This document shows positions 1-64,000 of a stretch of 64,000 nt of DNA, piece after piece. This DNA comes from Clostridia bacterium. GTDB lineage: Bacteria; Bacillota; Clostridia; Christensenellales; UBA1242. The translations under genes were made by a program, and so were the position numbers. Every line of letters starts with the position of its first letter. Position 1 is the first letter of the stretch. The notes under the pieces were generated by a model, which made no database searches, was not told the origin of the DNA, and saw nothing but the letters and a program-made list of their open reading frames with translations. The stretch is taken from contig JAFUSR010000004.1 of assembly GCA_017467585.1 (NCBI GenBank), positions 219,563-283,562 on the forward strand, in the 5' to 3' direction.

Positions 1-693
1 GAGGCTCAGGACTGGGCCGAAATGTTATCGCGAATGTATTTAAGATATGCGGACATTATGGGTTATGAAACGCAAATAGTTGACAAGCTTGCTGGCGATG
101 GGGCTGGTGTGCGCAGCATTTGTATTTCTGTTTCTGGTGAGCATGCTTATGGCAATTTAATTAATGAAAAGGGTGTTCACAGACTTGTTAGAATTTCGCC
201 ATTTGACGCAAACAAACGCAGACACACTTCGTTTGCGAGCGTCGATGTAAGCCCTATTATTGATGAGGTCTCTGATGTGGAAATAAAACCTGAAGAACTC
301 AAAATCGACACCTATCGCAGTGGTGGGGCTGGCGGTCAACATGTTAACAAAACCGAAAGTGCGGTTAGAATAACACACATTCCAACTGGCATTGTTGTTC
401 AGTGTCAAAATGAGCGCAGTCAACTTCAAAACAAAGAATTTGCAATGAAGATGCTTAAAAGCAAGCTTTTGGAACTCCGTGAAGAAGAGAAAGAAAAAGA
501 AAAAAGTTTGCTTAAAAGTGGAGATAAAAAGATTGAATGGGGCAGTCAAATTCGCTCTTATGTTTTGCACCCATACAACATGGTTAAAGACCACAGAACT
601 AATTATGAAACAAGCAACACTGGTGCTGTGCTTGATGGAAAAATTGATGATTTTATTGTTGCAAATTTAATTTTAAACAGCAAAAATCAATAA
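1..693 (+). CDS. prfB: Peptide chain release factor 2, 5'-truncated by the window edge
   Basis: The frame is open from nt 1 ([13 protein letters not shown]...). It has the RF2 SPF motif ([18 protein letters not shown]) and the GGQ motif ([20 protein letters not shown]). Confidence 0.93.
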
Positions 694-829
694 AATTAAC
701 GCGATTTGCACAAAATTGATGCGTTTTGCATTGAACAAATTGTAAAACAGGTCAAAAAACGCAAAACAGTATGAATAAATTGCTAATTTGAGCGAATTAT
801 TTGCAAATTACACTAAGTTTGGAGAAAAT

Positions 830-1849
830 ATGAAAAAAGATGTTTATATTTTGGGAATTGAAAGCAGCTGCGACGATACTGGAGTGGCTGTTGTGAAAAA
901 TGGAAGAGAGGTTCTTTCTAATGTGGTTGCGAGCCAAATAGATATTCACAAATTATATGGTGGGGTTGTTCCTGAAATTGCCAGCCGCAATCACGTTATG
1001 AATATTGATGGTGCACTTGCCGAGGCTCTTGAAAAGGCCAATATTACGCTAGACGATATTGATGCGATTGCCGTCACTTATGGAGCGGGACTTCTTGGGG
1101 CATTGATTGTTGGCGTGAACTTTGCAAAGGCACTTGCCTATGCAACAGGCAAACCACTTGTTGCTGTTAACCACATTGAGGGTCATGTGTGCGCAAACTA
1201 TATTGCCTATAAAGAACTTGAACCACCATTTTTGTGCTTAATAGTTTCTGGAGGACACACTGCACTTGTTGAGCAGACGGATTATATTCATAAAAGACTT
1301 GTGGGAACAACTACTGATGACGCAATTGGTGAAGCATTCGACAAGGTTGCGCGTGAGTGCGGGCTTGAATATCCTGGTGGCCCAAACATTCAAAAGCAGG
1401 CCGCCATGGGAGAGGCAAACATACACTTTGTGACAAAACCACACGAAAAGCACACCAACTTTAACTTTTCTTATAGCGGACTTAAAACAGCAGTTATTAA
1501 CTATCTTCACAATGCAGAGCAGAGGGGAGAAACTGTTATCATTCCTGATGTGTGTGCATCATTTCAAAAAGAGGCTGTTGAGCAGGTGGTCACCAAAACC
1601 ATTGACGCCTGCAAAATGCTTGGCTATGACAAAATTGTTTTAGCTGGTGGAGTTTCTGCGAATTTGGCACTTCGTGAAACAATGAAAAGAGAAGCAGAAA
1701 AAATTGGAGCTGATGTGTTTTGCCCCCATATCAGTCTTTGCACTGACAACGCTGCCATGATTGCCTCTCGCGGATATTTTAATTTTGTTAATAATCACAT
1801 GATTGTTGATCCAAAGCATTTGGAACCAAAATCAACTTTGCCACTATAA
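830..1849 (+). CDS. tsaD: tRNA N6-adenosine threonylcarbamoyltransferase TsaD
   Basis: Kae1/TsaD hallmarks are present: ILGIESSCDDTGVAV, NHIEGH and LAGGVSAN. I moved the start to ATG 830, which sits behind GGAG; the track ORF starts at TTG 788. Confidence 0.9.
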   Translation: MKKDVYILGIESSCDDTGVAVVKNGREVLSNVVASQIDIHKLYGGVVPEIASRNHVMNIDGALAEALEKANITLDDIDAIAVTYGAGLLGALIVGVNFAKALAYATGKPLVAVNHIEGHVCANYIAYKELEPPFLCLIVSGGHTALVEQTDYIHKRLVGTTTDDAIGEAFDKVARECGLEYPGGPNIQKQAAMGEANIHFVTKPHEKHTNFNFSYSGLKTAVINYLHNAEQRGETVIIPDVCASFQKEAVEQVVTKTIDACKMLGYDKIVLAGGVSANLALRETMKREAEKIGADVFCPHISLCTDNAAMIASRGYFNFVNNHMIVDPKHLEPKSTLPL

Positions 1850-1854
1850 AAATT

Positions 1855-1884
1855 GGTGCTCAAATTGGAGCACCTTTTATATTT
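1855..1884 (+). terminator. Intrinsic terminator after tsaD
   Basis: The stem GGTGCTC (1855-1861) / GAGCACC (1868-1874) is followed by TTTTATATTTT. Confidence 0.75.
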
Positions 1885-1911
1885 TATATAAAATAAATTT
1901 TCAAAAAGTTG

Positions 1912-1940
1912 TTGACAACAACGCTGCCGTGTGTTATATT
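1912..1940 (+). promoter_or_regulatory. Sigma-A-type promoter of the rpmG-secE-nusG unit
   Basis: TTGACA at 1912-1917, a 17-nt spacer, and TATATT at 1935-1940. Confidence 0.6.
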
Positions 1941-1989
1941 ATCTTCGCACCTCGAGAAGTAGGTGTTAATTTTTTGAAGAGGAAAAACA

Positions 1990-2139
1990 ATGAGAACACG
2001 TATTACACTTGAATGCACAGAATGCAAACAACGCAATTATGACACATATAAAAACAAGAAGAACGATCCTGACAGAATCTCTCTTGATAAATATTGCCCA
2101 TTCTGCAAAAAACACACAGTTCACAAAGAAACAAAATAA
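1990..2139 (+). CDS. rpmG: 50S ribosomal protein L33 (zinc-ribbon C+ form)
   Basis: This 49-aa ORF is below the track cutoff: [49 protein letters not shown]. It has CxxC...CxxC, an upstream RBS GAAGAGGA, and sits directly before secE-nusG. Confidence 0.9.
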
Positions 2140-2162
2140 TTTGTTAGAGGGTAGGAGAATTT

Positions 2163-2447
2163 ATGGCTAAAAAACAAGCTGCAAATCAGAGCGAACTTGG
2201 TTTAGAACAAAACAAAAAGGCTTTGGCTAAAAATAAAGACGCCAAAAAAGTCCAAAAAGAACAAAAGCCAAAACGTAACAGAGCGAAAGAAACTGTTAGC
2301 GAATTAAAAAAAGTTACCTGGCCAACCTTTGGCACAGTGCTCAAGAACACAGGAATGGTTCTTGCGGTTGTGCTAATCTTTGGTTTGGTTATTTTTGGAA
2401 TAGACAGTTTGCTTAGCTGGATTATCAAACTGATTATGAATATTTAG
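2163..2447 (+). CDS. secE: Preprotein translocase subunit SecE
   Basis: The 94-aa protein has a Lys-rich N-terminus and one C-terminal TM (TGMVLAVVLIFGLVIFGIDSLL). It holds the conserved position between rpmG and nusG and has RBS AGGAGA. Confidence 0.85.
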   Translation: MAKKQAANQSELGLEQNKKALAKNKDAKKVQKEQKPKRNRAKETVSELKKVTWPTFGTVLKNTGMVLAVVLIFGLVIFGIDSLLSWIIKLIMNI

Positions 2448-2458
2448 GAGTGAACCAG

Positions 2459-2983
2459 ATGGCAGAAAAAGAAGAAGCAAAATGGTATATCATCCACACA
2501 TTTACTGGCTATGAAAACATGGTTGTTGATGGCATTAACAAGGTCGTTGAAAAAAACGGTCTGCAAGATGACATTATTGAGGCCAGAATCCCTATGGAAG
2601 ATGTTATTGAAGAAAAAAATGGCAAGAAGAAAGTTGTTCAACGCAAAATGTTTCCTTGCTATGTGTTTTTGAAAATGCGCTATCGTGACAGTTTGTGGCA
2701 CACAATTGTTAACACACGTGGTGTTACCGGGTTCACTGGCCCTGCTGGAAGACCACTTGCGCTTACTGATGAAGAAATTCGCAGAATGAAACTCGAAAAA
2801 GTTAACATTGACCTTAAGGTTAATGTTGGAGACAAAATCAAGGTTATTGAAGGACCACTCGAGAGCTTTGTTGGAGATGTTCTGGCTGTAGATGCAGAAA
2901 ATCAAAAGTGCAAAGTTAGTGTAGAAATGTTCGGAAGACCAACACCAGTTGAACTTGGTTTTGATCAAATTGAAATAATTTAA
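2459..2983 (+). CDS. nusG: Transcription termination/antitermination factor NusG
   Basis: NGN (WYIIHTFTGYEN) and KOW (GDKIKVIEGPLESFVGDV) regions are present. ATG 2459 lies 8 nt after AGGAG and is preferred over GTG 2450. Confidence 0.92.
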   Translation: MAEKEEAKWYIIHTFTGYENMVVDGINKVVEKNGLQDDIIEARIPMEDVIEEKNGKKKVVQRKMFPCYVFLKMRYRDSLWHTIVNTRGVTGFTGPAGRPLALTDEEIRRMKLEKVNIDLKVNVGDKIKVIEGPLESFVGDVLAVDAENQKCKVSVEMFGRPTPVELGFDQIEII

Positions 2984-2994
2984 TTTGTTACTAT

Positions 2995-3010
2995 CTGGGT
3001 GGCCACCCAG
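2995..3010. repeat. 16-nt perfect GC-rich palindrome in the nusG-rplK spacer
   Basis: CTGGGTGGCCACCCAG is its own reverse complement and is not followed by a T-run. Confidence 0.9.
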
Positions 3011-3089
3011 TTGGTATATATGAGTGGGAGGTGTGAAATTTTAGCGCACCAATTAAACCACATTGCGACAAACGCAAAGGAGAAAGAAA

Positions 3090-3521
3090 ATGGCACCAGT
3101 TAAAAAAATTGAAGCTGTTGTTAAAATGCAATTGCCAGCCGGCAAAGCAACTGCAGCTCCACCAGTTGGTTCTCGCCTTGGACCATTTGGTATCAACCTT
3201 GGCATGTTCGTTAAAGATTTTAACGAAAAGTCAGCAGCTCAAGCAGGACTTATTTTGCCTGTAGTTATCACAATTTATGCTGACAGATCTTTCACTTTTG
3301 AGCTCAAAACTCCACCAGTTGCTGTTTTAATTAAAAAAGCACTTGGACTTGAAGCTGCGAGTGGAAAACCAAACACAGAAAAAGTCGGAACTCTTACAAA
3401 AGCACAAGTTGAAGAGATTGCTAAAACAAAAATGCCAGACCTTAACGCTGCAAGCCTTGAATCTGCTATGAGCATGGTTCGTGGAACTGCTCGTTCTATG
3501 GGCATTCTTGTTGAAGAATAA
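3090..3521 (+). CDS. rplK: 50S ribosomal protein L11
   Basis: The protein begins [27 protein letters not shown]..., and ATG 3090 follows AAAGGAG. The track start at 3063 is an upstream extension. Confidence 0.96.
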
Positions 3522-3535
3522 TGGAGGAAGAGTAG

Positions 3536-4225
3536 ATGAAACACGGAAAGAAATATGTTGAATCACTTGGAAAAGTAGACTCAACAAAGTTATATGATGC
3601 TGCTGACGCTCTTGCTCTTGCAGTTGAAACATCAACAGCAAAATTTGATGAAACAATTGAACTTCATGTAAAACTTGGTGTTGACCCAAAGAACGCTGAT
3701 CAACAGGTTCGTGGAAGCGTTGTTCTTCCTAACGGAACTGGTAAATCAGTTAAAGTTTTGGTTATCGCCAAAGGCGACAAAGCTGACATTGCTAAAGCAA
3801 ATGGTGCGGACTTTGTTGGTGCTGAAGACATGATCGACAAGATTATGAAAGAAAACTGGCTTGGTTTTGATGCCTGCATCACAACCCCAGACATGATGGG
3901 CCTTGTTGGTCGTATTGCTCGTGTTCTTGGACCACGCGGACTTATGCCAAACCCAAAGAGCGGCACAGTTACAACTGACGTTGCAAAAGCACTTAAAGAT
4001 ATTAAAGCTGGTAAAGTTGAATATCGTCTTGACAAGTTTGCTATTGTTCACGTAGTTATTGGAAAGAAGAGCTTTGGCGCTCAAAAACTTCTTGAAAACT
4101 ACGACGCAGTTATTGATGCTCTTACAAAGGCTAGACCACAAGCTGCAAAAGGAACATACTTCAAGAGTATTTCTGTTGCTAGCACAATGGGACCTGGAAT
4201 TAAAGTTGCATATAAAGCACAATAG
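3536..4225 (+). CDS. rplA: 50S ribosomal protein L1
   Basis: The 229-aa protein has uL1-family sequence ([32 protein letters not shown]) and lies downstream of rplK. Confidence 0.96.
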
Positions 4226-4239
4226 TAAAAAAAAGAAAG

Positions 4240-4266
4240 CCGACGGAATTTCCGCCGGTTTTTTGT
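4240..4266 (+). terminator. Intrinsic terminator after rplA
   Basis: The stem CCGACGGA / TCCGCCGG has one A.C mismatch and is followed by T6. Confidence 0.75.
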
Positions 4267-4280
4267 TTGCAAGACAATAT

Positions 4281-4310
4281 TTGACATCAAAAAACTAGAT
4301 ATGGTAAAAT
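4281..4310 (+). promoter_or_regulatory. Promoter giving a probable leaderless methyltransferase mRNA
   Basis: TTGACA at 4281-4286, an 18-nt spacer, and TGgTAAAAT at 4302-4310. The ATG at 4317 follows after exactly 6 nt, with no SD. Confidence 0.6.
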
Positions 4311-4316
4311 TGAAAC

Positions 4317-5024
4317 ATGAAGAAAGTTATTAATCAATGGAATAATGCAGCAAAGGCATATAGTGAAAGTCAAAGAACAGCACCTAACAATTTGACAAAC
4401 TGGCAAATTTTGACTGAACTTGTTGGTGAAGCAAAGGGCAAGGTTGTTTTAGACGCTGGCTGTGGTGATGGTTTCTTTTCTAACAAATTAAAAAAACTTG
4501 GTGCAAAAGTTTATGCGTGTGATGGTGCAAAGGCCTTTGTTGAAATGGCAAAGAGTGAATTTGACGGCATTGAATTTTCTGTTGAAGACTTAACCAAACA
4601 GTTAAGTTATAGAGACAATTATTTTGATATTGTTATTTCGAGTTTGGTGTTGATGGATATTGATAATATTGACACTTTTTTTGGTGAGGCAAACAGAATT
4701 CTTAAAATGAATGGAAAACTTATTTTTTCAATAATGCATCCTTGTTTCTTTTTGCCAGATTGGGTAAAAGATCAAAATGGAAAGAAACTGTACAAAAAGG
4801 TTGAAACTTATTTGCAGGAAAAAACGGAGTTGTTGCATTTTTGGGGAGAGACAACACATTATCACAGGACACTTTCTGATTATAGCAAAAGACTAAAGAA
4901 AGCGGGCTTTGCAATAAGTGAAATAAGAGAAAGCCCAGAAGACAAACAGTTTTTTAAAAACTTGCCAGAACAGCAACAAAGGGTTCCGCTGTTTGTTGCA
5001 ATAGAATGTATAAAATGTAGATAA
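4317..5024 (+). CDS. Class I SAM-dependent methyltransferase (substrate unknown)
   Basis: SAM-binding motif I is present (VVLDAGCGDGFF), followed by DIVISSLVLMDI. The gene is monocistronic between two intrinsic terminators. Confidence 0.8.
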   Translation: MKKVINQWNNAAKAYSESQRTAPNNLTNWQILTELVGEAKGKVVLDAGCGDGFFSNKLKKLGAKVYACDGAKAFVEMAKSEFDGIEFSVEDLTKQLSYRDNYFDIVISSLVLMDIDNIDTFFGEANRILKMNGKLIFSIMHPCFFLPDWVKDQNGKKLYKKVETYLQEKTELLHFWGETTHYHRTLSDYSKRLKKAGFAISEIRESPEDKQFFKNLPEQQQRVPLFVAIECIKCR

Positions 5025-5051
5025 CCAGTTGGCAACACAACTGGTTTTTTA
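5025..5051 (+). terminator. Intrinsic terminator after the methyltransferase gene
   Basis: The stem CCAGTTG (5025-5031) / CAACTGG (5038-5044) is followed by T6. Confidence 0.8.
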
Positions 5052-5149
5052 TCTTCACGTGCGCGCGTGAGCGCACCAATATTATATAGATGGGGCAGAA
5101 CGTACTTATTTTTTGCTAAAAAAATTTTTAAGAAATTTGTAAAAAGGTG

Positions 5150-5179
5150 TTGACACGCACCCGTGTGTGTAGTATTATA
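5150..5179 (+). promoter_or_regulatory. S10 operon promoter
   Basis: TTGACA at 5150-5155, an 18-nt spacer, and TATTAT at 5174-5179. An A/T-rich UP-like tract lies upstream. Confidence 0.6.
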
Positions 5180-5185
5180 TAAACG

Positions 5186-5448
5186 CTGCGTTGCGGCCTA
5201 GGGGTTATTATGCCCATTTGACGATACTACTAATACATAGTATTAGCAAGTCGAAAAATGAAGAAGCATTTCCGCTTGGGTTCGCATTTGGGTTGAGGCA
5301 GAAGGTTACCTGCTCCCAATGCAGGATAACTTTTGCTGACTATGGTGCCGGCAAAAGACTGGTGCGACAATCTCTTTGGATGCCATGGCATGCGCAGAGC
5401 CACCAAAGAACAAAGATTGCTAAAAAAATAATAATTGGAGGAAACTTA
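5186..5448 (+). promoter_or_regulatory. Structured, GC-enriched 5' leader of the S10 operon (unclassified)
   Basis: It lies downstream of the TTGACA(5150)-18-TATTAT(5174) promoter and ends at the rpsJ RBS. Four hairpins are evident:
- CTAATAC/GTATTAG at 5230-5246.
- GCAG/CTGC at 5298-5313, competing with CCTGC/GCAGG at 5309-5325.
- CTTTTGC/GCAAAAG at 5330-5357.
- TCTTTGG/CCAAAGA at 5373-5409, enclosing the palindrome ATGCCATGGCAT.
No U-tract terminator is present. Confidence 0.55.
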
Positions 5449-5757
5449 ATGGCAACACAAAAAATTAGAATTAAATTGCGTGCTTACGATCATGACCTTG
5501 TTGATCAAGCTGCTGCTAGAATTGTGGAAACCGCAAAGAAGGCAGGCGCAAAGGTATCTGGACCAGTTCCAATGCCAACCGAAAAAGAAGTTGTAACAAT
5601 ACTTCGTTCTGTTCACAAGCACAAGGACTCTCGTGAACAATTTGAAATGAGAACACACAAAAGATTGATTGATATCTTCAATCCATCAGCAAAGACTGTT
5701 GATTCACTTATGAAAATCGACCTTCCTGCTGGCGTTGATATCAACATCAAACTATAG
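5449..5757 (+). CDS. rpsJ: 30S ribosomal protein S10
   Basis: The protein begins [33 protein letters not shown]... (102 aa). ATG 5449 follows GGAGGA. The track ORF start at 5191 reads through the untranslated leader. Confidence 0.96.
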
Positions 5758-5784
5758 GATTCAGGAGGAGAAAAGTAACATATT

Positions 5785-6417
5785 ATGAAACACGCTATAC
5801 TTGGTAAAAAAATCGGTATGTCTCAGATTTTCTTGGATAACGGCACAGTCGTTCCTGTAACTGTAGTTGAAGCAGGCCCATGCTTTGTATCTCAAGTTAA
5901 AACTGAAGAACACGATGGCTACAATGCCACACAACTTGCCTTTGTTGATGAAAAGGCTAGCAGAATTTCAAAACCACAAGCTGGACACTTTAAGAAAGCA
6001 AATGTTTCTGCTAAAAAATATTTAAAAGAATTTAAACTTGACCAAGCACTTGAACTTGGTGCTGAAGTTAAGTGCGACGTTTTCGCCGCTGGCGAAAAAG
6101 TTGACGTATCTGGATTCACTCGTGGTCGTGGATTTACTGGTAACATTGTTCGTTGGAACAACCGTCGCCTTAGAATGACCCACGGTACTGGACCAGTTCA
6201 CAGAGAAGTTGGCTCACAAGGTGCAACATCTCACATCAGCCACGTTGTTAAAGGTATGCACATGCCAGGACAATATGGTCATGAAAAAGTAACTATTCAA
6301 AATCTTGAAATTGCAAGAGTTGATGCTGAAAGAAATCTTCTTTTGATTAAGGGAGCAATTCCTGGACCAAAGGGAAGCATTGTTACAGTTTGCTCTGCAG
6401 TTAAGAGTGACAAATAA
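5785..6417 (+). CDS. rplC: 50S ribosomal protein L3
   Basis: uL3 sequence is present (ILGKKIGMSQIF..., GFTGNIVRWN). The gene is in conserved S10-operon order. Confidence 0.97.
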   Translation: MKHAILGKKIGMSQIFLDNGTVVPVTVVEAGPCFVSQVKTEEHDGYNATQLAFVDEKASRISKPQAGHFKKANVSAKKYLKEFKLDQALELGAEVKCDVFAAGEKVDVSGFTRGRGFTGNIVRWNNRRLRMTHGTGPVHREVGSQGATSHISHVVKGMHMPGQYGHEKVTIQNLEIARVDAERNLLLIKGAIPGPKGSIVTVCSAVKSDK

Positions 6418-6434
6418 GGGAGGAGGAAAAAACA

Positions 6435-7052
6435 ATGCAAGTTAAAGTATATAACACCAAAGCAGAAGAAGTTGGAAAACTTACACTCGCTGACTCTGTT
6501 TTTAAAGCTCCTTATAACGAAGCCCTTATACATCAAGTTGTTGTTGCTTATCTCGCTAACCAACGTCAAGGCAACAAAAGCACACTCACCAGAACTGAAG
6601 TTCGTGGTGGTGGAAGAAAACCATGGAGACAAAAAGGCACAGGTCGTGCACGTCAAGGCTCTATCCGTTCTCCACAATGGATAAAGGGTGGCGTTGTATT
6701 TGCTCCAAAACCAAGAGATTTCTCTAAAAAAGTTAACAAACAAATGAAAGCTGGTGCTTTTGTTAGTGCACTTTCTAGCGTTGCTGCAGATAAAAACCTT
6801 ATTGTTGTTGACGAACTTAAGCTTGACGGCAAAACAAAAGGTCTTGTTGAAGTGCTTGATGCATTCAAGCTTGACAAACGCATCACAATTGTTACTGAAG
6901 ACGTAAACGAAAACCTCGTTCGTGCTAGCGGAAACCTTGGTCTTGTTAATGTTACAACAGCACAAGATGTTAACACATATGACATTGCAAATGCTGAAAA
7001 AGTGCTTGTAACAAAAGCAGCTATCAAACTTATTGAGGAGGCTTGTAAATAA
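6435..7052 (+). CDS. rplD: 50S ribosomal protein L4
   Basis: uL4 sequence is present ([31 protein letters not shown]). Confidence 0.97.
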
Positions 7053-7342
7053 TGTTCGCACAAGATGTAATTATTAGACCAGTTTTAACTGAAAAGAGTT
7101 ATGCTGACATTGCAAACAAGAAATACACTTTCGAAGTTGCAAAAGATGCTAACAAAACTCAAATTAAACAAGCAGTTGAAACATTATTCAAAGTTAAAGT
7201 TAAAAGTGTCAACACAGCAAATGTGTTTGGCAAAATCAAAAGACAGGGAAGATTTGAAGGACTTACTGGAAACTATAAGAAGGCAATTGTTCAACTTACT
7301 AGCGACAGCAAATCAATTGAATTCTTCGACAGCTTGTCTTAA
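7052..7342 (+). CDS. rplW: 50S ribosomal protein L23
   Basis: The 96-aa uL23 protein contains [10 protein letters not shown]. Its ATG overlaps the rplD stop by 1 nt. Confidence 0.96.
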
Positions 7343-7371
7343 TTAATAGGAAAGAGGAGAATAGATAAATT

Positions 7372-8199
7372 ATGGCATTAAAATCATTTGAGCCGATAAG
7401 CGCTGGTCAAAGACATAAGACCACTCTCTCTTTTGAAGAAGTAACCACATCTAAACCACAAAAGAGCCTTCTTGAAAAAAAGAAGAAAACTGGTGGACGT
7501 AACAGCTATGGCAGAATTACAGTTCGTCATATCGGTGGCGGAAACCGTCAAAAATATAGAGTTATTGATTTCAAAAGAAACAAAGACAATATTCCTGCAA
7601 AAGTTGCATCAATTGAATATGATCCAAACCGCAGCAGCTTTATTGCACTACTTAACTATGCAGATGGAGAAAAAAGATATATCTTGGCTCCACTTGGACT
7701 CGCTGTTGGCGACACAATTGTAAGTGGTGATAACGTAGAAATTAAAGTAGGCAACTGCTTGCCACTAGAAAACATTCCTGTTGGTTCTATTGTTCACAAC
7801 ATTGAATTTCAACCAGGACGTGGTGGAAAGATTGCTAGAAGCGCTGGAAACAGTGCACAATATATGGCTAAAGAAGGGGATTATGCAACACTTCGTATGC
7901 CATCTGGAGAAATGAGAAAAGTTCCAACAAGTTGCCGTGCTACAATTGGTCAAATCGGTAACACCGAACACGACATTGTTTCTCTTGGTAAAGCTGGTAG
8001 AAAACGCCACATGGGAGTTAGACCAACTGTTCGTGGTAGCGTTATGAACCCAGTAGATCACCCACACGGTGGTGGTGAAGGTAAGTCACCAGTAGGACAT
8101 GCTGGTCCTATGACCCCATGGGGTAAACCAGCTCTTGGCTTAAAGACAAGAAAAAAGAAAAATCGTTCTAACAAGTTCATTGTTAAAAGAGTTAATTAG
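7372..8199 (+). CDS. rplB: 50S ribosomal protein L2
   Basis: uL2 sequence is present ([35 protein letters not shown]). Confidence 0.98.
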
Positions 8200-8210
8200 G
8201 AGGTAGGAAA

Positions 8211-8495
8211 ATGAGTAGAAGTGTTAAAAAAGGCCCTTATGTTGATGAGAGCTTGCTTAAAAAAGTAAACGCTCTTAATGCGGCTAACGAAAAACAACCA
8301 ATCAAAACTTGGGCAAGATCTTCAACAATCGTTCCAGAAATGATTGGTCACACAATTGCTGTTCATGACGGCAGAAAACATGTTCCTGTTTATATTACCT
8401 CTGAAATGATCGGATATAAACTTGGTGAATTCGCACCAACTAGAACATTTAAAGGACACAAAGTAAAAGCTGACACAACAGGAGGAGCTAAATAA
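8211..8495 (+). CDS. rpsS: 30S ribosomal protein S19
   Basis: uS19 sequence is present ([19 protein letters not shown]..., [16 protein letters not shown]). Confidence 0.97.
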
Positions 8496-8881
8496 TGGCA
8501 ACAAGACAAAGAGAGAAATCTGCTAAAATTGCTGCTAGCCGTGACAAACGCGCTAAAGCAATTGCAAGATATGTTCGCATTAGCCCATCAAAAGTTAGAG
8601 TTGTTCTTGATGTAATTCGTGGAAAAGACTATTTGGAAGCAGTTGCAGTTTTAAAGAACATTTCAAACACATCAGCTGAAGCTGTTTTAAAGGTTCTTGA
8701 AAGCGCTGGTGCTAACGCAGAAAATAATTTGGGATTAAACAAGGCTGACCTTTATGTTGCTGAAACATTTGCTGATGCTGGTCAAACTCTTAAGAGATTT
8801 CAACCAGTTAGCAAGGGTAGAGCTCACTCTATCTTAAAGAGAACAAGCCACATCACAGTAATCCTGGATGTTAAGGCGTAG
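8495..8881 (+). CDS. rplV: 50S ribosomal protein L22
   Basis: The 128-aa uL22 protein contains ARYVRISPSKVRVVLDVIRGK. Its start overlaps the rpsS stop. Confidence 0.96.
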   Translation: MATRQREKSAKIAASRDKRAKAIARYVRISPSKVRVVLDVIRGKDYLEAVAVLKNISNTSAEAVLKVLESAGANAENNLGLNKADLYVAETFADAGQTLKRFQPVSKGRAHSILKRTSHITVILDVKA

Positions 8882-8889
8882 GAGGATAT

Positions 8890-9564
8890 ATGGGACAGAA
8901 AGTTAATCCTAATGGTATGAGAATTGGTGTTAACAAAGGTTGGTCAAGCAACTGGATTGCAAACAAACAAGATGTTGCAACTTTTGTTAAAGAAGACCAT
9001 GACATTCGTAAATTCATATCTAATCATTATAAAAACCATTCAATTTCTAAAGTGACAATCGATAGAACAGCTCAAAAAATTATTGTTTCTCTTCACACAA
9101 GCAAACCTGGAATGGTAATTGGCCAAAAGGGTGCTGAGGTTGAAAACATTAAGGCTGGTCTTAACAAGCTTACTGGAAAAGAAATTGTAGTAAACGTAAT
9201 CGAAATTCGTTCACCAGATGCTGACGCACAACTTGTTGCTGAAAGCATTTGTGCTCAACTTGAAGCACGTGTTGGCTTCCGTAGAGCAATGAAACAAGCC
9301 CTCGCACGTTGCCAAAAGGCTGGCGTTAAGGGCGTAAAAATTATGGTTGGCGGCCGTCTTGACGGTGCTGAAATCGCTAGAAGCGAATTCTATCAAGAAG
9401 GTTCACTTCCACTTCAAACACTTCGTGCTAACATTGATTATGGCTTTGCAGAAGCTCATATCTATGGAAAGCTCGGTGTTAAAGTTTGGATTTATAAAGG
9501 TGAAATTCTTGGAAAGGCTAACCTTACTTCTAATGTAGGAGGAAACAAACATGTTGATGCCTAA
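8890..9564 (+). CDS. rpsC: 30S ribosomal protein S3
   Basis: uS3 sequence is present ([22 protein letters not shown] domain [12 protein letters not shown]). Confidence 0.97.
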
Positions 9565-9985
9565 AAGAGTAAAAAGAAGAAAAGTTCAAAGAGGTAGAAT
9601 GACAGGAAAGGCTACTCGTGGCAACAAAATCACTTATGGTGAATTTGGTATTGTTGCAACAGAACCTTGCTGGATTACCTCTAACCAAATTGAAGCAGCC
9701 CGTGTTGCTATGACAAGATACACAAAACGTGGTGGAAAAGTTTGGATAAAGATTTTCCCAGACAAACCAATTACTAAAAAACCAGCACAAACCCGTATGG
9801 GTAGTGGTAAAGGTAACCCAGAATTTTGGGTTGCTGTTGTAAAACCTGGCAAAGTAATGTTCGAAATGGGTGGCATTAAAGAAGAAACTATTAAAGAAGC
9901 TCTTCGTCTTGCTAGTCACAAACTTCCATGCGCAACTAAAATTGTAGCTAAGGCTGACTTAGAAAACCAAGTGGAGGGTGAATAA
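9551..9985 (+). CDS. rplP: 50S ribosomal protein L16
   Basis: uL16 sequence is present ([24 protein letters not shown]). An AGGAGG RBS lies upstream, and the gene overlaps rpsC by 14 nt. Confidence 0.97.
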
Positions 9986-9986
9986 C

Positions 9987-10271
9987 ATGAAGTCTAATGA
10001 ATTTTCAAATATGACAAATGTTGAACTTGCAGACAAACTTGCAAGTTTAAAAGCAGAACTTTTTAATCTGCGTTTCGCTCATGCTACTAACAGTTTATCA
10101 AATCCTTTGCAACTTAAAAATTGCAAGAGAGATATCGCAAGAGTAAAAACTATTATTCGCGAAAGAGAGCTTGGAATTAGCAAAGCTCCTGCAGCAACAG
10201 AAGCAAAACCTGCTAAAAAGGCAGAAAAACCCGCTAAAAAAACTGCAGCTAAAAAGGCGATAAAAGGTTAA
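9987..10271 (+). CDS. rpmC: 50S ribosomal protein L29 with Lys/Ala/Pro-rich C-terminal tail
   Basis: The uL29 core (LKAELFNLRFAHATNSLSNPLQLKNCKRDIARVKTIIRE) is followed by a tail, SKAPAATEAKPAKKAEKPAKKTAAKKAIKG. ATG 9987 lies 8 nt after GGAGGG. Confidence 0.93.
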   Translation: MKSNEFSNMTNVELADKLASLKAELFNLRFAHATNSLSNPLQLKNCKRDIARVKTIIRERELGISKAPAATEAKPAKKAEKPAKKTAAKKAIKG

Positions 10272-10279
10272 GGTGAAGT

Positions 10280-10561
10280 ATGGCAAAAGTAGAAAAGAAA
10301 GTAGTTGAAGAAAGAAATCTTAGAAAAACAAGAATTGGTGTTGTTTCTAGCAATAAGATGGACAAGACAATTACTGTTGAAATTCATTCAAAAGTTAAAC
10401 ACCCAATATACAAAAAAACAGTTAACCACACAACAAAGCTTGTTGCTCATGACGAAAATAACGAGTGCTCAATTGGCGACACAGTTGAAATTGAAGAAAC
10501 TCGTCCACTTTCTAAGAACAAGCGTTGGCGTTTGGTCCGTGTAGTCGAAAAGGTTAAATAA
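10280..10561 (+). CDS. rpsQ: 30S ribosomal protein S17
   Basis: uS17 sequence is present ([21 protein letters not shown]..., [12 protein letters not shown]). Confidence 0.96.
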
Positions 10562-10578
10562 CGAGGGAGAAGAGAGAT

Positions 10579-10947
10579 ATGATACAACCACAAACTAGAC
10601 TTAAAGTCGCAGATAACACTGGTGCTAAAGAAATCATGTGTATCAAAGTTCTTGGTGGTTCAAAACGCAGATATGCTAGCCTTGGTGACATCATTGTTGC
10701 AAGTGTAAAAACTGCAACTCCTGGTGGCGCAGTTAAAAAAGGTGATGTTGTTAAAGCTGTTGTTGTTAGAACTGAAAAAGAAGTTCGCAGACCAGATGGC
10801 TCAACAATTCGTTTTGATGACAACGCTGCTGTTGTTATTGATAACCAAAAACAACCAAGAGGAACTCGTATATTTGGACCTATTGCTCGTGAGCTTCGTG
10901 ATAAAGATTTCATGAAAATTATCTCACTTGCACCAGAAGTAATTTAG
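10579..10947 (+). CDS. rplN: 50S ribosomal protein L14
   Basis: uL14 sequence is present ([28 protein letters not shown]). Confidence 0.98.
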
Positions 10948-10959
10948 GAGGAGTAACAG

Positions 10960-11481
10960 ATGGCAAATTTAAACGTTAAAACTGGCGACACCGTTTTGGT
11001 GATTTCAGGAAAAGATGCTGGAAAGCAAGGAAAAGTGCTTTCAGTTGCTCCAAAAGCAAAAAGAGTTGTTGTTGAAGGTGTTAACCTTGTTTCAAAAACT
11101 CACAAAGCACGCAGCGCTCAAGATAAGAGCGAAATTCGCAAAGTAGAAGGCGCTATTGACATTTCTAATGTTATGCCAATTTGCCCAAAATGTGGCAAGG
11201 CAACACGTGTTCACCACGCAGTTGTTGATGGCAAAAAGGTTAGAGTTTGCAAATGTGGTGCTAACTTAGACGAAAAAGCTGCAAAAGTTGAAAAGAAAAC
11301 TGCTAGCAAAAAGGCTGCTCCTGCAGAACCTGTAGCAGAAGAAAAACCAGTTAAAAAGGCTGCTGTTAAAACAGCTGCAAAGAAGACAAGCAAAGCTGCT
11401 GAAACAAAAGTTAAAGCAACAAAAGCTGCTTCAACCAAAAAGACAACAACAACTGGTAAATCATCTCAAAGAGGAGTGTAG
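10960..11481 (+). CDS. rplX: 50S ribosomal protein L24 with Cys4 knuckle and long Lys/Ala-rich tail
   Basis: The KOW core is GDTVLVISGKDAGKQGKV. The segment CPKCGKATRVHHAVVDGKKVRVCKCG follows, and then a basic tail of about 68 aa. Total length is 173 aa, against roughly 100 aa for a typical L24. Confidence 0.93.
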   Translation: MANLNVKTGDTVLVISGKDAGKQGKVLSVAPKAKRVVVEGVNLVSKTHKARSAQDKSEIRKVEGAIDISNVMPICPKCGKATRVHHAVVDGKKVRVCKCGANLDEKAAKVEKKTASKKAAPAEPVAEEKPVKKAAVKTAAKKTSKAAETKVKATKAASTKKTTTTGKSSQRGV

Positions 11482-11484
11482 AAC

Positions 11485-12033
11485 ATGGCAGAACAAAACA
11501 GATTAAAAGAAAAATATGTAAAAGAAGTTGTCCCTGCACTTGTTAAAGAATTTGGCTACAAAAATATTAACCAAGTTCCAAAACTTGACAGAATTGTTCT
11601 TAACATGGGTCTTGGTGATGAAAAGGATAACTCAAAGAGCTTTAACCTTGCTGTTGAAGAACTTGAATCAATTGCTGGTCAAAAGGCAGTTGTGACAAAA
11701 GCTAAAAAATCTGTTGCTAACTTCAAACTTAGAAGTGGACAAAAGGTTGGCGCAAAGGTTACTCTTCGTGGAACAAGAATGTATGAATTTATGGATAAGT
11801 TTATGGCTATTGCTCTTCCACGTGTTCGTGACTTCCGTGGTTTGAACCCTAATGCGTTCGACGGCAGAGGAAACTATGCATATGGAGTTAAAGAACAACT
11901 TATATTCCCAGAAATTTCATATGACAAAATTGAAAAAGTTCGCGGATTTGATGTTTGCTTCGTAACAACTGCAAACACAGACGCAGAGGCAAGAAGCCTT
12001 CTTTCTAAGATGGGCATGCCTTTCAAAAAATAG
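11485..12033 (+). CDS. rplE: 50S ribosomal protein L5
   Basis: uL5 sequence is present ([38 protein letters not shown]). Confidence 0.97.
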
Positions 12034-12051
12034 TGGAGCAAGGAGAAGAAT

Positions 12052-12237
12052 ATGGCAAAAACATCTATGAAAGTTAAACAGCAAAGACCTGCTAAATTTA
12101 GCACACGCGCATATACTCGTTGCTCAATTTGTGGCAGACCACACGCTGTTCTTAAAAAATATGGCATTTGCAGAATTTGCTTCAGAAATCTTGCTTATAA
12201 AGGCGAGATTCCTGGCGTGAAAAAGGCAAGCTGGTAA
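12052..12237 (+). CDS. rpsN: 30S ribosomal protein S14 type Z (zinc form)
   Basis: The 61-aa protein has [22 protein letters not shown] (CxxC...CxxC). Confidence 0.96.
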
Positions 12238-12253
12238 GGAGGAAAAATAAGAT

Positions 12254-12649
12254 ATGGTATCAGATCCAATTGCAGATATGCTTACACGCATTAGAAATGC
12301 GCTTAACGTAAGACATGAAACTGTTTCTATGGAAACATCTAAAATGAAAAAAGCGATTGCTCAAATTCTTTTAGACGAAGGTTATATTGCATCTTATGAA
12401 GAAGTTACAGAAGGAAAATTCACAAATCTTGTTATCAAACTTAAATATGGTGCAAGAGGCGAGAAGGTTATTTCTGGCTTGAAAAGAATCTCTAAGCCTG
12501 GTCTTAAAATTTATGCAAACGCAGACGAACTTCCAAGAGTTCTTTCTGGTCTCGGCATTGCCATTGTGTCTACATCTAAGGGTGTTATGACAGATAAAAA
12601 TGCTAGAAAACTTAATGTTGGTGGCGAAGTTCTCGCCTATGTATGGTAG
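12254..12649 (+). CDS. rpsH: 30S ribosomal protein S8
   Basis: uS8 sequence is present ([13 protein letters not shown]...). Confidence 0.97.
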
Positions 12650-12658
12650 GAGGAAATC

Positions 12659-13204
12659 ATGAGTAGAATTGGTAGAGCTCCTATTAGTGTTCCAGCTGGT
12701 GTAACAGTTGATGTGAACACAGAAAACGAAGTTATTGTTACTGGACCAAAAGGTTCGCTCAGACAATGGGTTGACCCAACATGCATTAAAGTTGCTGTTG
12801 AAAACGGACATGTTGTATTGTCTCGCAACAGTGATGAAAACCAAATTAAAGCAAAACACGGTCTCTACAGAGCGCTTATTGCTAACATGGTTAAAGGTGT
12901 GGTTGAAGGTTATTCAAAATCAGTTACCATTTCTGGAATCGGTTACAAATGTGCCGTTCAAGGAAACAAAATTGTTTTGAATATTGGATATTCTCATCCA
13001 GTAAACATTGAAATTCCACGTGGACTTACTGCAACTTGCCCAAGCGCAACAGAAATTGTTATTAGTGGAATTGACAAAACTGCTGTTGGTCAGTTTGCTG
13101 CAGATATCAAAGCTCTTAAGAAGGTTGAACCTTATCACGGCTATGGTATTTACTATACAAACGAACCTGTTCGCAGAAAAGAAATTAAAAAGGGTAAGAA
13201 ATAA
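12659..13204 (+). CDS. rplF: 50S ribosomal protein L6
   Basis: uL6 sequence is present (MSRIGRAPISVPAGVTV...). Confidence 0.97.
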   Translation: MSRIGRAPISVPAGVTVDVNTENEVIVTGPKGSLRQWVDPTCIKVAVENGHVVLSRNSDENQIKAKHGLYRALIANMVKGVVEGYSKSVTISGIGYKCAVQGNKIVLNIGYSHPVNIEIPRGLTATCPSATEIVISGIDKTAVGQFAADIKALKKVEPYHGYGIYYTNEPVRRKEIKKGKK

Positions 13205-13216
13205 GGAGGGTAAGAT

Positions 13217-13585
13217 ATGTTTAAGAAAGCTAATAAAAATGCAGTTAGAAAAGCAAAACACGATAGAATTAGAAATGATCTTCGTGGAACAAAAGAACAA
13301 CCAAGACTTAATGTCTATCGTTCAACAACACATATCTATGCTCAAATTATCGATGATGCTGCAGGCAAAACACTTTGCAGCGCATCTAGCCTAGATAAAG
13401 AACTTGCTGGAAAACTTGAAGGCAAAACAAAGGCTGAAGTTGCTTATGAAGTTGGTAAACTTGTTGGCAGCCGCGCTAAAAAATTAAAAATCAAAAAAGT
13501 CGTATTTGACCGTGGTGGATATATCTACACTGGTCGTGTGCAACGCTTGGCCGAAGGCGCAAGAGATGCAGGACTTGAATTTTAG
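13217..13585 (+). CDS. rplR: 50S ribosomal protein L18
   Basis: uL18 sequence is present ([19 protein letters not shown]..., [26 protein letters not shown]). Confidence 0.97.
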
Positions 13586-13594
13586 GAGATTGTT

Positions 13595-14206
13595 ATGGCA
13601 GAATTAGAAACAAAAGTAGTGGAAGCTGCACAAGAAGCTCCAGTTAGCGAAACAGCTGAAAAACAAGAAAGACCAGCAAGAGGCAAAAAATTCGAACGTC
13701 GTCCTCGTCGTGAAAGAAAAGAAGAGAAAGGCGATGGCCTCGACAAAAAGATGGTTACCGTTAACCGTATTTCTAAAACTGTTAAAGGTGGACGCAAAAT
13801 GCGTTTCAACGCAGTTGTGGTTGTTGGTGACAAAAACGGTAGAATTGGTGTTGGAATGGGTAAGGCAGCAGAAGTTACACTTGCTATTGAAAAAGCAACA
13901 TCAGATGCTAAACACCATCTTGTTACAATTGCACTCAACGGAACAACAATACCTCACGAAATTATAGGAAAATTTGAAACAACAAAAATTCTTATGATGC
14001 CAAGTAAAGAAGGTACTGGAGTTATCGCCGGTGGTGCCGTTCGTGATGTAGTAGAAATGGCAGGAATTAAGGATATCACAGCTAAATCATTTGGCTCAAA
14101 CAACCCTGTAAACTGCGTTAAAGCTACTTTTGACGGACTTAAAAAACTTAGAAACGCTGAACAAATTGCTGCAATTCGTGGCAAATCAGTAGATGAAATT
14201 AGATAG
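13595..14206 (+). CDS. rpsE: 30S ribosomal protein S5 with charged N-terminal extension
   Basis: The uS5 core (VTVNRISKTVKGGRKMRFNAVVVVGD...) is preceded by about 50 aa of E/K/R-rich sequence. Total length is 203 aa. Confidence 0.95.
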   Translation: MAELETKVVEAAQEAPVSETAEKQERPARGKKFERRPRRERKEEKGDGLDKKMVTVNRISKTVKGGRKMRFNAVVVVGDKNGRIGVGMGKAAEVTLAIEKATSDAKHHLVTIALNGTTIPHEIIGKFETTKILMMPSKEGTGVIAGGAVRDVVEMAGIKDITAKSFGSNNPVNCVKATFDGLKKLRNAEQIAAIRGKSVDEIR

Positions 14207-14216
14207 GAGAAAGAAA

Positions 14217-14627
14217 ATGGCAGAAACAAAGACTACTGCAGCTAAAAAACCAGCTGCAAAAAAGACAACAACTGCTGCTGCAAAAGCTCCTGCTAAAAAG
14301 GCTACAACAACTGCAAAAGCTCCTGCTAAAAAGGCTGCAACAACTGCAAAAAAAGCAGCTCCTAAAGCAGAGGCAAAAGTAGAAAAGGTTGAGGCTGTTG
14401 CAGAAGTTAAAGTAGAAGCTCCTAAAAAGGCTGCTAGCAAGAAAGCTGAAAAGCAACTTAAAATCACACTTGTTAAGAGTGGTTTTGGCAGACTTGAAAA
14501 ACAAAAACGTACACTTGAGGCTCTTGGCCTTAGAAAAACAAATAGCTCAACTATTAAACCAGATAACGCTTGCACAAGAGGAATGATTTTTGTTGTTAAG
14601 CATCTTGTTAAAGTTGAAGAAATTTAA
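14217..14627 (+). CDS. rpmD: 50S ribosomal protein L30 with ~75-aa Ala/Lys/Thr-rich N-terminal extension
   Basis: The uL30 core lies at the C-terminus (LKITLVKSGFGRLEKQKRTLEALGLRK...). ATG 14217 follows AGGAGA. The track start at 14193 overlaps the end of rpsE. Confidence 0.9.
   Translation: MAETKTTAAKKPAAKKTTTAAAKAPAKKATTTAKAPAKKAATTAKKAAPKAEAKVEKVEAVAEVKVEAPKKAASKKAEKQLKITLVKSGFGRLEKQKRTLEALGLRKTNSSTIKPDNACTRGMIFVVKHLVKVEEI
14280..14345 (+). repeat. Tandem 33-nt in-frame duplication inside rpmD (AKAPAKKATTT x2)
   Basis: GCAAAAGCTCCTGCTAAAAAGGCT[A/G]CAACAACT occurs twice back to back (14280-14312 and 14313-14345) with 1 mismatch. Confidence 0.9.
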
Positions 14628-14642
14628 TCAAGGAGAATGAAC

Positions 14643-15086
14643 ATGAAATTACATAATTTAGCTCCAGCACCAGGCTCTACACAAAAAACAAAGAGACTTG
14701 GTCGTGGTACAGGTTCAGGACTTGGTAAGACATCAGGAAAAGGCCACAAGGGTCAAAACGCTCGTAGTGGCGGTGGAGTTCGCCCAGGATTTGAAGGCGG
14801 ACAAATGCCTCTTATTCGTAGACTTCCTAAAAGAGGATTTACAAATAACTGGCAAAAAGAATATACTACTGTTAATGTCGGCGACCTTGAAAAACTTGAA
14901 AATGGCACAGTTGTTACAGCTGAGCTTTTGAAAGAAAAGGGAATTATCTCTAAGGTTGAGGCTTATGGACTTAAGGTTCTTGGTAACGGCAATTTAACAA
15001 AAAAACTTACTGTTAAGGCAGCTAAGTTTACTGGCTCTGCAGCTGACAAGATTGCAGCAGCTGGTGGAAGCATTGAGGTGGTATAA
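14643..15086 (+). CDS. rplO: 50S ribosomal protein L15
   Basis: uL15 sequence is present ([38 protein letters not shown]). ATG 14643 lies 7 nt after AAGGAG, and ATG 14637 is also possible. Confidence 0.95.
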
Positions 15087-16381
15087 TGTTTAGTTCTCTC
15101 GCAAGTGCATTTAAGGATAAAGAAATACGAAAGAAAATCTTAATTGTGCTCCTGTTATTGTTTGTTTATAGACTTGGATGTTTTCTTCCAGTTCCTGGAC
15201 TTAACATCTCAACATTTCAATCTATCACACAAAACGATAGTGTTGGAATTCTGAGCCTTTTGAACACTGTAACTGGTAGTGCTCTTTCTAATGCTGCGTT
15301 CTTTGCGCTTGGAGTTACTCCATACATTAACGCATCAATCATTGTGCAACTTTTAACTGTTGGTATTCCTGCTCTTGAAAGACTTTCTAAACAAGGCGAC
15401 GAGGGTAGAGAAAAAATCAATCTTATCACAAAAATTGTAGCAATTGTGCTTGCAATTGCTCAAGGTGTTGGAATTGTGCTTGGTTATCAAGAAACACTTT
15501 CACCAATCTTTGGACAAAACTTGATTTGGCTTACTGGCGTTATGGTTGTTGTTCTGCTCGTTGCAGGAACATGCATGACTATGTGGATTGGCGATAGAAT
15601 CACTGCCCAAGGAATTGGCAATGGTTTGTCTCTTATCATCTTTGTTGGTATCATCGCAACATCTGCACAGTCTATCGCAAACGCTATCTATAGTGTATTT
15701 ACATCTAGCGTATCTTATTTGTGGGAACTTCTTGGCTTCATTTTGATGGCAGTTGTTCTGTTTGCCCTTATTGTTTGGGTTGATGGAGCAGAAAGAAGAA
15801 TTCCTGTTCAATATGCAAAACAAGTTAAAGGAAGAAAGATGTATGGCGGTCAATCTTCATATATTCCTATGAAGGTTAACGCATCTGGTGTTATGCCAAT
15901 CATCTTTGCGAGTGCTATTATCACATTCCCATCACTCATAATCAGCTTGTTCTGGCCAACTAGCAGCTTTGCTACTTGGTGGGGCACCTATATGGGAACT
16001 GGTTCTATTGTTTATAGCATCTTGCTTGCGCTTCTCATCTTATTCTTCTCATATTTCTATGCTCAAATGCAGTTTAATCCTGCTGATGTGAGCTTGAATA
16101 TTCAGCAAAATGGTGGATTTATTCCTGGTATTCGTGCCGGAAAACCAACAACTGATTATCTCACAAGAGTTTCTAGAAGAATAACATTGTTTGGTGCAAT
16201 ATTCCTTGCATTCTTGGCTCTTGTGCCTTCTATCATATTCCGTGTTGTTGCTGGTGGACAATTGTCGCTTCTTAATGCATTTACTGCAACAGGAATGCTG
16301 ATTATTGTTTCAGTTGCTCTAGAACTTAACCAACAACTAGACGCACAACTTATGATGAAGAGACACAAAAATATTCTATAA
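15086..16381 (+). CDS. secY: Preprotein translocase subunit SecY
   Basis: The 431-aa multi-TM protein has SecY motifs (ALGVTPYINASIIVQLL, GIGNGLSLIIFVGI). It sits in the conserved position after rplO. Confidence 0.97.
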   Translation: MFSSLASAFKDKEIRKKILIVLLLLFVYRLGCFLPVPGLNISTFQSITQNDSVGILSLLNTVTGSALSNAAFFALGVTPYINASIIVQLLTVGIPALERLSKQGDEGREKINLITKIVAIVLAIAQGVGIVLGYQETLSPIFGQNLIWLTGVMVVVLLVAGTCMTMWIGDRITAQGIGNGLSLIIFVGIIATSAQSIANAIYSVFTSSVSYLWELLGFILMAVVLFALIVWVDGAERRIPVQYAKQVKGRKMYGGQSSYIPMKVNASGVMPIIFASAIITFPSLIISLFWPTSSFATWWGTYMGTGSIVYSILLALLILFFSYFYAQMQFNPADVSLNIQQNGGFIPGIRAGKPTTDYLTRVSRRITLFGAIFLAFLALVPSIIFRVVAGGQLSLLNAFTATGMLIIVSVALELNQQLDAQLMMKRHKNIL

Positions 16382-16390
16382 GGTGATAAA

Positions 16391-17014
16391 ATGAGGCTGC
16401 TTATTATGGGTCCGCAGGGTTCAGGAAAGGGAACTGCTGCGCAAGAACTATCTAATATTTTGAAAATTCCAACAATTTCTACTGGAGATTTGTTTAGAAC
16501 AGAAGCCGCAAGTGGAAGTGAACTCGGAAACAGGCTGAAGTCTATTATTGACTCTGGTTCCTTGGTTCCAGATGAACTTACGGTTGGCATTTTAAAACAA
16601 AGACTTTTGCAAGACGATTGTAAAAACGGATATATGTTAGATGGCTTTCCTAGAACCATGGAGCAAGCACGACTTCTTGAAAATATTTCACAGATTGACA
16701 AAGTTCTCTATCTCGATGTCGATTTTGATACTGTTATCGAACGCATTGGTGGTAGAAGAACTTGTCCAAAATGTGGTCACATCCACAATGTAAAATTTGC
16801 TGGTGATCCTAACTACTGCTCTGTGTGTGGAACGAAATATGTTGTTCGTGCTGACGACACAGAAGAGGCAATAAGAAAAAGACTTGATACTTTTACTCAA
16901 AAAACCCTTCCTATTGTAGAACACTTCAGACAGAAAGGTTTGGTTTTAAGTGTTGATGCTAGCAGAACCCCAGAGTATACATTGAAGCAAATTCTTAAAG
17001 GACTGGGAAAATAG
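16391..17014 (+). CDS. adk: Adenylate kinase (zinc-lid form)
   Basis: The P-loop (GPQGSGKGT) and the lid (CPKCGHIHN...CSVCG) are both present. Confidence 0.96.
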   Translation: MRLLIMGPQGSGKGTAAQELSNILKIPTISTGDLFRTEAASGSELGNRLKSIIDSGSLVPDELTVGILKQRLLQDDCKNGYMLDGFPRTMEQARLLENISQIDKVLYLDVDFDTVIERIGGRRTCPKCGHIHNVKFAGDPNYCSVCGTKYVVRADDTEEAIRKRLDTFTQKTLPIVEHFRQKGLVLSVDASRTPEYTLKQILKGLGK

Positions 17015-17017
17015 TTG

Positions 17018-17788
17018 ATGATTACCACAAAAAATCAAAAAGAAATTGAACTTATGAAAATTGCCGGAGACATAACCATTCGAGCAATCGAAGAGGTTGG
17101 AAAGCATATTCGCCCTGGCATTTCAACTAAAGAACTAGACAAAATCGCTCATGACTACATTGTTAGTCGTGGTGCAAAGCCATCTTGCTTAGGCTATCAG
17201 GGCTTTCCTGGAACAATCTGCGCTTCGGTCGACGAAGTTGTTGTTCACGGAATTCCTAGTGATGATATCATTTTGCAAGAAGGACAAATAATCAGCATCG
17301 ACTGCGTGGCTAGCTATAAAGGTTATCACGGTGATGCTGCAAGAACATTTGCTGTTGGAAACATCAGCGAAGAAAAACAAAAACTCATAAAAGTTACTGA
17401 AGAATGCTTCTGGAAAGCTCTCGAAGGGCTTAAAGACGGAAGCAGGCTTGGTGATATCGGTGCTGCAGTGCAAAAGAACGCCGAAAAACATGGATTTGGC
17501 TCAGTTAGAGAAATGGGCGGTCACGGAATTGGCAGACATATGCATGAAGATCCATTTGTTCCTATGTTTGGAACGGCTGGCACTGGTATGAAACTCAAAA
17601 CCGGCATGACAATTGCGATTGAACCAATGATTACAGCTGGAACTTGGGAACTCCGCCTAAACGGCTGGGATGCCAGAACAAAAGATGGCAGACCAAGTGC
17701 ACACTATGAAAACACGGTTTTAATTAAAGATGACGGTGTTGAAATATTAACCAAAAAATTGGAGGCAAACAATTTTGAGCAAAGATGA
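17018..17788 (+). CDS. map: Type I methionine aminopeptidase
   Basis: MetAP motifs are present (VVHGIPS, DCVASYKGYHGDAARTF, GHGIGRHMHEDP, EPMI). ATG 17018 is used, and TTG 17015 is an alternative. Confidence 0.95.
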   Translation: MITTKNQKEIELMKIAGDITIRAIEEVGKHIRPGISTKELDKIAHDYIVSRGAKPSCLGYQGFPGTICASVDEVVVHGIPSDDIILQEGQIISIDCVASYKGYHGDAARTFAVGNISEEKQKLIKVTEECFWKALEGLKDGSRLGDIGAAVQKNAEKHGFGSVREMGGHGIGRHMHEDPFVPMFGTAGTGMKLKTGMTIAIEPMITAGTWELRLNGWDARTKDGRPSAHYENTVLIKDDGVEILTKKLEANNFEQR

Positions 17789-17993
17789 TGTTATAGAAAC
17801 TGAGGGCGTTGTTGTTGAAGCCATGCCTGGTGCGACATTTAAAGTTAAAATCGCAGGTGGCCATATTATAACAGCATATCTATCAGGAAAGTTATGGAAA
17901 AACTATATTCACGTTTACGAAGGTGATACAGTGAAACTTGAAATGAGCCCTTACGACTTAACTCGTGGCAGAATTATTTGGCGAAGCAAGTAA
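17775..17993 (+). CDS. infA: Translation initiation factor IF-1
   Basis: The 72-aa protein begins SKDDVIETEGVVVEAMPGATFKV. It uses a TTG start 9 nt after GGAGG and overlaps the end of map. Confidence 0.95.
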   Translation: MSKDDVIETEGVVVEAMPGATFKVKIAGGHIITAYLSGKLWKNYIHVYEGDTVKLEMSPYDLTRGRIIWRSK

Positions 17994-18028
17994 AATTTAA
18001 AAGGAAAAATTTATAAGGAGAAGCAAAA

Positions 18029-18145
18029 ATGAAAGTTAGACCAAGTGTTAAACCTATTTGCGAAAATTGCAAGGTTATTAAAAGAAACGGCAAGCTCAGA
18101 GTTATTTGCAGCAAATTCCCTAAACACAAACAAGTTCAGGGTTAA
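18029..18145 (+). CDS. rpmJ: 50S ribosomal protein L36
   Basis: This 38-aa ORF is below the track cutoff: [38 protein letters not shown]. An AAGGAG RBS lies upstream. Confidence 0.93.
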
Positions 18146-18305
18146 TAATAAGCTTGAAAATTATTGCCGTTTGGGCGGCTAGATAGATTATCTACCAAAT
18201 GGCATTAATATAATGTGGGCTTTAACCCACAAAATAATAATTAACATACCATTCCAAATGTTAATTAAACTAATAAAAAACAAAAAAATATTTTGGAGGA
18301 AAACA

Positions 18306-18671
18306 ATGGCAAGAATTGGTGGTGTAGACTTACCAAACGAAAAAAGAGTAGAAATAGGCTTGACCTATATCTATGGTGTTGGCAGAGTTACTGCTAACAA
18401 AATTTTAGCAGCTACTGGAATCAATCCTGACACACGTGTTAAGGATCTTACAGAAGCTGAAACCGGAAAAATCCGTGAATACATCGACAAACACTTAGTT
18501 GTCGAAGGCGACCTTAAAAGAGAAGTTGGCATGAATATTAAAGCCCTTCAAGAAATTGGTAGCTATCGTGGCATTCGTCACAGAAAAGGTCTTCCAGTAA
18601 GAGGACAAAACACAAGAAGCAATGCTAGAACCAGAAAAGGTCCTAGAAATAGCTCTGTTAAAAAGAAATAA
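18306..18671 (+). CDS. rpsM: 30S ribosomal protein S13
   Basis: The protein begins [29 protein letters not shown] 18306 follows TGGAGGA. The track start at 18213 is an AT-rich upstream extension. Confidence 0.96.
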
Positions 18672-18692
18672 GGGAGGAAGTAGACAAAGTTT

Positions 18693-19088
18693 ATGGCAAA
18701 AGAAGTAAAAAAGACAACAAAGAAACGTAGAATTACCACAAACGTAGAAAAGGGTATTGTTCACGTTCAATCATCTTTTAACAACACAATTGTTACAATC
18801 ACTGACGTTCAAGGAAATGTTATTGCTGCTTGTTCTGCTGGTGCCCTTGGTTACAGAGGAAACCGCAAAAGCACACCTTTTGCTGCAGGTCTTGCTGCAG
18901 AGAAAGCTGCTAAAGCCGCAAAAGAATATGGCTTGAAATCTGTTGAAGTTTATGTTAAAGGCCCAGGAAACGGCAGAGAATCTGCAATCAGAAGCGTTGC
19001 AAATGAAGGATTAGAAGTTACACTTATTCGTGATGTATCTCCAATCCCTCACAATGGTTGCCGTCCACCTAAGGCAAGAAGAATTTAG
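18693..19088 (+). CDS. rpsK: 30S ribosomal protein S11
   Basis: uS11 sequence is present ([25 protein letters not shown]..., [12 protein letters not shown]). Confidence 0.97.
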
Positions 19089-19104
19089 GATAAGGAGAAA
19101 GTAA

Positions 19105-19692
19105 ATGGCAGTAAAAGATCCTATTTTAAAGAGATGCCGTTATCTTGGCATCAGCCCAATGGTTATGGGAATTAACAAGAAATCAAATAGAAACCCTGGT
19201 GCTAATGTTCGTCACAAAGTTTCAGAATATGGCATGCAGCTCAAAGAAAAACAAAAAGTTAAATTTATTTATGGTGTAGAAGAACGTCAATTCCGTGGCT
19301 ACTATGAAGAAGCAGAAAGAATGCGTGGCAAAACTGGTGACAACATGTTAAGTCTTCTTGAACGCAGACTCGACAACGTTGTGTTCCGTCTTGGCCTTGC
19401 TCAAACAAGATTTGCCTGCAGACAAATTGTTAGTCACAGACAAATTACCGTAAACGGAAAGAGTGTTGACGTTCGTTCATACCTCGTTAATGTTGGTGAC
19501 GTAATCGCAGTTAAAGAGAGTAAACAAAAGAAAGAAATGTTCTCTGACGTTAAGAGTTTTAGAGTTATCGTTCCAAAATGGTTAGAGTTTGATGCAGAAA
19601 AACTCACAGGAAAAGTCGTAGCTCTTCCAAAACGTGATGATATCGACGTTGATATCCAAGAACACTTAATCATCGAGCTTTATTCTAAATAA
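19105..19692 (+). CDS. rpsD: 30S ribosomal protein S4
   Basis: uS4 sequence is present, with an S4 RNA-binding domain (LERRLDNVVFRLGLAQTRFACRQIVSHRQITVNG). Confidence 0.96.
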   Translation: MAVKDPILKRCRYLGISPMVMGINKKSNRNPGANVRHKVSEYGMQLKEKQKVKFIYGVEERQFRGYYEEAERMRGKTGDNMLSLLERRLDNVVFRLGLAQTRFACRQIVSHRQITVNGKSVDVRSYLVNVGDVIAVKESKQKKEMFSDVKSFRVIVPKWLEFDAEKLTGKVVALPKRDDIDVDIQEHLIIELYSK

Positions 19693-19716
19693 TAATCCCA
19701 AAAAGGAGATAAGATT

Positions 19717-20670
19717 ATGTTTCAAATTGAAAAACCAAAAATTGAATGTATTGAAGAAGAAAATGGTTCTCATGCTAAGTTCGTTGTTGAACCACTTGAA
19801 CGCGGATTTGGTGTAACCATTGGAAACGCTCTTCGTAGATGCTTGCTTTCTGCACTTCCAGGAGCAGCAGTCACAAACATTCGTATTGCCGGAGTAGAAC
19901 ATGAATTTTCTACACTTAAAGGCGCAAAAGAAGATGTAACTGAAATTGTTTTAAACATGAAAACTCTTGCAGTTAAAACATCATCTCTTGATATGAACTT
20001 TAAAAAGACAATAAAGCTTCTTGCTAAAGGTCCTGCTAGAGTAACAGCTGGCATGATTCAAGCAGATGACGAAGTAACAGTCTTGAATCCTGATTTGTAT
20101 ATCTGCACACTCGAAGCAGGTGCAACTCTTGATATGGACATTGTTGTTGGTCGTGGTCGTGGCTATGAACCAGCAGAAAAGAACAAAGACATGAGTTTGC
20201 CAATTGGATATATTGCTATTGACAGCATTTATACACCAGTTCGCAGAGCAAGCTATGAAGTTGAAAACACTCGTGTTGGTCAGAACACTGACTATGACAA
20301 GCTAGTTTTAGACGTAACAACAAACGGAACAATTTCTGGAAAAGAAATTGTTAGCCTTGCAAGCAAACTTTTGGTTGACCATGTTAACATGTTTGTTGAA
20401 CTTGTTGACAGCATGGCAAACACAAGCATTCTTGTTAGCCGTGAAGAAGACAAAGTTCAAAAACTTTTGAACATGAGCATTGAAGACATGGATTTGTCTG
20501 TTCGCTCATATAACTGTTTGAAACGCGCTGGTATCAACACAGTTGAAGATTTAATCAAAAAGACCGAAGAAGATATGCTCAAAGTTAAAAACCTTGGACG
20601 CAAATCTCTTGATGAAGTTATCCACAAGCTTGAAGGACTTGGTCTTGGCCTTAAAGCTAAAGAAGAATAA
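19717..20670 (+). CDS. rpoA: DNA-directed RNA polymerase subunit alpha
   Basis: The N-terminal domain (FVVEPLERGFGVTIGNALRR) and the C-terminal domain (DLSVRSYNCLKRAGINTVEDL) are both present. Confidence 0.97.
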   Translation: MFQIEKPKIECIEEENGSHAKFVVEPLERGFGVTIGNALRRCLLSALPGAAVTNIRIAGVEHEFSTLKGAKEDVTEIVLNMKTLAVKTSSLDMNFKKTIKLLAKGPARVTAGMIQADDEVTVLNPDLYICTLEAGATLDMDIVVGRGRGYEPAEKNKDMSLPIGYIAIDSIYTPVRRASYEVENTRVGQNTDYDKLVLDVTTNGTISGKEIVSLASKLLVDHVNMFVELVDSMANTSILVSREEDKVQKLLNMSIEDMDLSVRSYNCLKRAGINTVEDLIKKTEEDMLKVKNLGRKSLDEVIHKLEGLGLGLKAKEE

Positions 20671-20681
20671 GGAGAAAGAGA

Positions 20682-21173
20682 ATGAGCACAAAGAAATTAG
20701 GAAAACCAACCGACCAAAGAGTTGCTCTTGTAACAAATCTTGCAACAGACCTTTTGTGGCATGGCAGAATTGAAACAACTCTTGATCGTGCAAAAGAAGC
20801 TTCTAAACTTGCTGAAAAATGCATCACAATCGCTAAAAAGGGATATGCTGATGTTGTAACAGAAGAAAAAACTTCTACTGACAGCAAGGGCAAAGAAAAG
20901 AAAGTTAAAGTTTCTAAAGATGGAGCTGTTAAACTTAACTGCAGAAGAAAACTTTTAGCACTTCTTGATGACAGACAAGAGCAAAAAACTAAGGGTGAAA
21001 AGAAAGAAGCTTTTGAAGCAAGAACAAATGGAATCAAACATCCACTTATTGAAAAGTTGTTTGATGATTATGCACCAAAGTATGCTGACAGAAATGGTGG
21101 TTACACAAGAATTTTGAAAACCGAAATTCGTCGTGGCGACAATGCGCAACTTGCTATTGTTGAATTAGTTTAA
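20682..21173 (+). CDS. rplQ: 50S ribosomal protein L17 with internal Lys-rich insertion
   Basis: bL17 ends are conserved (KLGKPTDQRVALVTNLATDLLWHGRIETT ... GGYTRILKTEIRRGDNAQLAIVELV). The protein is 163 aa, against roughly 120 aa for a typical L17. Confidence 0.94.
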   Translation: MSTKKLGKPTDQRVALVTNLATDLLWHGRIETTLDRAKEASKLAEKCITIAKKGYADVVTEEKTSTDSKGKEKKVKVSKDGAVKLNCRRKLLALLDDRQEQKTKGEKKEAFEARTNGIKHPLIEKLFDDYAPKYADRNGGYTRILKTEIRRGDNAQLAIVELV

Positions 21174-21195
21174 TTTATTGGAATGAATTATACAC

Positions 21196-21226
21196 AAAAA
21201 GAAGCGGAACATCGCTTCTTTTTTAT
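21196..21226 (+). terminator. Intrinsic terminator ending the S10-spc-alpha super-operon
   Basis: The stem GAAGCG (21201-21206) / CGCTTC (21213-21218) is followed by T7. Confidence 0.8.
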
Positions 21227-21228
21227 TG

Positions 21229-21258
21229 TTGACACAAAGGCTATCAAAACTATATAAT
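21229..21258 (+). promoter_or_regulatory. Promoter giving a probable leaderless alkD-like mRNA
   Basis: TTGACA at 21229-21234, an 18-nt spacer, and TATAAT at 21253-21258. The ATG at 21265 follows after 6 nt, with no SD. Confidence 0.6.
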
Positions 21259-21264
21259 TTTATT

Positions 21265-21957
21265 ATGAATAGAGAAGAGATTTTAAATGAAATGAACAAA
21301 CTTGCAGACAAAAAGTGGGGTGAGGAGTTTGTTCACAAAAGTATTATTGGAACCAAAGCATCAATTTTGGGGGTTAGAACTCCAGATATGCGAGCACTTG
21401 CTAGAAAAATTGCAAAAACCGACCTAGAGAGTGCATTTTTGGCTTTAAAAGACGACTATTTTGAAGAAAATTTACTTTATGGGTTTCTTCTTGGTTATGT
21501 TGGAGACATGGACGAGACATATCATATGTTGATAGACTTTTTGCCCAGGATAGATAACTGGGCGGTTTGTGATCAAACATGTTCTAGTTTAAAGATTTTT
21601 AAAAATGATAAAGACAACAACTATTTTAAAAGGTTTTTAAACCTTGCTCAAAATGAAAATGAGTTTTATGCACGAGTTGGAATTGTCATGTTAATGCTTT
21701 ATTATTTGAAAGATGAGTGCATAGATAAAATTCTTGAAAATATTGTAAAAATTGAAAATCACGCCTATTATGTTGACATGGCTGTGGCTTGGCTGATAAG
21801 TTTTGCGATAATTAAGTATAAATCTAAAACTTTTGACCTAATAAAATCGCAAAAACTGCAAAAAAGAGTGCAAAATAAGGCAATTTGTAAGTGTAGAGAC
21901 AGTTTTAGAGTAAAAAAATCGCTGAAAGAGCAATTGAAAGAGTATAGAATTAAATAA
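21265..21957 (+). CDS. DNA alkylation repair protein (AlkD-like HEAT-repeat family)
   Basis: The sequence resembles AlkD/DNA_alkylation family members (ILGVRTPDMRALARKIAK..., DNWAVCDQTCSSLKIF). ATG 21265 lies 6 nt after a TATAAT box. Confidence 0.7.
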   Translation: MNREEILNEMNKLADKKWGEEFVHKSIIGTKASILGVRTPDMRALARKIAKTDLESAFLALKDDYFEENLLYGFLLGYVGDMDETYHMLIDFLPRIDNWAVCDQTCSSLKIFKNDKDNNYFKRFLNLAQNENEFYARVGIVMLMLYYLKDECIDKILENIVKIENHAYYVDMAVAWLISFAIIKYKSKTFDLIKSQKLQKRVQNKAICKCRDSFRVKKSLKEQLKEYRIK

Positions 21958-22042
21958 GGTTCCTATATTCTTTTTTTTAAGATAGCTATTATTATGTTTG
22001 CCACAATGCACAAAAAAATGATAAAATAAATTTAGGTGAACT

Positions 22043-22720
22043 ATGCAATTTTTTAAAAATTCTTGGGATGAAAAATTAGAAGAAGAAATGGCTAAGCCAT
22101 ATTTTTTGTCTATGCTTTCAGAACTTGATTATTTGTATGACCACAAAAAAATTTATCCTCCAAGAAATAAAATTTTTAATGCTTTAAAAACCACTCCTTT
22201 TGGCAAAATTAAAGTTGTGATTCTTGGTCAGGACCCATATCACGGAGAGGGTCAGGCTCATGGGCTTTGCTTTTCTGTTTGCCCTGGGGTGGCAATTCCA
22301 CCATCTCTTAAAAATATTTATAAAGAGCAACAGGACGATTTAGGAATTATTCAACCAAATCATGGATACCTTCAGAGTTGGGCAGAACAAGGGGTGTTGA
22401 TGCTAAACACAGTTCTCACGGTAGAAGATGGCAAGCCAAACAGCCATGCTAACATGGGCTGGCAAAAATTTACTGACAGGGTTATTGAGATTGCCAACAC
22501 TCAAGATTCTCCAATTGTGTTTTTGCTTTGGGGCAGAAATGCAATTAGCAAAGCAAAGCTTATCGATAAAAACAAACACTTGGTTTTGTCAACGGTTCAT
22601 CCAAGTCCGCTTTCAGCTTATGGCGGCTTCTTTGGCTGCAAACACTTTAGCAAGTGTAACAAATTTTTGACTGAGCATGGGATTGAGCCAATAAATTGGC
22701 AGCTTCCTGAAATTAAATAA
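22043..22720 (+). CDS. ung: Uracil-DNA glycosylase
   Basis: Family-1 UDG motifs are present ([22 protein letters not shown] and HPSPLSA). Confidence 0.95.
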
Positions 22721-22725
22721 ATGTT

Positions 22726-24081
22726 ATGAAAAAAGTATTTTATTTTGTGTTATCTTTTTTGCTTGGGGTTGGGGCGTGCATTGTTGCCGGCACAAACTTT
22801 TCTTATGCAGCAGGTGACAACAAGGATTATTTGATTAGCCCAACATTTGCATCTGAAACAGGTTATCAATCAAAATACAACATTGAAGAAGACGAGGTGT
22901 TTGCAACATTTACACCAACATCAGCAAATGGCGTTCTTGCCGGGGCAAGTATCAAACCAAAAAGTTCCGCCACCGACAACTCGTTTGATAAAACATATTT
23001 AACAAAGGCTCCTGGTGTTGAAATTTCAGCAGAAAAATCTTTGTTTATAACATTGTTTTTTAACGGAAAAGAATTTCACAATTTAAAGATTGTTGCGAGC
23101 GATGGAACAAACAGCATTATTTGGAATATTTCTAAAAATGTTATTGCATCTGAAGTCAATTCTAACACCAGCACTTCTCGAATCAGATATGGGTGGGTGA
23201 CTGTTGAGTTGCCAGCCTCGCAAAATATAACTATTACATCACTTCAATTTGTTTATGCTAGTGATTCTTCAGATGATGGAATATCATATTCTCAAATGTA
23301 CTTTTATGCACCATATGTGGCAGACAAGCAAAATGATAATATTGCATTTAGTCAAAAGCAAAAGTATTATAACTATTCAGTTAAATTTGCAAATTATGAT
23401 TATGTTAACGACAAACTAGGAATATTTTCTGCAAGTGATTTATTTGAGTATTGTTATATTGGAGACGTTAACTATCTTGCAAGCCCAACAGACGACTATT
23501 ACTTTATTCTTTCTGTAACTAACAACAGCACAGCGACAACCGTTTCGCACACTCTTAAGATTGGAACTTTTGATTTTCAATACACATTTAATGAAATTGC
23601 CAACTATGAAATTAGTGTGTCGCTTTATGACTCATTGGGCACAGGGCTTTGGGTTGTTAGCCGGAGCTATAACATAAACGAATTTGTTGCTTTATATTTA
23701 AGTCAGGGTTTGCCAGACATGCAAAAGGGGCAGACGTTTTCTTTTGATATAAACATTTCTTCGCTCTTGATAGGAGCTCACGATTTGACTGCGGTTTCAA
23801 CAAACAGCAAGGTTGCAAGTGCTGAGGTTAAAGACGGAAAACTTTATGTCTCGGCAAATGGTCGAGGCAGTTGTGACATTACCATTAAAATTACTGGGAA
23901 AAAGGGAACCAGTGAAGAGCAAACCTATTCATCAACCTACAGAGTTTTTGTTTCTGAAAAAAATGAAGTGAATTGGTGGTTGATGGGTGGTGTTGCAATT
24001 TTCTTGATTGTTGCAGGTGTTGTGGTGTATACTATTATGGTAAGACGAAGAATGATAAGGGGAAAATATCCTAAATACTAA
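22726..24081 (+). CDS. Secreted, C-terminally membrane-anchored surface protein (function unknown)
   Basis: It has an N-terminal signal-like segment (FYFVLSFLLGVGACIVAG) and an Ig-like segment (LTAVSTNSKVASAEVKDGKLYVSANGRGSCDITIKITG). A C-terminal TM with a basic tail follows (WWLMGGVAIFLIVAGVVVYTIMVRRRMIRGK). Confidence 0.6.
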   Translation: MKKVFYFVLSFLLGVGACIVAGTNFSYAAGDNKDYLISPTFASETGYQSKYNIEEDEVFATFTPTSANGVLAGASIKPKSSATDNSFDKTYLTKAPGVEISAEKSLFITLFFNGKEFHNLKIVASDGTNSIIWNISKNVIASEVNSNTSTSRIRYGWVTVELPASQNITITSLQFVYASDSSDDGISYSQMYFYAPYVADKQNDNIAFSQKQKYYNYSVKFANYDYVNDKLGIFSASDLFEYCYIGDVNYLASPTDDYYFILSVTNNSTATTVSHTLKIGTFDFQYTFNEIANYEISVSLYDSLGTGLWVVSRSYNINEFVALYLSQGLPDMQKGQTFSFDINISSLLIGAHDLTAVSTNSKVASAEVKDGKLYVSANGRGSCDITIKITGKKGTSEEQTYSSTYRVFVSEKNEVNWWLMGGVAIFLIVAGVVVYTIMVRRRMIRGKYPKY

Positions 24082-24103
24082 AGAAGAAAGGGGGAAATAG
24101 ATT

Positions 24104-25357
24104 ATGGCTGATGGCAGAAAAAAGATACCATATGACGTGGCACCTATTTCTCGTGATTATTCTAAATCAGAATCTAACAGGCAATATGTTCCTTCCAAAC
24201 CAAGGCTAACAGCCAGCTTATTTATTATAGCCATTTTGGTGTTTAACATTGTTCTTGGAATTATAACCATAACAACAGTGGCACGAAATGGTGGAACAAA
24301 TGTTATTAATTTAAGTCAGACAATTTCTTCCTCTGATGGCGACGGAATAACCTATGCCACAAGCAAGGCAGAACTGTCTGTTGTGTGTATTGGTGTTGGT
24401 GGAAGTGATTCTTCTAGAAACAGCTTTTCGCAAACCAATGTGCCAGACAGCAAAGAAATTTTTTCAAACACTTCAAGCAGGGGTTCTGGAATTATCTTTA
24501 GCATTGATAAAAATGATGGGGTTGCATATATTGTGACTTGCTATCACGTTGTTTCAACAAACACAAACGCTGCATTCGTTTTGCTTTACGATTCGAATCA
24601 ACCAGTTTATGCAACCGTTCTTGGAACGAGCACAAGCAACGATATTGCTGTTTTAAAAATTCAAGACAATCAACTTAAAAACACAATCTGCAATGCGGCA
24701 ACATTTGCCGATAGTGGCATGATTCGCGACAGCGAAACAGCAATTGCTGTTGGCAATCCAGAAGGCAAGGGCTTTGCCTCATCTGCTGGAACAATAACAA
24801 GGCCAATTGTAGAATATTATCACAGAGATATTGCTGCCACAATTAGAGGTGTTGAAGTTTCAACTAAGATTAACGCAGGAAACAGTGGTGGCGGCTTGTT
24901 TGATAAAAACGGAAACTTGATTGGCATGGTTCAAGCCAAAATTAATTCTAGTGATATAGATAATGTTGCATATGCTCTTCCATCAAATTTTGTTGCCAGT
25001 CTTGCAAACAACATTATTGAAAGAAGAAACTTGTCTTATGCACCTGCAGGATACACTGTGAACACAACTGTTAATGTGAAAGTTGTTGGTGGAGTAAACT
25101 ATAGGCTGAAAAACGTTTTTGTGAAAGCAATTGATCCTTCTACTGGAGTTGATGTTGCTGGAAAACTTGTTGCCGGAGACCAGTTGCTTTCAATAACTTA
25201 TCAGGGAAAGACTGTTGAAATAATAAGCGAATATACTTACGAAGATATTAAATATGATTTAAAAACTGGTGACCAAATTACATATAGGGTTAAACACACT
25301 AATGGAAACACAGAAAATGTTACCATAACAATAACACAAGTAACATCTAGTCGATAG
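24104..25357 (+). CDS. Membrane-anchored trypsin-like serine protease (HtrA/S1C-like)
   Basis: An N-terminal TM is present (LFIIAILVFNIVLGIITITTV). Candidate catalytic triad contexts are CYHVV, NDIAVLKI and GNSGGGLFDKNGNLIGMV. Confidence 0.8.
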   Translation: MADGRKKIPYDVAPISRDYSKSESNRQYVPSKPRLTASLFIIAILVFNIVLGIITITTVARNGGTNVINLSQTISSSDGDGITYATSKAELSVVCIGVGGSDSSRNSFSQTNVPDSKEIFSNTSSRGSGIIFSIDKNDGVAYIVTCYHVVSTNTNAAFVLLYDSNQPVYATVLGTSTSNDIAVLKIQDNQLKNTICNAATFADSGMIRDSETAIAVGNPEGKGFASSAGTITRPIVEYYHRDIAATIRGVEVSTKINAGNSGGGLFDKNGNLIGMVQAKINSSDIDNVAYALPSNFVASLANNIIERRNLSYAPAGYTVNTTVNVKVVGGVNYRLKNVFVKAIDPSTGVDVAGKLVAGDQLLSITYQGKTVEIISEYTYEDIKYDLKTGDQITYRVKHTNGNTENVTITITQVTSSR

Positions 25358-25421
25358 AGATAAAATACTTGCAAAAACAAATATTATTTGTTATAATAAT
25401 TGCATATTTGGAGGAAATACA

Positions 25422-25652
25422 ATGGTTGAACAAAGAGTAAAAGAAATTTTAGCTGACCAACTTGGAGTTGATGTTAGCAAGATTACTGCAGACACAAATG
25501 TTGTTGCTGACCTTGGTGCGGACTCACTTGATTTGGTTGAAGTTTTGATGAGTTTGGAAGACGAATTTAACGTTTCTATTCCTGACGATGCTATTGCCGA
25601 AATTAAAACTGTTAAACAAATTGTTGAATATATTGAAGCACAGAGAAAATAA
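25422..25652 (+). CDS. acpP: Acyl carrier protein
   Basis: The 76-aa protein has the phosphopantetheine attachment motif DLGADSLDLVE. Confidence 0.95.
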   Translation: MVEQRVKEILADQLGVDVSKITADTNVVADLGADSLDLVEVLMSLEDEFNVSIPDDAIAEIKTVKQIVEYIEAQRK

Positions 25653-25664
25653 TAAAAAAATAAA

Positions 25665-25688
25665 ATAGGCGAGAGCCTATTTTTTTTT
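25665..25688. terminator. Bidirectional terminator shared by acpP (+) and SRP RNA (-)
   Basis: The stem is ATAGGC-gaga-GCCTAT. A T8 run lies on the plus side and an A-rich run on the other. Confidence 0.75.
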
Positions 25689-25699
25689 GCAAAATAAAA

Positions 25700-25969
25700 G
25701 TGTTGTGCGCAAATTTCGACATACAACACCGATTCGGGGACAAAGTAGCCAACTACTCCAAAGCCACCCCATGGCACATAAGCGAGTTTGCTTAGTGCTG
25801 CTGCGGTCAAGCTCTGACACGGTTCACAAATGCCTATTGCATGGGACCTTGGTATCAACATCACTTGCAGTGTTCTGCAACCCATATCGTATGCCTAAAA
25901 GTGCTGTCAGCCCTGCGTGTAGCGGATTTCAGGTTAAGGGCACCGCTAGCTCCCCACCTAGCACAACAC
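25700..25969 (-). ncRNA. ffs: Signal recognition particle RNA, large Bacillus type with Alu domain (~270 nt)
   Basis: The minus-strand transcript reads GUGUUGUGCUAGGUGGGGAGCUAGCGGUGCCCUUAACCUGAAAUCCGCU...GUGUCAGAGCUUGACCGCAGCAGCACUAAGCAAAC...GCGCACAACAC. The segment GGGGAGCUAGCGGUGCCC..ACCUG.AAUCCGCU matches my recollection of the B. subtilis scRNA Alu domain, and GUCAG...GCAGCAGCA.UAAG matches the helix 8 / domain IV core. The 5' GUGUUGUGC pairs with the 3' GCACAACAC. The gene has its own TTGATA-17-TATAAT promoter. The region is GC-enriched relative to its flanks. Confidence 0.88.
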
Positions 25970-25976
25970 TTAGCAT

Positions 25977-26005
25977 ATTATATACTAATATCACAAAAAT
26001 ATCAA
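25977..26005 (-). promoter_or_regulatory. SRP RNA promoter
   Basis: On the minus strand: TTGATA at 26005-26000, a 17-nt spacer, and TATAAT at 25982-25977. The -10 box lies 7 nt upstream of the proposed RNA 5' end at 25969. Confidence 0.65.
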
Positions 26006-26095
26006 TAATTTTTTAATATTTTGATTTTAACAGTTTAGCGTTTGTTGACATAAATCTTCGATTTATGATATCTTATGAATATAAAAGGAGCGATA

Positions 26096-26809
26096 ATGGA
26101 AAAATCTAACGGAGACCGCTTTATTTTTGCTTATAACAGGCTTGATCAAGGGCTTAGAAGCATTTATAACATAAAGCAATCACTTGGCTTTGGCGAAGTT
26201 ATTAGAAAAGTTGCACCAATCAACAGCATAATTAAAAAATATGAGGACGATTTGATTGAGTGTGGCAGACTTAGAAATGCAATTGTTCATGGTGCTGGCG
26301 ACACGCTTATTGCAGAGCCAAACACTGAAGTTGTTGAAAAACTAGAACAAATTGCCAGAATTGTAACAACGCCACCTAGAGTAATTGATGTTTTGCCTAA
26401 GCGCAAGGTTATGGTTGTCGATGGTGATGAAACCATAGGCAAAATTTGTGCGAGCATTTTTGAAAGTGGCTATAGCATTGTTCCTGTTCAAATTAGAGGA
26501 ACAATTGTTGGTGTTATCAACAGAAAGATGATTGTTGACGCAATTGGAGCGGCAGTGAAAGCAGGGGTTAGTGTTGACACACTTTTGAAAGAACCTGTTG
26601 CAACAGGACTTGACGTTTTAAATGTTGCTAATCACTATGAGATTGCGCCTAGCAGCATAACAATTGACAGCATGCTCTTTATGTTTCAACAAAACAGAAA
26701 GTTGTCTGCTGTTATCATAACCAAAAACGGCAACTACAACGAAGAGCCTCTTGCGGTTGTTGTAACCAGCGACACGTTAGATTTGCAATCTGTTTTAGAT
26801 AACTATTAA
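26096..26809 (+). CDS. HEPN-like (RNAIVH) N-terminal domain fused to a tandem CBS pair
   Basis: The N-terminal helical region of about 95 aa ends in GRLRNAIVHG, which fits the Rx4H HEPN signature. Two CBS-like repeats follow (VMVVDGDETIGKICASIFESGYSIVPV... and SAVIITKNGNYNEEPLAVVVTSD). ATG 26096 lies 5 nt after AGGAG. Confidence 0.6.
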   Translation: MEKSNGDRFIFAYNRLDQGLRSIYNIKQSLGFGEVIRKVAPINSIIKKYEDDLIECGRLRNAIVHGAGDTLIAEPNTEVVEKLEQIARIVTTPPRVIDVLPKRKVMVVDGDETIGKICASIFESGYSIVPVQIRGTIVGVINRKMIVDAIGAAVKAGVSVDTLLKEPVATGLDVLNVANHYEIAPSSITIDSMLFMFQQNRKLSAVIITKNGNYNEEPLAVVVTSDTLDLQSVLDNY

Positions 26810-26823
26810 TATTCAGGTGGAAC

Positions 26824-27516
26824 ATGGAAATTTTATACGAAGACAATCACATTATTGTTGTGAACAAACCACAGGGGGTTCCTAGCCAAGCAGATGAAAG
26901 TGGAGACAAAGACATGCTTTCAATGGTTAAGGAATACATAAAAGAAAAATATAACAAGCCAGGAAATGTTTATGTTGGGCTCGTCCACAGACTAGACAGA
27001 CCAACGGGCGGTGTTATGGTTTTTGCAAAAACAAGCAAGGCCGCAGCACGCCTTGCGGAAGAGATGAAAAATGGCGAATTTGATAAGACATATTTTGCAG
27101 TTTGTCATGGAACATTTGCAAATCCTGCCGGAAGACTAATTAACTATTTGAAAAAAGATGAAAAACAAAACAAGGTGTTTATTGCTCCACAGACAGAAGA
27201 GGGTGCAAAGAGAGCAGAACTAGAATATAAGGTGCTTGCAAGAAAAGGCGACCTCAACCTTGTTCGTGTTAAGTTGTTTTCTGGAAGAGGGCATCAAATT
27301 AGAGTTCAATTTGCAAATGTTAAGTGTCCAATTGTAGGAGATAACAAATATGGTTTTGGTGAAAAGGTGTTCTTGAACCTTTATGCTGTTCAATTGGGGC
27401 TTTTGCATCCAACCACAAAACAAAAAATGGTTTTTAGAGTTTATCCACCAGAAACTGAAGAAGCATGGAAAAACTTTAATTTGGAAAATTATTTAAGCTT
27501 GAAACTAAACGACTAA
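26824..27516 (+). CDS. RluA-family pseudouridine synthase (no S4 domain)
   Basis: The catalytic motif is present (GLVHRLDRPTGGVMVFAKT), and GRGHQIRVQ lies near the C-terminus. Confidence 0.88.
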   Translation: MEILYEDNHIIVVNKPQGVPSQADESGDKDMLSMVKEYIKEKYNKPGNVYVGLVHRLDRPTGGVMVFAKTSKAAARLAEEMKNGEFDKTYFAVCHGTFANPAGRLINYLKKDEKQNKVFIAPQTEEGAKRAELEYKVLARKGDLNLVRVKLFSGRGHQIRVQFANVKCPIVGDNKYGFGEKVFLNLYAVQLGLLHPTTKQKMVFRVYPPETEEAWKNFNLENYLSLKLND

Positions 27517-27525
27517 GAGGAAAAA

Positions 27526-28989
27526 ATGAAAATTTGTTTTGATAACGAAAAATATGAAAAATTGCAATCCGAGCAAATTCTAGAAAGGGTTAAGAAATTT
27601 TCTGGAAAGCTTTATTTGGAGTTTGGCGGAAAACTTTTTGACGACCTTCATGCAAGTCGTGTTTTACCGGGTTTTAGGCCAGATGCTAAAGTTAGAATAT
27701 TGCAAAAACTTTCAGATAAAACAGAAATTATCATGGTTGTTGGGGCACCCGACGTTGAGCGAAAAAAAATTCGTGCAGACTATGGAATTTCTTATGATGA
27801 AGAAGTAATCAGACAAATTGCCAAACTTCGTGAATTGGGGCTTTATGTTTCAACAGTTTTAATAACCATGTATAATGGCCAAAAAAATGCGGACAAGCTA
27901 ATCACTAGGCTTAAAAATCTTGGAGAAAGAGTTTATGTTCACACTTACACAAAAGGATATCCAGACGACGTCGCAACAATTGTAAGCCCAGAAGGCTATG
28001 GCGCAAACCCATATATTGAAACAACAAGACCAATTGTGGTTGTAACTGCCCCAGGCCCTGGCAGTGGAAAGATGTCTACTTGCCTTTCTCAAATGTATCA
28101 CGAGAGCACAAAGGGAATTATTAGTGGATATGCTAAATTCGAAACATTTCCTATTTGGAATTTGCCTGTTGACCACCCAGTTAACCTTGCTTATATGGCC
28201 GCAACAGCCGACCTTAAAGACAAAAATTTGATTGACACCTATCACCTTCGTGCCTATAAAAAAAGGGTGACAAATTATAACCGAGACCTTCAAAATTTTG
28301 CGGTTTTGCAAACAATTTTATCTAAAATTGCTGGTGACAAAATCTATAATTCGCCAACAGACATGGGGGTTAACATGGCTGGTTTTGCAATTACTGATGA
28401 TAAGGGTTGCATGGATGCCAGCTATAATGAAATCATTAGAAGGTATTATAAAGCATTGTGTGACGAGAAACTTGGCGTTGAGCCATCGACAACCGCCACC
28501 AATATATTAGAGATTATCAAAAAACATGATATTGACATAAAACGCAGGCGCGTTATATTTGCTGCAAACAACAAGTTTATGCAAACGGGTTTTGCAAGTG
28601 TTGCTATTGAACTATCTAACACAAGCATTGTGACCGGCAGAGAAACAGATTTGTTGTCTGCCGCAAGTTCGGCGGTTCTGAACTGTTTGAAAGAAATAAC
28701 TGATATCGACGACGATGTTTATTTGCTTGGTGACGAAGTATGTAAAACAATTTGCGAACTAAAATCATTGATTAGTGGTGGGGCTCAAAAGCTAGACATT
28801 TATGACACACTTTGTGCCCTTGCTATTTGCTCTGCAACGAACAAGCTTGCAAAGAAAGCGTTTGATGCAATAGGTGAGCTCAAACTAACTGATGCTCACA
28901 GCAGCCACATTTTGTCAGCTAGTGAGCAGTCAACATTAAAAAAGTTAGGAATTAACATTTCTTGCGAACCAGAATATCTGCAGAGATAA
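27526..28989 (+). CDS. UPF0371/DUF1846 family protein
   Basis: The N-terminus (FDNEKYEKLQSEQILERVKKFSGKLYLEFGGKLFDDLHASRVLPGFRPDAK) resembles the conserved start of UPF0371 proteins of Firmicutes. Length is 487 aa. Confidence 0.75.
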   Translation: MKICFDNEKYEKLQSEQILERVKKFSGKLYLEFGGKLFDDLHASRVLPGFRPDAKVRILQKLSDKTEIIMVVGAPDVERKKIRADYGISYDEEVIRQIAKLRELGLYVSTVLITMYNGQKNADKLITRLKNLGERVYVHTYTKGYPDDVATIVSPEGYGANPYIETTRPIVVVTAPGPGSGKMSTCLSQMYHESTKGIISGYAKFETFPIWNLPVDHPVNLAYMAATADLKDKNLIDTYHLRAYKKRVTNYNRDLQNFAVLQTILSKIAGDKIYNSPTDMGVNMAGFAITDDKGCMDASYNEIIRRYYKALCDEKLGVEPSTTATNILEIIKKHDIDIKRRRVIFAANNKFMQTGFASVAIELSNTSIVTGRETDLLSAASSAVLNCLKEITDIDDDVYLLGDEVCKTICELKSLISGGAQKLDIYDTLCALAICSATNKLAKKAFDAIGELKLTDAHSSHILSASEQSTLKKLGINISCEPEYLQR

Positions 28990-29048
28990 ATAATTGTTGA
29001 CTGCAAGAACATTTTTTGGGTATAATAAAGACATAAATAGGAGAAATT

Positions 29049-29732
29049 ATGGCAGAACTAGAAGAAGCAAAAGAAGTTGTTGATAGCAAAAATTCTGATT
29101 ATAAGTCAGTTGACGCGTTGTCTATGGTTCAAATGACCGTTGACAAATCTCGCTTTATTGCGGTTATTCAACACGTTGAATCTGTCAACGATGTTAAAAC
29201 ACTTCTTGGAAGTTTAAAAAAGAGCAACAAAGATGCAAAGCATATTGCATATGCTTATCGTTTGGGCGCTGACTATTCTGTTGCAAAACATAACGATGAT
29301 GGCGAACCTGCTGGAAGCGCTGGGCTGCCAATTTTTGCTGCCATTGAAAACTCAAAACTTAGCAACACAGCAATTGCTGTTGTTAGATATTTTGGCGGAA
29401 AAGAACTGGGAAAGAGCAAGCTTACTAGAACCTATGCTGCCGTTGCAAACTCTGCGGTTAAATATGCTAAAATATTTATAATGAAATTCTGCAATATTTA
29501 TGATATGAAGGTTTCTTATGCTGACTTTGCGCAACTTGGAAAACTTCTCACAGAAAAAGGCTATAGCATTTTGGATCAAAACATAAATGACACAATGCCA
29601 CTCATTAAAGTTGCAATTCCTACTGACATTGCAGATAAAGAGATTGAAGAAATTCGTGCGAGAATTCGCGGCGCCAACTTTATAACCAACATTGGCAGCG
29701 GATATTACAGATTTAAATCTTATTCAAAATAA
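29049..29732 (+). CDS. YigZ/IMPACT family protein
   Basis: A UPF0029-type core is present (KHIAYAYRLG...DDGEPAGSAGLPIFAAIE...AVVRYFGG). Confidence 0.8.
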   Translation: MAELEEAKEVVDSKNSDYKSVDALSMVQMTVDKSRFIAVIQHVESVNDVKTLLGSLKKSNKDAKHIAYAYRLGADYSVAKHNDDGEPAGSAGLPIFAAIENSKLSNTAIAVVRYFGGKELGKSKLTRTYAAVANSAVKYAKIFIMKFCNIYDMKVSYADFAQLGKLLTEKGYSILDQNINDTMPLIKVAIPTDIADKEIEEIRARIRGANFITNIGSGYYRFKSYSK

Positions 29733-30349
29733 TGGTAAAAATAACAGATATAACTAATCAAAAAAATAAAAATAAATTTAATTTGTTTGTTGATGGTGAG
29801 TTTTATTCAGGTATTCTGAAAGAAACGGCAGTTGCAAACAATTTTTTTGTAGGAAAAGAAATCGACGAAAACCTGCTGGCAGACATACTTATTGAGAGCG
29901 AAACCAAGCAGGCATTTGAAAAAGCATCTAATTATCTTGCGACACGCCTGCATTCAAAGTTTGAACTTCGCATGAAATTAATTAAAAAAGAGTTTAGTTC
30001 AAGAGCAATCGAACTCGCTTTAAACAGGCTAGAAGATTATGGTTATGTCAACGATAAGGAGTTCGCAAAAGCATTTGCTGCCCAAAACTCAAAACTGAGC
30101 CGACAAATGATATCTCAAAAGCTCTCAAGTAAAGGCGTTTCAAAAGATATAATAGCTGAGGTTGTTTGTGCTGCAGACCCAGAAAATGAATTTCAAAAAG
30201 CTCTCACTGTGGCTGAAAAGTATTTAAAAGGAAAAGATAAAGATTCTGTTCGCGACAAACTGTATATTTCACTTGCTAGAAAGGGTTTTGATGGGCAGAC
30301 TATTAAAAATGTTATTAATAAATTATATAACACAGACATAGATTATTAA
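29732..30349 (+). CDS. recX: Regulatory protein RecX
   Basis: The 205-aa protein has the repeated three-helix RecX pattern (ALNRLEDYGYVNDKEFAKAFA...). Its start overlaps the previous stop. Confidence 0.8.
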   Translation: MVKITDITNQKNKNKFNLFVDGEFYSGILKETAVANNFFVGKEIDENLLADILIESETKQAFEKASNYLATRLHSKFELRMKLIKKEFSSRAIELALNRLEDYGYVNDKEFAKAFAAQNSKLSRQMISQKLSSKGVSKDIIAEVVCAADPENEFQKALTVAEKYLKGKDKDSVRDKLYISLARKGFDGQTIKNVINKLYNTDIDY

Positions 30350-30358
30350 GAGGGAAAA

Positions 30359-30745
30359 ATGGTAGGAATTGATATTGTTGACATAAAAAGAATTGCCGAA
30401 GGAAATGTTGATGGCAAAATCGAAAACAGAATTTTATCTGACAAAGAAAAAGAGTATATTTCTAAAAAGAGTAGGAATTTGGTGAAGGGCAGAATTTTTA
30501 GTGAATTCGACAATTCACTTGCTGGTTTTTGGGCTGCAAAGGAAGCTGTTCTTAAGGCCTTTGGCATTGGCTTGCATTCAATAAATTTAAAAGATATTCA
30601 AATTTTGCATAAACAAAGTGGTGAACCATATGTAGAATTAATGCCCGCTGCCGTGGCCAAAATTGGTGGGAAAAAGCCTAAAAACATCGAAATAAGCATT
30701 TCCCACGACGCGGGAATGGCGGTTTCAGTGTGCTTTTTAAACTGA
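30359..30745 (+). CDS. acpS: Holo-[acyl-carrier-protein] synthase
   Basis: The motifs MVGIDIVDIKRI, WAAKEAVLKAFG and ISISHDAGMAVSV are present. The gene ends in a TGA stop. Confidence 0.92.
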   Translation: MVGIDIVDIKRIAEGNVDGKIENRILSDKEKEYISKKSRNLVKGRIFSEFDNSLAGFWAAKEAVLKAFGIGLHSINLKDIQILHKQSGEPYVELMPAAVAKIGGKKPKNIEISISHDAGMAVSVCFLN

Positions 30746-30925
30746 TAAACGTCTAAAATGCGTGAAATTGGCAAAAAATCTTAAAATTTTTGAAAAATAT
30801 TTTTGCAGTTTTTAGCCGTAATTTTAGAGTGAAAACAACAAAATGCTTTTAAAAAACGCAATTTTTATTAAAAATATCACTTAAAAATGTGAAAAATGAC
30901 ATCGAAACTTTTTTGAAAATGGGTA

Positions 30926-30954
30926 TTGACACGGGGTGTCTAGTGTGATAAAAT
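30926..30954 (+). promoter_or_regulatory. Promoter of the coiled-coil membrane protein gene
   Basis: TTGACA at 30926-30931, a 17-nt spacer, and the extended -10 TGaTAAAAT at 30946-30954. Confidence 0.6.
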
Positions 30955-30998
30955 AGCCGTGCAAAACAAAAAACGCAATACTTTTGGAGGGTAAAAGT

Positions 30999-33026
30999 AT
31001 GACAAACAAAGAAAAAACAATTAAACAACTCAAAACAACATATCCTAAAATCGCTAGACTTGATGAACTTATTCATGGTCGTAGGACTGCTGTAGGCAAG
31101 GAAGAGGTTGCAAATATTGTTGATGAACTTATGTCTGGTTTAATAGAAGAGACTTCTGCTCTTCTTCAGTATTATGACCTTGTTACTAATGACACAACAA
31201 TGGAAGGCTCAAGCTGGAAAGATGAAACAGTTTTTGCACCTTTACAACTTTCTATTATTGAACTTAAAAAAGCTCTTCTTGAAGCCGGTTCAACAAATGC
31301 TTCTCTTGCTGAACAATTAGAAGCAGAAAAAGTTGCACGCAAGGCTCTTGAAAATGAAATTGGCTCAATCCAAGGAATAGACGCTGTTTACGCTGAGCAT
31401 GCAAGAGAAAATGCTGTTCAACAAGCAAGAAAATGGAAAGCTGCTTACACAAGAGAATTGTATGCAAAAGCTAATGTTATTACTCAAGCTCAATTGTGGA
31501 AATTGAGACACGACCTTGCTGTTAAAGAATATGAGCAACAAAGAATGGAAGTAATTCGTTTAACACTTTCAAATGAAAGACTCAGAGAGAAAAACGCAAC
31601 TCTCAGAGTTCGACTTGCTGAAACTGAAGCTGCTCTTCTTGAAGCATGGGAAAAGAATGAAGAAGATGACAAAACAATCTTGGAACTTAGAGCATCAATT
31701 GCCGCTATTGAAGAAGAGAATTCTCTTGCAAGACAACAAATTGAAAACACACAGGGTGTAATGGAACAAAGAGATTCTGCAAATAGAACTGCCGCTGGTC
31801 TTAGAACAAAATTAAAGAAAAACAGAGTTCTCCTTGGTGTTGTGGCAGGTGTTCTTGGTGCTGGACTTGTAACTTCTGTTGCATTTAACATTGCTCAAGG
31901 GGTTAGCCTTGCTGAGAAAGAAGATACCATCGACAAACAAGGGCAAAAAATTGATGCACTAGAAACAGATTTGAAAAATGCAACAGATGAATATAATAAA
32001 AAAATTGCCGAACTTAACACACAACACGAACAAGCAATTGCCACACTTAACGCACAACACGAACAAGCAATTGAAGAACTTAATGCTGAGTGGCAAACAA
32101 AAATTAACGAGATCAAAGATAATTACGAAGCCGAAATTGCAAGAATTAGAGCAGAGCACGACGCAAAAGTTGCAGAACTTAATGCTAGACATGCACAAGA
32201 AATTGCAGATCTTACCAATGCTCATCAAGCTGAGATTGACGAACTTAACCGTGTGTTTGAAGAAAGAACTGCTGAAATTCAAGCAGAGTTAGACAAAATT
32301 ACTGCCTATGCACAAGAAACAACAGACGAGTTCTACACATTGGCAGGACTTGATTGGAAAGATGTTGAAGTTGAAAAGAAAAATGATGTAAGCTATGTTA
32401 CAACATTTGCAGAAGATGCAGAAATGACAGCTGTTGGTGAAGCTCACTATGCACTTGCTATGAACTCAACAGAAGACATCAATCTTACATTTGCAGACTT
32501 TACTGTTGATGGAAACGTAGTAATTTGGAATGGTGCTTCAGAAATCATTAAAGATGTTATGAACAACCAAAACGAAAACCAAGATGACGAAACAAAAACT
32601 AATGGTGGTGCTGGCGGTGTTTCTGACAACAACGACCCTGCTGGTTCACAAATTGGTGTTGGTGGCGGAGCTCAAACCGATCCAGTTCCTGAAACTGAAG
32701 AGCCAGAAGTTGCCCCTGCTGAAGGTGAAGACACAAACAACCCAGCAAATGCTGAAGTTGAAACCTATAATGCTGAGGGCGCTGCAAAGATTTTACACGA
32801 CCTTCAAGAATTTGAAAGCAAGTTGAATGCTGGAGAATTATACTCAGCTGCTCACTCTCAAGAAGAAATAAGTGCAAAGATTGCTGAAATCAAAACACTC
32901 ATTAACAATTCAATGTTAATAGAAGATGTTGCCGAAGCAAACCAATTAGTAGAACAAGCTAGTGGCTTGTTTGCAGAGGTTCAATCTTGGATTACACATA
33001 CTATTGATTATGGCAGAGGAAGATAA
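30999..33026 (+). CDS. Bitopic coiled-coil membrane protein with 11-residue repeat array and acidic low-complexity region
   Basis: ATG 30999 follows GGAGGG. A single central TM is present (VLLGVVAGVLGAGLVTSVAFNIAQGV). Nine consecutive hendecad repeats follow (IAELNTQHEQA / IATLNAQHEQA ...), and then a D/E/N/G/P-rich segment. Confidence 0.6.
   Translation: MTNKEKTIKQLKTTYPKIARLDELIHGRRTAVGKEEVANIVDELMSGLIEETSALLQYYDLVTNDTTMEGSSWKDETVFAPLQLSIIELKKALLEAGSTNASLAEQLEAEKVARKALENEIGSIQGIDAVYAEHARENAVQQARKWKAAYTRELYAKANVITQAQLWKLRHDLAVKEYEQQRMEVIRLTLSNERLREKNATLRVRLAETEAALLEAWEKNEEDDKTILELRASIAAIEEENSLARQQIENTQGVMEQRDSANRTAAGLRTKLKKNRVLLGVVAGVLGAGLVTSVAFNIAQGVSLAEKEDTIDKQGQKIDALETDLKNATDEYNKKIAELNTQHEQAIATLNAQHEQAIEELNAEWQTKINEIKDNYEAEIARIRAEHDAKVAELNARHAQEIADLTNAHQAEIDELNRVFEERTAEIQAELDKITAYAQETTDEFYTLAGLDWKDVEVEKKNDVSYVTTFAEDAEMTAVGEAHYALAMNSTEDINLTFADFTVDGNVVIWNGASEIIKDVMNNQNENQDDETKTNGGAGGVSDNNDPAGSQIGVGGGAQTDPVPETEEPEVAPAEGEDTNNPANAEVETYNAEGAAKILHDLQEFESKLNAGELYSAAHSQEEISAKIAEIKTLINNSMLIEDVAEANQLVEQASGLFAEVQSWITHTIDYGRGR
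32004..32300 (+). repeat. Nine consecutive 33-nt (11-aa) coding repeats in the coiled-coil protein
   Basis: The protein repeats are IAELNTQHEQA, IATLNAQHEQA, IEELNAEWQTK, INEIKDNYEAE, IARIRAEHDAK, VAELNARHAQE, IADLTNAHQAE, IDELNRVFEER and TAEIQAELDKI. The first two units share 28 of 30 nt (32011-32040 versus 32044-32073). Confidence 0.8.
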
Positions 33027-33040
33027 AATTATTTAAAACA

Positions 33041-33068
33041 AAAAGCAACCGAGAGGTTGCTTTTTTTG
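33041..33068 (+). terminator. Intrinsic terminator after the coiled-coil protein gene
   Basis: The stem GCAACC-gaga-GGTTGC is followed by T7. Confidence 0.8.
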
Positions 33069-33123
33069 TGTGAAAATTTGACAAAAAATGTTATGTGATT
33101 GTTTTGTTGCGTTAATAATAACT

Positions 33124-33151
33124 TGATTTGTTTTAATTGTTTCGCTATAAT
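33124..33151 (+). promoter_or_regulatory. Promoter giving a probable leaderless lgt mRNA
   Basis: TTGATT at 33124-33129, a 16-nt spacer, and TATAAT at 33146-33151. The ATG at 33158 follows after 6 nt, with no SD. Confidence 0.55.
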
Positions 33152-33157
33152 ATAATT

Positions 33158-33937
33158 ATGTTAACATTAAATAGGATTGCTTTTAATTTGTGGGGTGTTG
33201 ATGTCTACTGGTATGGCATTATCATTTCTGTTGCAATTATTGCGTGTGTTTTGTTCGCAATGCTATTTTGCAAACTGAAAAAAATTGACACAAACATGCC
33301 ACTCGAAATTTTTTTGGCGATTATTCCACTCGGAATTTTGTCCGCTAGATTATTTTCGGTTATTTTTGAACCAGGATTAACACTTGCAGATTATTTTAAT
33401 TTTCGAACTGGCGGAATGAGCATTATGGGTGCTATTATTGGTGGCGCTGTTGGTGCAACAATTTATAAATTAATTAAGAAGAAACCATTTTTGGAAATTG
33501 CAGATGTTATAACCAGTGTTTTGTTGCTTGGTCAGGCAATTGGCAGGTGGGGCAACTATTTTAACGAAGAGGTTTATGGCCTCGAGATAACAAACCCTGC
33601 AAACCAATGGTTTCCTCTTGGCGTCAATGTTGATGGAACGTGGTATGAAGCACTGTTTTTCTATGAATCAGTTTTGACGTTTGTTGGGTTTGTTGTGTTT
33701 TTAATTATCTATCTTAAAACCAACAAAAGGGGTCTTGTTACTGGGCTTTATTTGACATATTATGGAGTTGTGCGCATAATTTTGGAGAGTCGCAGACAGA
33801 GTCAATACATTTTAAAGTGGGGCAGCGTTCCTGTTTCGTCACTAGTGAGTGCCGCATTTATTGCAGCTGGTGTTGGCATTTTGATTTTTGTTATTGTGAA
33901 AACTTTGATGCAAAGAAGGGAGAAAAAAGTTGGCTGA
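33158..33937 (+). CDS. lgt: Prolipoprotein diacylglyceryl transferase
   Basis: Lgt motifs are present (YWYGIIIS..., GQAIGRWGNYFNEE). ATG 33158 lies 6 nt after TATAAT, and the track start TTG 33137 lies inside the promoter. Confidence 0.92.
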   Translation: MLTLNRIAFNLWGVDVYWYGIIISVAIIACVLFAMLFCKLKKIDTNMPLEIFLAIIPLGILSARLFSVIFEPGLTLADYFNFRTGGMSIMGAIIGGAVGATIYKLIKKKPFLEIADVITSVLLLGQAIGRWGNYFNEEVYGLEITNPANQWFPLGVNVDGTWYEALFFYESVLTFVGFVVFLIIYLKTNKRGLVTGLYLTYYGVVRIILESRRQSQYILKWGSVPVSSLVSAAFIAAGVGILIFVIVKTLMQRREKKVG

Positions 33938-34727
33938 GAAGAGATATACTCACAGAGAGTTAGAAGAATATGTGACCAAAATTATGACAGAAAGTGAAAT
34001 AACTGCCAGTCATCAACGTGAGCGCATTGAAGAACTTAAAAAAGAAAATGAAAGACTTTCTAACGAAATTGCTGTGTTGAAAAAAAAGGAAAAAGCTTCT
34101 GCTCGCGCAATAACTCTTGAAGAGCGCAAAAGTAAATATATTCAAGATATAACGAAAAGCCGTTGTGCAATTGAAATTGACAGGCTTTCAAGACTTTCTG
34201 CCAGATATAGCGACTTGTTTGACAAACTAGAAACGACAGACCAAGAGCGCCTTGAAGAATTTAATTCTGAACTTAAAGCGGTTATTAATACGCTATCAAA
34301 TTTGGGAGAATATATTGAAGATCGAAAACCACTATCTGAGGCTGAAAAAAATTATATTTCAGAGAAGGATAGAATTTCTCTCAATGATGCCGTTAAAAGT
34401 GATTTAGACAGCAGATTTAACAAACTTGTTAATGAGTTTAAAATTAAAGTTGGAGAAAGCGCAACCAGAAAACGCGGTCGCCCAAAAAAGAGCGAACAGA
34501 GCATTATGGTTGAAGTTAACAGGGCAATAACTGAGAAACGAGAAGAGGAACTTACTGAGCAAGAAAAGCAAGAGGTTATTGACAAGATTAATGAGCTATT
34601 TTATAATGTTCAACCAACAACTGCTCAACAATCTTCAAAAAAGAAGAAAAAGCAGACTGGAACATTTGACTTTGATGAGGCATTAAACCCAACACAATCG
34701 CTTGCGGACATAATGAAAGACATTTAA
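33930..34727 (+). CDS. Coiled-coil protein with DivIVA-like N-terminus and AT-hook-like motif
   Basis: The gene uses a TTG start after GGGAGA. The N-terminus (KRYTHRELEEYVTKI) resembles the DivIVA GY..EV..F motif. Long heptad-rich helices follow, then RKRGRPKKSE, then a K5 run, and a conserved-looking C-terminus (FDFDEALNPTQSLADIMKDI). Confidence 0.5.
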   Translation: MAEKRYTHRELEEYVTKIMTESEITASHQRERIEELKKENERLSNEIAVLKKKEKASARAITLEERKSKYIQDITKSRCAIEIDRLSRLSARYSDLFDKLETTDQERLEEFNSELKAVINTLSNLGEYIEDRKPLSEAEKNYISEKDRISLNDAVKSDLDSRFNKLVNEFKIKVGESATRKRGRPKKSEQSIMVEVNRAITEKREEELTEQEKQEVIDKINELFYNVQPTTAQQSSKKKKKQTGTFDFDEALNPTQSLADIMKDI

Positions 34728-34753
34728 AAACACACCATAATGGTGTGTTTTTT
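34726..34753. terminator. Bidirectional terminator between convergent genes
   Basis: The stem CACACCA-taa-TGGTGTG is flanked by A5 and T6. Confidence 0.8.
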
Positions 34754-35081
34754 ATCTATATTTTTCTTCGTCGTAAAGACCAGGCTCAATAACAGAACTG
34801 ATAAATCTGATGTCATCGCGAATACGTTTATTGAGCTCAATTTTTTCGTCTATTGTAATTCCCGAATTTTGAATTTCAACTTCTAAATCTTTTAGCGCAA
34901 GTGCAGATTTAATTAAAATTGTTAGTTGGTCTTCATCTTTTATTCTTGGCGCAGAATTAAATTTTTTTCTGTCCTCAATTAGCTTGTTTAAATTTTTGAA
35001 ATATGAAAGGAAATCTGTCTTGTTGACAAATGTTTTTTCAATATTTGTTATTTTTTGTAACAGTGAGCTATAGGTTTCCAT
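34752..35081 (-). CDS. Hypothetical helical protein (109 aa)
   Basis: This clean ORF lies between a bidirectional terminator and its own TTGACA-16-TGaTATAAT promoter. I recognise no family. Confidence 0.55.
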   Translation of the reverse strand: METYSSLLQKITNIEKTFVNKTDFLSYFKNLNKLIEDRKKFNSAPRIKDEDQLTILIKSALALKDLEVEIQNSGITIDEKIELNKRIRDDIRFISSVIEPGLYDEEKYR

Positions 35082-35087
35082 AAACTT

Positions 35088-35115
35088 ATTATATCATAAG
35101 TTAGTCACTTGTCAA
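35088..35115 (-). promoter_or_regulatory. Promoter giving a probable leaderless mRNA for the 109-aa gene
   Basis: On the minus strand: TTGACA at 35115-35110, a 16-nt spacer, and TGaTATAAT at 35096-35088. The ATG at 35081 follows after 6 nt. Confidence 0.6.
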
Positions 35116-35127
35116 GGCAGTTTTTTG

Positions 35128-36723
<1,596 letters not shown>

Positions 36724-37017
36724 TTAGTTTTCTCCTTCTATCTTTGCTAAAATGTCGGTTTGTTTCAATATGACATATTCTTTTCCTTCAAATAATATAG
36801 GAAGCCCACCATATTTTCCATATACAATCTTGTCTCCAACGGCAACCTGAAACAATGTCTTTTTTCCTTCGATGTCAGTGTTATCTCCAACTGCAACGAC
36901 TTTTCCGAAATATGGTTTGTCTTCTGCTGAAATAGGAAGAGTAAGACCGCTGGCTGTTTGCTCCTCTTGATTTTCGGGTTTGATTAAAACCCTGTCGAAT
37001 AATGGTTTGATTTTCAT
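36724..37017 (-). CDS. groS: Co-chaperonin GroES
   Basis: The 97-aa protein contains MKIKPLFDRVLIKP...GKVVAVG. Confidence 0.96.
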   Translation of the reverse strand: MKIKPLFDRVLIKPENQEEQTASGLTLPISAEDKPYFGKVVAVGDNTDIEGKKTLFQVAVGDKIVYGKYGGLPILFEGKEYVILKQTDILAKIEGEN

Positions 37018-37187
37018 AATTATTCTCCTAAACTTTGAATATAAATTAATATATACTAGCGAACAATCGCAGATGAAATGGGTTGACTTGCTTTTCTGGT
37101 GTGTTTTTGATTTAAAAAATAGAAAAACAAAAAATTATGTCACTTTGATTTTCGCTGCCCATATTTATAGTAAAACGAAAGGGAATT

Positions 37188-37880
37188 ATGAAGAGAAGAA
37201 AACTGACAAAAATTTTCGCTATTTTGCTTTTAACGATAGCTGTTTTGGCTGTTGTTCTTTCTTTTAAAACTAGACATGATATTAGCGGAGAAGTGACTTT
37301 TTATTTTGTCTATGCAAAAAAATGTAATTCTATTGTTGCGGCAGAAGAACTTTGTAAAGATGTTGCTAACCGAGGAGGTGCGGGTGTGGTTTATTCTGCT
37401 GAAAGACAAAACTATGTTATAATAAGTGCATATTTGAATAAAAATGATGCAAATAACGTACAAAATGCAATAAAAAGCACTTATTTAGATTCTGGCATTA
37501 TAGAGGTTAGAGGGGCAAAACAATCTAAACTTAAAAAGCAGTTTAACAAATGTTCGCTCTATAAAAATTACTATTCGTTAATTGTTGATTTGGTTGGAAG
37601 CTGTTATGAACTTGCAAACGCATATGAAACAAACAAAGTTAGTTCTAGTGAAGTCTATAGAAAAACATTATCATTCAGGCAAAGAATAAATGATTTTAAA
37701 AATTCTGCGAAAGACAATTCCGACGAGTTAGTTTCAAAGGTCTATGTTAGTGCTTTGGTTATGTCAGAACTGATTGATGATTTTTATTCTTCTGCTTTTG
37801 TGTCGTCTTCAATGGTAAAATATTTGCGCAAATTGCTTGTTTTTAGCATAATTGAGTGGCAGCAATTGAACAAAATATAA
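37188..37880 (+). CDS. Membrane-anchored protein, possible SPOR-like domain
   Basis: An N-terminal TM is present (IFAILLLTIAVLAVVLSF). The segment FYFVYAKKCNSIVAAEELCKDVANRGGAGVVYSAERQNYVIISAYLNKNDANNVQNAI resembles the SPOR beta-alpha-beta-beta pattern. Confidence 0.45.
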   Translation: MKRRKLTKIFAILLLTIAVLAVVLSFKTRHDISGEVTFYFVYAKKCNSIVAAEELCKDVANRGGAGVVYSAERQNYVIISAYLNKNDANNVQNAIKSTYLDSGIIEVRGAKQSKLKKQFNKCSLYKNYYSLIVDLVGSCYELANAYETNKVSSSEVYRKTLSFRQRINDFKNSAKDNSDELVSKVYVSALVMSELIDDFYSSAFVSSSMVKYLRKLLVFSIIEWQQLNKI

Positions 37881-37965
37881 ATAATAATATAAAAAGTGTT
37901 TAATTTAATTTGAATATTTTGTATTTTATGATAAAATGTTATTATCAAAAAAGGAGGATAATTTC

Positions 37966-38553
37966 GTGGGATTGATGAATTGGCTTCTTAAAGGTATTGG
38001 CTTTGAAGATGAAGAAGACCAAGAAGCAGAGTCTATAAGACACGAGCGCAAGCTTCAGAAAGAAAGACTCAAAGAAGCGAAAAGAAAAGAAAGAGAAGCT
38101 CAAAAGTTAGAAAAAACAAATCAAAAACTTTCAAAACTCGAGAAGAAGAATTCTCAAACAGCACAAATACAACCAAGTGAAACAAAGTCTAGCTATGCGT
38201 CAGATCCTGATCAATATAATATTTCTCCAATACATCAGGAAACCGAGCAGGAGAACTATGGTGGCTACGGTTCAGATTATTCTTCGTCTAACAACATGGG
38301 TGGATATGGTTCAAAAAACGTTGTGTTCTTTTATCCAAAAAGTTATGAAGAGGTTCAAAAGGTTATTGACTTTTTAAAACAGGGCGAATCTGTTATGTTG
38401 AATCTTGATAACATTAGCGATGCAGAGGCTCAACGTATGCTTGATTTTGCGAGTGGAGCAATTTATGCCCTTAATGGTTCTCTGCAAAGAGTTTCAGCAA
38501 ACATATTTTTGCTGACCCCAGAGGGATTAAACATTATGGTTCCAAAACAATAA
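37966..38553 (+). CDS. sepF: Cell division protein SepF
   Basis: The C-terminal SepF domain is present (VVFFYPKSYEEVQKVIDFLKQGESVMLNLDNISDAEAQRMLDFASGAIYALNGSLQRVSANIFLLTP). GTG 37966 lies 8 nt after AGGAGG, and ATG 37975 is an alternative. Confidence 0.88.
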   Translation: MGLMNWLLKGIGFEDEEDQEAESIRHERKLQKERLKEAKRKEREAQKLEKTNQKLSKLEKKNSQTAQIQPSETKSSYASDPDQYNISPIHQETEQENYGGYGSDYSSSNNMGGYGSKNVVFFYPKSYEEVQKVIDFLKQGESVMLNLDNISDAEAQRMLDFASGAIYALNGSLQRVSANIFLLTPEGLNIMVPKQ

Positions 38554-38579
38554 AAAACTCCCGAGAAGGAGTTTTTTTA
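38553..38579 (+). terminator. Intrinsic terminator after sepF
   Basis: The stem ACTCC-cgagaa-GGAGT is followed by T7. Confidence 0.7.
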
Positions 38580-38728
38580 TTGTGAAAATAACCAAAAAAA
38601 ATAATTAAATTACGCATTAAATTAACAATTTTATGTGAATTCACGAGTTATATACCTGAATTTGTAGAAAATCATGTATGTTTCAAGATAAAAATTGTCA
38701 AAAACATCGCAAAACTGCAAAATATACT

Positions 38729-38917
38729 TTATTTATGTTGGTTTTGTGTAATATTTTGCGATTTGTTTGCTTTGATTTGTGATTTTAGCTGATTGTTTTC
38801 TTTTTGAAGATAATCTATGTCTTTTTGTTGTGTTTCAATCATTTCTTCTTTTTGTTTGATTAAATCATTGACATTTGATTTATTGTAGCCAAAAAGGCTG
38901 GTCTTTATTTTGTTCAT
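38729..38917 (-). CDS. Small DivIVA/GpsB-like coiled-coil protein (62 aa)
   Basis: LFGYNKSNVNDLIKQKEEMI resembles the DivIVA N-terminal motif. An AAGGAGA RBS lies upstream. Confidence 0.5.
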   Translation of the reverse strand: MNKIKTSLFGYNKSNVNDLIKQKEEMIETQQKDIDYLQKENNQLKSQIKANKSQNITQNQHK

Positions 38918-39029
38918 ATTTGAATTCTCCTTGAGTGTAGTTTGTGCAGCTTGAAAATAATTATTCGTAAAAGTTAGTTGACAATAATCTCTGATTATTG
39001 TTAAAATCTAGGGTATAGGGGAGAATAAA

Positions 39030-39503
39030 ATGTATAAAATTCTCTTTGTGTGTGTTGGCGCCACTTGCAGAAGTCCAATGGCGAGTTATTTGTTCAACAA
39101 AAAGGTGAAGGATTATAATTTGTCTGGCGTTAATTCTTCTTTTTGTGGACTTAATGTTGAATATGACAGCAAAATTAATTTTAAAAGTGTTGCTGCATTA
39201 AAAAAATATGGAATTATTCGCACACGAAAAAAGCCGACACAAATTAGTTTTTCTGATTTAGTCTCAAACAACTTGATTGTTTGTTTGACAGAGGACTATA
39301 AAGAGGCATTGATTGTTTCGGCGGGTGACAAATTTAAAGACAAAATATATTGTACTAAAGATTTTTGTGGCTTTGATGTGTTAGACCCTTATGGTGGAAC
39401 ACAAGAAGAATATGACAGTTGTTTGCAACAGATTGATGTTGCGATAGAAAAAATAATAGGAGTGTTGGTTGGAAATGGAATTGCAAAACACAAACCAGTT
39501 TAA
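39030..39503 (+). CDS. Low-molecular-weight protein tyrosine/arginine phosphatase (YwlE-like)
   Basis: The CX5R(S/T) P-loop is present (CVGATCRSPMA). An LDPYG-type Asp loop is present (DVLDPYGG). The gene sits upstream of rpiB, as ywlE-ywlF do in Bacillus. Confidence 0.88.
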   Translation: MYKILFVCVGATCRSPMASYLFNKKVKDYNLSGVNSSFCGLNVEYDSKINFKSVAALKKYGIIRTRKKPTQISFSDLVSNNLIVCLTEDYKEALIVSAGDKFKDKIYCTKDFCGFDVLDPYGGTQEEYDSCLQQIDVAIEKIIGVLVGNGIAKHKPV

Positions 39504-39966
39504 AAAGATTGCTATTGTGGCAGACCATAGGGCAGAAGCCAGCAAGAAATTTGTTATTAAAGCTTTGACTGAACTTGGGGTTGATTATGTTTTGCCTAAA
39601 TATGATGATTCACCTGACAACGATTATCCTGATCTTGTTGTTGAGGCATATAAGCTTTATGCGACAAAAAAGGTTGATGGACTAATTTTGATGTGTGGAA
39701 CTGGTGTTGGCATGATGATTGCTGCCAACAAGTGCAAAGGAATTAGGTGCGTTTTGGCAAATGACGAAGCGGTTGCCGCATTTGGAAGAATTCATGAAGA
39801 CTGCAATGCCCTTGGTCTTGCTGCTGGATATTCAGACGATGCTTATGGTTATGAAGTGAAGGCTTGCAAGAGAAAGATGCAAAGAATTGTTAAAACATTT
39901 ATAACAACACCTTTTGGCGGTGGAAGGCATGCGCGCAGAGTTGAAAAGTTAAATAACATTAAATAG
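39469..39966 (+). CDS. rpiB: Ribose-5-phosphate isomerase B (RpiB/LacAB family)
   Basis: The motifs KIAIVADHRA and ILMCGTGVGMMIAANKCKGIRC are present. TTG 39469 lies 6 nt after AGGAG, and ATG 39475 is an alternative. The gene overlaps the upstream gene by about 30 nt. Confidence 0.88.
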   Translation: MEMELQNTNQFKKIAIVADHRAEASKKFVIKALTELGVDYVLPKYDDSPDNDYPDLVVEAYKLYATKKVDGLILMCGTGVGMMIAANKCKGIRCVLANDEAVAAFGRIHEDCNALGLAAGYSDDAYGYEVKACKRKMQRIVKTFITTPFGGGRHARRVEKLNNIK

Positions 39967-39970
39967 AGGA

Positions 39971-40819
39971 ATGATGGAAAAGCAATATAAAGCAGGTAAA
40001 GACATTTTTTTGACAGCTCTTAGAACTATAATTGTTTTGGTTGGAATTGTAGTTGTTTTTTCGTTGTGCTTTTTTGTTATTAACCCATATGTAAGCGCAA
40101 AAGTTTGTTCTGCACTAGGTTTTAAAAATCTAGAAGCAAGTTGCTATGAGCTAATTTATATCAGAACAAAAAATAACAGTGATTTATATAACCTGGTAGT
40201 TAAACTTGGTGGAATAAACAAATATGCTAAGCAATCAAAATATATTGAATTGTTGAAAAATGATGCAAATTATGGTGACTTTTGCGCTGAAGCTGATCAG
40301 TCTTTTGCGGAAGCTTATAATAACAATCAAATTTCTGCAAAATCCCTCGCTAAACTTTATGGAACAAATGAATATTTGGCTTCAACACATGCAATTAACT
40401 ATATTTTGCTGAATAACTACGATGAAGCATATAATGTGATTGTTTCAACAAAACAAGCTGCTTCTGGTGCTGCGTTTACTGATAGAGATTATGAACTCGC
40501 TGTCTATTATTATGTTGATTATTTGTATTCTAGCGCAGTTACAAATTCGAATTGCAAAAACTATTGTCAAAAACTTGCTAGCACAACAGATGGAAATATG
40601 ATTGCTTATTTAATTGAGAGACAAGCATCTAATGAATTGTTGCTCTCTAGTGCAACAGAGGGAAGTTATCAAAAGATTGTTGCGCTATATGCCAAGGTGA
40701 AGATAACATATTCAAAATTTGTGTTATATAAAATGACTGAGCAGGCTGAACTTGCTAACAACTCTTACGCAGAGTGGCAAAGTGCAGTTGCAGAATATAA
40801 CGCAGCAACAGTTAATTAA
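39971..40819 (+). CDS. Hypothetical N-terminally anchored protein (282 aa)
   Basis: It has one N-terminal TM (IIVLVGIVVVFSLCFFVI) and then a helical, Tyr/Ala-rich domain. I recognise no family. Confidence 0.5.
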   Translation: MMEKQYKAGKDIFLTALRTIIVLVGIVVVFSLCFFVINPYVSAKVCSALGFKNLEASCYELIYIRTKNNSDLYNLVVKLGGINKYAKQSKYIELLKNDANYGDFCAEADQSFAEAYNNNQISAKSLAKLYGTNEYLASTHAINYILLNNYDEAYNVIVSTKQAASGAAFTDRDYELAVYYYVDYLYSSAVTNSNCKNYCQKLASTTDGNMIAYLIERQASNELLLSSATEGSYQKIVALYAKVKITYSKFVLYKMTEQAELANNSYAEWQSAVAEYNAATVN

Positions 40820-40825
40820 AAAAAT

Positions 40826-40852
40826 AAAACACCGCGAAATGCGGTATTTTTA
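40826..40852 (+). terminator. Intrinsic terminator after the 282-aa gene
   Basis: The stem ACCGC-gaaat-GCGGT is followed by ATTTTT. Confidence 0.7.
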
Positions 40853-40905
40853 TTATTGACAGAAAAATGTTTAAATGATAAACTAAGCATGTAAGGAAAA
40901 CCATA

Positions 40906-42126
40906 ATGAAGCTTGGAATACGAAACAGTAGTCATTTTAAAAGGTGTGCTTTTGCTGCGCTTGGCGTGGCAACACTTTTGGGGTGTGGCACATTGTTTTT
41001 AAAATCTTCAGGAATGAGTGATGAAAGAAATAGGCAAGTTTCACAAATAGTAGAAAAACTTGGTGCTGATAACGACATAATGTTTGGTCAAGTTTTAAAA
41101 GATAATGGGGATGAACCAGTTTATGTTTCTTTCAGTGAAGACTACGATGATTCCACATACGCCGGTTATAAAGAATCTGCAATTTATGCTCTTGACTATG
41201 TGTTTGGGGCTGTTGGTGGAATTAATAACAATTATAAATATGAAATAGTCTCTCAAGAAGAGTTAGACAAACCATCATATAAGTCTAAGTCGGTAATACA
41301 ATTTCATATTGATGATTTGTCTCAAGAAGAGCCAGTAGGTGGAAATTGTTGCAGAATGGATCCTTGGTATATCATTAAAGGAGATTCATTTAGGTTGCAA
41401 AACTCTAAGTGGGGAGAAACAGAATTAAATTATGTTTATACTCACGAACTTTTGCATGCATTTGGATTTAAAGATATTTATGAGCATAGAATGAATAATG
41501 AAATGTATGCACCAACCATAATGACTCCTAAAGGGTATATGACCAACTTAACTGTGAATGATTATGCTCTTTTGATGGCATATTATTCTCCACAGTTTGA
41601 TACGCAAGAACAATTAGACGAATTTGTTGATCGTGCTCAAGACAAATTAGCGGAATATCAAGACTATTATTATCAGTCGATGGATGATTTGTTTTCAACC
41701 AATAGTTATACTAAATCTCAAATAAAAACGCTTGGAGATATTTCTTTTCCGGGGAATATTTCTTCAATTAAAAATTCTTCAGAGTATGCTACTAATATGG
41801 GAAAAGAGCAAATTAGAAATTATGATTATAGCATTGAAGATGAGAAATATGTTTTTACTATAACCGATGAAAATGGCAAAATTTATACACAAAGTCATGG
41901 CGATGTTGTTTATACCAAAAACTTTATTCATTTAAAAGACGTTCAAATGCCAGAAGGAATTTCACCCCAGGTTGAAGGATTTAAAGACTCCGCCAGAATT
42001 GATAATATTATGATTACAAAATTTGGTGATAGTGTTGCTGTAATTCATCCTTGGAGTATGGATTATAACACATGCAATAATCAAGTGACCTATGCAAACA
42101 GCACTGTTGAAAGAGGAATAAAATAA
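40906..42126 (+). CDS. Putative lipoprotein zinc metalloprotease (HExxHxxGxxD metzincin-like)
   Basis: A lipobox-like signal is present (ALGVATLLGCG). The zinc motif is THELLHAFGFKD, and a possible Met-turn follows (APTIMTP). Confidence 0.6.
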   Translation: MKLGIRNSSHFKRCAFAALGVATLLGCGTLFLKSSGMSDERNRQVSQIVEKLGADNDIMFGQVLKDNGDEPVYVSFSEDYDDSTYAGYKESAIYALDYVFGAVGGINNNYKYEIVSQEELDKPSYKSKSVIQFHIDDLSQEEPVGGNCCRMDPWYIIKGDSFRLQNSKWGETELNYVYTHELLHAFGFKDIYEHRMNNEMYAPTIMTPKGYMTNLTVNDYALLMAYYSPQFDTQEQLDEFVDRAQDKLAEYQDYYYQSMDDLFSTNSYTKSQIKTLGDISFPGNISSIKNSSEYATNMGKEQIRNYDYSIEDEKYVFTITDENGKIYTQSHGDVVYTKNFIHLKDVQMPEGISPQVEGFKDSARIDNIMITKFGDSVAVIHPWSMDYNTCNNQVTYANSTVERGIK

Positions 42127-42127
42127 A

Positions 42128-42158
42128 AGAAACACCGCATTTCGCGGTGTTTCTTTTG
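42128..42158. terminator. Bidirectional terminator between the metalloprotease gene and glyQS
   Basis: An 11-bp stem, AGAAACACCGC / GCGGTGTTTCT, is flanked by A- and T-runs. Confidence 0.85.
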
Positions 42159-42168
42159 ATTTTGTTAA

Positions 42169-43539
42169 TTAAAATTCTAATTTTGGGCTCACAAATTTTG
42201 CGATGTCTTCAATTTTTATGCGCTCTTGTTTCATTGTGTCGCGATCACGAATTGTAACGCAGTTGTCTTCAAGAGAATCAAAGTCAATGGTTACGCAAAA
42301 TGGTGTTCCGATTTGGTCTTGACGGCGATAGCGTTTTCCGATTGAACCTGCCTCGTCGTAGGTGCACATAAAGTGTTTGCGAAGAGAATTATAAACTTCT
42401 TTTGCCTTTTCGCTTAAGTTCTTTTGAAGAGGAAGAACTGCAACTTTGTATGGTGCAATGGCAGGGTGGAAGTGCATTACAATTCTTGTTTCGTTTTCGA
42501 GTTGTTCTTCAGCATAGGCTTCACAAAGGGTTGCAAGCAAAAGTCTGTCGCAACCAATTGAATATTCAACAACACTAGGAATATACTTTTCGTTTGTGAT
42601 AGGGTCGGTATATTGCATTGACTTTCCTGAAAATTCTTGGTGACGAGAAAGGTCATAGTTTGTTCTGTTGTGAATTCCGTTAAGTTCGCTCCAACCAATA
42701 GGGAAGAGATAGTTGATGTCGCAAGCGGCTGCAGCATAGTGAGCAAGTTTGTCGTGGTCTTTAAATTTTAAGTGGTCTTCAGCAAAACCAAGGTCTAGAA
42801 GAAAATTCCAAGCTTTTTGTTTGTAAGTTTTGTAATATTCTTCACTTTGGTCAGCGCGGCAAAATTGTTGATGTTCCATTTGCTCAAATTCAATTGTTCT
42901 AAAAATGAAATTTCCTGGTGTTATTTCGTTTCTAAAAGCCTTTCCGATTTGTGCAATGCCAAATGGAACCTTTGCTCTTGTTGTTCTTTGAACATTTAAG
43001 AAGTTTACAAATTCACCTTGAGCGGTCTCAGGGCGAAGATAAATTTTGCTTTGGTCGTCGCCAATTGTTCCGCGGCTGGTTTCAAACATGAGGTTAAATT
43101 GACGAATAGGTGTCCAATTAAAGTTTCCGCATCTTGGGCAACAAACATGATGTTCAGCAATATATTTTTCCATTTCTTCGTTGGTCATAAGGTCAGGTTT
43201 TACTGCGCCTTTGCTGTGAGCTTCAATTAGGTTGTCTGCACGATGGCGGGTTTTGCAGCTTTTGCAGTCCATTTTTGGGTCAGAAAAAGATGCTACGTGG
43301 CCGCTTGCTTCCCAAACTTTTGGGTTCATAAGAATTGCAGCATCAACACCAAAGCTGTTTTCGTTTTCTTGCACAAAGCGTTTCCACCAAGCGCGTTTAA
43401 TATTGTTTTTCAGTTCCACACCAATAGGGCCATAGTCCCAAGTGTTAGCGAGGCCATCATAGATGTCTGAGCCTGGATATACAAATCCAGTTGCCTTGCA
43501 GTGTGAAACAAGTTTTTCCATTGTAAGATTGTTTTCCAT
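42169..43539 (-). CDS. glyQS: Glycine--tRNA ligase (homodimeric GlyQS type)
   Basis: Class II aaRS GlyRS sequence is present (FVYPGSDIYDGLANTWDYGPIGVELKNNIK, LRPETAQG, GIGKRYRRQDQIGTPF). ATG 43539 follows AGGAGA. The track start at 43563 is an extension. Confidence 0.95.
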   Translation of the reverse strand: MENNLTMEKLVSHCKATGFVYPGSDIYDGLANTWDYGPIGVELKNNIKRAWWKRFVQENENSFGVDAAILMNPKVWEASGHVASFSDPKMDCKSCKTRHRADNLIEAHSKGAVKPDLMTNEEMEKYIAEHHVCCPRCGNFNWTPIRQFNLMFETSRGTIGDDQSKIYLRPETAQGEFVNFLNVQRTTRAKVPFGIAQIGKAFRNEITPGNFIFRTIEFEQMEHQQFCRADQSEEYYKTYKQKAWNFLLDLGFAEDHLKFKDHDKLAHYAAAACDINYLFPIGWSELNGIHNRTNYDLSRHQEFSGKSMQYTDPITNEKYIPSVVEYSIGCDRLLLATLCEAYAEEQLENETRIVMHFHPAIAPYKVAVLPLQKNLSEKAKEVYNSLRKHFMCTYDEAGSIGKRYRRQDQIGTPFCVTIDFDSLEDNCVTIRDRDTMKQERIKIEDIAKFVSPKLEF

Positions 43540-43568
43540 AAATTTCTCCTGTTTTGTTCGCATTGCCG

Positions 43569-43598
43569 ATTATATCACCGCAAAAGTGCGATTGTCAA
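43569..43598 (-). promoter_or_regulatory. glyQS promoter (short SD-containing leader, no T-box)
   Basis: On the minus strand: TTGACA at 43598-43593, an 18-nt spacer, and TATAAT at 43574-43569. A leader of about 28 nt containing AGGAGA follows. Confidence 0.6.
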
Positions 43599-43611
43599 TT
43601 TTGTGAGAGTT

Positions 43612-44340
43612 TTATTTTTCAATTTCTGACTCTTCTTTTTGAATTAAAATATAATCCATATTTTGTTTTTTTGCATATCTTGCATATTTGTCGCAGATGG
43701 CGATTGTCTCTTCTGAAATTGGAATTTCACGAGTGTAATAATGTCCTTCTTGTTTTTCATAAAGAATAAGGCTATTATAAGTGAACACAAAAATGTTATC
43801 GTAGTGAATGTTATAGTTTGCTATGTGAGATTTGTTCATGAGTGAAGATAAAATTGTTTTTGAATTTAACCTTGGGTTAAGTTCGGTTGCAAACATAAAC
43901 AAACTGTTTTGGTCAAATTGCTCATAATGTTGCAATTTTTCCAGTTTAGACTCAAACAATTTGGCTATTTGTTTTTTCATTTTTTCACAGCCAACTTTTT
44001 CGCCAAGTGAGCGCATTGGAACAACTTTTCCGCTTGCGTTAACCCCAATGGCATTTTGAAGTTCTGGTGGAATTTGTGTTGCAATTTCTTCGATTGTGAG
44101 CTTTTTGTGCGACCAAGCCTTTACATATTTTTTTAGTGTAACAAAATATGAGCAGATAAGTCTGGTTACCTCAACGCCATGAGATTTGCCCTTTTTGTTT
44201 AGATGAATGTCAGGGCATTCATCATTTTGAGCATAGACAAAGTTTGGGTCATATTCAAGAGCGAGCAGTGCCTTGGCAAACATTTCACTATATGATTTGT
44301 CTTTTTCGCGCATTCTGTTTTCGAATAATATTTTGTCCAT
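43612..44340 (-). CDS. Hypothetical protein with PD...E-x-T nuclease-like N-terminal motif (242 aa)
   Basis: The ORF is clean. [21 protein letters not shown] is loosely reminiscent of a PD-(D/E)xK core, but I recognise no family. It is transcribed divergently from uvrB. Confidence 0.5.
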
Positions 44341-44346
44341 AGCAAA

Positions 44347-44355
44347 AGTATATCA
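44347..44355 (-). promoter_or_regulatory. Extended -10 element giving a probable leaderless mRNA for the 242-aa gene
   Basis: On the minus strand: TGaTATACT at 44355-44347. The ATG at 44340 follows after 6 nt, and no SD is present. The -35 element is weak. Confidence 0.45.
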
Positions 44356-44423
44356 TGATAAAACTAAAAAAGAAAGGGCTAGGCCACAATTTTATAATAA
44401 AATTATAAAGAATAACATTGTGC

Positions 44424-44452
44424 TTGTAAAAAACGTCAGATTGGGTTATAAT
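44424..44452 (+). promoter_or_regulatory. Promoter giving a probable leaderless uvrB mRNA
   Basis: TTGTAA at 44424-44429, a 17-nt spacer, and TATAAT at 44447-44452. The ATG at 44459 follows after 6 nt (AAACCC), with no SD. Confidence 0.6.
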
Positions 44453-44458
44453 AAACCC

Positions 44459-46426
44459 ATGAAAGAAAACAAGTTTAAAATCGTGTCAGACAAAGTGCCA
44501 AAGGGCGACCAACCACAGGCAATAGAAAGCATTGTAACTGGCCTTAACGATGGTCTTAGAACACAAATTTTGCAGGGAGTTACCGGAAGTGGCAAGACTT
44601 TTACCATGGCGAGTATTATCGAAAAGATGCAACGTCCAACAATTGTCATTGCACACAACAAAACTTTGGCCGCGCAGCTCTGCAACGAGTTTCGCGAACT
44701 TTTTCCTAACAACGCAGTTAACTATTTTGTTAGCTATTATGACTATTATCAGCCAGAAGCTTATATTGCTTCTAGTGACACATACATTGAAAAAGAACTT
44801 TCAATAAACGACGAAATAGATAAATTGCGCCACTCGGCAACATGCTCGCTGTTTGAGAGAAGAGATGTTATTATTGTTGCGTCGGTTTCGTGCATCTATG
44901 GACTGGGCGAGCCAAGTGAATATCACAACATGGCAATATCGCTTAGGCCAGGAATGGAAATTTCTCGCGACAAGGTTATTGAGAGGCTTGTTGCAAACCA
45001 ATTTAAGAGAAACGATTTTGACTTTGTTCGCGGAACATTTAGGGTTCGGGGAGACGTCCTTGATGTTTTTCCAGCCCAAAATAGTGAGGTTTGTCTGAGA
45101 ATTGAGTTTTTTGGCGACACGATTGACAGAATTTGTGAAGTTGAAGCAGTTTCTGGAAAGGTGACTGCCACGCTAGAGCATGTTGCGATTTATCCTGCCA
45201 GTCACTATGTTGTTGGCAGCGACAAACTTGAAAAGTGCATTCAAAACATAGAAGATGACATGAACAAAGAGGTTCAGGCCTTTTTGGATGCAGACAAGCC
45301 ACTAGAAGCAGAGCGATTGAAACAACGCACGAGTTATGATATTGAAATGTTAAGAGAAATGGGCTATACCACCGGAATTGAGAATTATAGCCGTTATTTT
45401 GACGGCAGAAAGCCTGGTCAGATGCCATATACGCTCTTAGATTATTTCCCAGATGACTATTTGATGTTTATAGATGAAAGCCACATGACAATTCCGCAAA
45501 TTCGCGCTATGTATAACGGAGACAGGGCAAGAAAAGATAGTCTTGTTGGATATGGCTTTAGACTGAAAAGTGCCTATGACAACCGCCCACTTAAATTTGA
45601 TGAGTTTGAAAGCAAAATTGGTCAATTAGTGTGTGTTTCTGCAACGCCAGGACCTTATGAACTTGAAAGGGCCGACAACATTGCTGAACAAATAATAAGA
45701 CCAACGGGCTTGTTAGACCCAATTGTTGAGGTTAAACCAACAAAAAATCAGATTGACGACCTTATTAGCGAAGTCAACAAGGCCATTGAAGATGGCGGAA
45801 GAGTTTTGATAACAACACTAACTAAAAAGATGGCGGAAAACTTGTCTGGATATTTAATTGAACACGGAATTAAAACAACTTATCTTCATAGTGAAATTAA
45901 AACGATGGAGAGAATTGAAATTCTAGATGCTCTTAGAAGTGGAGAAACCGATGTTATTGTTGGAATTAACCTTCTTCGTGAGGGGCTTGACCTTCCGGAG
46001 GTTAGCCTTGTTTGTATTTTGGATGCAGACAAAGAAGGATTTTTGCGTTCGAGTGGTGCACTTATTCAGACTATAGGAAGAGCAGCAAGAAACGCTAATG
46101 GCAGAGTTATTATGTATGCTGACACAATAACTGGCAACATGAAAAAAGCCATTGACGATACGGCAAGAAGAAGAAAGTTGCAACAGGAATTTAACAAAAA
46201 ACACGGCATTGTTCCTAAGACAATTGTTAAGAAGATAAACAACACTCTTCAAATAACCAAAAAAGAAGAAAACAAAAAGAAGATGACTGATGAGGAACTG
46301 GAAAAATTTGTAACAGAACTTCGTCTCGAAATGGATAAGGCTGTTGCAGAACTTGATTTCGAAAGAGCCATCGAGTTGCGTGACAGCATAAACGAACTTA
46401 CTAAAAAAACGAAAAAAAACAAATAA
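44459..46426 (+). CDS. uvrB: Excinuclease ABC subunit B
   Basis: The motifs [20 protein letters not shown] and [10 protein letters not shown], helicase motifs, and the C-terminal UVR domain (FERAIELRD) are present. ATG 44459 is used. The track start at 44273 would overlap the divergent gene. Confidence 0.96.
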
Positions 46427-46521
46427 AAACTTGAAAAAAACATTTAGTTTTAACAGAAAAATATATCTTGAAAACTGTTATTAAAGATGCTAAAATTGTG
46501 AAAGATTAAAGGAATTATGTT

Positions 46522-49332
46522 ATGGAAGAATTTATTAACATTGTTGGGGCAAAAGAAAACAACCTAAAAAATATCAGCGTAAAAATTCCAAGAAATAAAC
46601 TTGTTCTTTTTACTGGGCTTTCAGGAAGTGGAAAGTCTAGTTTGGCTTTTGACACAATTTTTGCTGAGGGTCAACGCAGATATATGGAAAGTCTGTCTAG
46701 TTATGCCAGACAGTTTTTAGGTCAGATGAAAAAGCCAGATGTTGAGCTCATTGAGGGGCTTTCTCCTGCAATTGCTATCGACCAAAAAGTGACAAGTAGC
46801 AACCCTCGTTCTACCGTTGGAACAGTAACGGAAATTTATGACTATTTGAGGCTTTTATATGCACACATAGGCAAGGCATATTGTGTTAATTGCGGAACAG
46901 AAATTTCTGCCAACACTGTTGATAGCATTGTCGACAAGGTTATGAAATTTCCAGAAGGCGCAAAAATTATGGTTATCGCCCCAATTGTGCGTGGAAAGAA
47001 GGGCGAGTTTGCAAAGCTGTTTGAAGATCTAATCAAACAGGGCTATGTTCGTGGCAAGGTTGATGGAAACATCGTTCTTTTGGATGAACTTCCTAAATTA
47101 GACAAAAAGGTTAAGCACACAATCAGTGTGGTTATCGATAGAATTGTTGTAAAAAAAGATGTCGAGAGCAGGCTGGCTAGTTCAATTGAAACAGCTGTTA
47201 AGTTGAGCGAAGGTTTGGTTGTTATTGAAAATGAAGGCAGTGAAACGCTTTATAGCACCAAAAATTCGTGCAAGAATTGTGGATATTCTTTTTCAGAAAT
47301 AACACCAAGACTGTTTAGTTTTAACACTCCATTTGGTGCCTGCCCCGAGTGCTCAGGAATTGGCAACAGGCTTATTATTGACGAAAACATGGTTGTTCGC
47401 CACCCAGAGAGAACGCTAAAACAAAATCCATTTGTGGTTATTGGGTTTGGTGATGCTGGTTTTTATCAGGCATACATAAAAGCCATGGCAAAAGAATATG
47501 GCTTTTCTTTGGATGTTCCTTATCAAGACTTGCCAAGAGAAGTTAAAGATTTGATTCTCTATGGAAATGGCGGAAAACTGTTAAAGGTAACCTACGAAAG
47601 TGCAAACTTTTCTGGTAGTTATGAAAGTGCGTTCGAAGGAATTATTAATAACTTATATCGTCGCTCACGAGAGAGCAAGAGTGAACACGTTAAGGACGAA
47701 ATTGAAAAACTAATGGTGGCACGTCCATGTGAAAGCTGTCATGGAAAAAGGCTTAATAGAGAGTCTCTTAGCGTTAAAGTTGGTGGCAAAAACATTTTTG
47801 AACTTTGCGACATGAGTGTTGAAAAGATAAATGAGTTTTTGAACAATCTGGAACTGACAAAAAAAGAATCTGTTATTGCTGAGAACATTGTTAAAGAAAT
47901 TCGTGCAAGGCTCAAGTTTTTGATTGATGTTGGTCTTGAATATTTAACACTAACCAGAAGCAGTGGCACTCTTTCTGGTGGCGAAGCACAAAGAATTAGG
48001 CTTGCAACCCAAATTGGTAGTGGCCTTGTTGGGGTTCTTTATATCTTGGATGAACCAAGCATTGGTCTTCACCCAAGAGACACACACAGGCTGATTAAAA
48101 CAATGGAGCGCTTGCGTGATTTGGGCAACACGGTTATTGTTGTTGAACACGACGAAGACACAATCAGGGCTGCGGACTTTGTTGTTGACATTGGCCCTAA
48201 GGCCGGTGCCCATGGAGGCAGAGTTGTCGCAACAGGTTCTCCAGAAGAAATAATGAAGGCAGAAGGCTCAATAACTGGACAATATTTAAGTGGGGCAAAG
48301 ACTATTCCTGTTCCTAAAAAACGCAGAAAGATTACTGACGCAAAACTGCAAGTTATTGGTGCAAGGCAAAACAATCTTAAAAACATTGATGTTGAAATTC
48401 CGCTTGGCGTGTTTACGGCGGTTACCGGTGTTTCTGGCAGCGGAAAATCTAGTTTGGTTAATGAAATCATTTATCCTGCACTATCAAACAAAATTAACAA
48501 ATCTAGTTTGACTGAAGGTGAATATTCACAAATTCTTGGTGCAGAACAACTAGACAAAGTTGTTGTTATCGACCAAAGCCCAATCGGCAGAACTCCTCGC
48601 AGCAATCCAGCAACATACACCGGAGTGTTTACTGCAATTAGAGATTTGTTTGCAAGTCTTCCTGAGTCTAACGCAAGGGGCTACACAAGTGGAAGGTTTA
48701 GCTTTAATATTCCTGGTGGCAGATGCGAGGCTTGTGGTGGTGATGGTGTTCTTAAAATCGAAATGCACTTTTTGCCAGATGTTTATGTTACCTGCGATGA
48801 GTGTGGTGGAAAGAGATATAACAGAGAGACTCTTGAAGTTAAATATAAAGGAAAATCAATAAACGACGTTCTTGAAATGACTGTTGAAGACGCGCTCGAC
48901 TTCTTTGCAAATTTCACGAGCATTAAAAACAAAATTCAAGCGTTATATGACGTTGGTCTTGGCTATATCAAACTTGGTCAACCGGCAACAACACTTTCTG
49001 GTGGAGAAGCTCAAAGAGTAAAACTTGCAACAGAACTCTCTAAGAGACCAACTGGAAAAACTATGTATATTTTGGATGAGCCAACAACCGGTCTTCACAC
49101 CCATGACGTTTCAAAACTAATTAACATTTTGCAACGACTTGTTGATGGAGGAAACACTGTTCTTGTTATTGAACACAATCTAGACATGATTAAAGTTGCA
49201 GACAACATTATAGATATTGGACCAGAGGGTGGCGACAAAGGTGGAAAAATTGTAGCAACTGGCACTCCAGAAGAAATAGCAAAGTACAAAAAAAGTTACA
49301 CCGGAAAGGCTCTTTTGGGTGTTCTAAATTAA
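46522..49332 (+). CDS. uvrA: Excinuclease ABC subunit A
   Basis: The 936-aa protein has two ABC ATPase modules ([23 protein letters not shown]; LSGGEAQR twice) and zinc modules (CKNCGYSF...CPEC; CEACGGDG...CDECGG). Confidence 0.97.
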
Positions 49333-49354
49333 AAATTTAATAAAAAAAGTAACA

Positions 49355-49388
49355 AAAAGCAGAAAAACAGCATTTTCTGCTTTTTTAT
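49355..49388 (+). terminator. Intrinsic terminator after uvrA
   Basis: The stem GCAGAAAA (49359-49366) / TTTTCTGC (49373-49380) is followed by T7. Confidence 0.8.
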
Positions 49389-49473
49389 TGATAGAAAATA
49401 GCCAAAAAACTGCAAAATTTGTCTTATTTTGCCCCATATAAATAAAAATTCATCTAAAACAGATATTAAATAT

Positions 49474-50196
49474 ATGAGTATAATGCTGCTTAGAAGTGTT
49501 GTCGTTTATGTTTTGACATTTGCCGTTATTCGCCTTATGGGGAAACGTCAAGTTGGAGAAATGCAACCTTTTGAATTTGTTATAACGCTTATTATTGCTG
49601 ACCTGGCGTGCACACCAATGTCTGAACTTGCTGTGCCACTTGTGCATGGAGTAGTACCAATTTTAGCCCTTTATTTGGTACATTTTTTCATTTGTTTTCT
49701 ATCTCGAAAATTTATGTGGTTTAGATATGGAATCACTGGTAGGCCTGCCATTGTTATTTCGCCTAGGGGAATAGATTATAACGAACTGAAAAAGTTAAAC
49801 ATGACGTTAGACGATTTAATGGAAGCCCTTCGTGGTTGTTCTTTTTTTGAAATTGATCAAGTTGCTTATGCCATAATTGAAACAAACGGAAAACTGTGCG
49901 TTATTCCAAAGTCTAGCAGCGCGCCAGTAACACGTGGCGACCTTAAAATAGAAGGAGAACAAGCGGCATTTCCAATAAACATTATTATGGATGGAAAACT
50001 CATGAAGGAAAATATGAAGCTTGCTAAAATTGATGATGACTTTCTGAAAAAATACTACAGACAGACAAAAGTAAAAAGTTATAGACACATTTTGCTCTTT
50101 ACCATTGACAGCAATGGCAAAGTCTTTATTCAACCTAAAGATGCAAGCAAATATTATGTGTTTGAAAAGCAGACATATAAAGGGGAACAGCCATGA
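49474..50196 (+). CDS. DUF421 (YetF-like) membrane protein
   Basis: The sequence LRSVVVYVLTFAVIRLMGKRQVGEMQPFEFVITLIIADLA is typical of the DUF421 N-terminus. The start is uncertain, with 49429 and 49474 both possible. Confidence 0.75.
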   Translation: MSIMLLRSVVVYVLTFAVIRLMGKRQVGEMQPFEFVITLIIADLACTPMSELAVPLVHGVVPILALYLVHFFICFLSRKFMWFRYGITGRPAIVISPRGIDYNELKKLNMTLDDLMEALRGCSFFEIDQVAYAIIETNGKLCVIPKSSSAPVTRGDLKIEGEQAAFPINIIMDGKLMKENMKLAKIDDDFLKKYYRQTKVKSYRHILLFTIDSNGKVFIQPKDASKYYVFEKQTYKGEQP

Positions 50197-50588
50197 TAAA
50201 AAAGTGGATAATTGTTGTTTCGATTTTAGCTGCTTTAATTGTTGGTTGTGTTATTGAACACAATTATGTTAATAACACCTTTGACACGATGACGCAAAAT
50301 TTGCAAGTCTTAAAAGTTTCTCTTGAACAGAACAAAGACAACATAGACTTGCCAGAAATTGAGGAATATTTAAAGTTTTTACACGAAGATTTTCATCAAA
50401 AAGAAAAAGTGCTAAAAGCACTTATTTGGCACACTGGTCTTAAAGATGTTGAAGTAGGGATTAGCAGAATTATTGCTTATGCAGAGAATAACAACTTTGT
50501 TGAAGCAATGGTTGAAACAAATTCTCTGATTGACTATTGCTCACATTATAGCCAAGATTTCAAGATAACGCTCGAAAACATATTTTAA
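50193..50588 (+). CDS. DUF4363-like small membrane-anchored protein
   Basis: The 131-aa protein has an N-terminal TM. It is translationally coupled to the DUF421 gene through an ATGA overlap, which is the usual DUF421/DUF4363 pairing. Confidence 0.6.
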   Translation: MIKKWIIVVSILAALIVGCVIEHNYVNNTFDTMTQNLQVLKVSLEQNKDNIDLPEIEEYLKFLHEDFHQKEKVLKALIWHTGLKDVEVGISRIIAYAENNNFVEAMVETNSLIDYCSHYSQDFKITLENIF

Positions 50589-50618
50589 AAAAAGAATGCC
50601 ATTTTGGCATTCTTTTAA
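50587..50618. terminator. Bidirectional terminator between convergent genes
   Basis: The stem AAGAATGCC-atttt-GGCATTCTT is flanked by A7 and T-rich sequence. Confidence 0.8.
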
Positions 50619-51184
50619 ATGTGAAACAATGGTGTGTGGTCTGATAGATCATGGTCTGCGTGATAATAGATGTCTGAAACAGCTTTGTCGTGTTTGCGCT
50701 CTAATTCAAGATACTCTTCGCGAGTTGCAGTTTCTGCTTTTTGAACAAAGTTAATATTTTCTTGAGAGATATAAAATCTGCGCCAGTTTGTTTTATAATC
50801 TTTTTTTGTTGCAAACAGCATATTTTGAATTGCCAAAAGATCTTTATTAGAGAAGAAGTTAGATTCTATCATGTTATCTGCCCCAAATGGAAGCTTATAT
50901 TGATAAATTTCGTAGTCTCCAATGAGCAGTGTAATGCCGTTGTCAAAAACTTGTTTATCTTCGATGAACACTTGAACAAAATTCTTATCGCCAAACTCGC
51001 TTGCGTTTTTAAATCTGTTGCCTATTGAAACATGCAATTTCTTTTTTTGATCTCTGCTTATTAACAGTGAAATTACATATTTAATTTCTGCTGATGTGAG
51101 TGAAGAAACGTAATTGTGATTAAGTGTGTCCGCAATGATTTCTTTCATATTTTCGATATAAAGTTCGTTGTTGATTTGATTCAT
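50615..51184 (-). CDS. Hypothetical protein (189 aa)
   Basis: The ORF is clean, with an AGGAG RBS and a TTGATT-17-TATAAT promoter. I recognise no family. Confidence 0.5.
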   Translation of the reverse strand: MNQINNELYIENMKEIIADTLNHNYVSSLTSAEIKYVISLLISRDQKKKLHVSIGNRFKNASEFGDKNFVQVFIEDKQVFDNGITLLIGDYEIYQYKLPFGADNMIESNFFSNKDLLAIQNMLFATKKDYKTNWRRFYISQENINFVQKAETATREEYLELERKHDKAVSDIYYHADHDLSDHTPLFHI

Positions 51185-51324
51185 TTTAAAATTCTCCTAA
51201 AAACGAAACTATTATACAATAATGTTTCTTTAAAATCAATATCAACGGTTGAAAAAATTTTCAAAATTTTAAAAAAAATTGTCCTTGTTGTTGACAATTG
51301 AATTTTTTTGTGTATAATAATAGC

Positions 51325-51484
51325 AGTTAATAGAAAATTAGCAAGCCAAAGACAGTAAGTGAACACAATTTGTTCTTAATATCTTACCTAGGAGTGCAGC
51401 AATATGAAAACCTTCACCTTGCGCGCTTTTTGGCGGCAAGGTTTTTTATTAGCGCTTCACGCTTAATAAAAAGGGAGGAATAAA
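51325..51484 (+). promoter_or_regulatory. Ribosomal protein L10 leader with attenuator terminator
   Basis: It lies between the TTGACA(51291)-16-TATAAT(51313) promoter and rplJ. The AGCCAAAGACAGUAAGUG...CUUACCUAGGAGUGC element is reminiscent of the Firmicute L10 leader (a mimic of the L10-L12 binding site). An intrinsic terminator, ACCTTGC...GCAAGGT+T6, lies at 51416-51449. Confidence 0.75.
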
Positions 51485-51973
51485 ATGTCAGCAAATTTTG
51501 AAAACAAAAAAGTAGTTGTTGAAGAAATTAAAAAGCACGCTCAAGAAGCTAAAGCAATTGTTCTTGTTGACTATAAAGGACTTACTGTTGAACAAGTTTC
51601 TGAGCTCAGAAAAGCATATAGAGAAGCTGGCGCTGTGTATAAGGTTTATAAAAACCGTTTGATGAAAATTGCTTTTGATGCACTTGGAATCAACTTTAAA
51701 CCAGAAGACCTTGAAGGCACAACCGCTGTTGCTTTCCATTCAAGTGATGCTGTTGTTCCTGCCAAGATTGCAGTTGATGGAGAAGACAAATATAAAGTAA
51801 TGAAGGTTAAGGCTGGATATTGCGAAGGCAAATATCAAACCCGCGACGAAGTTGTTGCTTTAAGCAAAGTTCCATCAAAAGAAGTTTTGGTTGCACAGTT
51901 GCTTGGATTGCTTACAAATCCTATGCGTTCACTTGCTGTTGCACTTAGCGAAGTTGCAAAGAAAAACGCATAA
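51485..51973 (+). CDS. rplJ: 50S ribosomal protein L10
   Basis: uL10 sequence is present (VVEEIKKHAQEAKAIVLVDYKGLTVEQVSELRKAYREAG). Confidence 0.96.
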   Translation: MSANFENKKVVVEEIKKHAQEAKAIVLVDYKGLTVEQVSELRKAYREAGAVYKVYKNRLMKIAFDALGINFKPEDLEGTTAVAFHSSDAVVPAKIAVDGEDKYKVMKVKAGYCEGKYQTRDEVVALSKVPSKEVLVAQLLGLLTNPMRSLAVALSEVAKKNA

Positions 51974-52002
51974 ATGAAAATTAAAAAATAAGGAGAATTA
52001 TT

Positions 52003-52374
52003 ATGGATAAGAATAAAATTTTAGAAGAAATCAAAAATGCTACAGTTCTTGAACTTAACGAACTTGTTAAAGCAATTGAAGAAGAATTTGGTGTAAGCGC
52101 TGCTGCTATGGCAGTTGCTGCTCCTGCTGCCGCTGGTGCTGCTGCTCCTGCTGCAGAAGAGAAAACAGAATTTAATGTTGTTCTCAAAGAAGTTGGTGCT
52201 AACAAAATTGGCGTTATTAAAGTTATTAGAGAAATTACAGGTCTTGGTCTTTCAGAATCTAAGGCTCTTGCAGATAACGCTCCTAGCACAATTAAAGAAA
52301 ACGTTGCAAAAGACGCAGCTAACGAAATGCTTGAAAAATTCAAGGCTGCTGGTGCAACTGCAGAACTTAAATAG
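52003..52374 (+). CDS. rplL: 50S ribosomal protein L7/L12
   Basis: bL12 sequence is present, with an Ala-rich hinge ([30 protein letters not shown]..., [16 protein letters not shown]). Confidence 0.97.
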
Positions 52375-52411
52375 TCGAAAATCAAAACAAAGAAATCAAT
52401 TAAGAGTGAAG

Positions 52412-52446
52412 AAAAACATAACCAATTTTGGTTATGTTTTTTATTT
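52412..52446. terminator. Bidirectional terminator after rplL and the DUF1540 gene
   Basis: The stem AAACATAACC-aatttt-GGTTATGTTT is followed by T-rich sequence. Confidence 0.8.
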
Positions 52447-52740
52447 TGGTTTAACGGTTAAACATTCGGGCTCATTTTTTTGATCTAGTGTTGCAATGGT
52501 GATTCCATTTGCTTTACACACACCTTCTTGGTTAAAAAGACAACCTGAAACTTTGCAATCGGCAATGGTCTTTGTTCTGACTGCCTTTTGTTTTATGGTG
52601 CTTTTTTCTGTCTTTAAATAGTTCTCGCTGGGGGAGTAACTTGTGCACTCGGCCTGTCGGCCTATGGTTATGTGTTTGGCTGTGCACAGGCAATTTTTGT
52701 TAAAGTCACAGCCTTCGCGTTTGCATCTTAAATCATACAT
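52441..52740 (-). CDS. DUF1540 domain protein (two Cys-rich repeats)
   Basis: Two copies of a C..C.FN....C.A..I.I pattern are present (CKREGCDFNKNCLCTAKHITIG and CKVSGCLFNQEGVCKANGITIA). Confidence 0.7.
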   Translation of the reverse strand: MYDLRCKREGCDFNKNCLCTAKHITIGRQAECTSYSPSENYLKTEKSTIKQKAVRTKTIADCKVSGCLFNQEGVCKANGITIATLDQKNEPECLTVKPK

Positions 52741-52795
52741 ATTTATTAGTATTGACCAAAAACAATAGAATTATTCATATAGGCAATGTTATTGT

Positions 52796-52825
52796 TTGAC
52801 AATTCTGCTTATTGATTGATAAAAT
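52796..52825 (+). promoter_or_regulatory. rplI promoter
   Basis: TTGACA at 52796-52801, an 18-nt spacer, and TGaTAAAAT at 52817-52825. An SD (AAGGAG) follows. Confidence 0.6.
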
Positions 52826-52844
52826 ATAGCCAAGGAGAAATTGT

Positions 52845-53294
52845 ATGAAAGTAATTTTAACAGCAGACGTAAAGGCCCAGGGCAAAAAGGGCGATGTTAT
52901 TAATGTGAGTGACGGATATGCAACCAACTTCTTGTTTAAAAACAATTTGGCTGTTCCTGCAAATGCTGGGAATGTGAGTGTGAACAATGCTCGCAAAAAG
53001 GCAGAGGCAGAGAGAATTGCTGCAGAAACAGCTGCGGCAAAAGAGCTTGCAAAAAAGATATCTAACATTGAACTTGAGATGAATCTTGAAATTGGAGCAA
53101 ATGGAAAAGCTTTTGGAAGTATCACCGGAAAAGAAATTAGCGATGAGCTTGCAAAGCGCGGAATAGAGGTTGATAGAAAGAAGATTGAAATTAACACAAT
53201 AAAAACAGTTGGAACTTTTGTTGCAGAACTTAAATTATATAAGGGCGTTTCTGCAAAACTGAAAGTTAATGTAACGGAAAGAAAAAACGGTTAA
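52845..53294 (+). CDS. rplI: 50S ribosomal protein L9
   Basis: bL9 sequence is present (MKVILTADVKAQGKKGDVINVSDGYATNFLFKNNLAVPA). Confidence 0.96.
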   Translation: MKVILTADVKAQGKKGDVINVSDGYATNFLFKNNLAVPANAGNVSVNNARKKAEAERIAAETAAAKELAKKISNIELEMNLEIGANGKAFGSITGKEISDELAKRGIEVDRKKIEINTIKTVGTFVAELKLYKGVSAKLKVNVTERKNG

Positions 53295-53304
53295 AATGTA
53301 AATA

Positions 53305-53350
53305 ATGAGCAAAATTTGAATTTTAATTTCAATATTGCTCATTTTTTTAT
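53305..53350 (+). terminator. Intrinsic terminator after rplI
   Basis: The stem ATGAGCAA (53305-53312) / TTGCTCAT (53335-53342) encloses a large AT loop and is followed by T7. Confidence 0.6.
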
Positions 53351-53411
53351 GCGCAAAATAGGCCAATTTTTGTGACTCATAAACTTTGTGATGGCAACAT
53401 AAAATTTTTGT

Positions 53412-54947
53412 ATGAGAAAGTTTTTAAAGGCAACGCTAATTGTTACTATTTTTTCTGTGGCAACGCGCGCATTTGGTTTTTTGCTCAGGATAATTTTATC
53501 GCGAACAATGGGAGCAGAAATGCTTGGTGCATATCAAATTTCAATGAGCATTTTTGGTGTTCTTATGACAATAATTGCAACAGGTTTGCCGCTAATTGTT
53601 TCTAGAAGTGTTGCTTTTTATAATGGCAAAAATAAGCACAAGCAGGCCAAAATTATTTCTGCTGGTCTTGTTGTTGTTCTATGTTTAAGTTTGATTATAT
53701 GTTTGATTTTTTTGGCTTTAAAAAATGTTTTGACATTTGCTATAAATGATCAAAGTGTTAACATTATGTTAATATTGCTACCTAGTTTAATTGCAAGCGG
53801 AATCTATGTTGTGTTGCGCGGTGGGCTTTGGGGGCAAAACAGGTTTTTTACAATCTCGTTTACAGAGTTTTTTGAACAAGTTGTAAGAATTGCATTGCTC
53901 TTTGTTTTGTTAAGTTTGCCAATCGGCATGTCTGCTGGCGAGAGGAGTGCGCTAAGTCTTACACTTTCTACTTTTGCATCTTGTGCCCTTGTTGTGATTT
54001 TGTATTTCGTTTATGGAGAAAAACTATCTAACCCCAAAGGTGAGATTATTCCTATTTTGAAAACCGGCACGCCCATAACACTTGTCAAAACCATAAGCTC
54101 GCTAATAGGCTCTGTGATTGCAATCATTTTGCCAGCAAGATTGATGTTGTTTGGTTACAGCAGGTCCGAAGCTCTGGCTATTTTTGGTGTATACATGGGT
54201 ATGACCCTGCCTCTTTTGATGGTTCCAAGCACATTTATCAGTAGTATAGCTGTTGCACTTGTTCCTGAGCTTTCTAAAGAAACAAACAATATTGATGGTG
54301 CATCAGCAGTTGTCAAAAACAGACTGAAGGGCAAAATTATGATGGCATTAAAATCTACCATGGCCATTAGTTTTGTTTTGCTCCCTGTTTTTGTTGGTGT
54401 TGGTGGGCCAATTTGTAGTGTGTTGTTCAAAAATGCAGATGCGGGGAAATATCTTGTTGCAAGTTCGGTTTTAATGATTCCAATGGGGATTAATCAAATA
54501 TGTTCTAGCATTTTAAATGCAATCGGACTTGAAAAGAGAGAACTTTTGAACTATGCAATAGGGGCATTGGCGCTGGTTGGTTGTGTATTTTTTTTGCCAC
54601 AATATCTTGGAGGAATATCAATTCCAATTGCAATGCTAATAATGCATGTCTTGTCTGCAATTTTAAGTTTAATCACTCTAAACAACAAAAAATTGTTAGA
54701 TTGGTCATTTTTAAAATATTTTGCCATATGCGGTCTTATATTGGCCCCGTCATCGCTTTTAGGTCACTTGAGTTATAATTTGTTTGCCAAGGTCTTGCCA
54801 CAGTTTTTTGCCACTGTTTTTAGCTGCATGTTAGCATTGTTATTTACTGTGCTGTTAATGTTTGTGTTTAATTTTGCAAATGTAAAATTTGCAGTCATGA
54901 AACACAGAGAAAAAAGAAAAAATGTCAAACAAAAAACCACTGCATAG
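53412..54947 (+). CDS. MOP-superfamily flippase (MurJ/SpoVB-like polysaccharide or lipid II transporter)
   Basis: The 511-aa protein has about 14 TM segments. Its N-terminus (ATLIVTIFSVATRAFGFLLRIILSRTMGAEMLGAYQ) is typical of SpoVB/MurJ-like proteins. Confidence 0.75.
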   Translation: MRKFLKATLIVTIFSVATRAFGFLLRIILSRTMGAEMLGAYQISMSIFGVLMTIIATGLPLIVSRSVAFYNGKNKHKQAKIISAGLVVVLCLSLIICLIFLALKNVLTFAINDQSVNIMLILLPSLIASGIYVVLRGGLWGQNRFFTISFTEFFEQVVRIALLFVLLSLPIGMSAGERSALSLTLSTFASCALVVILYFVYGEKLSNPKGEIIPILKTGTPITLVKTISSLIGSVIAIILPARLMLFGYSRSEALAIFGVYMGMTLPLLMVPSTFISSIAVALVPELSKETNNIDGASAVVKNRLKGKIMMALKSTMAISFVLLPVFVGVGGPICSVLFKNADAGKYLVASSVLMIPMGINQICSSILNAIGLEKRELLNYAIGALALVGCVFFLPQYLGGISIPIAMLIMHVLSAILSLITLNNKKLLDWSFLKYFAICGLILAPSSLLGHLSYNLFAKVLPQFFATVFSCMLALLFTVLLMFVFNFANVKFAVMKHREKRKNVKQKTTA

Positions 54948-54960
54948 AGTGGTTTTTTTG
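54930..54960. terminator. Bidirectional terminator between the flippase gene and the giant surface protein gene
   Basis: The stem AACCACT-gcatag-AGTGGTT is flanked by A6 and T7. It overlaps the flippase stop codon. Confidence 0.8.
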
Positions 54961-54964
54961 TTAG

Positions 54965-57900
54965 TTATTGAATTCCGCCTTCAGACTTTGTTTTGTCTTC
55001 AGTGGCTATTTCTTTTGCTGGTCCCTTTTTGCGTTTGCGTTTAACAATGATTGCAACAAGTGCTACAACAAGTGAGCCAACCAGTAAGATAGAAGAGAGA
55101 ACATAGAAGAACAGTTGCCAACTGAAATTGCTTTGAGATGAAGCATCGCTTGAGCTATCATCAGAAGTTTCTTCTTTAGCGAGACTCTTTATTGCCACAG
55201 TTTTGTCTTCTGAAATGCCTTCAGCTGTTGTTGCAGTGTTATATTCATCTTCGGTTAATTCAACAATTTTCATGTTAGAAAGCATGGCCCAGCCAGTGTA
55301 GCCATTTTCTTCACGACCGAGGGCGAAGTTGAGGGCAAATGTTCCGATGCTTGTTTCACCAGTTCTAAGATAGAATGTATATGTCTTCCAACCTGTGCTT
55401 TCAGAAATGTTGTCGATTTCAACATCAAATCCGTTTGCAAAAATTGTAAGGCCTTTATCTTCTCCCATGTCGCTTGTTAGAACATCGATGGTTACTTTTA
55501 CACATTTTTTATTGCTGATTGTGTTGTCAAACACACTGTTAACAGCGGTGAAATCGGTTGTGTCGTTGTTGATAATAACTAGGGCAGTTGTTGCTGCTGT
55601 GTTAGGATTAAGAACAGCGCCAGTTGCTGCTGTTTCGTTGTAGGTGAAGCCTTTATTAAGGTCTACAACACCAACTTGACCTTGAGTGTAAGATGCGCTT
55701 TCTGAAATTGTTTCAAGAGCATATCCATAAGCCTCAAAAATTCCATTTTCGTCAGCTTTTGCAGAGTGGTTAGAGAAGTTGTTGTTTTTGAGGTCAACAA
55801 ATCTTGTTACTCTAACTTCACCAGAAACAACACTGTCAAATCCGTTGACACATGCGTTGTTGAATTCTTCGTCGTATTGATCGTCAATTGAAACTTTTAC
55901 ATTTCCATAAGTTTTTTCAGAAAGTTCAACATAGTCTACTTTTTGAACAAACATTGTGCCCTTGCTGTTTTCAGAGCCGAGAAGGAGGGGCATTCCAACG
56001 CTTTCGTTGCCTGTTCTAACAAAAACTGTAAATGTCTGCCATGTTCCTTCGGTTGCAGTTTCCGTGGTGCCATCTACTTTTAAGTTGATGGATGCAATTG
56101 TTTTTGCATCATCAGAAGTTCCGTTGGTAAGGCGCGCAACAAATTTTCCATCGAAATTTGTTCCAAACCAAACTTGGAATGTGAGTTTATAGAGTTTGTT
56201 GGCAGAGAAGTTTATTGAGCTAGAACGCATTAAGAACTTAGATTGTTCTTCATCGCCTGTGTCTGGAAGAGAAACGGCGTAAACGTTTTCGCGTGTGAGC
56301 TCAACATCTGTTCCGTTAACATCAATCACTGTTTTAGGAACAGTTTGGTTTCCGAATAATTTTTTAACAGTTGTTGCTCTGACATATTTGCCGGCAAAAT
56401 CTTTAAGATAGTTCACGCCATATTCTAAAGTAATAACTGTGTCATCTTCTTCAGTATATTTTTCAACACCACCATCAATGAAAATTCTTTCTTGATCTAA
56501 ATATTCAATGTTTCCGTCTTTATCGCGGGCAGGAACAACTTTTTCATAGTTGTTGTCATCGGTTGAAATTACGCCACGAACAACGCCAGTTGATGTGCTG
56601 TTAGAAATGATTGTCCAAGAGTCTGCAGTGTAAGGGTAGGTTGCTGTGTCGTCTTCTGCTGTTATAGAGAAAGAGTTGAAGTTTCCGTTTGTGATGTTGC
56701 TAGTAAGAATTCCATAGCTAGACAAATCAATGCCACTTGAAGAAACAAAAGAACTAGATGTGATTGATTCAACTTTGATGTTATCAAAATAAACAGTTGT
56801 GTTTTTGCTTGCAAGAAGTGTTAAATATACAAATTGAGATGCAACTGGATTGCCTTTAACATAAAGAACAATTTCTTTCCAGCCATTTGTGCTGTTGCTG
56901 TTGTATTCAAAGTCAGTTGCTGTGTTAGATGCGGTGATAAGTTGTCCATAAACTGAGGCAGACTTTGTCTTTATTGCAGAGAATAGTCTTGCTGTTGCAG
57001 TTGCTTCTGAATCTTCAGAATAAGCCCAAACAGAAACACGATAAACCGCTGCAGTTGGAACAAACAGGGCGCAACTTACAACGCCAAGGTCGTATGAACT
57101 TGTGTTTTTAAGCTCCAAAATTTCGTTGTTTTCGCCAAATGTGTTGTTTCGAACTGTTTCTTTTTTGTCTACTTTTTGAGTTTGTTCGTCAACGATTTGC
57201 TCTTCTTGAACAACATTGCCAAGTTCGTCTAAAACAACTCTCTCATATTCTGGGAAGGTTTCAGCTTCTTTAACAACTTTTGCTGTAAGTGAGCCGTTTG
57301 CATATAGATTGCGATATACAGCCTTTTCTGCGTCGGTGAGCCATGTTGTGCCAGCAGAATATCTTGGCATGTAATAGCTGAAAGGATAGGCATTATTAGA
57401 AAGGTATGTGTCGAAATTTAAAGAGTCTATTTCAGCTTCGCCAGCTTCATAAACAAGGTCGTCTGTTTCTTGGTCAGCAAGTGATTGAAGGGTTGGGTCG
57501 AATGTTGGGTTAACCCAGTTTGTTGCGCCAAAGCGGTCAACGTAAGTGTCAACAACAGAAAGTTCTGCGTCATTGTTATAGGTTGAATAGGTGTAGTGAT
57601 CGAGAGAAACAACTTCTTTTTCGTCGATTATTTCTGTTTTTAGAACGGCTTGCTTATTGTTTTGAATTGTTGTTATGTCGCTGATTGTTGATGCGATATA
57701 TTTTTTTGCTATTGCGTTTGGAGCAAAACCATTTATTGTTTGATTAATAAAATCAGTATAGTTGATTGTGTAGAGGTTGAGGTTGTCAAAGAATACGGCG
57801 CCACTTAAGCGATTTGCAAGATAATGATTTTCTTCTGAACCATAGTCAGACATCTTTTTATTTTTTCCGGTTACGCCATAAGTGTCTCCATAATAAAGGC

Positions 57901-58960
57901 GGATGTTAACACTTGTAGCATCCTGTGGTCTTGTTGCGATAAACAAATAATATTGAACCCATTTTCCTTCAGTTGAAATTCCACTTACAACTGCATCAAA
58001 GTTTGTTCCTGTGAGTTCAAGTGTTGCGGTTGCATCACCAGCTGTGTAAACCCAAACAGAAACAGCATAATAACTATTGTTTGTGAGAGATAGGGTTGAT
58101 GTTCCTGAAGATTTTGTTGATGTGTAGAGATAAAGTTTGTTTTCTTCCCATTCATAATCTCTTTTGAAATAGAGAGAATATTTTGTGATATCAAACTCTG
58201 CAAGTGATTCTTCTGCTGTAACAGGGTCACTTGATGCTTCGGTTTTGATTGAAGAATAGTCTTCTGTGTCGGTTCCGATGTATGTGTAGTCTGAGCCATC
58301 ATAGGTTGACTCGTGTTGGTTGATAACTGCATAGCGAAGGTTGGTAGATGTGTAGCCAAGAACCTCGTTAAGCTTTGCAACTTTTGTTTTAAGCTCAGCA
58401 ATTTTTTCAAGATGTTCTGCTTCTGTGTTAGAACCTTGAGTAATTAAAAGGTAAACGACATTGAGTTCTTCGTCGTCTTTAACAACTGTGTTATATGTGC
58501 TCTTATAGTTCTTTTTAGCAACTCTATAATCGTTTGTGACAATCATGCCACCAAAGTTGTCGGCAGTGTCGATATCTGAAAGGTTATCGATGTTGTCGCG
58601 TTCTTCTTTTTGTAGAGTAATTCCATTGAACTTAACAATAGGATAGTAAATTTTGCTATCCTTGTTATTTGTTACATAACTAATCAAGTCCTGACGAGCA
58701 GAAATGTCAACTTTTCCACTATTTATTGAAGAACTTGTGTCGCTGTTGCTTATGCTAAACTGGTTGGTTGAAAATTCATATTGGTCAACCTCTGCCTTGT
58801 AAGTATAAGTTGTCTCTTCAGATGAAGAGTCTGCTGCAAATGAAACATTGTTTGCTAGAGAATAAGCAAATGGAAAGTTAAATGAAAGTAACATTGCAAT
58901 TGCAAGCACCAAACTGAAAAAATTAAATTTTGATTTGTGATTAGTTTTTTTGATTGTCAT
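54965..58960 (-). CDS. Giant (1331 aa) secreted, C-terminally membrane-anchored surface protein with repeated beta-sandwich-like modules
   Basis: An N-terminal signal/TM is present (FNFFSLVLAIAMLLSFNFPFAYS). At least four modules share the pattern Y.VSVW.Y...ATA.L ... W..Y.L, for example YYAVSVWVYTAGDATATLEL and VYRVSVWAYSEDSEATATARL. A Ser/Asp-rich linker follows, and then a C-terminal TM with KRKRKKG. Confidence 0.65.
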   Translation of the reverse strand: MTIKKTNHKSKFNFFSLVLAIAMLLSFNFPFAYSLANNVSFAADSSSEETTYTYKAEVDQYEFSTNQFSISNSDTSSSINSGKVDISARQDLISYVTNNKDSKIYYPIVKFNGITLQKEERDNIDNLSDIDTADNFGGMIVTNDYRVAKKNYKSTYNTVVKDDEELNVVYLLITQGSNTEAEHLEKIAELKTKVAKLNEVLGYTSTNLRYAVINQHESTYDGSDYTYIGTDTEDYSSIKTEASSDPVTAEESLAEFDITKYSLYFKRDYEWEENKLYLYTSTKSSGTSTLSLTNNSYYAVSVWVYTAGDATATLELTGTNFDAVVSGISTEGKWVQYYLFIATRPQDATSVNIRLYYGDTYGVTGKNKKMSDYGSEENHYLANRLSGAVFFDNLNLYTINYTDFINQTINGFAPNAIAKKYIASTISDITTIQNNKQAVLKTEIIDEKEVVSLDHYTYSTYNNDAELSVVDTYVDRFGATNWVNPTFDPTLQSLADQETDDLVYEAGEAEIDSLNFDTYLSNNAYPFSYYMPRYSAGTTWLTDAEKAVYRNLYANGSLTAKVVKEAETFPEYERVVLDELGNVVQEEQIVDEQTQKVDKKETVRNNTFGENNEILELKNTSSYDLGVVSCALFVPTAAVYRVSVWAYSEDSEATATARLFSAIKTKSASVYGQLITASNTATDFEYNSNSTNGWKEIVLYVKGNPVASQFVYLTLLASKNTTVYFDNIKVESITSSSFVSSSGIDLSSYGILTSNITNGNFNSFSITAEDDTATYPYTADSWTIISNSTSTGVVRGVISTDDNNYEKVVPARDKDGNIEYLDQERIFIDGGVEKYTEEDDTVITLEYGVNYLKDFAGKYVRATTVKKLFGNQTVPKTVIDVNGTDVELTRENVYAVSLPDTGDEEQSKFLMRSSSINFSANKLYKLTFQVWFGTNFDGKFVARLTNGTSDDAKTIASINLKVDGTTETATEGTWQTFTVFVRTGNESVGMPLLLGSENSKGTMFVQKVDYVELSEKTYGNVKVSIDDQYDEEFNNACVNGFDSVVSGEVRVTRFVDLKNNNFSNHSAKADENGIFEAYGYALETISESASYTQGQVGVVDLNKGFTYNETAATGAVLNPNTAATTALVIINNDTTDFTAVNSVFDNTISNKKCVKVTIDVLTSDMGEDKGLTIFANGFDVEIDNISESTGWKTYTFYLRTGETSIGTFALNFALGREENGYTGWAMLSNMKIVELTEDEYNTATTAEGISEDKTVAIKSLAKEETSDDSSSDASSQSNFSWQLFFYVLSSILLVGSLVVALVAIIVKRKRKKGPAKEIATEDKTKSEGGIQ

Positions 58961-59120
58961 GATTTCACCTTGTTTTAAATTTTAGTTACAAAAGATATTC
59001 TAACATTGACTGACGAAAAAATCAAGTTTTTATTTGTTATTTATATAAATAATTAACATAACCTTTCAATAATAAAAGGGCCAACAAATAATATTGGGTA
59101 GTGTTGCAGATAATAGAATT

Positions 59121-59501
59121 ATGAAGAGGAAAAAAAAGAATTGGCTGCTTGCGGCGTGTGGATTAATTGTTGGTGCGGTGAATGGACTATTTGGGGCTGG
59201 TGGCGGAATGCTTGTGGTTCCAGTGTTTTCAATTGTTGAAAAATTGGAACAGAAAAAAAGCCACGCAACTGCGGTTATAACCATGTTGCCCATTTGCTTG
59301 TTTTCGTCCATTGGTTATTTAGCTAGTGGAGTGGTTGAATTTAAACCGCTAATTTTTGTGATGATGGGGAGCATTGTTGGTGGTCTTGTTGGGGCGTTTG
59401 CGTTGTGTAAAATAAAAAACGATTTTCTGGTGATAATTTTTTATATTTTGATGATTTTTGCAGGAGTTTTTTCGATTTTGAAGCAATATAACGTAATTTG
59501 A
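59121..59501 (+). CDS. TauE/SafE-family half-size permease (N-half-like, 4 TM)
   Basis: GAVNGLFGAGGGMLVVPVF is the TauE signature. The protein is about 126 aa. ATG 59121 is preferred over the track start at 59094. Confidence 0.7.
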   Translation: MKRKKKNWLLAACGLIVGAVNGLFGAGGGMLVVPVFSIVEKLEQKKSHATAVITMLPICLFSSIGYLASGVVEFKPLIFVMMGSIVGGLVGAFALCKIKNDFLVIIFYILMIFAGVFSILKQYNVI

Positions 59502-59600
59502 TTGAAATATTGCAGTTTTTGTATGGTTTTATGATTTAAGAACATAAAATTGCGGCAAAAAATCGCAAAAAACACAATATAACATTTAAATGGAGCTAAA

Positions 59601-60002
59601 ATGCAGGTTGTTTGGTTGATAATTGCTGGTTTTTGTGGTGGAATTATCGCAGGAATGGGTATGGGCGGGGGCACATTGTTAATTCCCGTTTTGACCTTAT
59701 TTTTTGGGTTTTCTCAAAAACTTTCTCAGGCGATAAACTTGATAGTTTTTTTGCCGGTTTCGATTGTTTCTATTTTTATTTATGCCAAGAAGAGGCTTAT
59801 AGATTTCACTGTGTGGTGGAAGGTGACTCTTCCTGCTTCGCTTGTTGCTGTGGTACTTTCTTTTTTTGCGGCTCAAGTTTCGTCTAGTTTTTTGCGTGTT
59901 GCATTCGCAGTATTTTTGATTTTGATTGCTGTTGTTCAAATTGTAATTTTTTGTTATAAAAAACTAAAAAATGGCAATTCAGGTAGAAATAATTCAAAAT
60001 AA
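59601..60002 (+). CDS. TauE/SafE-family half-size permease (second half-like, 4 TM)
   Basis: The signature GGIIAGMGMGGGTLLIPVL is present. The 133-aa protein has its own RBS (TGGAG) after a 99-nt spacer. Confidence 0.7.
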   Translation: MQVVWLIIAGFCGGIIAGMGMGGGTLLIPVLTLFFGFSQKLSQAINLIVFLPVSIVSIFIYAKKRLIDFTVWWKVTLPASLVAVVLSFFAAQVSSSFLRVAFAVFLILIAVVQIVIFCYKKLKNGNSGRNNSK

Positions 60003-60091
60003 ATTAATTTATTTTAAATAGTGTTCAATTTTGTTTTACTTTCATCTTTAATTTTTGTTAAAATAGTTATATCAAAAATGGAGAGTGAAAA

Positions 60092-61411
60092 GTGGCTATT
60101 AACTTACTAAGTGGTGTTAACTTGCGTATGACTAAAGATGACACCCACATTAACGACATTATTGAAATTCGTCCACCAGAATTGTATTCTGTTCCTGTTG
60201 TTTGCACAAATGGCTATCCTGTTACTGTGACTGTAAAGGTGGGTGACAAAGTTAAAGAGGGAACTTTGATTGCAAAACCATCGCAAAGCAAGGGTGTGTT
60301 TGTGTATAGTCCTACCAGCGGAACCGTTGTTTCGATTGTGGAGAAATTTACACCAACTGGCATGAAGTGTAAGCATGTTGTCATCAAAAATGACAATCTT
60401 TTGCAAGAGCACAATTTTCCTGAAATGACCGACAAATCTCCTAAAGAACTTTTAAAGCGTCTTGCTATTAGTGGAATTGTTGACGCCAACTTTGGTGGTT
60501 CTCCAACATACTTGCGATATACTTTAAATGCAATTGAAAAAAAGTTTAATTTGTATGTAACCATGAGCAATACAGACCCATATTTAACTGCGAACGAGTG
60601 TCTAACTCTCAACAGAACGGCAGAGGTTGTTGGTGGAGCAAAATACTTTGCGTCGCTTTTGGCAAGTGAGTTTATTGTGTTTGTGTTTACTGCTCGTGCA
60701 AGACAGGCTAAAAAACACTTGATTCAATTTTTAAAAAAACATGAGCCAAATCTTAAATATAAAATCAAAACCATTTCTAACAACTATCCTAGTGACAACA
60801 TTCATTTGCTTAACGAAAAGTTTAAAGAATCTCGAAACATGTTTGTTGAAACATATGGAAAAAAAGCATTTGTTGAAGATGCGATAACATGTTTCAGCTT
60901 TTTTAACAGCGTTGAATATGGTAAGCCAAACATGTATAGAGTTATTACCATTTCTGGAAACAACATTATCAGAAAGGGCAACTACATTGTTAAGAGTGGA
61001 ACAACTTTTCAACATGTTTTAGAAGTTGTTGGTGTTAAAACTCCAGACAAGCCATTTAAAATTTTAAATGGAGGAATCATGGGCGGTCTTGCTGAATATT
61101 CTACTGATATTTCTTGCAATCTAGAAACACTTAGTGTTACCTTTGTTGACAACACTGAATATTCCGAAGCAAAAGAATCACCTTGCATCAATTGTGGCAA
61201 GTGTGTTGCAGCATGTCCAATGAATTTGCTGCCTAACGTTCTTGATGACTATTGCCTTAGAAGAAAGACTTTTGATGCTGAAAGATATGGTGTTAAGAGT
61301 TGCATTGAGTGTGGTTGCTGCAGCTATGTGTGCCCAGCAAGAAGATATTTAGCTCAAAGAATAGGGCTAGTAAAAAGGCAGGTTTCTAGAAGAAAAGGAG
61401 GAAGTAAATAA
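60092..61411 (+). CDS. rnfC: RnfC-like subunit (two 4Fe-4S motifs intact, nucleotide/flavin motif divergent)
   Basis: A GTG start lies 6 nt after GGAGAG. A barrel-sandwich N-terminus is present (VTVKVGDKVKEGTLIAKP). GIVDANFGGSPTYLRY replaces the usual GIVG.GGAGFPT. CINCGKCVAACP and CIECGCCSYVCP are present. Confidence 0.8.
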   Translation: MAINLLSGVNLRMTKDDTHINDIIEIRPPELYSVPVVCTNGYPVTVTVKVGDKVKEGTLIAKPSQSKGVFVYSPTSGTVVSIVEKFTPTGMKCKHVVIKNDNLLQEHNFPEMTDKSPKELLKRLAISGIVDANFGGSPTYLRYTLNAIEKKFNLYVTMSNTDPYLTANECLTLNRTAEVVGGAKYFASLLASEFIVFVFTARARQAKKHLIQFLKKHEPNLKYKIKTISNNYPSDNIHLLNEKFKESRNMFVETYGKKAFVEDAITCFSFFNSVEYGKPNMYRVITISGNNIIRKGNYIVKSGTTFQHVLEVVGVKTPDKPFKILNGGIMGGLAEYSTDISCNLETLSVTFVDNTEYSEAKESPCINCGKCVAACPMNLLPNVLDDYCLRRKTFDAERYGVKSCIECGCCSYVCPARRYLAQRIGLVKRQVSRRKGGSK

Positions 61412-62319
61412 TGAAATTATTGGTTTCTCCAGCTCCTCATAAAATTTCTAGTCAAAGCGTCAACGATATGTATATAACCATTAGCATTGCTTTGTTTGCG
61501 TGCCTATCGGTTGGCTTTATTAATTATGGGGTTAATGTGTTATTGATTGTGGCAACTGCTGTTTTGTCGGCGCTTGCCTCAGAAATTTTGTTTAATTTGA
61601 TCAAAACAAGACAATTTGATTTTCCTAATCTTTCTTGCATTGTTACCGGACTTGTTGTTGCGTGTATTTCGCCAATAAACATGCCGTGGTATTTTGCGGC
61701 AGTTGCCTCTGTTATTGCGATTGGAAGCAAATATCTTTTTGGTGGAATAGGTAATAATTTGTTTAACCCTTCTGCGCTCGCCAGAAGTGTGCTCGGTTGC
61801 TTGGCTCTTGGCTTCAGTTTTGATTATTTTGGTGAAGGAAACACTGCTCTTAAACTCATTTTAACTGGAGAAAAGGGCAGCCTTGAACTTGCCAAATTGT
61901 TTACTGGAGAAGTTGCTGGTGCAATTGGAACAACATGCATCATTATTATTTTGATTGCAATGGTAGCTCTCATTGTGTTAAAGGTGATACGCTTAGAAAG
62001 TGTTGCATTTGCACTGCTTTCTTTCTGTGCTGTTATTTGGATAGCAATGGGGTTTGAAAACATTTTGCCAATGCTTTTAAGTGGTTCGTTTTTGTTTGTT
62101 GTTGTGTTCATGCTTGGCGACCCAACAACATCGTCGTATTCATTTTCAGGCAGATGCGTTTATGCCATTGTGTTTGGTGTGATTGCGGCGCTTACAATGA
62201 GTCACAATGTGTTTGGAGAATCTGCAGTGTTCTTTGCGCTTCTCATAGCCAACTTGTTTGCTCCAATGGCTGACAGAGTTTTTTCAATTTTCCACAGAGG
62301 GGTGAAGTTAAATGATTAG
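61411..62319 (+). CDS. rnfD: RnfD-like membrane subunit
   Basis: The 302-aa polytopic protein carries YLFGGIGNNLFNPSALAR and FMLGDPTTS, typical of RnfD/NqrB. Its ATG overlaps the rnfC stop. Confidence 0.8.
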   Translation: MKLLVSPAPHKISSQSVNDMYITISIALFACLSVGFINYGVNVLLIVATAVLSALASEILFNLIKTRQFDFPNLSCIVTGLVVACISPINMPWYFAAVASVIAIGSKYLFGGIGNNLFNPSALARSVLGCLALGFSFDYFGEGNTALKLILTGEKGSLELAKLFTGEVAGAIGTTCIIIILIAMVALIVLKVIRLESVAFALLSFCAVIWIAMGFENILPMLLSGSFLFVVVFMLGDPTTSSYSFSGRCVYAIVFGVIAALTMSHNVFGESAVFFALLIANLFAPMADRVFSIFHRGVKLND

Positions 62320-62986
62320 AGAACAATCACGTTTTACCATAAACCCATTATATGTTGTTGCGGTTGCCATGTGCACAATATGTCAATATGTTAACACTCT
62401 GCAACAAGGCCTTTTGTTTGGGCTTTTAACGGCTGTCATTTGTTTGCTTTGCACAAATCTTGTGAGCCTGGTTGAAAAGATTGCAGACAAAAACCTTCGT
62501 GCATTTTTAATCACCATGTTAACGGCGGTTATTATTGTAATTTTAGAATATGTTTTTGAGCTTTTAAATTGGGAAATATTAACCGAGAATTTAGATTCAA
62601 TTAAGTGGATTATCATTGCTGTTACCGCACTTAGCATTGTGCCAACATATTTTGAGACAAGACTGACCACAAGACACTATTTTATCAATATGTTCTTTTC
62701 GGTTATCTCATTCTTTGTTTTGATTGTTGTTTATTCAGTCATCATTGAAGTTCTTGGTTTTGGCTCAATTTTTGGCTATGCACTATTTGGAAACTTTGGT
62801 GGTTTTGTGTTTGCAGGGCAACTATACTTTAAGTTGTTTGTCATTGCGCTGCTCATAATTTTAACAAACTTTATTTATCAGGCAGTGGAAGACAGAAAAA
62901 TGAGATTTGACTTGCTTGTTGAAAAATACAAACTTAACATTAAGCAAGTTTTAAACGAAAGAGATGGAAAAGGGGGAACATTATAA
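62312..62986 (+). CDS. rnfE: RnfE-like membrane subunit (divergent)
   Basis: It has 6 predicted TM segments. INPLYVVAVAMCTICQYVNTLQQGLLFGLLTAVICLLCTNLVSLV aligns by eye with E. coli RsxE NNSALVQLLGLCPLLAVT...TLTNLTISTL. The gene overlaps rnfD by 8 nt. Confidence 0.65.
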   Translation: MIREQSRFTINPLYVVAVAMCTICQYVNTLQQGLLFGLLTAVICLLCTNLVSLVEKIADKNLRAFLITMLTAVIIVILEYVFELLNWEILTENLDSIKWIIIAVTALSIVPTYFETRLTTRHYFINMFFSVISFFVLIVVYSVIIEVLGFGSIFGYALFGNFGGFVFAGQLYFKLFVIALLIILTNFIYQAVEDRKMRFDLLVEKYKLNIKQVLNERDGKGGTL

Positions 62987-62987
62987 T

Positions 62988-63557
62988 ATGGCAAACGGAC
63001 TTTTGTGTTTAACCCTTTTAGTGACGTCAAATGTCATGTTAACAAATGGCTTTGGAGCGCTAGGTCTTCAACGCAACAAGAGCAATTTGTGGTTTGTGCT
63101 CTATAACACATTTACCATGATTTTGGTTATTTTGGCCTGCAGTTCTCTATATGCTCTTGCATATGTTTATCTGTTGATTCCTTATAACCTTGAAAGGCTT
63201 GGAATTTTAATTATAGTGATGTTTTCTGCGATCAGCAACTTTGGTGTGCTCGAAATAACAAAACTTGTGAACAAGGAAATGTATTACTATTATGATGCGA
63301 CCTATAGCTTTGTTGTTAACATGGGTCTGACCATCGGAATTATGTTTGTGATTGACTATTCTGGATCATTCGGTGAATCAATGGTTTATGCATGCTTGGT
63401 TTCTGCGGCCTATGCGGTTGCAACGCTTTTGTTTGCATTTGCATATTCAAGAATGCACAATCAAAAGATTTCAAGAATTTTCAGGCCTGTGCCTATAACA
63501 ATTTTAACAATGAGCATAATGGCCATGATAATTTATGCGATTTCTATTTCAATTTAA
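62988..63557 (+). CDS. rnfA: RnfA-like membrane subunit (divergent, conserved Cys absent)
   Basis: [24 protein letters not shown] aligns by eye with RsxA [43 protein letters not shown] aligns with LIPLNLIYLRTLAFILVIA. ATG 62988 follows AAGGGGGA. Confidence 0.65.
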   Translation: [189 protein letters not shown]

Positions 63558-63575
63558 ACAAATGAAGAGGTGTTT

Positions 63576-64000
63576 ATGTTAACGACAATTTTAATTGCAA
63601 TTGGTGTTGTTGTTGGTGTGGTAGGGTTTACCTTGCTCATCAGTTTTTTCATTAACAAAAGCAAGAGGCTTAACAGCAAAGAAACTTTCGTCCACAGCCT
63701 TTTGCCTGAACTAGATTGTGGAAAGTGTGGATGCCCAAACTGTGAGGCCTTTTCTAAGGAAGTTGCGGACGAAAGACAAGACATTTCGGCATGTCCATAT
63801 ATTTTGAAGGCTAACTTATCTAAGGCTAACAGGGTTTTGAAAAAGGGCTACGTTAATAATAGCAACATGATTGCTTGCATTAAGTGTAAAGGCGGAAAAG
63901 ATTGTAAAAACAAATTTGAATATCAAGGCCAACAATATTGCTGGTGTATGGACAGTTTGCATAGTGGTGCAAAGATGTGCGATAGGGCTTGTCTTGGTTG
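63576..64000 (+). CDS. rnfB: RnfB-like ferredoxin subunit, 3'-truncated by the window edge
   Basis: This gene is not in the ORF track because no stop falls inside the window. Translation gives MLTTILIAIGVVVGVVGFTLLISFF...LLPELDCGKCGCPNCEAFSKEVA...ACPY...IACIKCKGGKDCKNKFEYQGQQYCWCMDSLHSGAKMCDRACLG, which matches the RnfB N-terminal TM, the CGxCGxxxC Fe-S domain and the ferredoxin region. Confidence 0.8.
   Translation, partial: MLTTILIAIGVVVGVVGFTLLISFFINKSKRLNSKETFVHSLLPELDCGKCGCPNCEAFSKEVADERQDISACPYILKANLSKANRVLKKGYVNNSNMIACIKCKGGKDCKNKFEYQGQQYCWCMDSLHSGAKMCDRACLG

What the first reader, a model, noticed from the sequence alone, without database searches (positions are those of the whole stretch)
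60092..64000. Rnf-type cluster with order C-D-E-A-B, no rnfG, and apparent loss of most membrane cofactor ligands
Five tightly coupled genes read RnfC-like, RnfD-like, RnfE-like, RnfA-like and RnfB-like. The usual FMN-binding RnfG gene, which normally sits between D and E, has no room here. The D-like gene ends at 62319 and the E-like gene starts at 62312. No subunit is long enough to carry a fused G domain (439, 302, 224 and 189 aa).
By-eye alignment to E. coli RsxA and RsxE suggests several losses:
- The A-like protein has GFGALGLQ in place of FLGLCPFMG.
- The A-like protein has VVNMGLTIG in place of ITTNCAVLG.
- The E-like protein keeps one Cys (VAMCT) but has VTALSIV in place of VTNCIVV.
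- Only 1 of the 4 Cys thought to hold the intramembrane Fe-S centre of Rnf/Nqr therefore appears to be retained.
- RnfC has NFGGSPT where GGAGFPT is usual.
- RnfD lacks an obvious ..SGAT.. flavinylation motif; the nearest sequence is GEGNTAL.
In contrast, the soluble Fe-S motifs are intact. RnfC has 2x CxxCxxCxxxCP, and RnfB has CGxCGxxxC plus the ferredoxin region. This pattern does not look like random decay. It could be a remodelled Rnf-derived complex with a different electron path or function.
Basis: partly seen in the sequence, partly recalled or inferred. Interest (0 to 1): 0.6.

Follow-up and report, generated by a model that had tools for sequence, protein, structure and literature searches.

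The report
Remodelled Rnf complex without RnfG
A small clade of uncultured gut and rumen Clostridia keeps, under strong selection, a five-gene relative of the Rnf redox-driven ion pump that lacks the outer flavin subunit and three of the four ligands of the iron-sulfur centre inside the membrane, so it probably cannot work the textbook way and its real job is open.

Summary
Window 60092-64000 encodes tightly coupled rnfC-, D-, E-, A- and B-like genes with no rnfG. A longer contig shows rnfB (261 aa) is followed by ppx, not rnfG.

Lost or rebuilt, by profile alignment to solved Rnf/Nqr structures:
- Three of the four Cys ligands of the intramembrane [2Fe-2S] are replaced by other, conserved motifs.
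- The RnfC FMN loop and the RnfD flavinylation motif are rebuilt.

Retained:
- All Fe-S cysteines of RnfB and RnfC.
- RnfD keeps the FMN-acceptor Thr (T145) and both riboflavin ligands (N119, D237).
- RnfA/E keep the Na+-path residues N111 and R63.

This is not decay. dN/dS is 0.02-0.12 for all five genes. Eight complete operons from relatives share the C-D-E-A-B order. A relative at 27-48% identity has the same losses.

NCBI names the E and A subunits "hypothetical", and I found no paper describing the variant.

I read it as a functional, lineage-specific Rnf derivative that probably cannot run the canonical U-shaped electron loop. Its actual electron path and function are inferred, not shown. 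Whether rnfG, apbE or a canonical rnf operon lies elsewhere in the genome could not be tested.

The parts
60092..61411 (+). rnfC-like gene (439 aa). It has the RnfC_N barrel, a NuoF-like domain with a rebuilt glycine loop (D131-A-N-F-G-G-S-P-T139) and SNTDPYL in place of AECEPYL, and two intact CxxCxxCxxxCP motifs. Lineage-specific conserved Cys at C267 and C388.
   Evidence: TIGR01945 244.0 bits against a cut-off of 245.95; 7zc6_C 7e-62.
61411..62319 (+). rnfD-like gene (302 aa). It keeps the riboflavin ligands N119 and D237 and the FMN-acceptor position T145. The upstream motif is not (S/T)GA(S/T), and the outward-facing loops around T145 are shortened.
   Evidence: PF03116 4.7e-53; TIGR01946 116 against 207.
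62312..62986 (+). rnfE-like gene (224 aa). The first cluster Cys is kept (C21) and the second is replaced (V104, inside the conserved IVPTYFETRLTT). R63 matches the gating Arg67. It carries an extra charged C-terminal helix of about 35 aa.
62988..63557 (+). rnfA-like gene (189 aa; the mechanical ORF starts at 62964). Both cluster Cys are lost (L25, M112). N111 matches the Na+-ligand N112. New conserved motifs are [24 protein letters not shown]..N and RPVPITI.
   Evidence: no Pfam hit; TIGR01943 22 against 229.
63576..64000 (+). 5' part (141 codons) of the rnfB-like gene. The complete protein is 261 aa on L001 10613-11398. It has an N-terminal TM helix, a PF04060 Fe-S domain and a polyferredoxin, with all Cys motifs aligned to C. 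tetanomorphum RnfB.
59094..60002 (+). Two half-size TauE/SafE membrane protein genes (59094-59501 and 59601-60002) directly upstream on the same strand. They are syntenic with the rnf-like genes in all relatives, including the distant L007. A functional link is not shown.
60035..60064 (+). Promoter-like site (TTTACT-18-TAAAAT with TG) 28 nt upstream of rnfC. This is a consensus match only.
   Evidence: L001 7072-7101; window = L001 + 52963.

Best explanation
**What it is (supported by tests here)**
The locus encodes a functional, lineage-specific derivative of the Rnf ferredoxin:NAD+ oxidoreductase, made of RnfC, D, E, A and B only.

**What is kept and what is gone (shown by alignment)**
- The cytoplasmic iron-sulfur wiring is intact: the RnfB polyferredoxin with its PF04060 Fe-S domain, and the two [4Fe-4S] sites of RnfC.
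- RnfD keeps its riboflavin-binding residues and its FMN-acceptor Thr.
- The two carriers that take electrons across the membrane and back in every characterised Rnf/Nqr are missing from this operon. These are the Cys4 [2Fe-2S] between RnfA and RnfE, and the flavoprotein RnfG.
- The FMN/NAD pocket of RnfC is rebuilt.

**What follows**
Unless RnfG is encoded elsewhere and a non-Cys4 centre replaces the cluster, the complex cannot run the canonical U-shaped path Fd -> RnfB -> [2Fe-2S] -> FMN(G) -> FMN(D) -> riboflavin -> RnfC -> NAD+.

**Most likely mode of action (inferred, not shown)**
- It is still a ferredoxin-linked redox complex.
- Electron transfer is confined to the RnfB/RnfC/RnfD side.
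- The RnfA/E pair, which keeps Asn111 (= N112 of RnfA) and Arg63 (= R67 of RnfE), has become a non-redox ion-conducting or conformational module.
- The electron acceptor may no longer be NAD+.
For: **Homology and orthology of all five subunits**
-.

**No rnfG**
- None between D and E (8-nt overlap).
- None after B (ppx follows).
- No FMN_bind-like ORF and no strict flavinylation motif in the 64-kb window plus L001.

**Cluster ligands**
- Three of four lost, by profile alignment to four solved complexes.
- The A-like family has no invariant Cys. The E-like family has only C21.

**Retained residues**
- N119, D237 and T145 in D.
- R63 and N49 in E; N111 in A.
- All Fe-S Cys in B and C.

**Purifying selection and conservation**
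- dN/dS against a relative at 71-93% protein identity: C 0.055, D 0.115, E 0.092, A 0.073, B 0.022.
- 36 A-like and 36 E-like clusters at 48-100% identity, with invariant replacement motifs.
- Same order in 8 complete operons.
- The distant relative L007 (27-48% identity) shares the order, the same Cys pattern and the rebuilt RnfC loop.

**Canonical requirements, from papers**
- The membrane cofactors are "strictly conserved" in RNF/NQR (PMC12174285).
- The RnfB-RnfC Fe-S distance is 25 A to more than 30 A, so no direct transfer occurs in the canonical enzyme (PMC9588780, PMC11889175).
Against: - No cofactor content can be read from sequence. A single Cys plus Tyr, Asp, Glu or Arg could hold some other centre.
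- RnfB keeps the PF04060 Fe-S domain. Its only known job is to deliver electrons to the RnfA/E cluster, which is hard to explain if nothing in A/E accepts electrons.
- The RnfC loop still reads FGGSPT, so it could still bind a phosphate-bearing cofactor. Loss of FMN/NAD binding is therefore not proven.
- Only about 74 kb of the genome was seen. An rnfG, apbE or canonical rnf operon elsewhere cannot be excluded.
- A shortened RnfB-to-RnfC route would make the membrane subunits dispensable, yet they are strongly constrained.
Confidence: 0.55

Rival explanations
1. It is an ordinary Na+/H+-pumping Fd:NAD+ oxidoreductase. RnfG (and ApbE) are encoded elsewhere in the genome, and the A/E centre is held by non-Cys ligands or is dispensable.
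For: - RnfB, the RnfC Fe-S sites, RnfD T145/N119/D237, RnfE R63 and RnfA N111 are all kept.
- Only about 74 kb of the genome could be inspected.
Against: - Three of the four [2Fe-2S] Cys are replaced by L, M and V in all members.
- A. woodii strains with mutations of cofactor-stabilising residues could not regain growth on H2 + CO2 or show Fd:NAD+ activity (PMC11889175).
- The D flavinylation motif and the RnfC FMN loop are rebuilt.
- No subunit reaches its NCBIfam Rnf cut-off.
- No complete operon of the close family or of L007 contains rnfG.
Confidence: 0.12
2. The membrane core (the Amt/urea-transporter-like RnfD plus the alternating-access RnfA/E pair) now works as an ion or solute transporter. 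RnfB and RnfC act as redox sensors or regulators rather than as an electron path.
For: - Ion-path residues are retained, and new conserved polar motifs sit at the former cluster site.
- An rnfD-E-A-only cluster without C, G or B exists in another genome, with the same "only RnfE first Cys kept" pattern (L014).
- Many RnfA-like representatives lack the Cys ligands.
Against: - RnfB is the most constrained subunit (dN/dS 0.022) and keeps every cluster of a multi-cluster electron wire. That is more than a sensor should need.
- The RnfD flavin-contact residues are kept.
Confidence: 0.2
3. It is a decaying remnant of an rnf operon with no function.
For: - Very weak family-model scores for E and A.
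- NCBI annotates them as hypothetical proteins.
Against: - dN/dS is 0.02-0.12 in all five genes.
- ORFs are intact and translationally coupled in 8 complete operons.
- The replacement motifs are invariant.
- The features persist down to 27-48% identity.
Confidence: 0.03

Closest known systems
Clostridial-type Rnf complex (rnfCDGEAB; C. tetanomorphum 7ZC6, A. woodii 9ERI)
   Same: - Same five subunit families in the same order.
- Full-length alignment of C, D and B (E 7e-62, 2e-35 and 6e-44).
- RnfB architecture of TM helix, PF04060 Fe-S domain and polyferredoxin.
- RnfC with 2x[4Fe-4S].
- RnfD riboflavin ligands and FMN Thr position.
- RnfE R67 and RnfA N112 equivalents.

   Different: - No rnfG.
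- Three of the four [2Fe-2S] Cys are lost.
- The RnfD motif is not (S/T)GA(S/T), and the loops around it are shortened.
- The RnfC glycine loop and ECEP motif are rebuilt, with two extra conserved Cys.
- RnfE has a C-terminal helix of about 35 aa.
- All subunits score below the NCBIfam Rnf cut-offs.

Na+-NQR (V. cholerae)
   Same: - Homologous membrane core.
- It sets a precedent that a subunit of this machine can lose its cofactors yet be kept: NqrA is an RnfC homologue with no cofactor (PMC12174285).
   Different: - No NqrF.
- NQR keeps the [2Fe-2S] Cys4 site and NqrC (the RnfG equivalent).
- Here RnfC keeps its Fe-S clusters, while the membrane cluster and the G subunit are the parts that are lost.

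Partial "NQR/RNF-like" systems of Meheust et al. 2021 (PMC8238504)
   Same: They illustrate the idea that a half of the Rnf/Nqr loop can be used alone for one-way electron flow.
   Different: - Those systems are defined by an RnfD-NqrF(NAD-binding) fusion next to an FMN-binding or ApbE gene.
- This operon has neither the fusion nor any FMN_bind or ApbE gene.
- That survey only counted rnfB genes lying in flavinylation-associated clusters, so it would have missed this operon.
rnfD-E-A-only cluster (L014, GCA_054279635.1) and other Cys-poor RnfA-like proteins found here
   Same: The same pattern of RnfE first Cys kept with the other three lost. RnfA-like proteins are without Cys ligands.
   Different: - L014 lacks RnfC and RnfB altogether.
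- These are uncharacterised metagenomic sequences, not a described family.

Membership tests
Rnf complex (RnfABCDGE-type ferredoxin:NAD+ oxidoreductase) | RnfG subunit with covalently bound FMN, encoded in the operon. | tested here: not met
   - D and E overlap by 8 nt, and ppx follows B.
- No FMN_bind hit in any subunit.
- No FMN_bind-like ORF in the window plus L001.
- Absent from 8 complete related operons.
- The rest of the genome was not searchable.
Rnf complex (RnfABCDGE-type ferredoxin:NAD+ oxidoreductase) | Four Cys (two in RnfA, two in RnfE) ligating the intramembrane [2Fe-2S]. | tested here: not met
   Only RnfE C21 (= C25) is kept. V104, L25 and M112 stand at the other three positions.
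Rnf complex (RnfABCDGE-type ferredoxin:NAD+ oxidoreductase) | RnfD Thr in an (S/T)GA(S/T)-like motif for ApbE flavinylation. | tested here: inconclusive
   - T145 aligns with T156 of A. woodii and T236 of NqrB, and is conserved in 17/17 close members.
- The preceding residues are E/G-x-x rather than S/T-G-A.
- The distant relative L007 has Val at this position, with Ser at -1.

Rnf complex (RnfABCDGE-type ferredoxin:NAD+ oxidoreductase) | RnfD riboflavin-binding residues (A. woodii N123 and D249). | tested here: met
   N119 and D237 are invariant in the alignment, including canonical RnfD sequences.
Rnf complex (RnfABCDGE-type ferredoxin:NAD+ oxidoreductase) | RnfC NuoF-like FMN/NAD site (G-x-G-G-A-x-F-P-T loop; A-E-C-E-P-Y-L-T). 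| tested here: inconclusive
   - The loop is D-A-N-F-G-G-S-P-T and the second motif is S-N-T-D-P-Y-L.
- Pfam Complex1_51K scores 28.7 bits, below its cut-off of 31.2.
- Cofactor binding cannot be read from sequence.

Rnf complex (RnfABCDGE-type ferredoxin:NAD+ oxidoreductase) | RnfC with two [4Fe-4S] motifs, and RnfB with a PF04060 Fe-S domain plus polyferredoxin. | tested here: met
   All Cys align with 7zc6_C and 7zc6_B.
Rnf complex (RnfABCDGE-type ferredoxin:NAD+ oxidoreductase) | Each subunit reaches the curated NCBIfam/TIGRFAM score for its Rnf family. | tested here: not met
   - rnfC 244.0 against 245.95.
- rnfD 116.4 against 207.05.
- rnfE 15.2 against 213.4.
- rnfA 22.1 against 229.3.
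- rnfB 61.7 against 68.7.

Rnf complex (RnfABCDGE-type ferredoxin:NAD+ oxidoreductase) | Ferredoxin:NAD+ oxidoreductase activity coupled to Na+/H+ translocation. | not testable with these tools
   Requires biochemistry.
Na+-NQR | An NqrF (FAD/[2Fe-2S]/NADH) subunit, and an NqrA without cofactors. | tested here: not met
   There is no NqrF-like gene. The C subunit keeps two 4Fe-4S motifs and scores far higher as RnfC than as NqrA.
NQR/RNF-like partial systems (PMC8238504) | An RnfD/NqrB domain fused to an NqrF NAD-binding domain, in a cluster with FMN_bind or ApbE. | tested here: not met
   RnfD-like is 302 aa with only PF03116. There is no FMN_bind or ApbE nearby.

The most novel reading that the evidence does not exclude
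The U-shaped Rnf loop may have been straightened or re-targeted.

- The rebuilt FMN pocket of RnfC has gained two lineage-invariant cysteines: C267, next to the conserved Thr of the NVxT segment, and C388, in the ferredoxin-domain linker.
- This pocket could form a new redox site, either a Fe-S or metal site or a redox-active dithiol.
- In one version, the new site bridges the RnfB and RnfC cluster chains. Ferredoxin electrons would then flow RnfB -> RnfC -> riboflavin/FMN of RnfD towards the outer face of the membrane.
- In the other version, the site reduces a thiol or disulfide substrate in the cytoplasm.
- In both versions the Cys-free RnfA/E pair serves only as an ion path.

This would be a new catalytic type built from Rnf parts.
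Probability: 0.12. Interest if true: 0.85.

Novelty: new variant of a known kind. Interest (0 to 1): 0.62.

Why it matters
- Current structural and mechanistic work treats the membrane cofactors of Rnf/Nqr ([2Fe-2S], FMN-G, FMN-D, riboflavin) as strictly conserved and as the heart of redox-coupled Na+ pumping (PMC12174285, PMC11889175).
- Here a natural, strongly selected complex keeps the input and output Fe-S modules and the putative ion-path residues, but lacks the membrane cluster ligands and, in this operon, the shuttle subunit.
- Such a complex is a ready-made dissection of that mechanism. It can show what the RnfA/E and RnfD modules do without the electron loop.
- Genome annotation misses it, because E and A are called hypothetical. 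Metabolic reconstructions of these gut and rumen Clostridia will therefore either miss it or wrongly credit them with a canonical Rnf.
- The profile search also suggests a wider, undescribed pool of RnfA-like proteins without the cluster cysteines.

Tried and rejected
- **Searching for rnfG and apbE.** I looked for FMN_bind-like ORFs and the strict flavinylation motif in the window plus L001. Nothing was found, but this covers only about 74 kb.
- **Reading the upstream TauE/SafE pair as a functional partner.** The whole neighbourhood (matE, a large surface protein, the TauE pair, rnf, ppx, mreB, minD) is syntenic in relatives. The linkage may therefore only reflect shared ancestry.
- **Random decay or pseudogenes.** Rejected on dN/dS and on the conserved replacement motifs.
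- **Literature.** I searched for a described G-less Rnf. One Limnochordia paper writes "rnfCDEAB" only in passing, without comment. Reviews and evolutionary papers describe no such variant.
- **Contexts of other Cys-poor RnfA-like proteins.** These were mostly short contigs.
- **Wider scans.** The genome and metagenome collections gave only 4 loci each, so the family is rare.
- **Rfam.** No regulatory RNA was found near the operon.
- **Structure.** Both structure-prediction jobs went on the E-like and A-like subunits. RnfC could not be modelled, so whether C267 and C388 are close in space is untested.

Full report
**1. What is there**

The last 3.9 kb of the window carries five same-strand genes with overlapping or nearly abutting ends:
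- rnfC-like, 60092-61411 (439 aa).
- rnfD-like, 61411-62319 (302 aa).
- rnfE-like, 62312-62986 (224 aa).
- rnfA-like, 62988-63557 (189 aa, counted from the start used by all relatives).
- An rnfB-like gene that starts at 63576 and runs off the window.

An exact-protein look-up found the same DNA on a 49.7-kb assembly contig (L001). There rnfB is 261 aa and is followed by a Ppx/GppA phosphatase gene, then mreB on the other strand and a minD/parA-like gene. NCBI holds the same proteins from a MAG labelled "Clostridia bacterium" (MBQ8468573-77). It names them "4Fe-4S dicluster domain-containing protein", "RnfABCDGE type electron transport complex subunit D", two "hypothetical protein" entries (E and A) and "4Fe-4S binding protein".

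**2. Are they really Rnf subunits?**

- Pfam recognises RnfC_N (1.8e-16), NQR2_RnfD_RnfE (4.7e-53), Rnf-Nqr for E (1.4e-6) and the PF04060 Fe-S domain of RnfB (1.3e-10). It finds nothing for the A-like protein.
- Against NCBIfam, every subunit falls below the curated Rnf cut-off:

| Subunit | Score (bits) | Cut-off (bits) |
|---|---|---|
| C | 244.0 | 245.95 |
| D | 116.4 | 207.05 |
| E | 15.2 | 213.4 |
| A | 22.1 | 229.3 |
| B | 61.7 | 68.7 |

- Family profiles searched against PDB sequences give full-length matches to the corresponding chains of the solved Rnf complexes: C 7e-62, D 2e-35, E 2.7e-4, A 1.6e-7 and B 6e-44.
- The AF2 model of the E-like protein (pLDDT 84) has RnfE/NqrD chains as its 11 best PDB matches (TM 0.60-0.71).
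- The A-like model (pLDDT 80) has RnfA/NqrE chains as its 7 best matches (probability 0.99-1.00, TM 0.46-0.50).
- Orthology of all five is therefore established.

**3. No RnfG**

- D and E overlap by 8 nt, and no subunit has an FMN_bind hit.
- Subunit lengths match canonical ones, except for a C-terminal helix on E.
- The gene after B is ppx.
- No ORF of at least 60 aa in the window or L001 carries a strict flavinylation motif. No ORF of at least 50 aa resembles an RnfG-like FMN_bind protein taken from another locus.
- This covers only about 74 kb. The rest of the genome could not be searched.

**4. Cofactor sites, mapped to the A. woodii structure**

The reference residues come from PMC11889175:
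- The [2Fe-2S] is held by C25 and C113 of RnfA and C25 and C108 of RnfE.
- FMN is bound to T156 of RnfD.
- Riboflavin is held by N123 and D249 of RnfD.
- Na+ binding and gating involve N112 of RnfA and R67 of RnfE.

The HMMER alignments give the following mapping:

| A. woodii residue | Role | Window residue | Status |
|---|---|---|---|
| RnfE C25 | [2Fe-2S] ligand | C21 | Kept; invariant in 34/34 |
| RnfE C108 | [2Fe-2S] ligand | V104 | Lost |
| RnfA C25 | [2Fe-2S] ligand | L25 | Lost |
| RnfA C113 | [2Fe-2S] ligand | M112 | Lost |
| RnfD T156 | FMN attachment | T145 | Kept in 17/17 close members |
| RnfD N123 | Riboflavin | N119 | Kept |
| RnfD D249 | Riboflavin | D237 | Kept |
| RnfE R67 | Gating | R63 | Kept |
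| RnfA N112 | Na+ ligand | N111 | Kept |

- The A-like family of 26 aligned sequences has no invariant Cys at all.
- Only the [2Fe-2S] site is unambiguously lost.
- The residues before T145 are not S/T-G-A, and the loops flanking it are shorter than in canonical RnfD. ApbE-type flavinylation is therefore doubtful but not excluded.
- In RnfC the glycine loop GMGGATFPT reads DANFGGSPT, and AECEPYLT reads SNTDPYLT. Both [4Fe-4S] motifs are intact.
- Two cysteines absent from canonical RnfC (C267, C388) are conserved in 7/7 family sequences, including the distant relative. A third (C93) is conserved in 6/7.
- RnfB aligns over its full length with C. tetanomorphum RnfB, with the aligned Cys motifs preserved.

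**5. Not decay**

- Against a relative whose subunits are 71-93% identical (L015), Nei-Gojobori dN/dS is C 0.055, D 0.115, E 0.092, A 0.073 and B 0.022. dS is 1.1-2.0, so it is close to saturation, but the ratios are far below 1.
- The segments that replace the cluster-binding half-helices are among the most conserved parts of each protein:
  - A-like: [8 protein letters not shown].LQRNK and [11 protein letters not shown]..N.
  - E-like: the NP.Y..A..C segment around C21, and IVPTYFETRLTT.

**6. Distribution**

- The word-indexed search finds 36 A-like and 36 E-like clusters at 48-100% identity, all from metagenomes or MAGs.
- It finds 19 D-like clusters, followed by a sharp drop to 32% identity where canonical RnfD begins.
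- Only 4 of 185,579 species-representative genomes and 4 JGI metagenome contigs carry the family.
- Eight complete operons share the C-D-E-A-B order: window/L001, L002-L005, L007, L015 and L019. Eight partial ones are consistent with it: L006, L008-L010, L016, L018, L020 and L021 (L016 and L018 are the same JGI contig).
- An exhaustive profile search of 1.84 billion representatives collapses the family to one 50% cluster. Behind it sits a series of more distant Cys-less RnfA-like proteins.
- One of these lies in L007. It has identical synteny (the TauE pair, rnfCDEAB, ppx) at only 27-48% identity. It has the same "only the first RnfE Cys" pattern and a similarly rebuilt RnfC loop. The remodelling is therefore old within this lineage.
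- Further afield:
  - An rnfD-E-A-only cluster without C, G or B shows the same Cys pattern (L014).
  - Of 112 full-length representatives hit by the profile, 74 lack both RnfA cysteines. The query has no Cys at those positions, so this count is biased towards such proteins.

**7. What it most likely does**

In every characterised Rnf/Nqr the electron path runs:
1. From the input subunit to the A/E [2Fe-2S].
2. Out to the FMN of RnfG/NqrC.
3. Back through FMN and riboflavin of RnfD/NqrB.
4. To RnfC or to quinone.

The closest RnfB and RnfC clusters are 25 A to more than 30 A apart, which prevents a short circuit (PMC9588780, PMC11889175, PMC12174285). Two of those carriers are missing here, so the canonical loop cannot operate as encoded.

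Three observations shape my reading:
- RnfB is the most constrained subunit.
- RnfC keeps its clusters, and RnfD keeps its flavin contacts.
- A/E keep the ion-path residues.

I therefore favour a still redox-active, ferredoxin-linked complex. Its electron route would be confined to the B/C/D side, and its A/E pair would be a non-redox ion or conformational module. The acceptor may have changed, given the rebuilt RnfC pocket. All of this is inference.

The rivals are:
- A canonical pump with rnfG encoded elsewhere. This is unlikely because of the lost Cys ligands.
- A transporter regulated by Fe-S subunits. The rnfDEA-only clusters lend this some support.
- A decaying remnant. The dN/dS values reject this.

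**8. Known or new?**

- I found no paper describing a G-less, cluster-poor Rnf.
- The partial "NQR/RNF-like" systems of PMC8238504 are a different thing: an RnfD-NqrF fusion with FMN-binding proteins. That survey only counted rnfB genes next to flavinylation genes, so it would have missed this operon.
- I class the locus as a new variant of a known kind. It is built wholly from Rnf subunits but fails several defining features of the family.

Noticed in passing
window 60092-61411 (RnfC-like residues C267, C388, C93): Cysteines absent from canonical RnfC are conserved across the family. C267 and C388 are present in 7/7 sequences, including the 36%-identical L007. C93 is present in 6/7. C267 sits next to the conserved Thr of the NVxT-like segment near the FMN pocket. 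C388 lies between the two 4Fe-4S motifs. This may be a new redox or metal site.
   Followed up: partly
window 62867-62986 (RnfE-like residues about 186-224): A conserved, charged C-terminal helix of about 35 aa extends the last TM helix (AF2 helix 171-219). Canonical RnfE (196-201 aa) lacks it. From the RnfE topology it is probably cytoplasmic.
   Followed up: partly
window 59094-59501 and 59601-60002: Two half-size TauE/SafE genes lie in tandem. The first matches the C-terminal half of the Pfam model and the second matches the N-terminal half. They sit directly upstream of rnfC and are syntenic in all relatives, including L007.
   Followed up: partly
window 54965-58960 (- strand): A 1331-aa protein with no Pfam domain on record (precomputed hits). 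It has a hydrophobic N-terminus and a C-terminal TM segment followed by KRKRKK. It evolves fast: 38% identity in L005 and 29% in L007. It is probably a surface protein.
   Followed up: no
L014 5497-7992 (GCA_054279635.1, JAZPSJ010000035.1): An rnfD-rnfE-rnfA cluster followed by a DUF2752 gene, with no rnfC, rnfG or rnfB. RnfE keeps only the first cluster Cys and RnfA keeps none. RnfD has DITALATPL.
   Followed up: partly
Proteins P0073-P0203; L013 288-1431: Of 112 full-length 50%-cluster representatives hit by the Cys-less RnfA profile, 74 lack both canonical cluster Cys, often as C to S. A further 21 lack the first and 6 lack the second. In L013 a Cys-less RnfA is followed by an FMN_bind gene. 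The count is biased by the query.
   Followed up: partly
window 25703-25966 (-) and 51328-51456 (+): A bacterial large SRP RNA (143.8 bits) and a ribosomal protein L10 leader (58.5 bits).
   Followed up: no
window 22726-24081, 40906-42126 and 30984-33026: ORFs of 451 aa and 406 aa have no Pfam hit. A 680-aa ORF has only a sub-threshold apolipoprotein-like helical repeat match.
   Followed up: no
L001 10613-11398 (RnfB residues about 137-147): The first ferredoxin motif of RnfB reads C-x3-C-x2-C-x2-C-x3-C (MCDRACLGCGDCVRVC). C. tetanomorphum and A. woodii have C-x3-C-x5-C-x3-C, so this family has one extra Cys.
   Followed up: no
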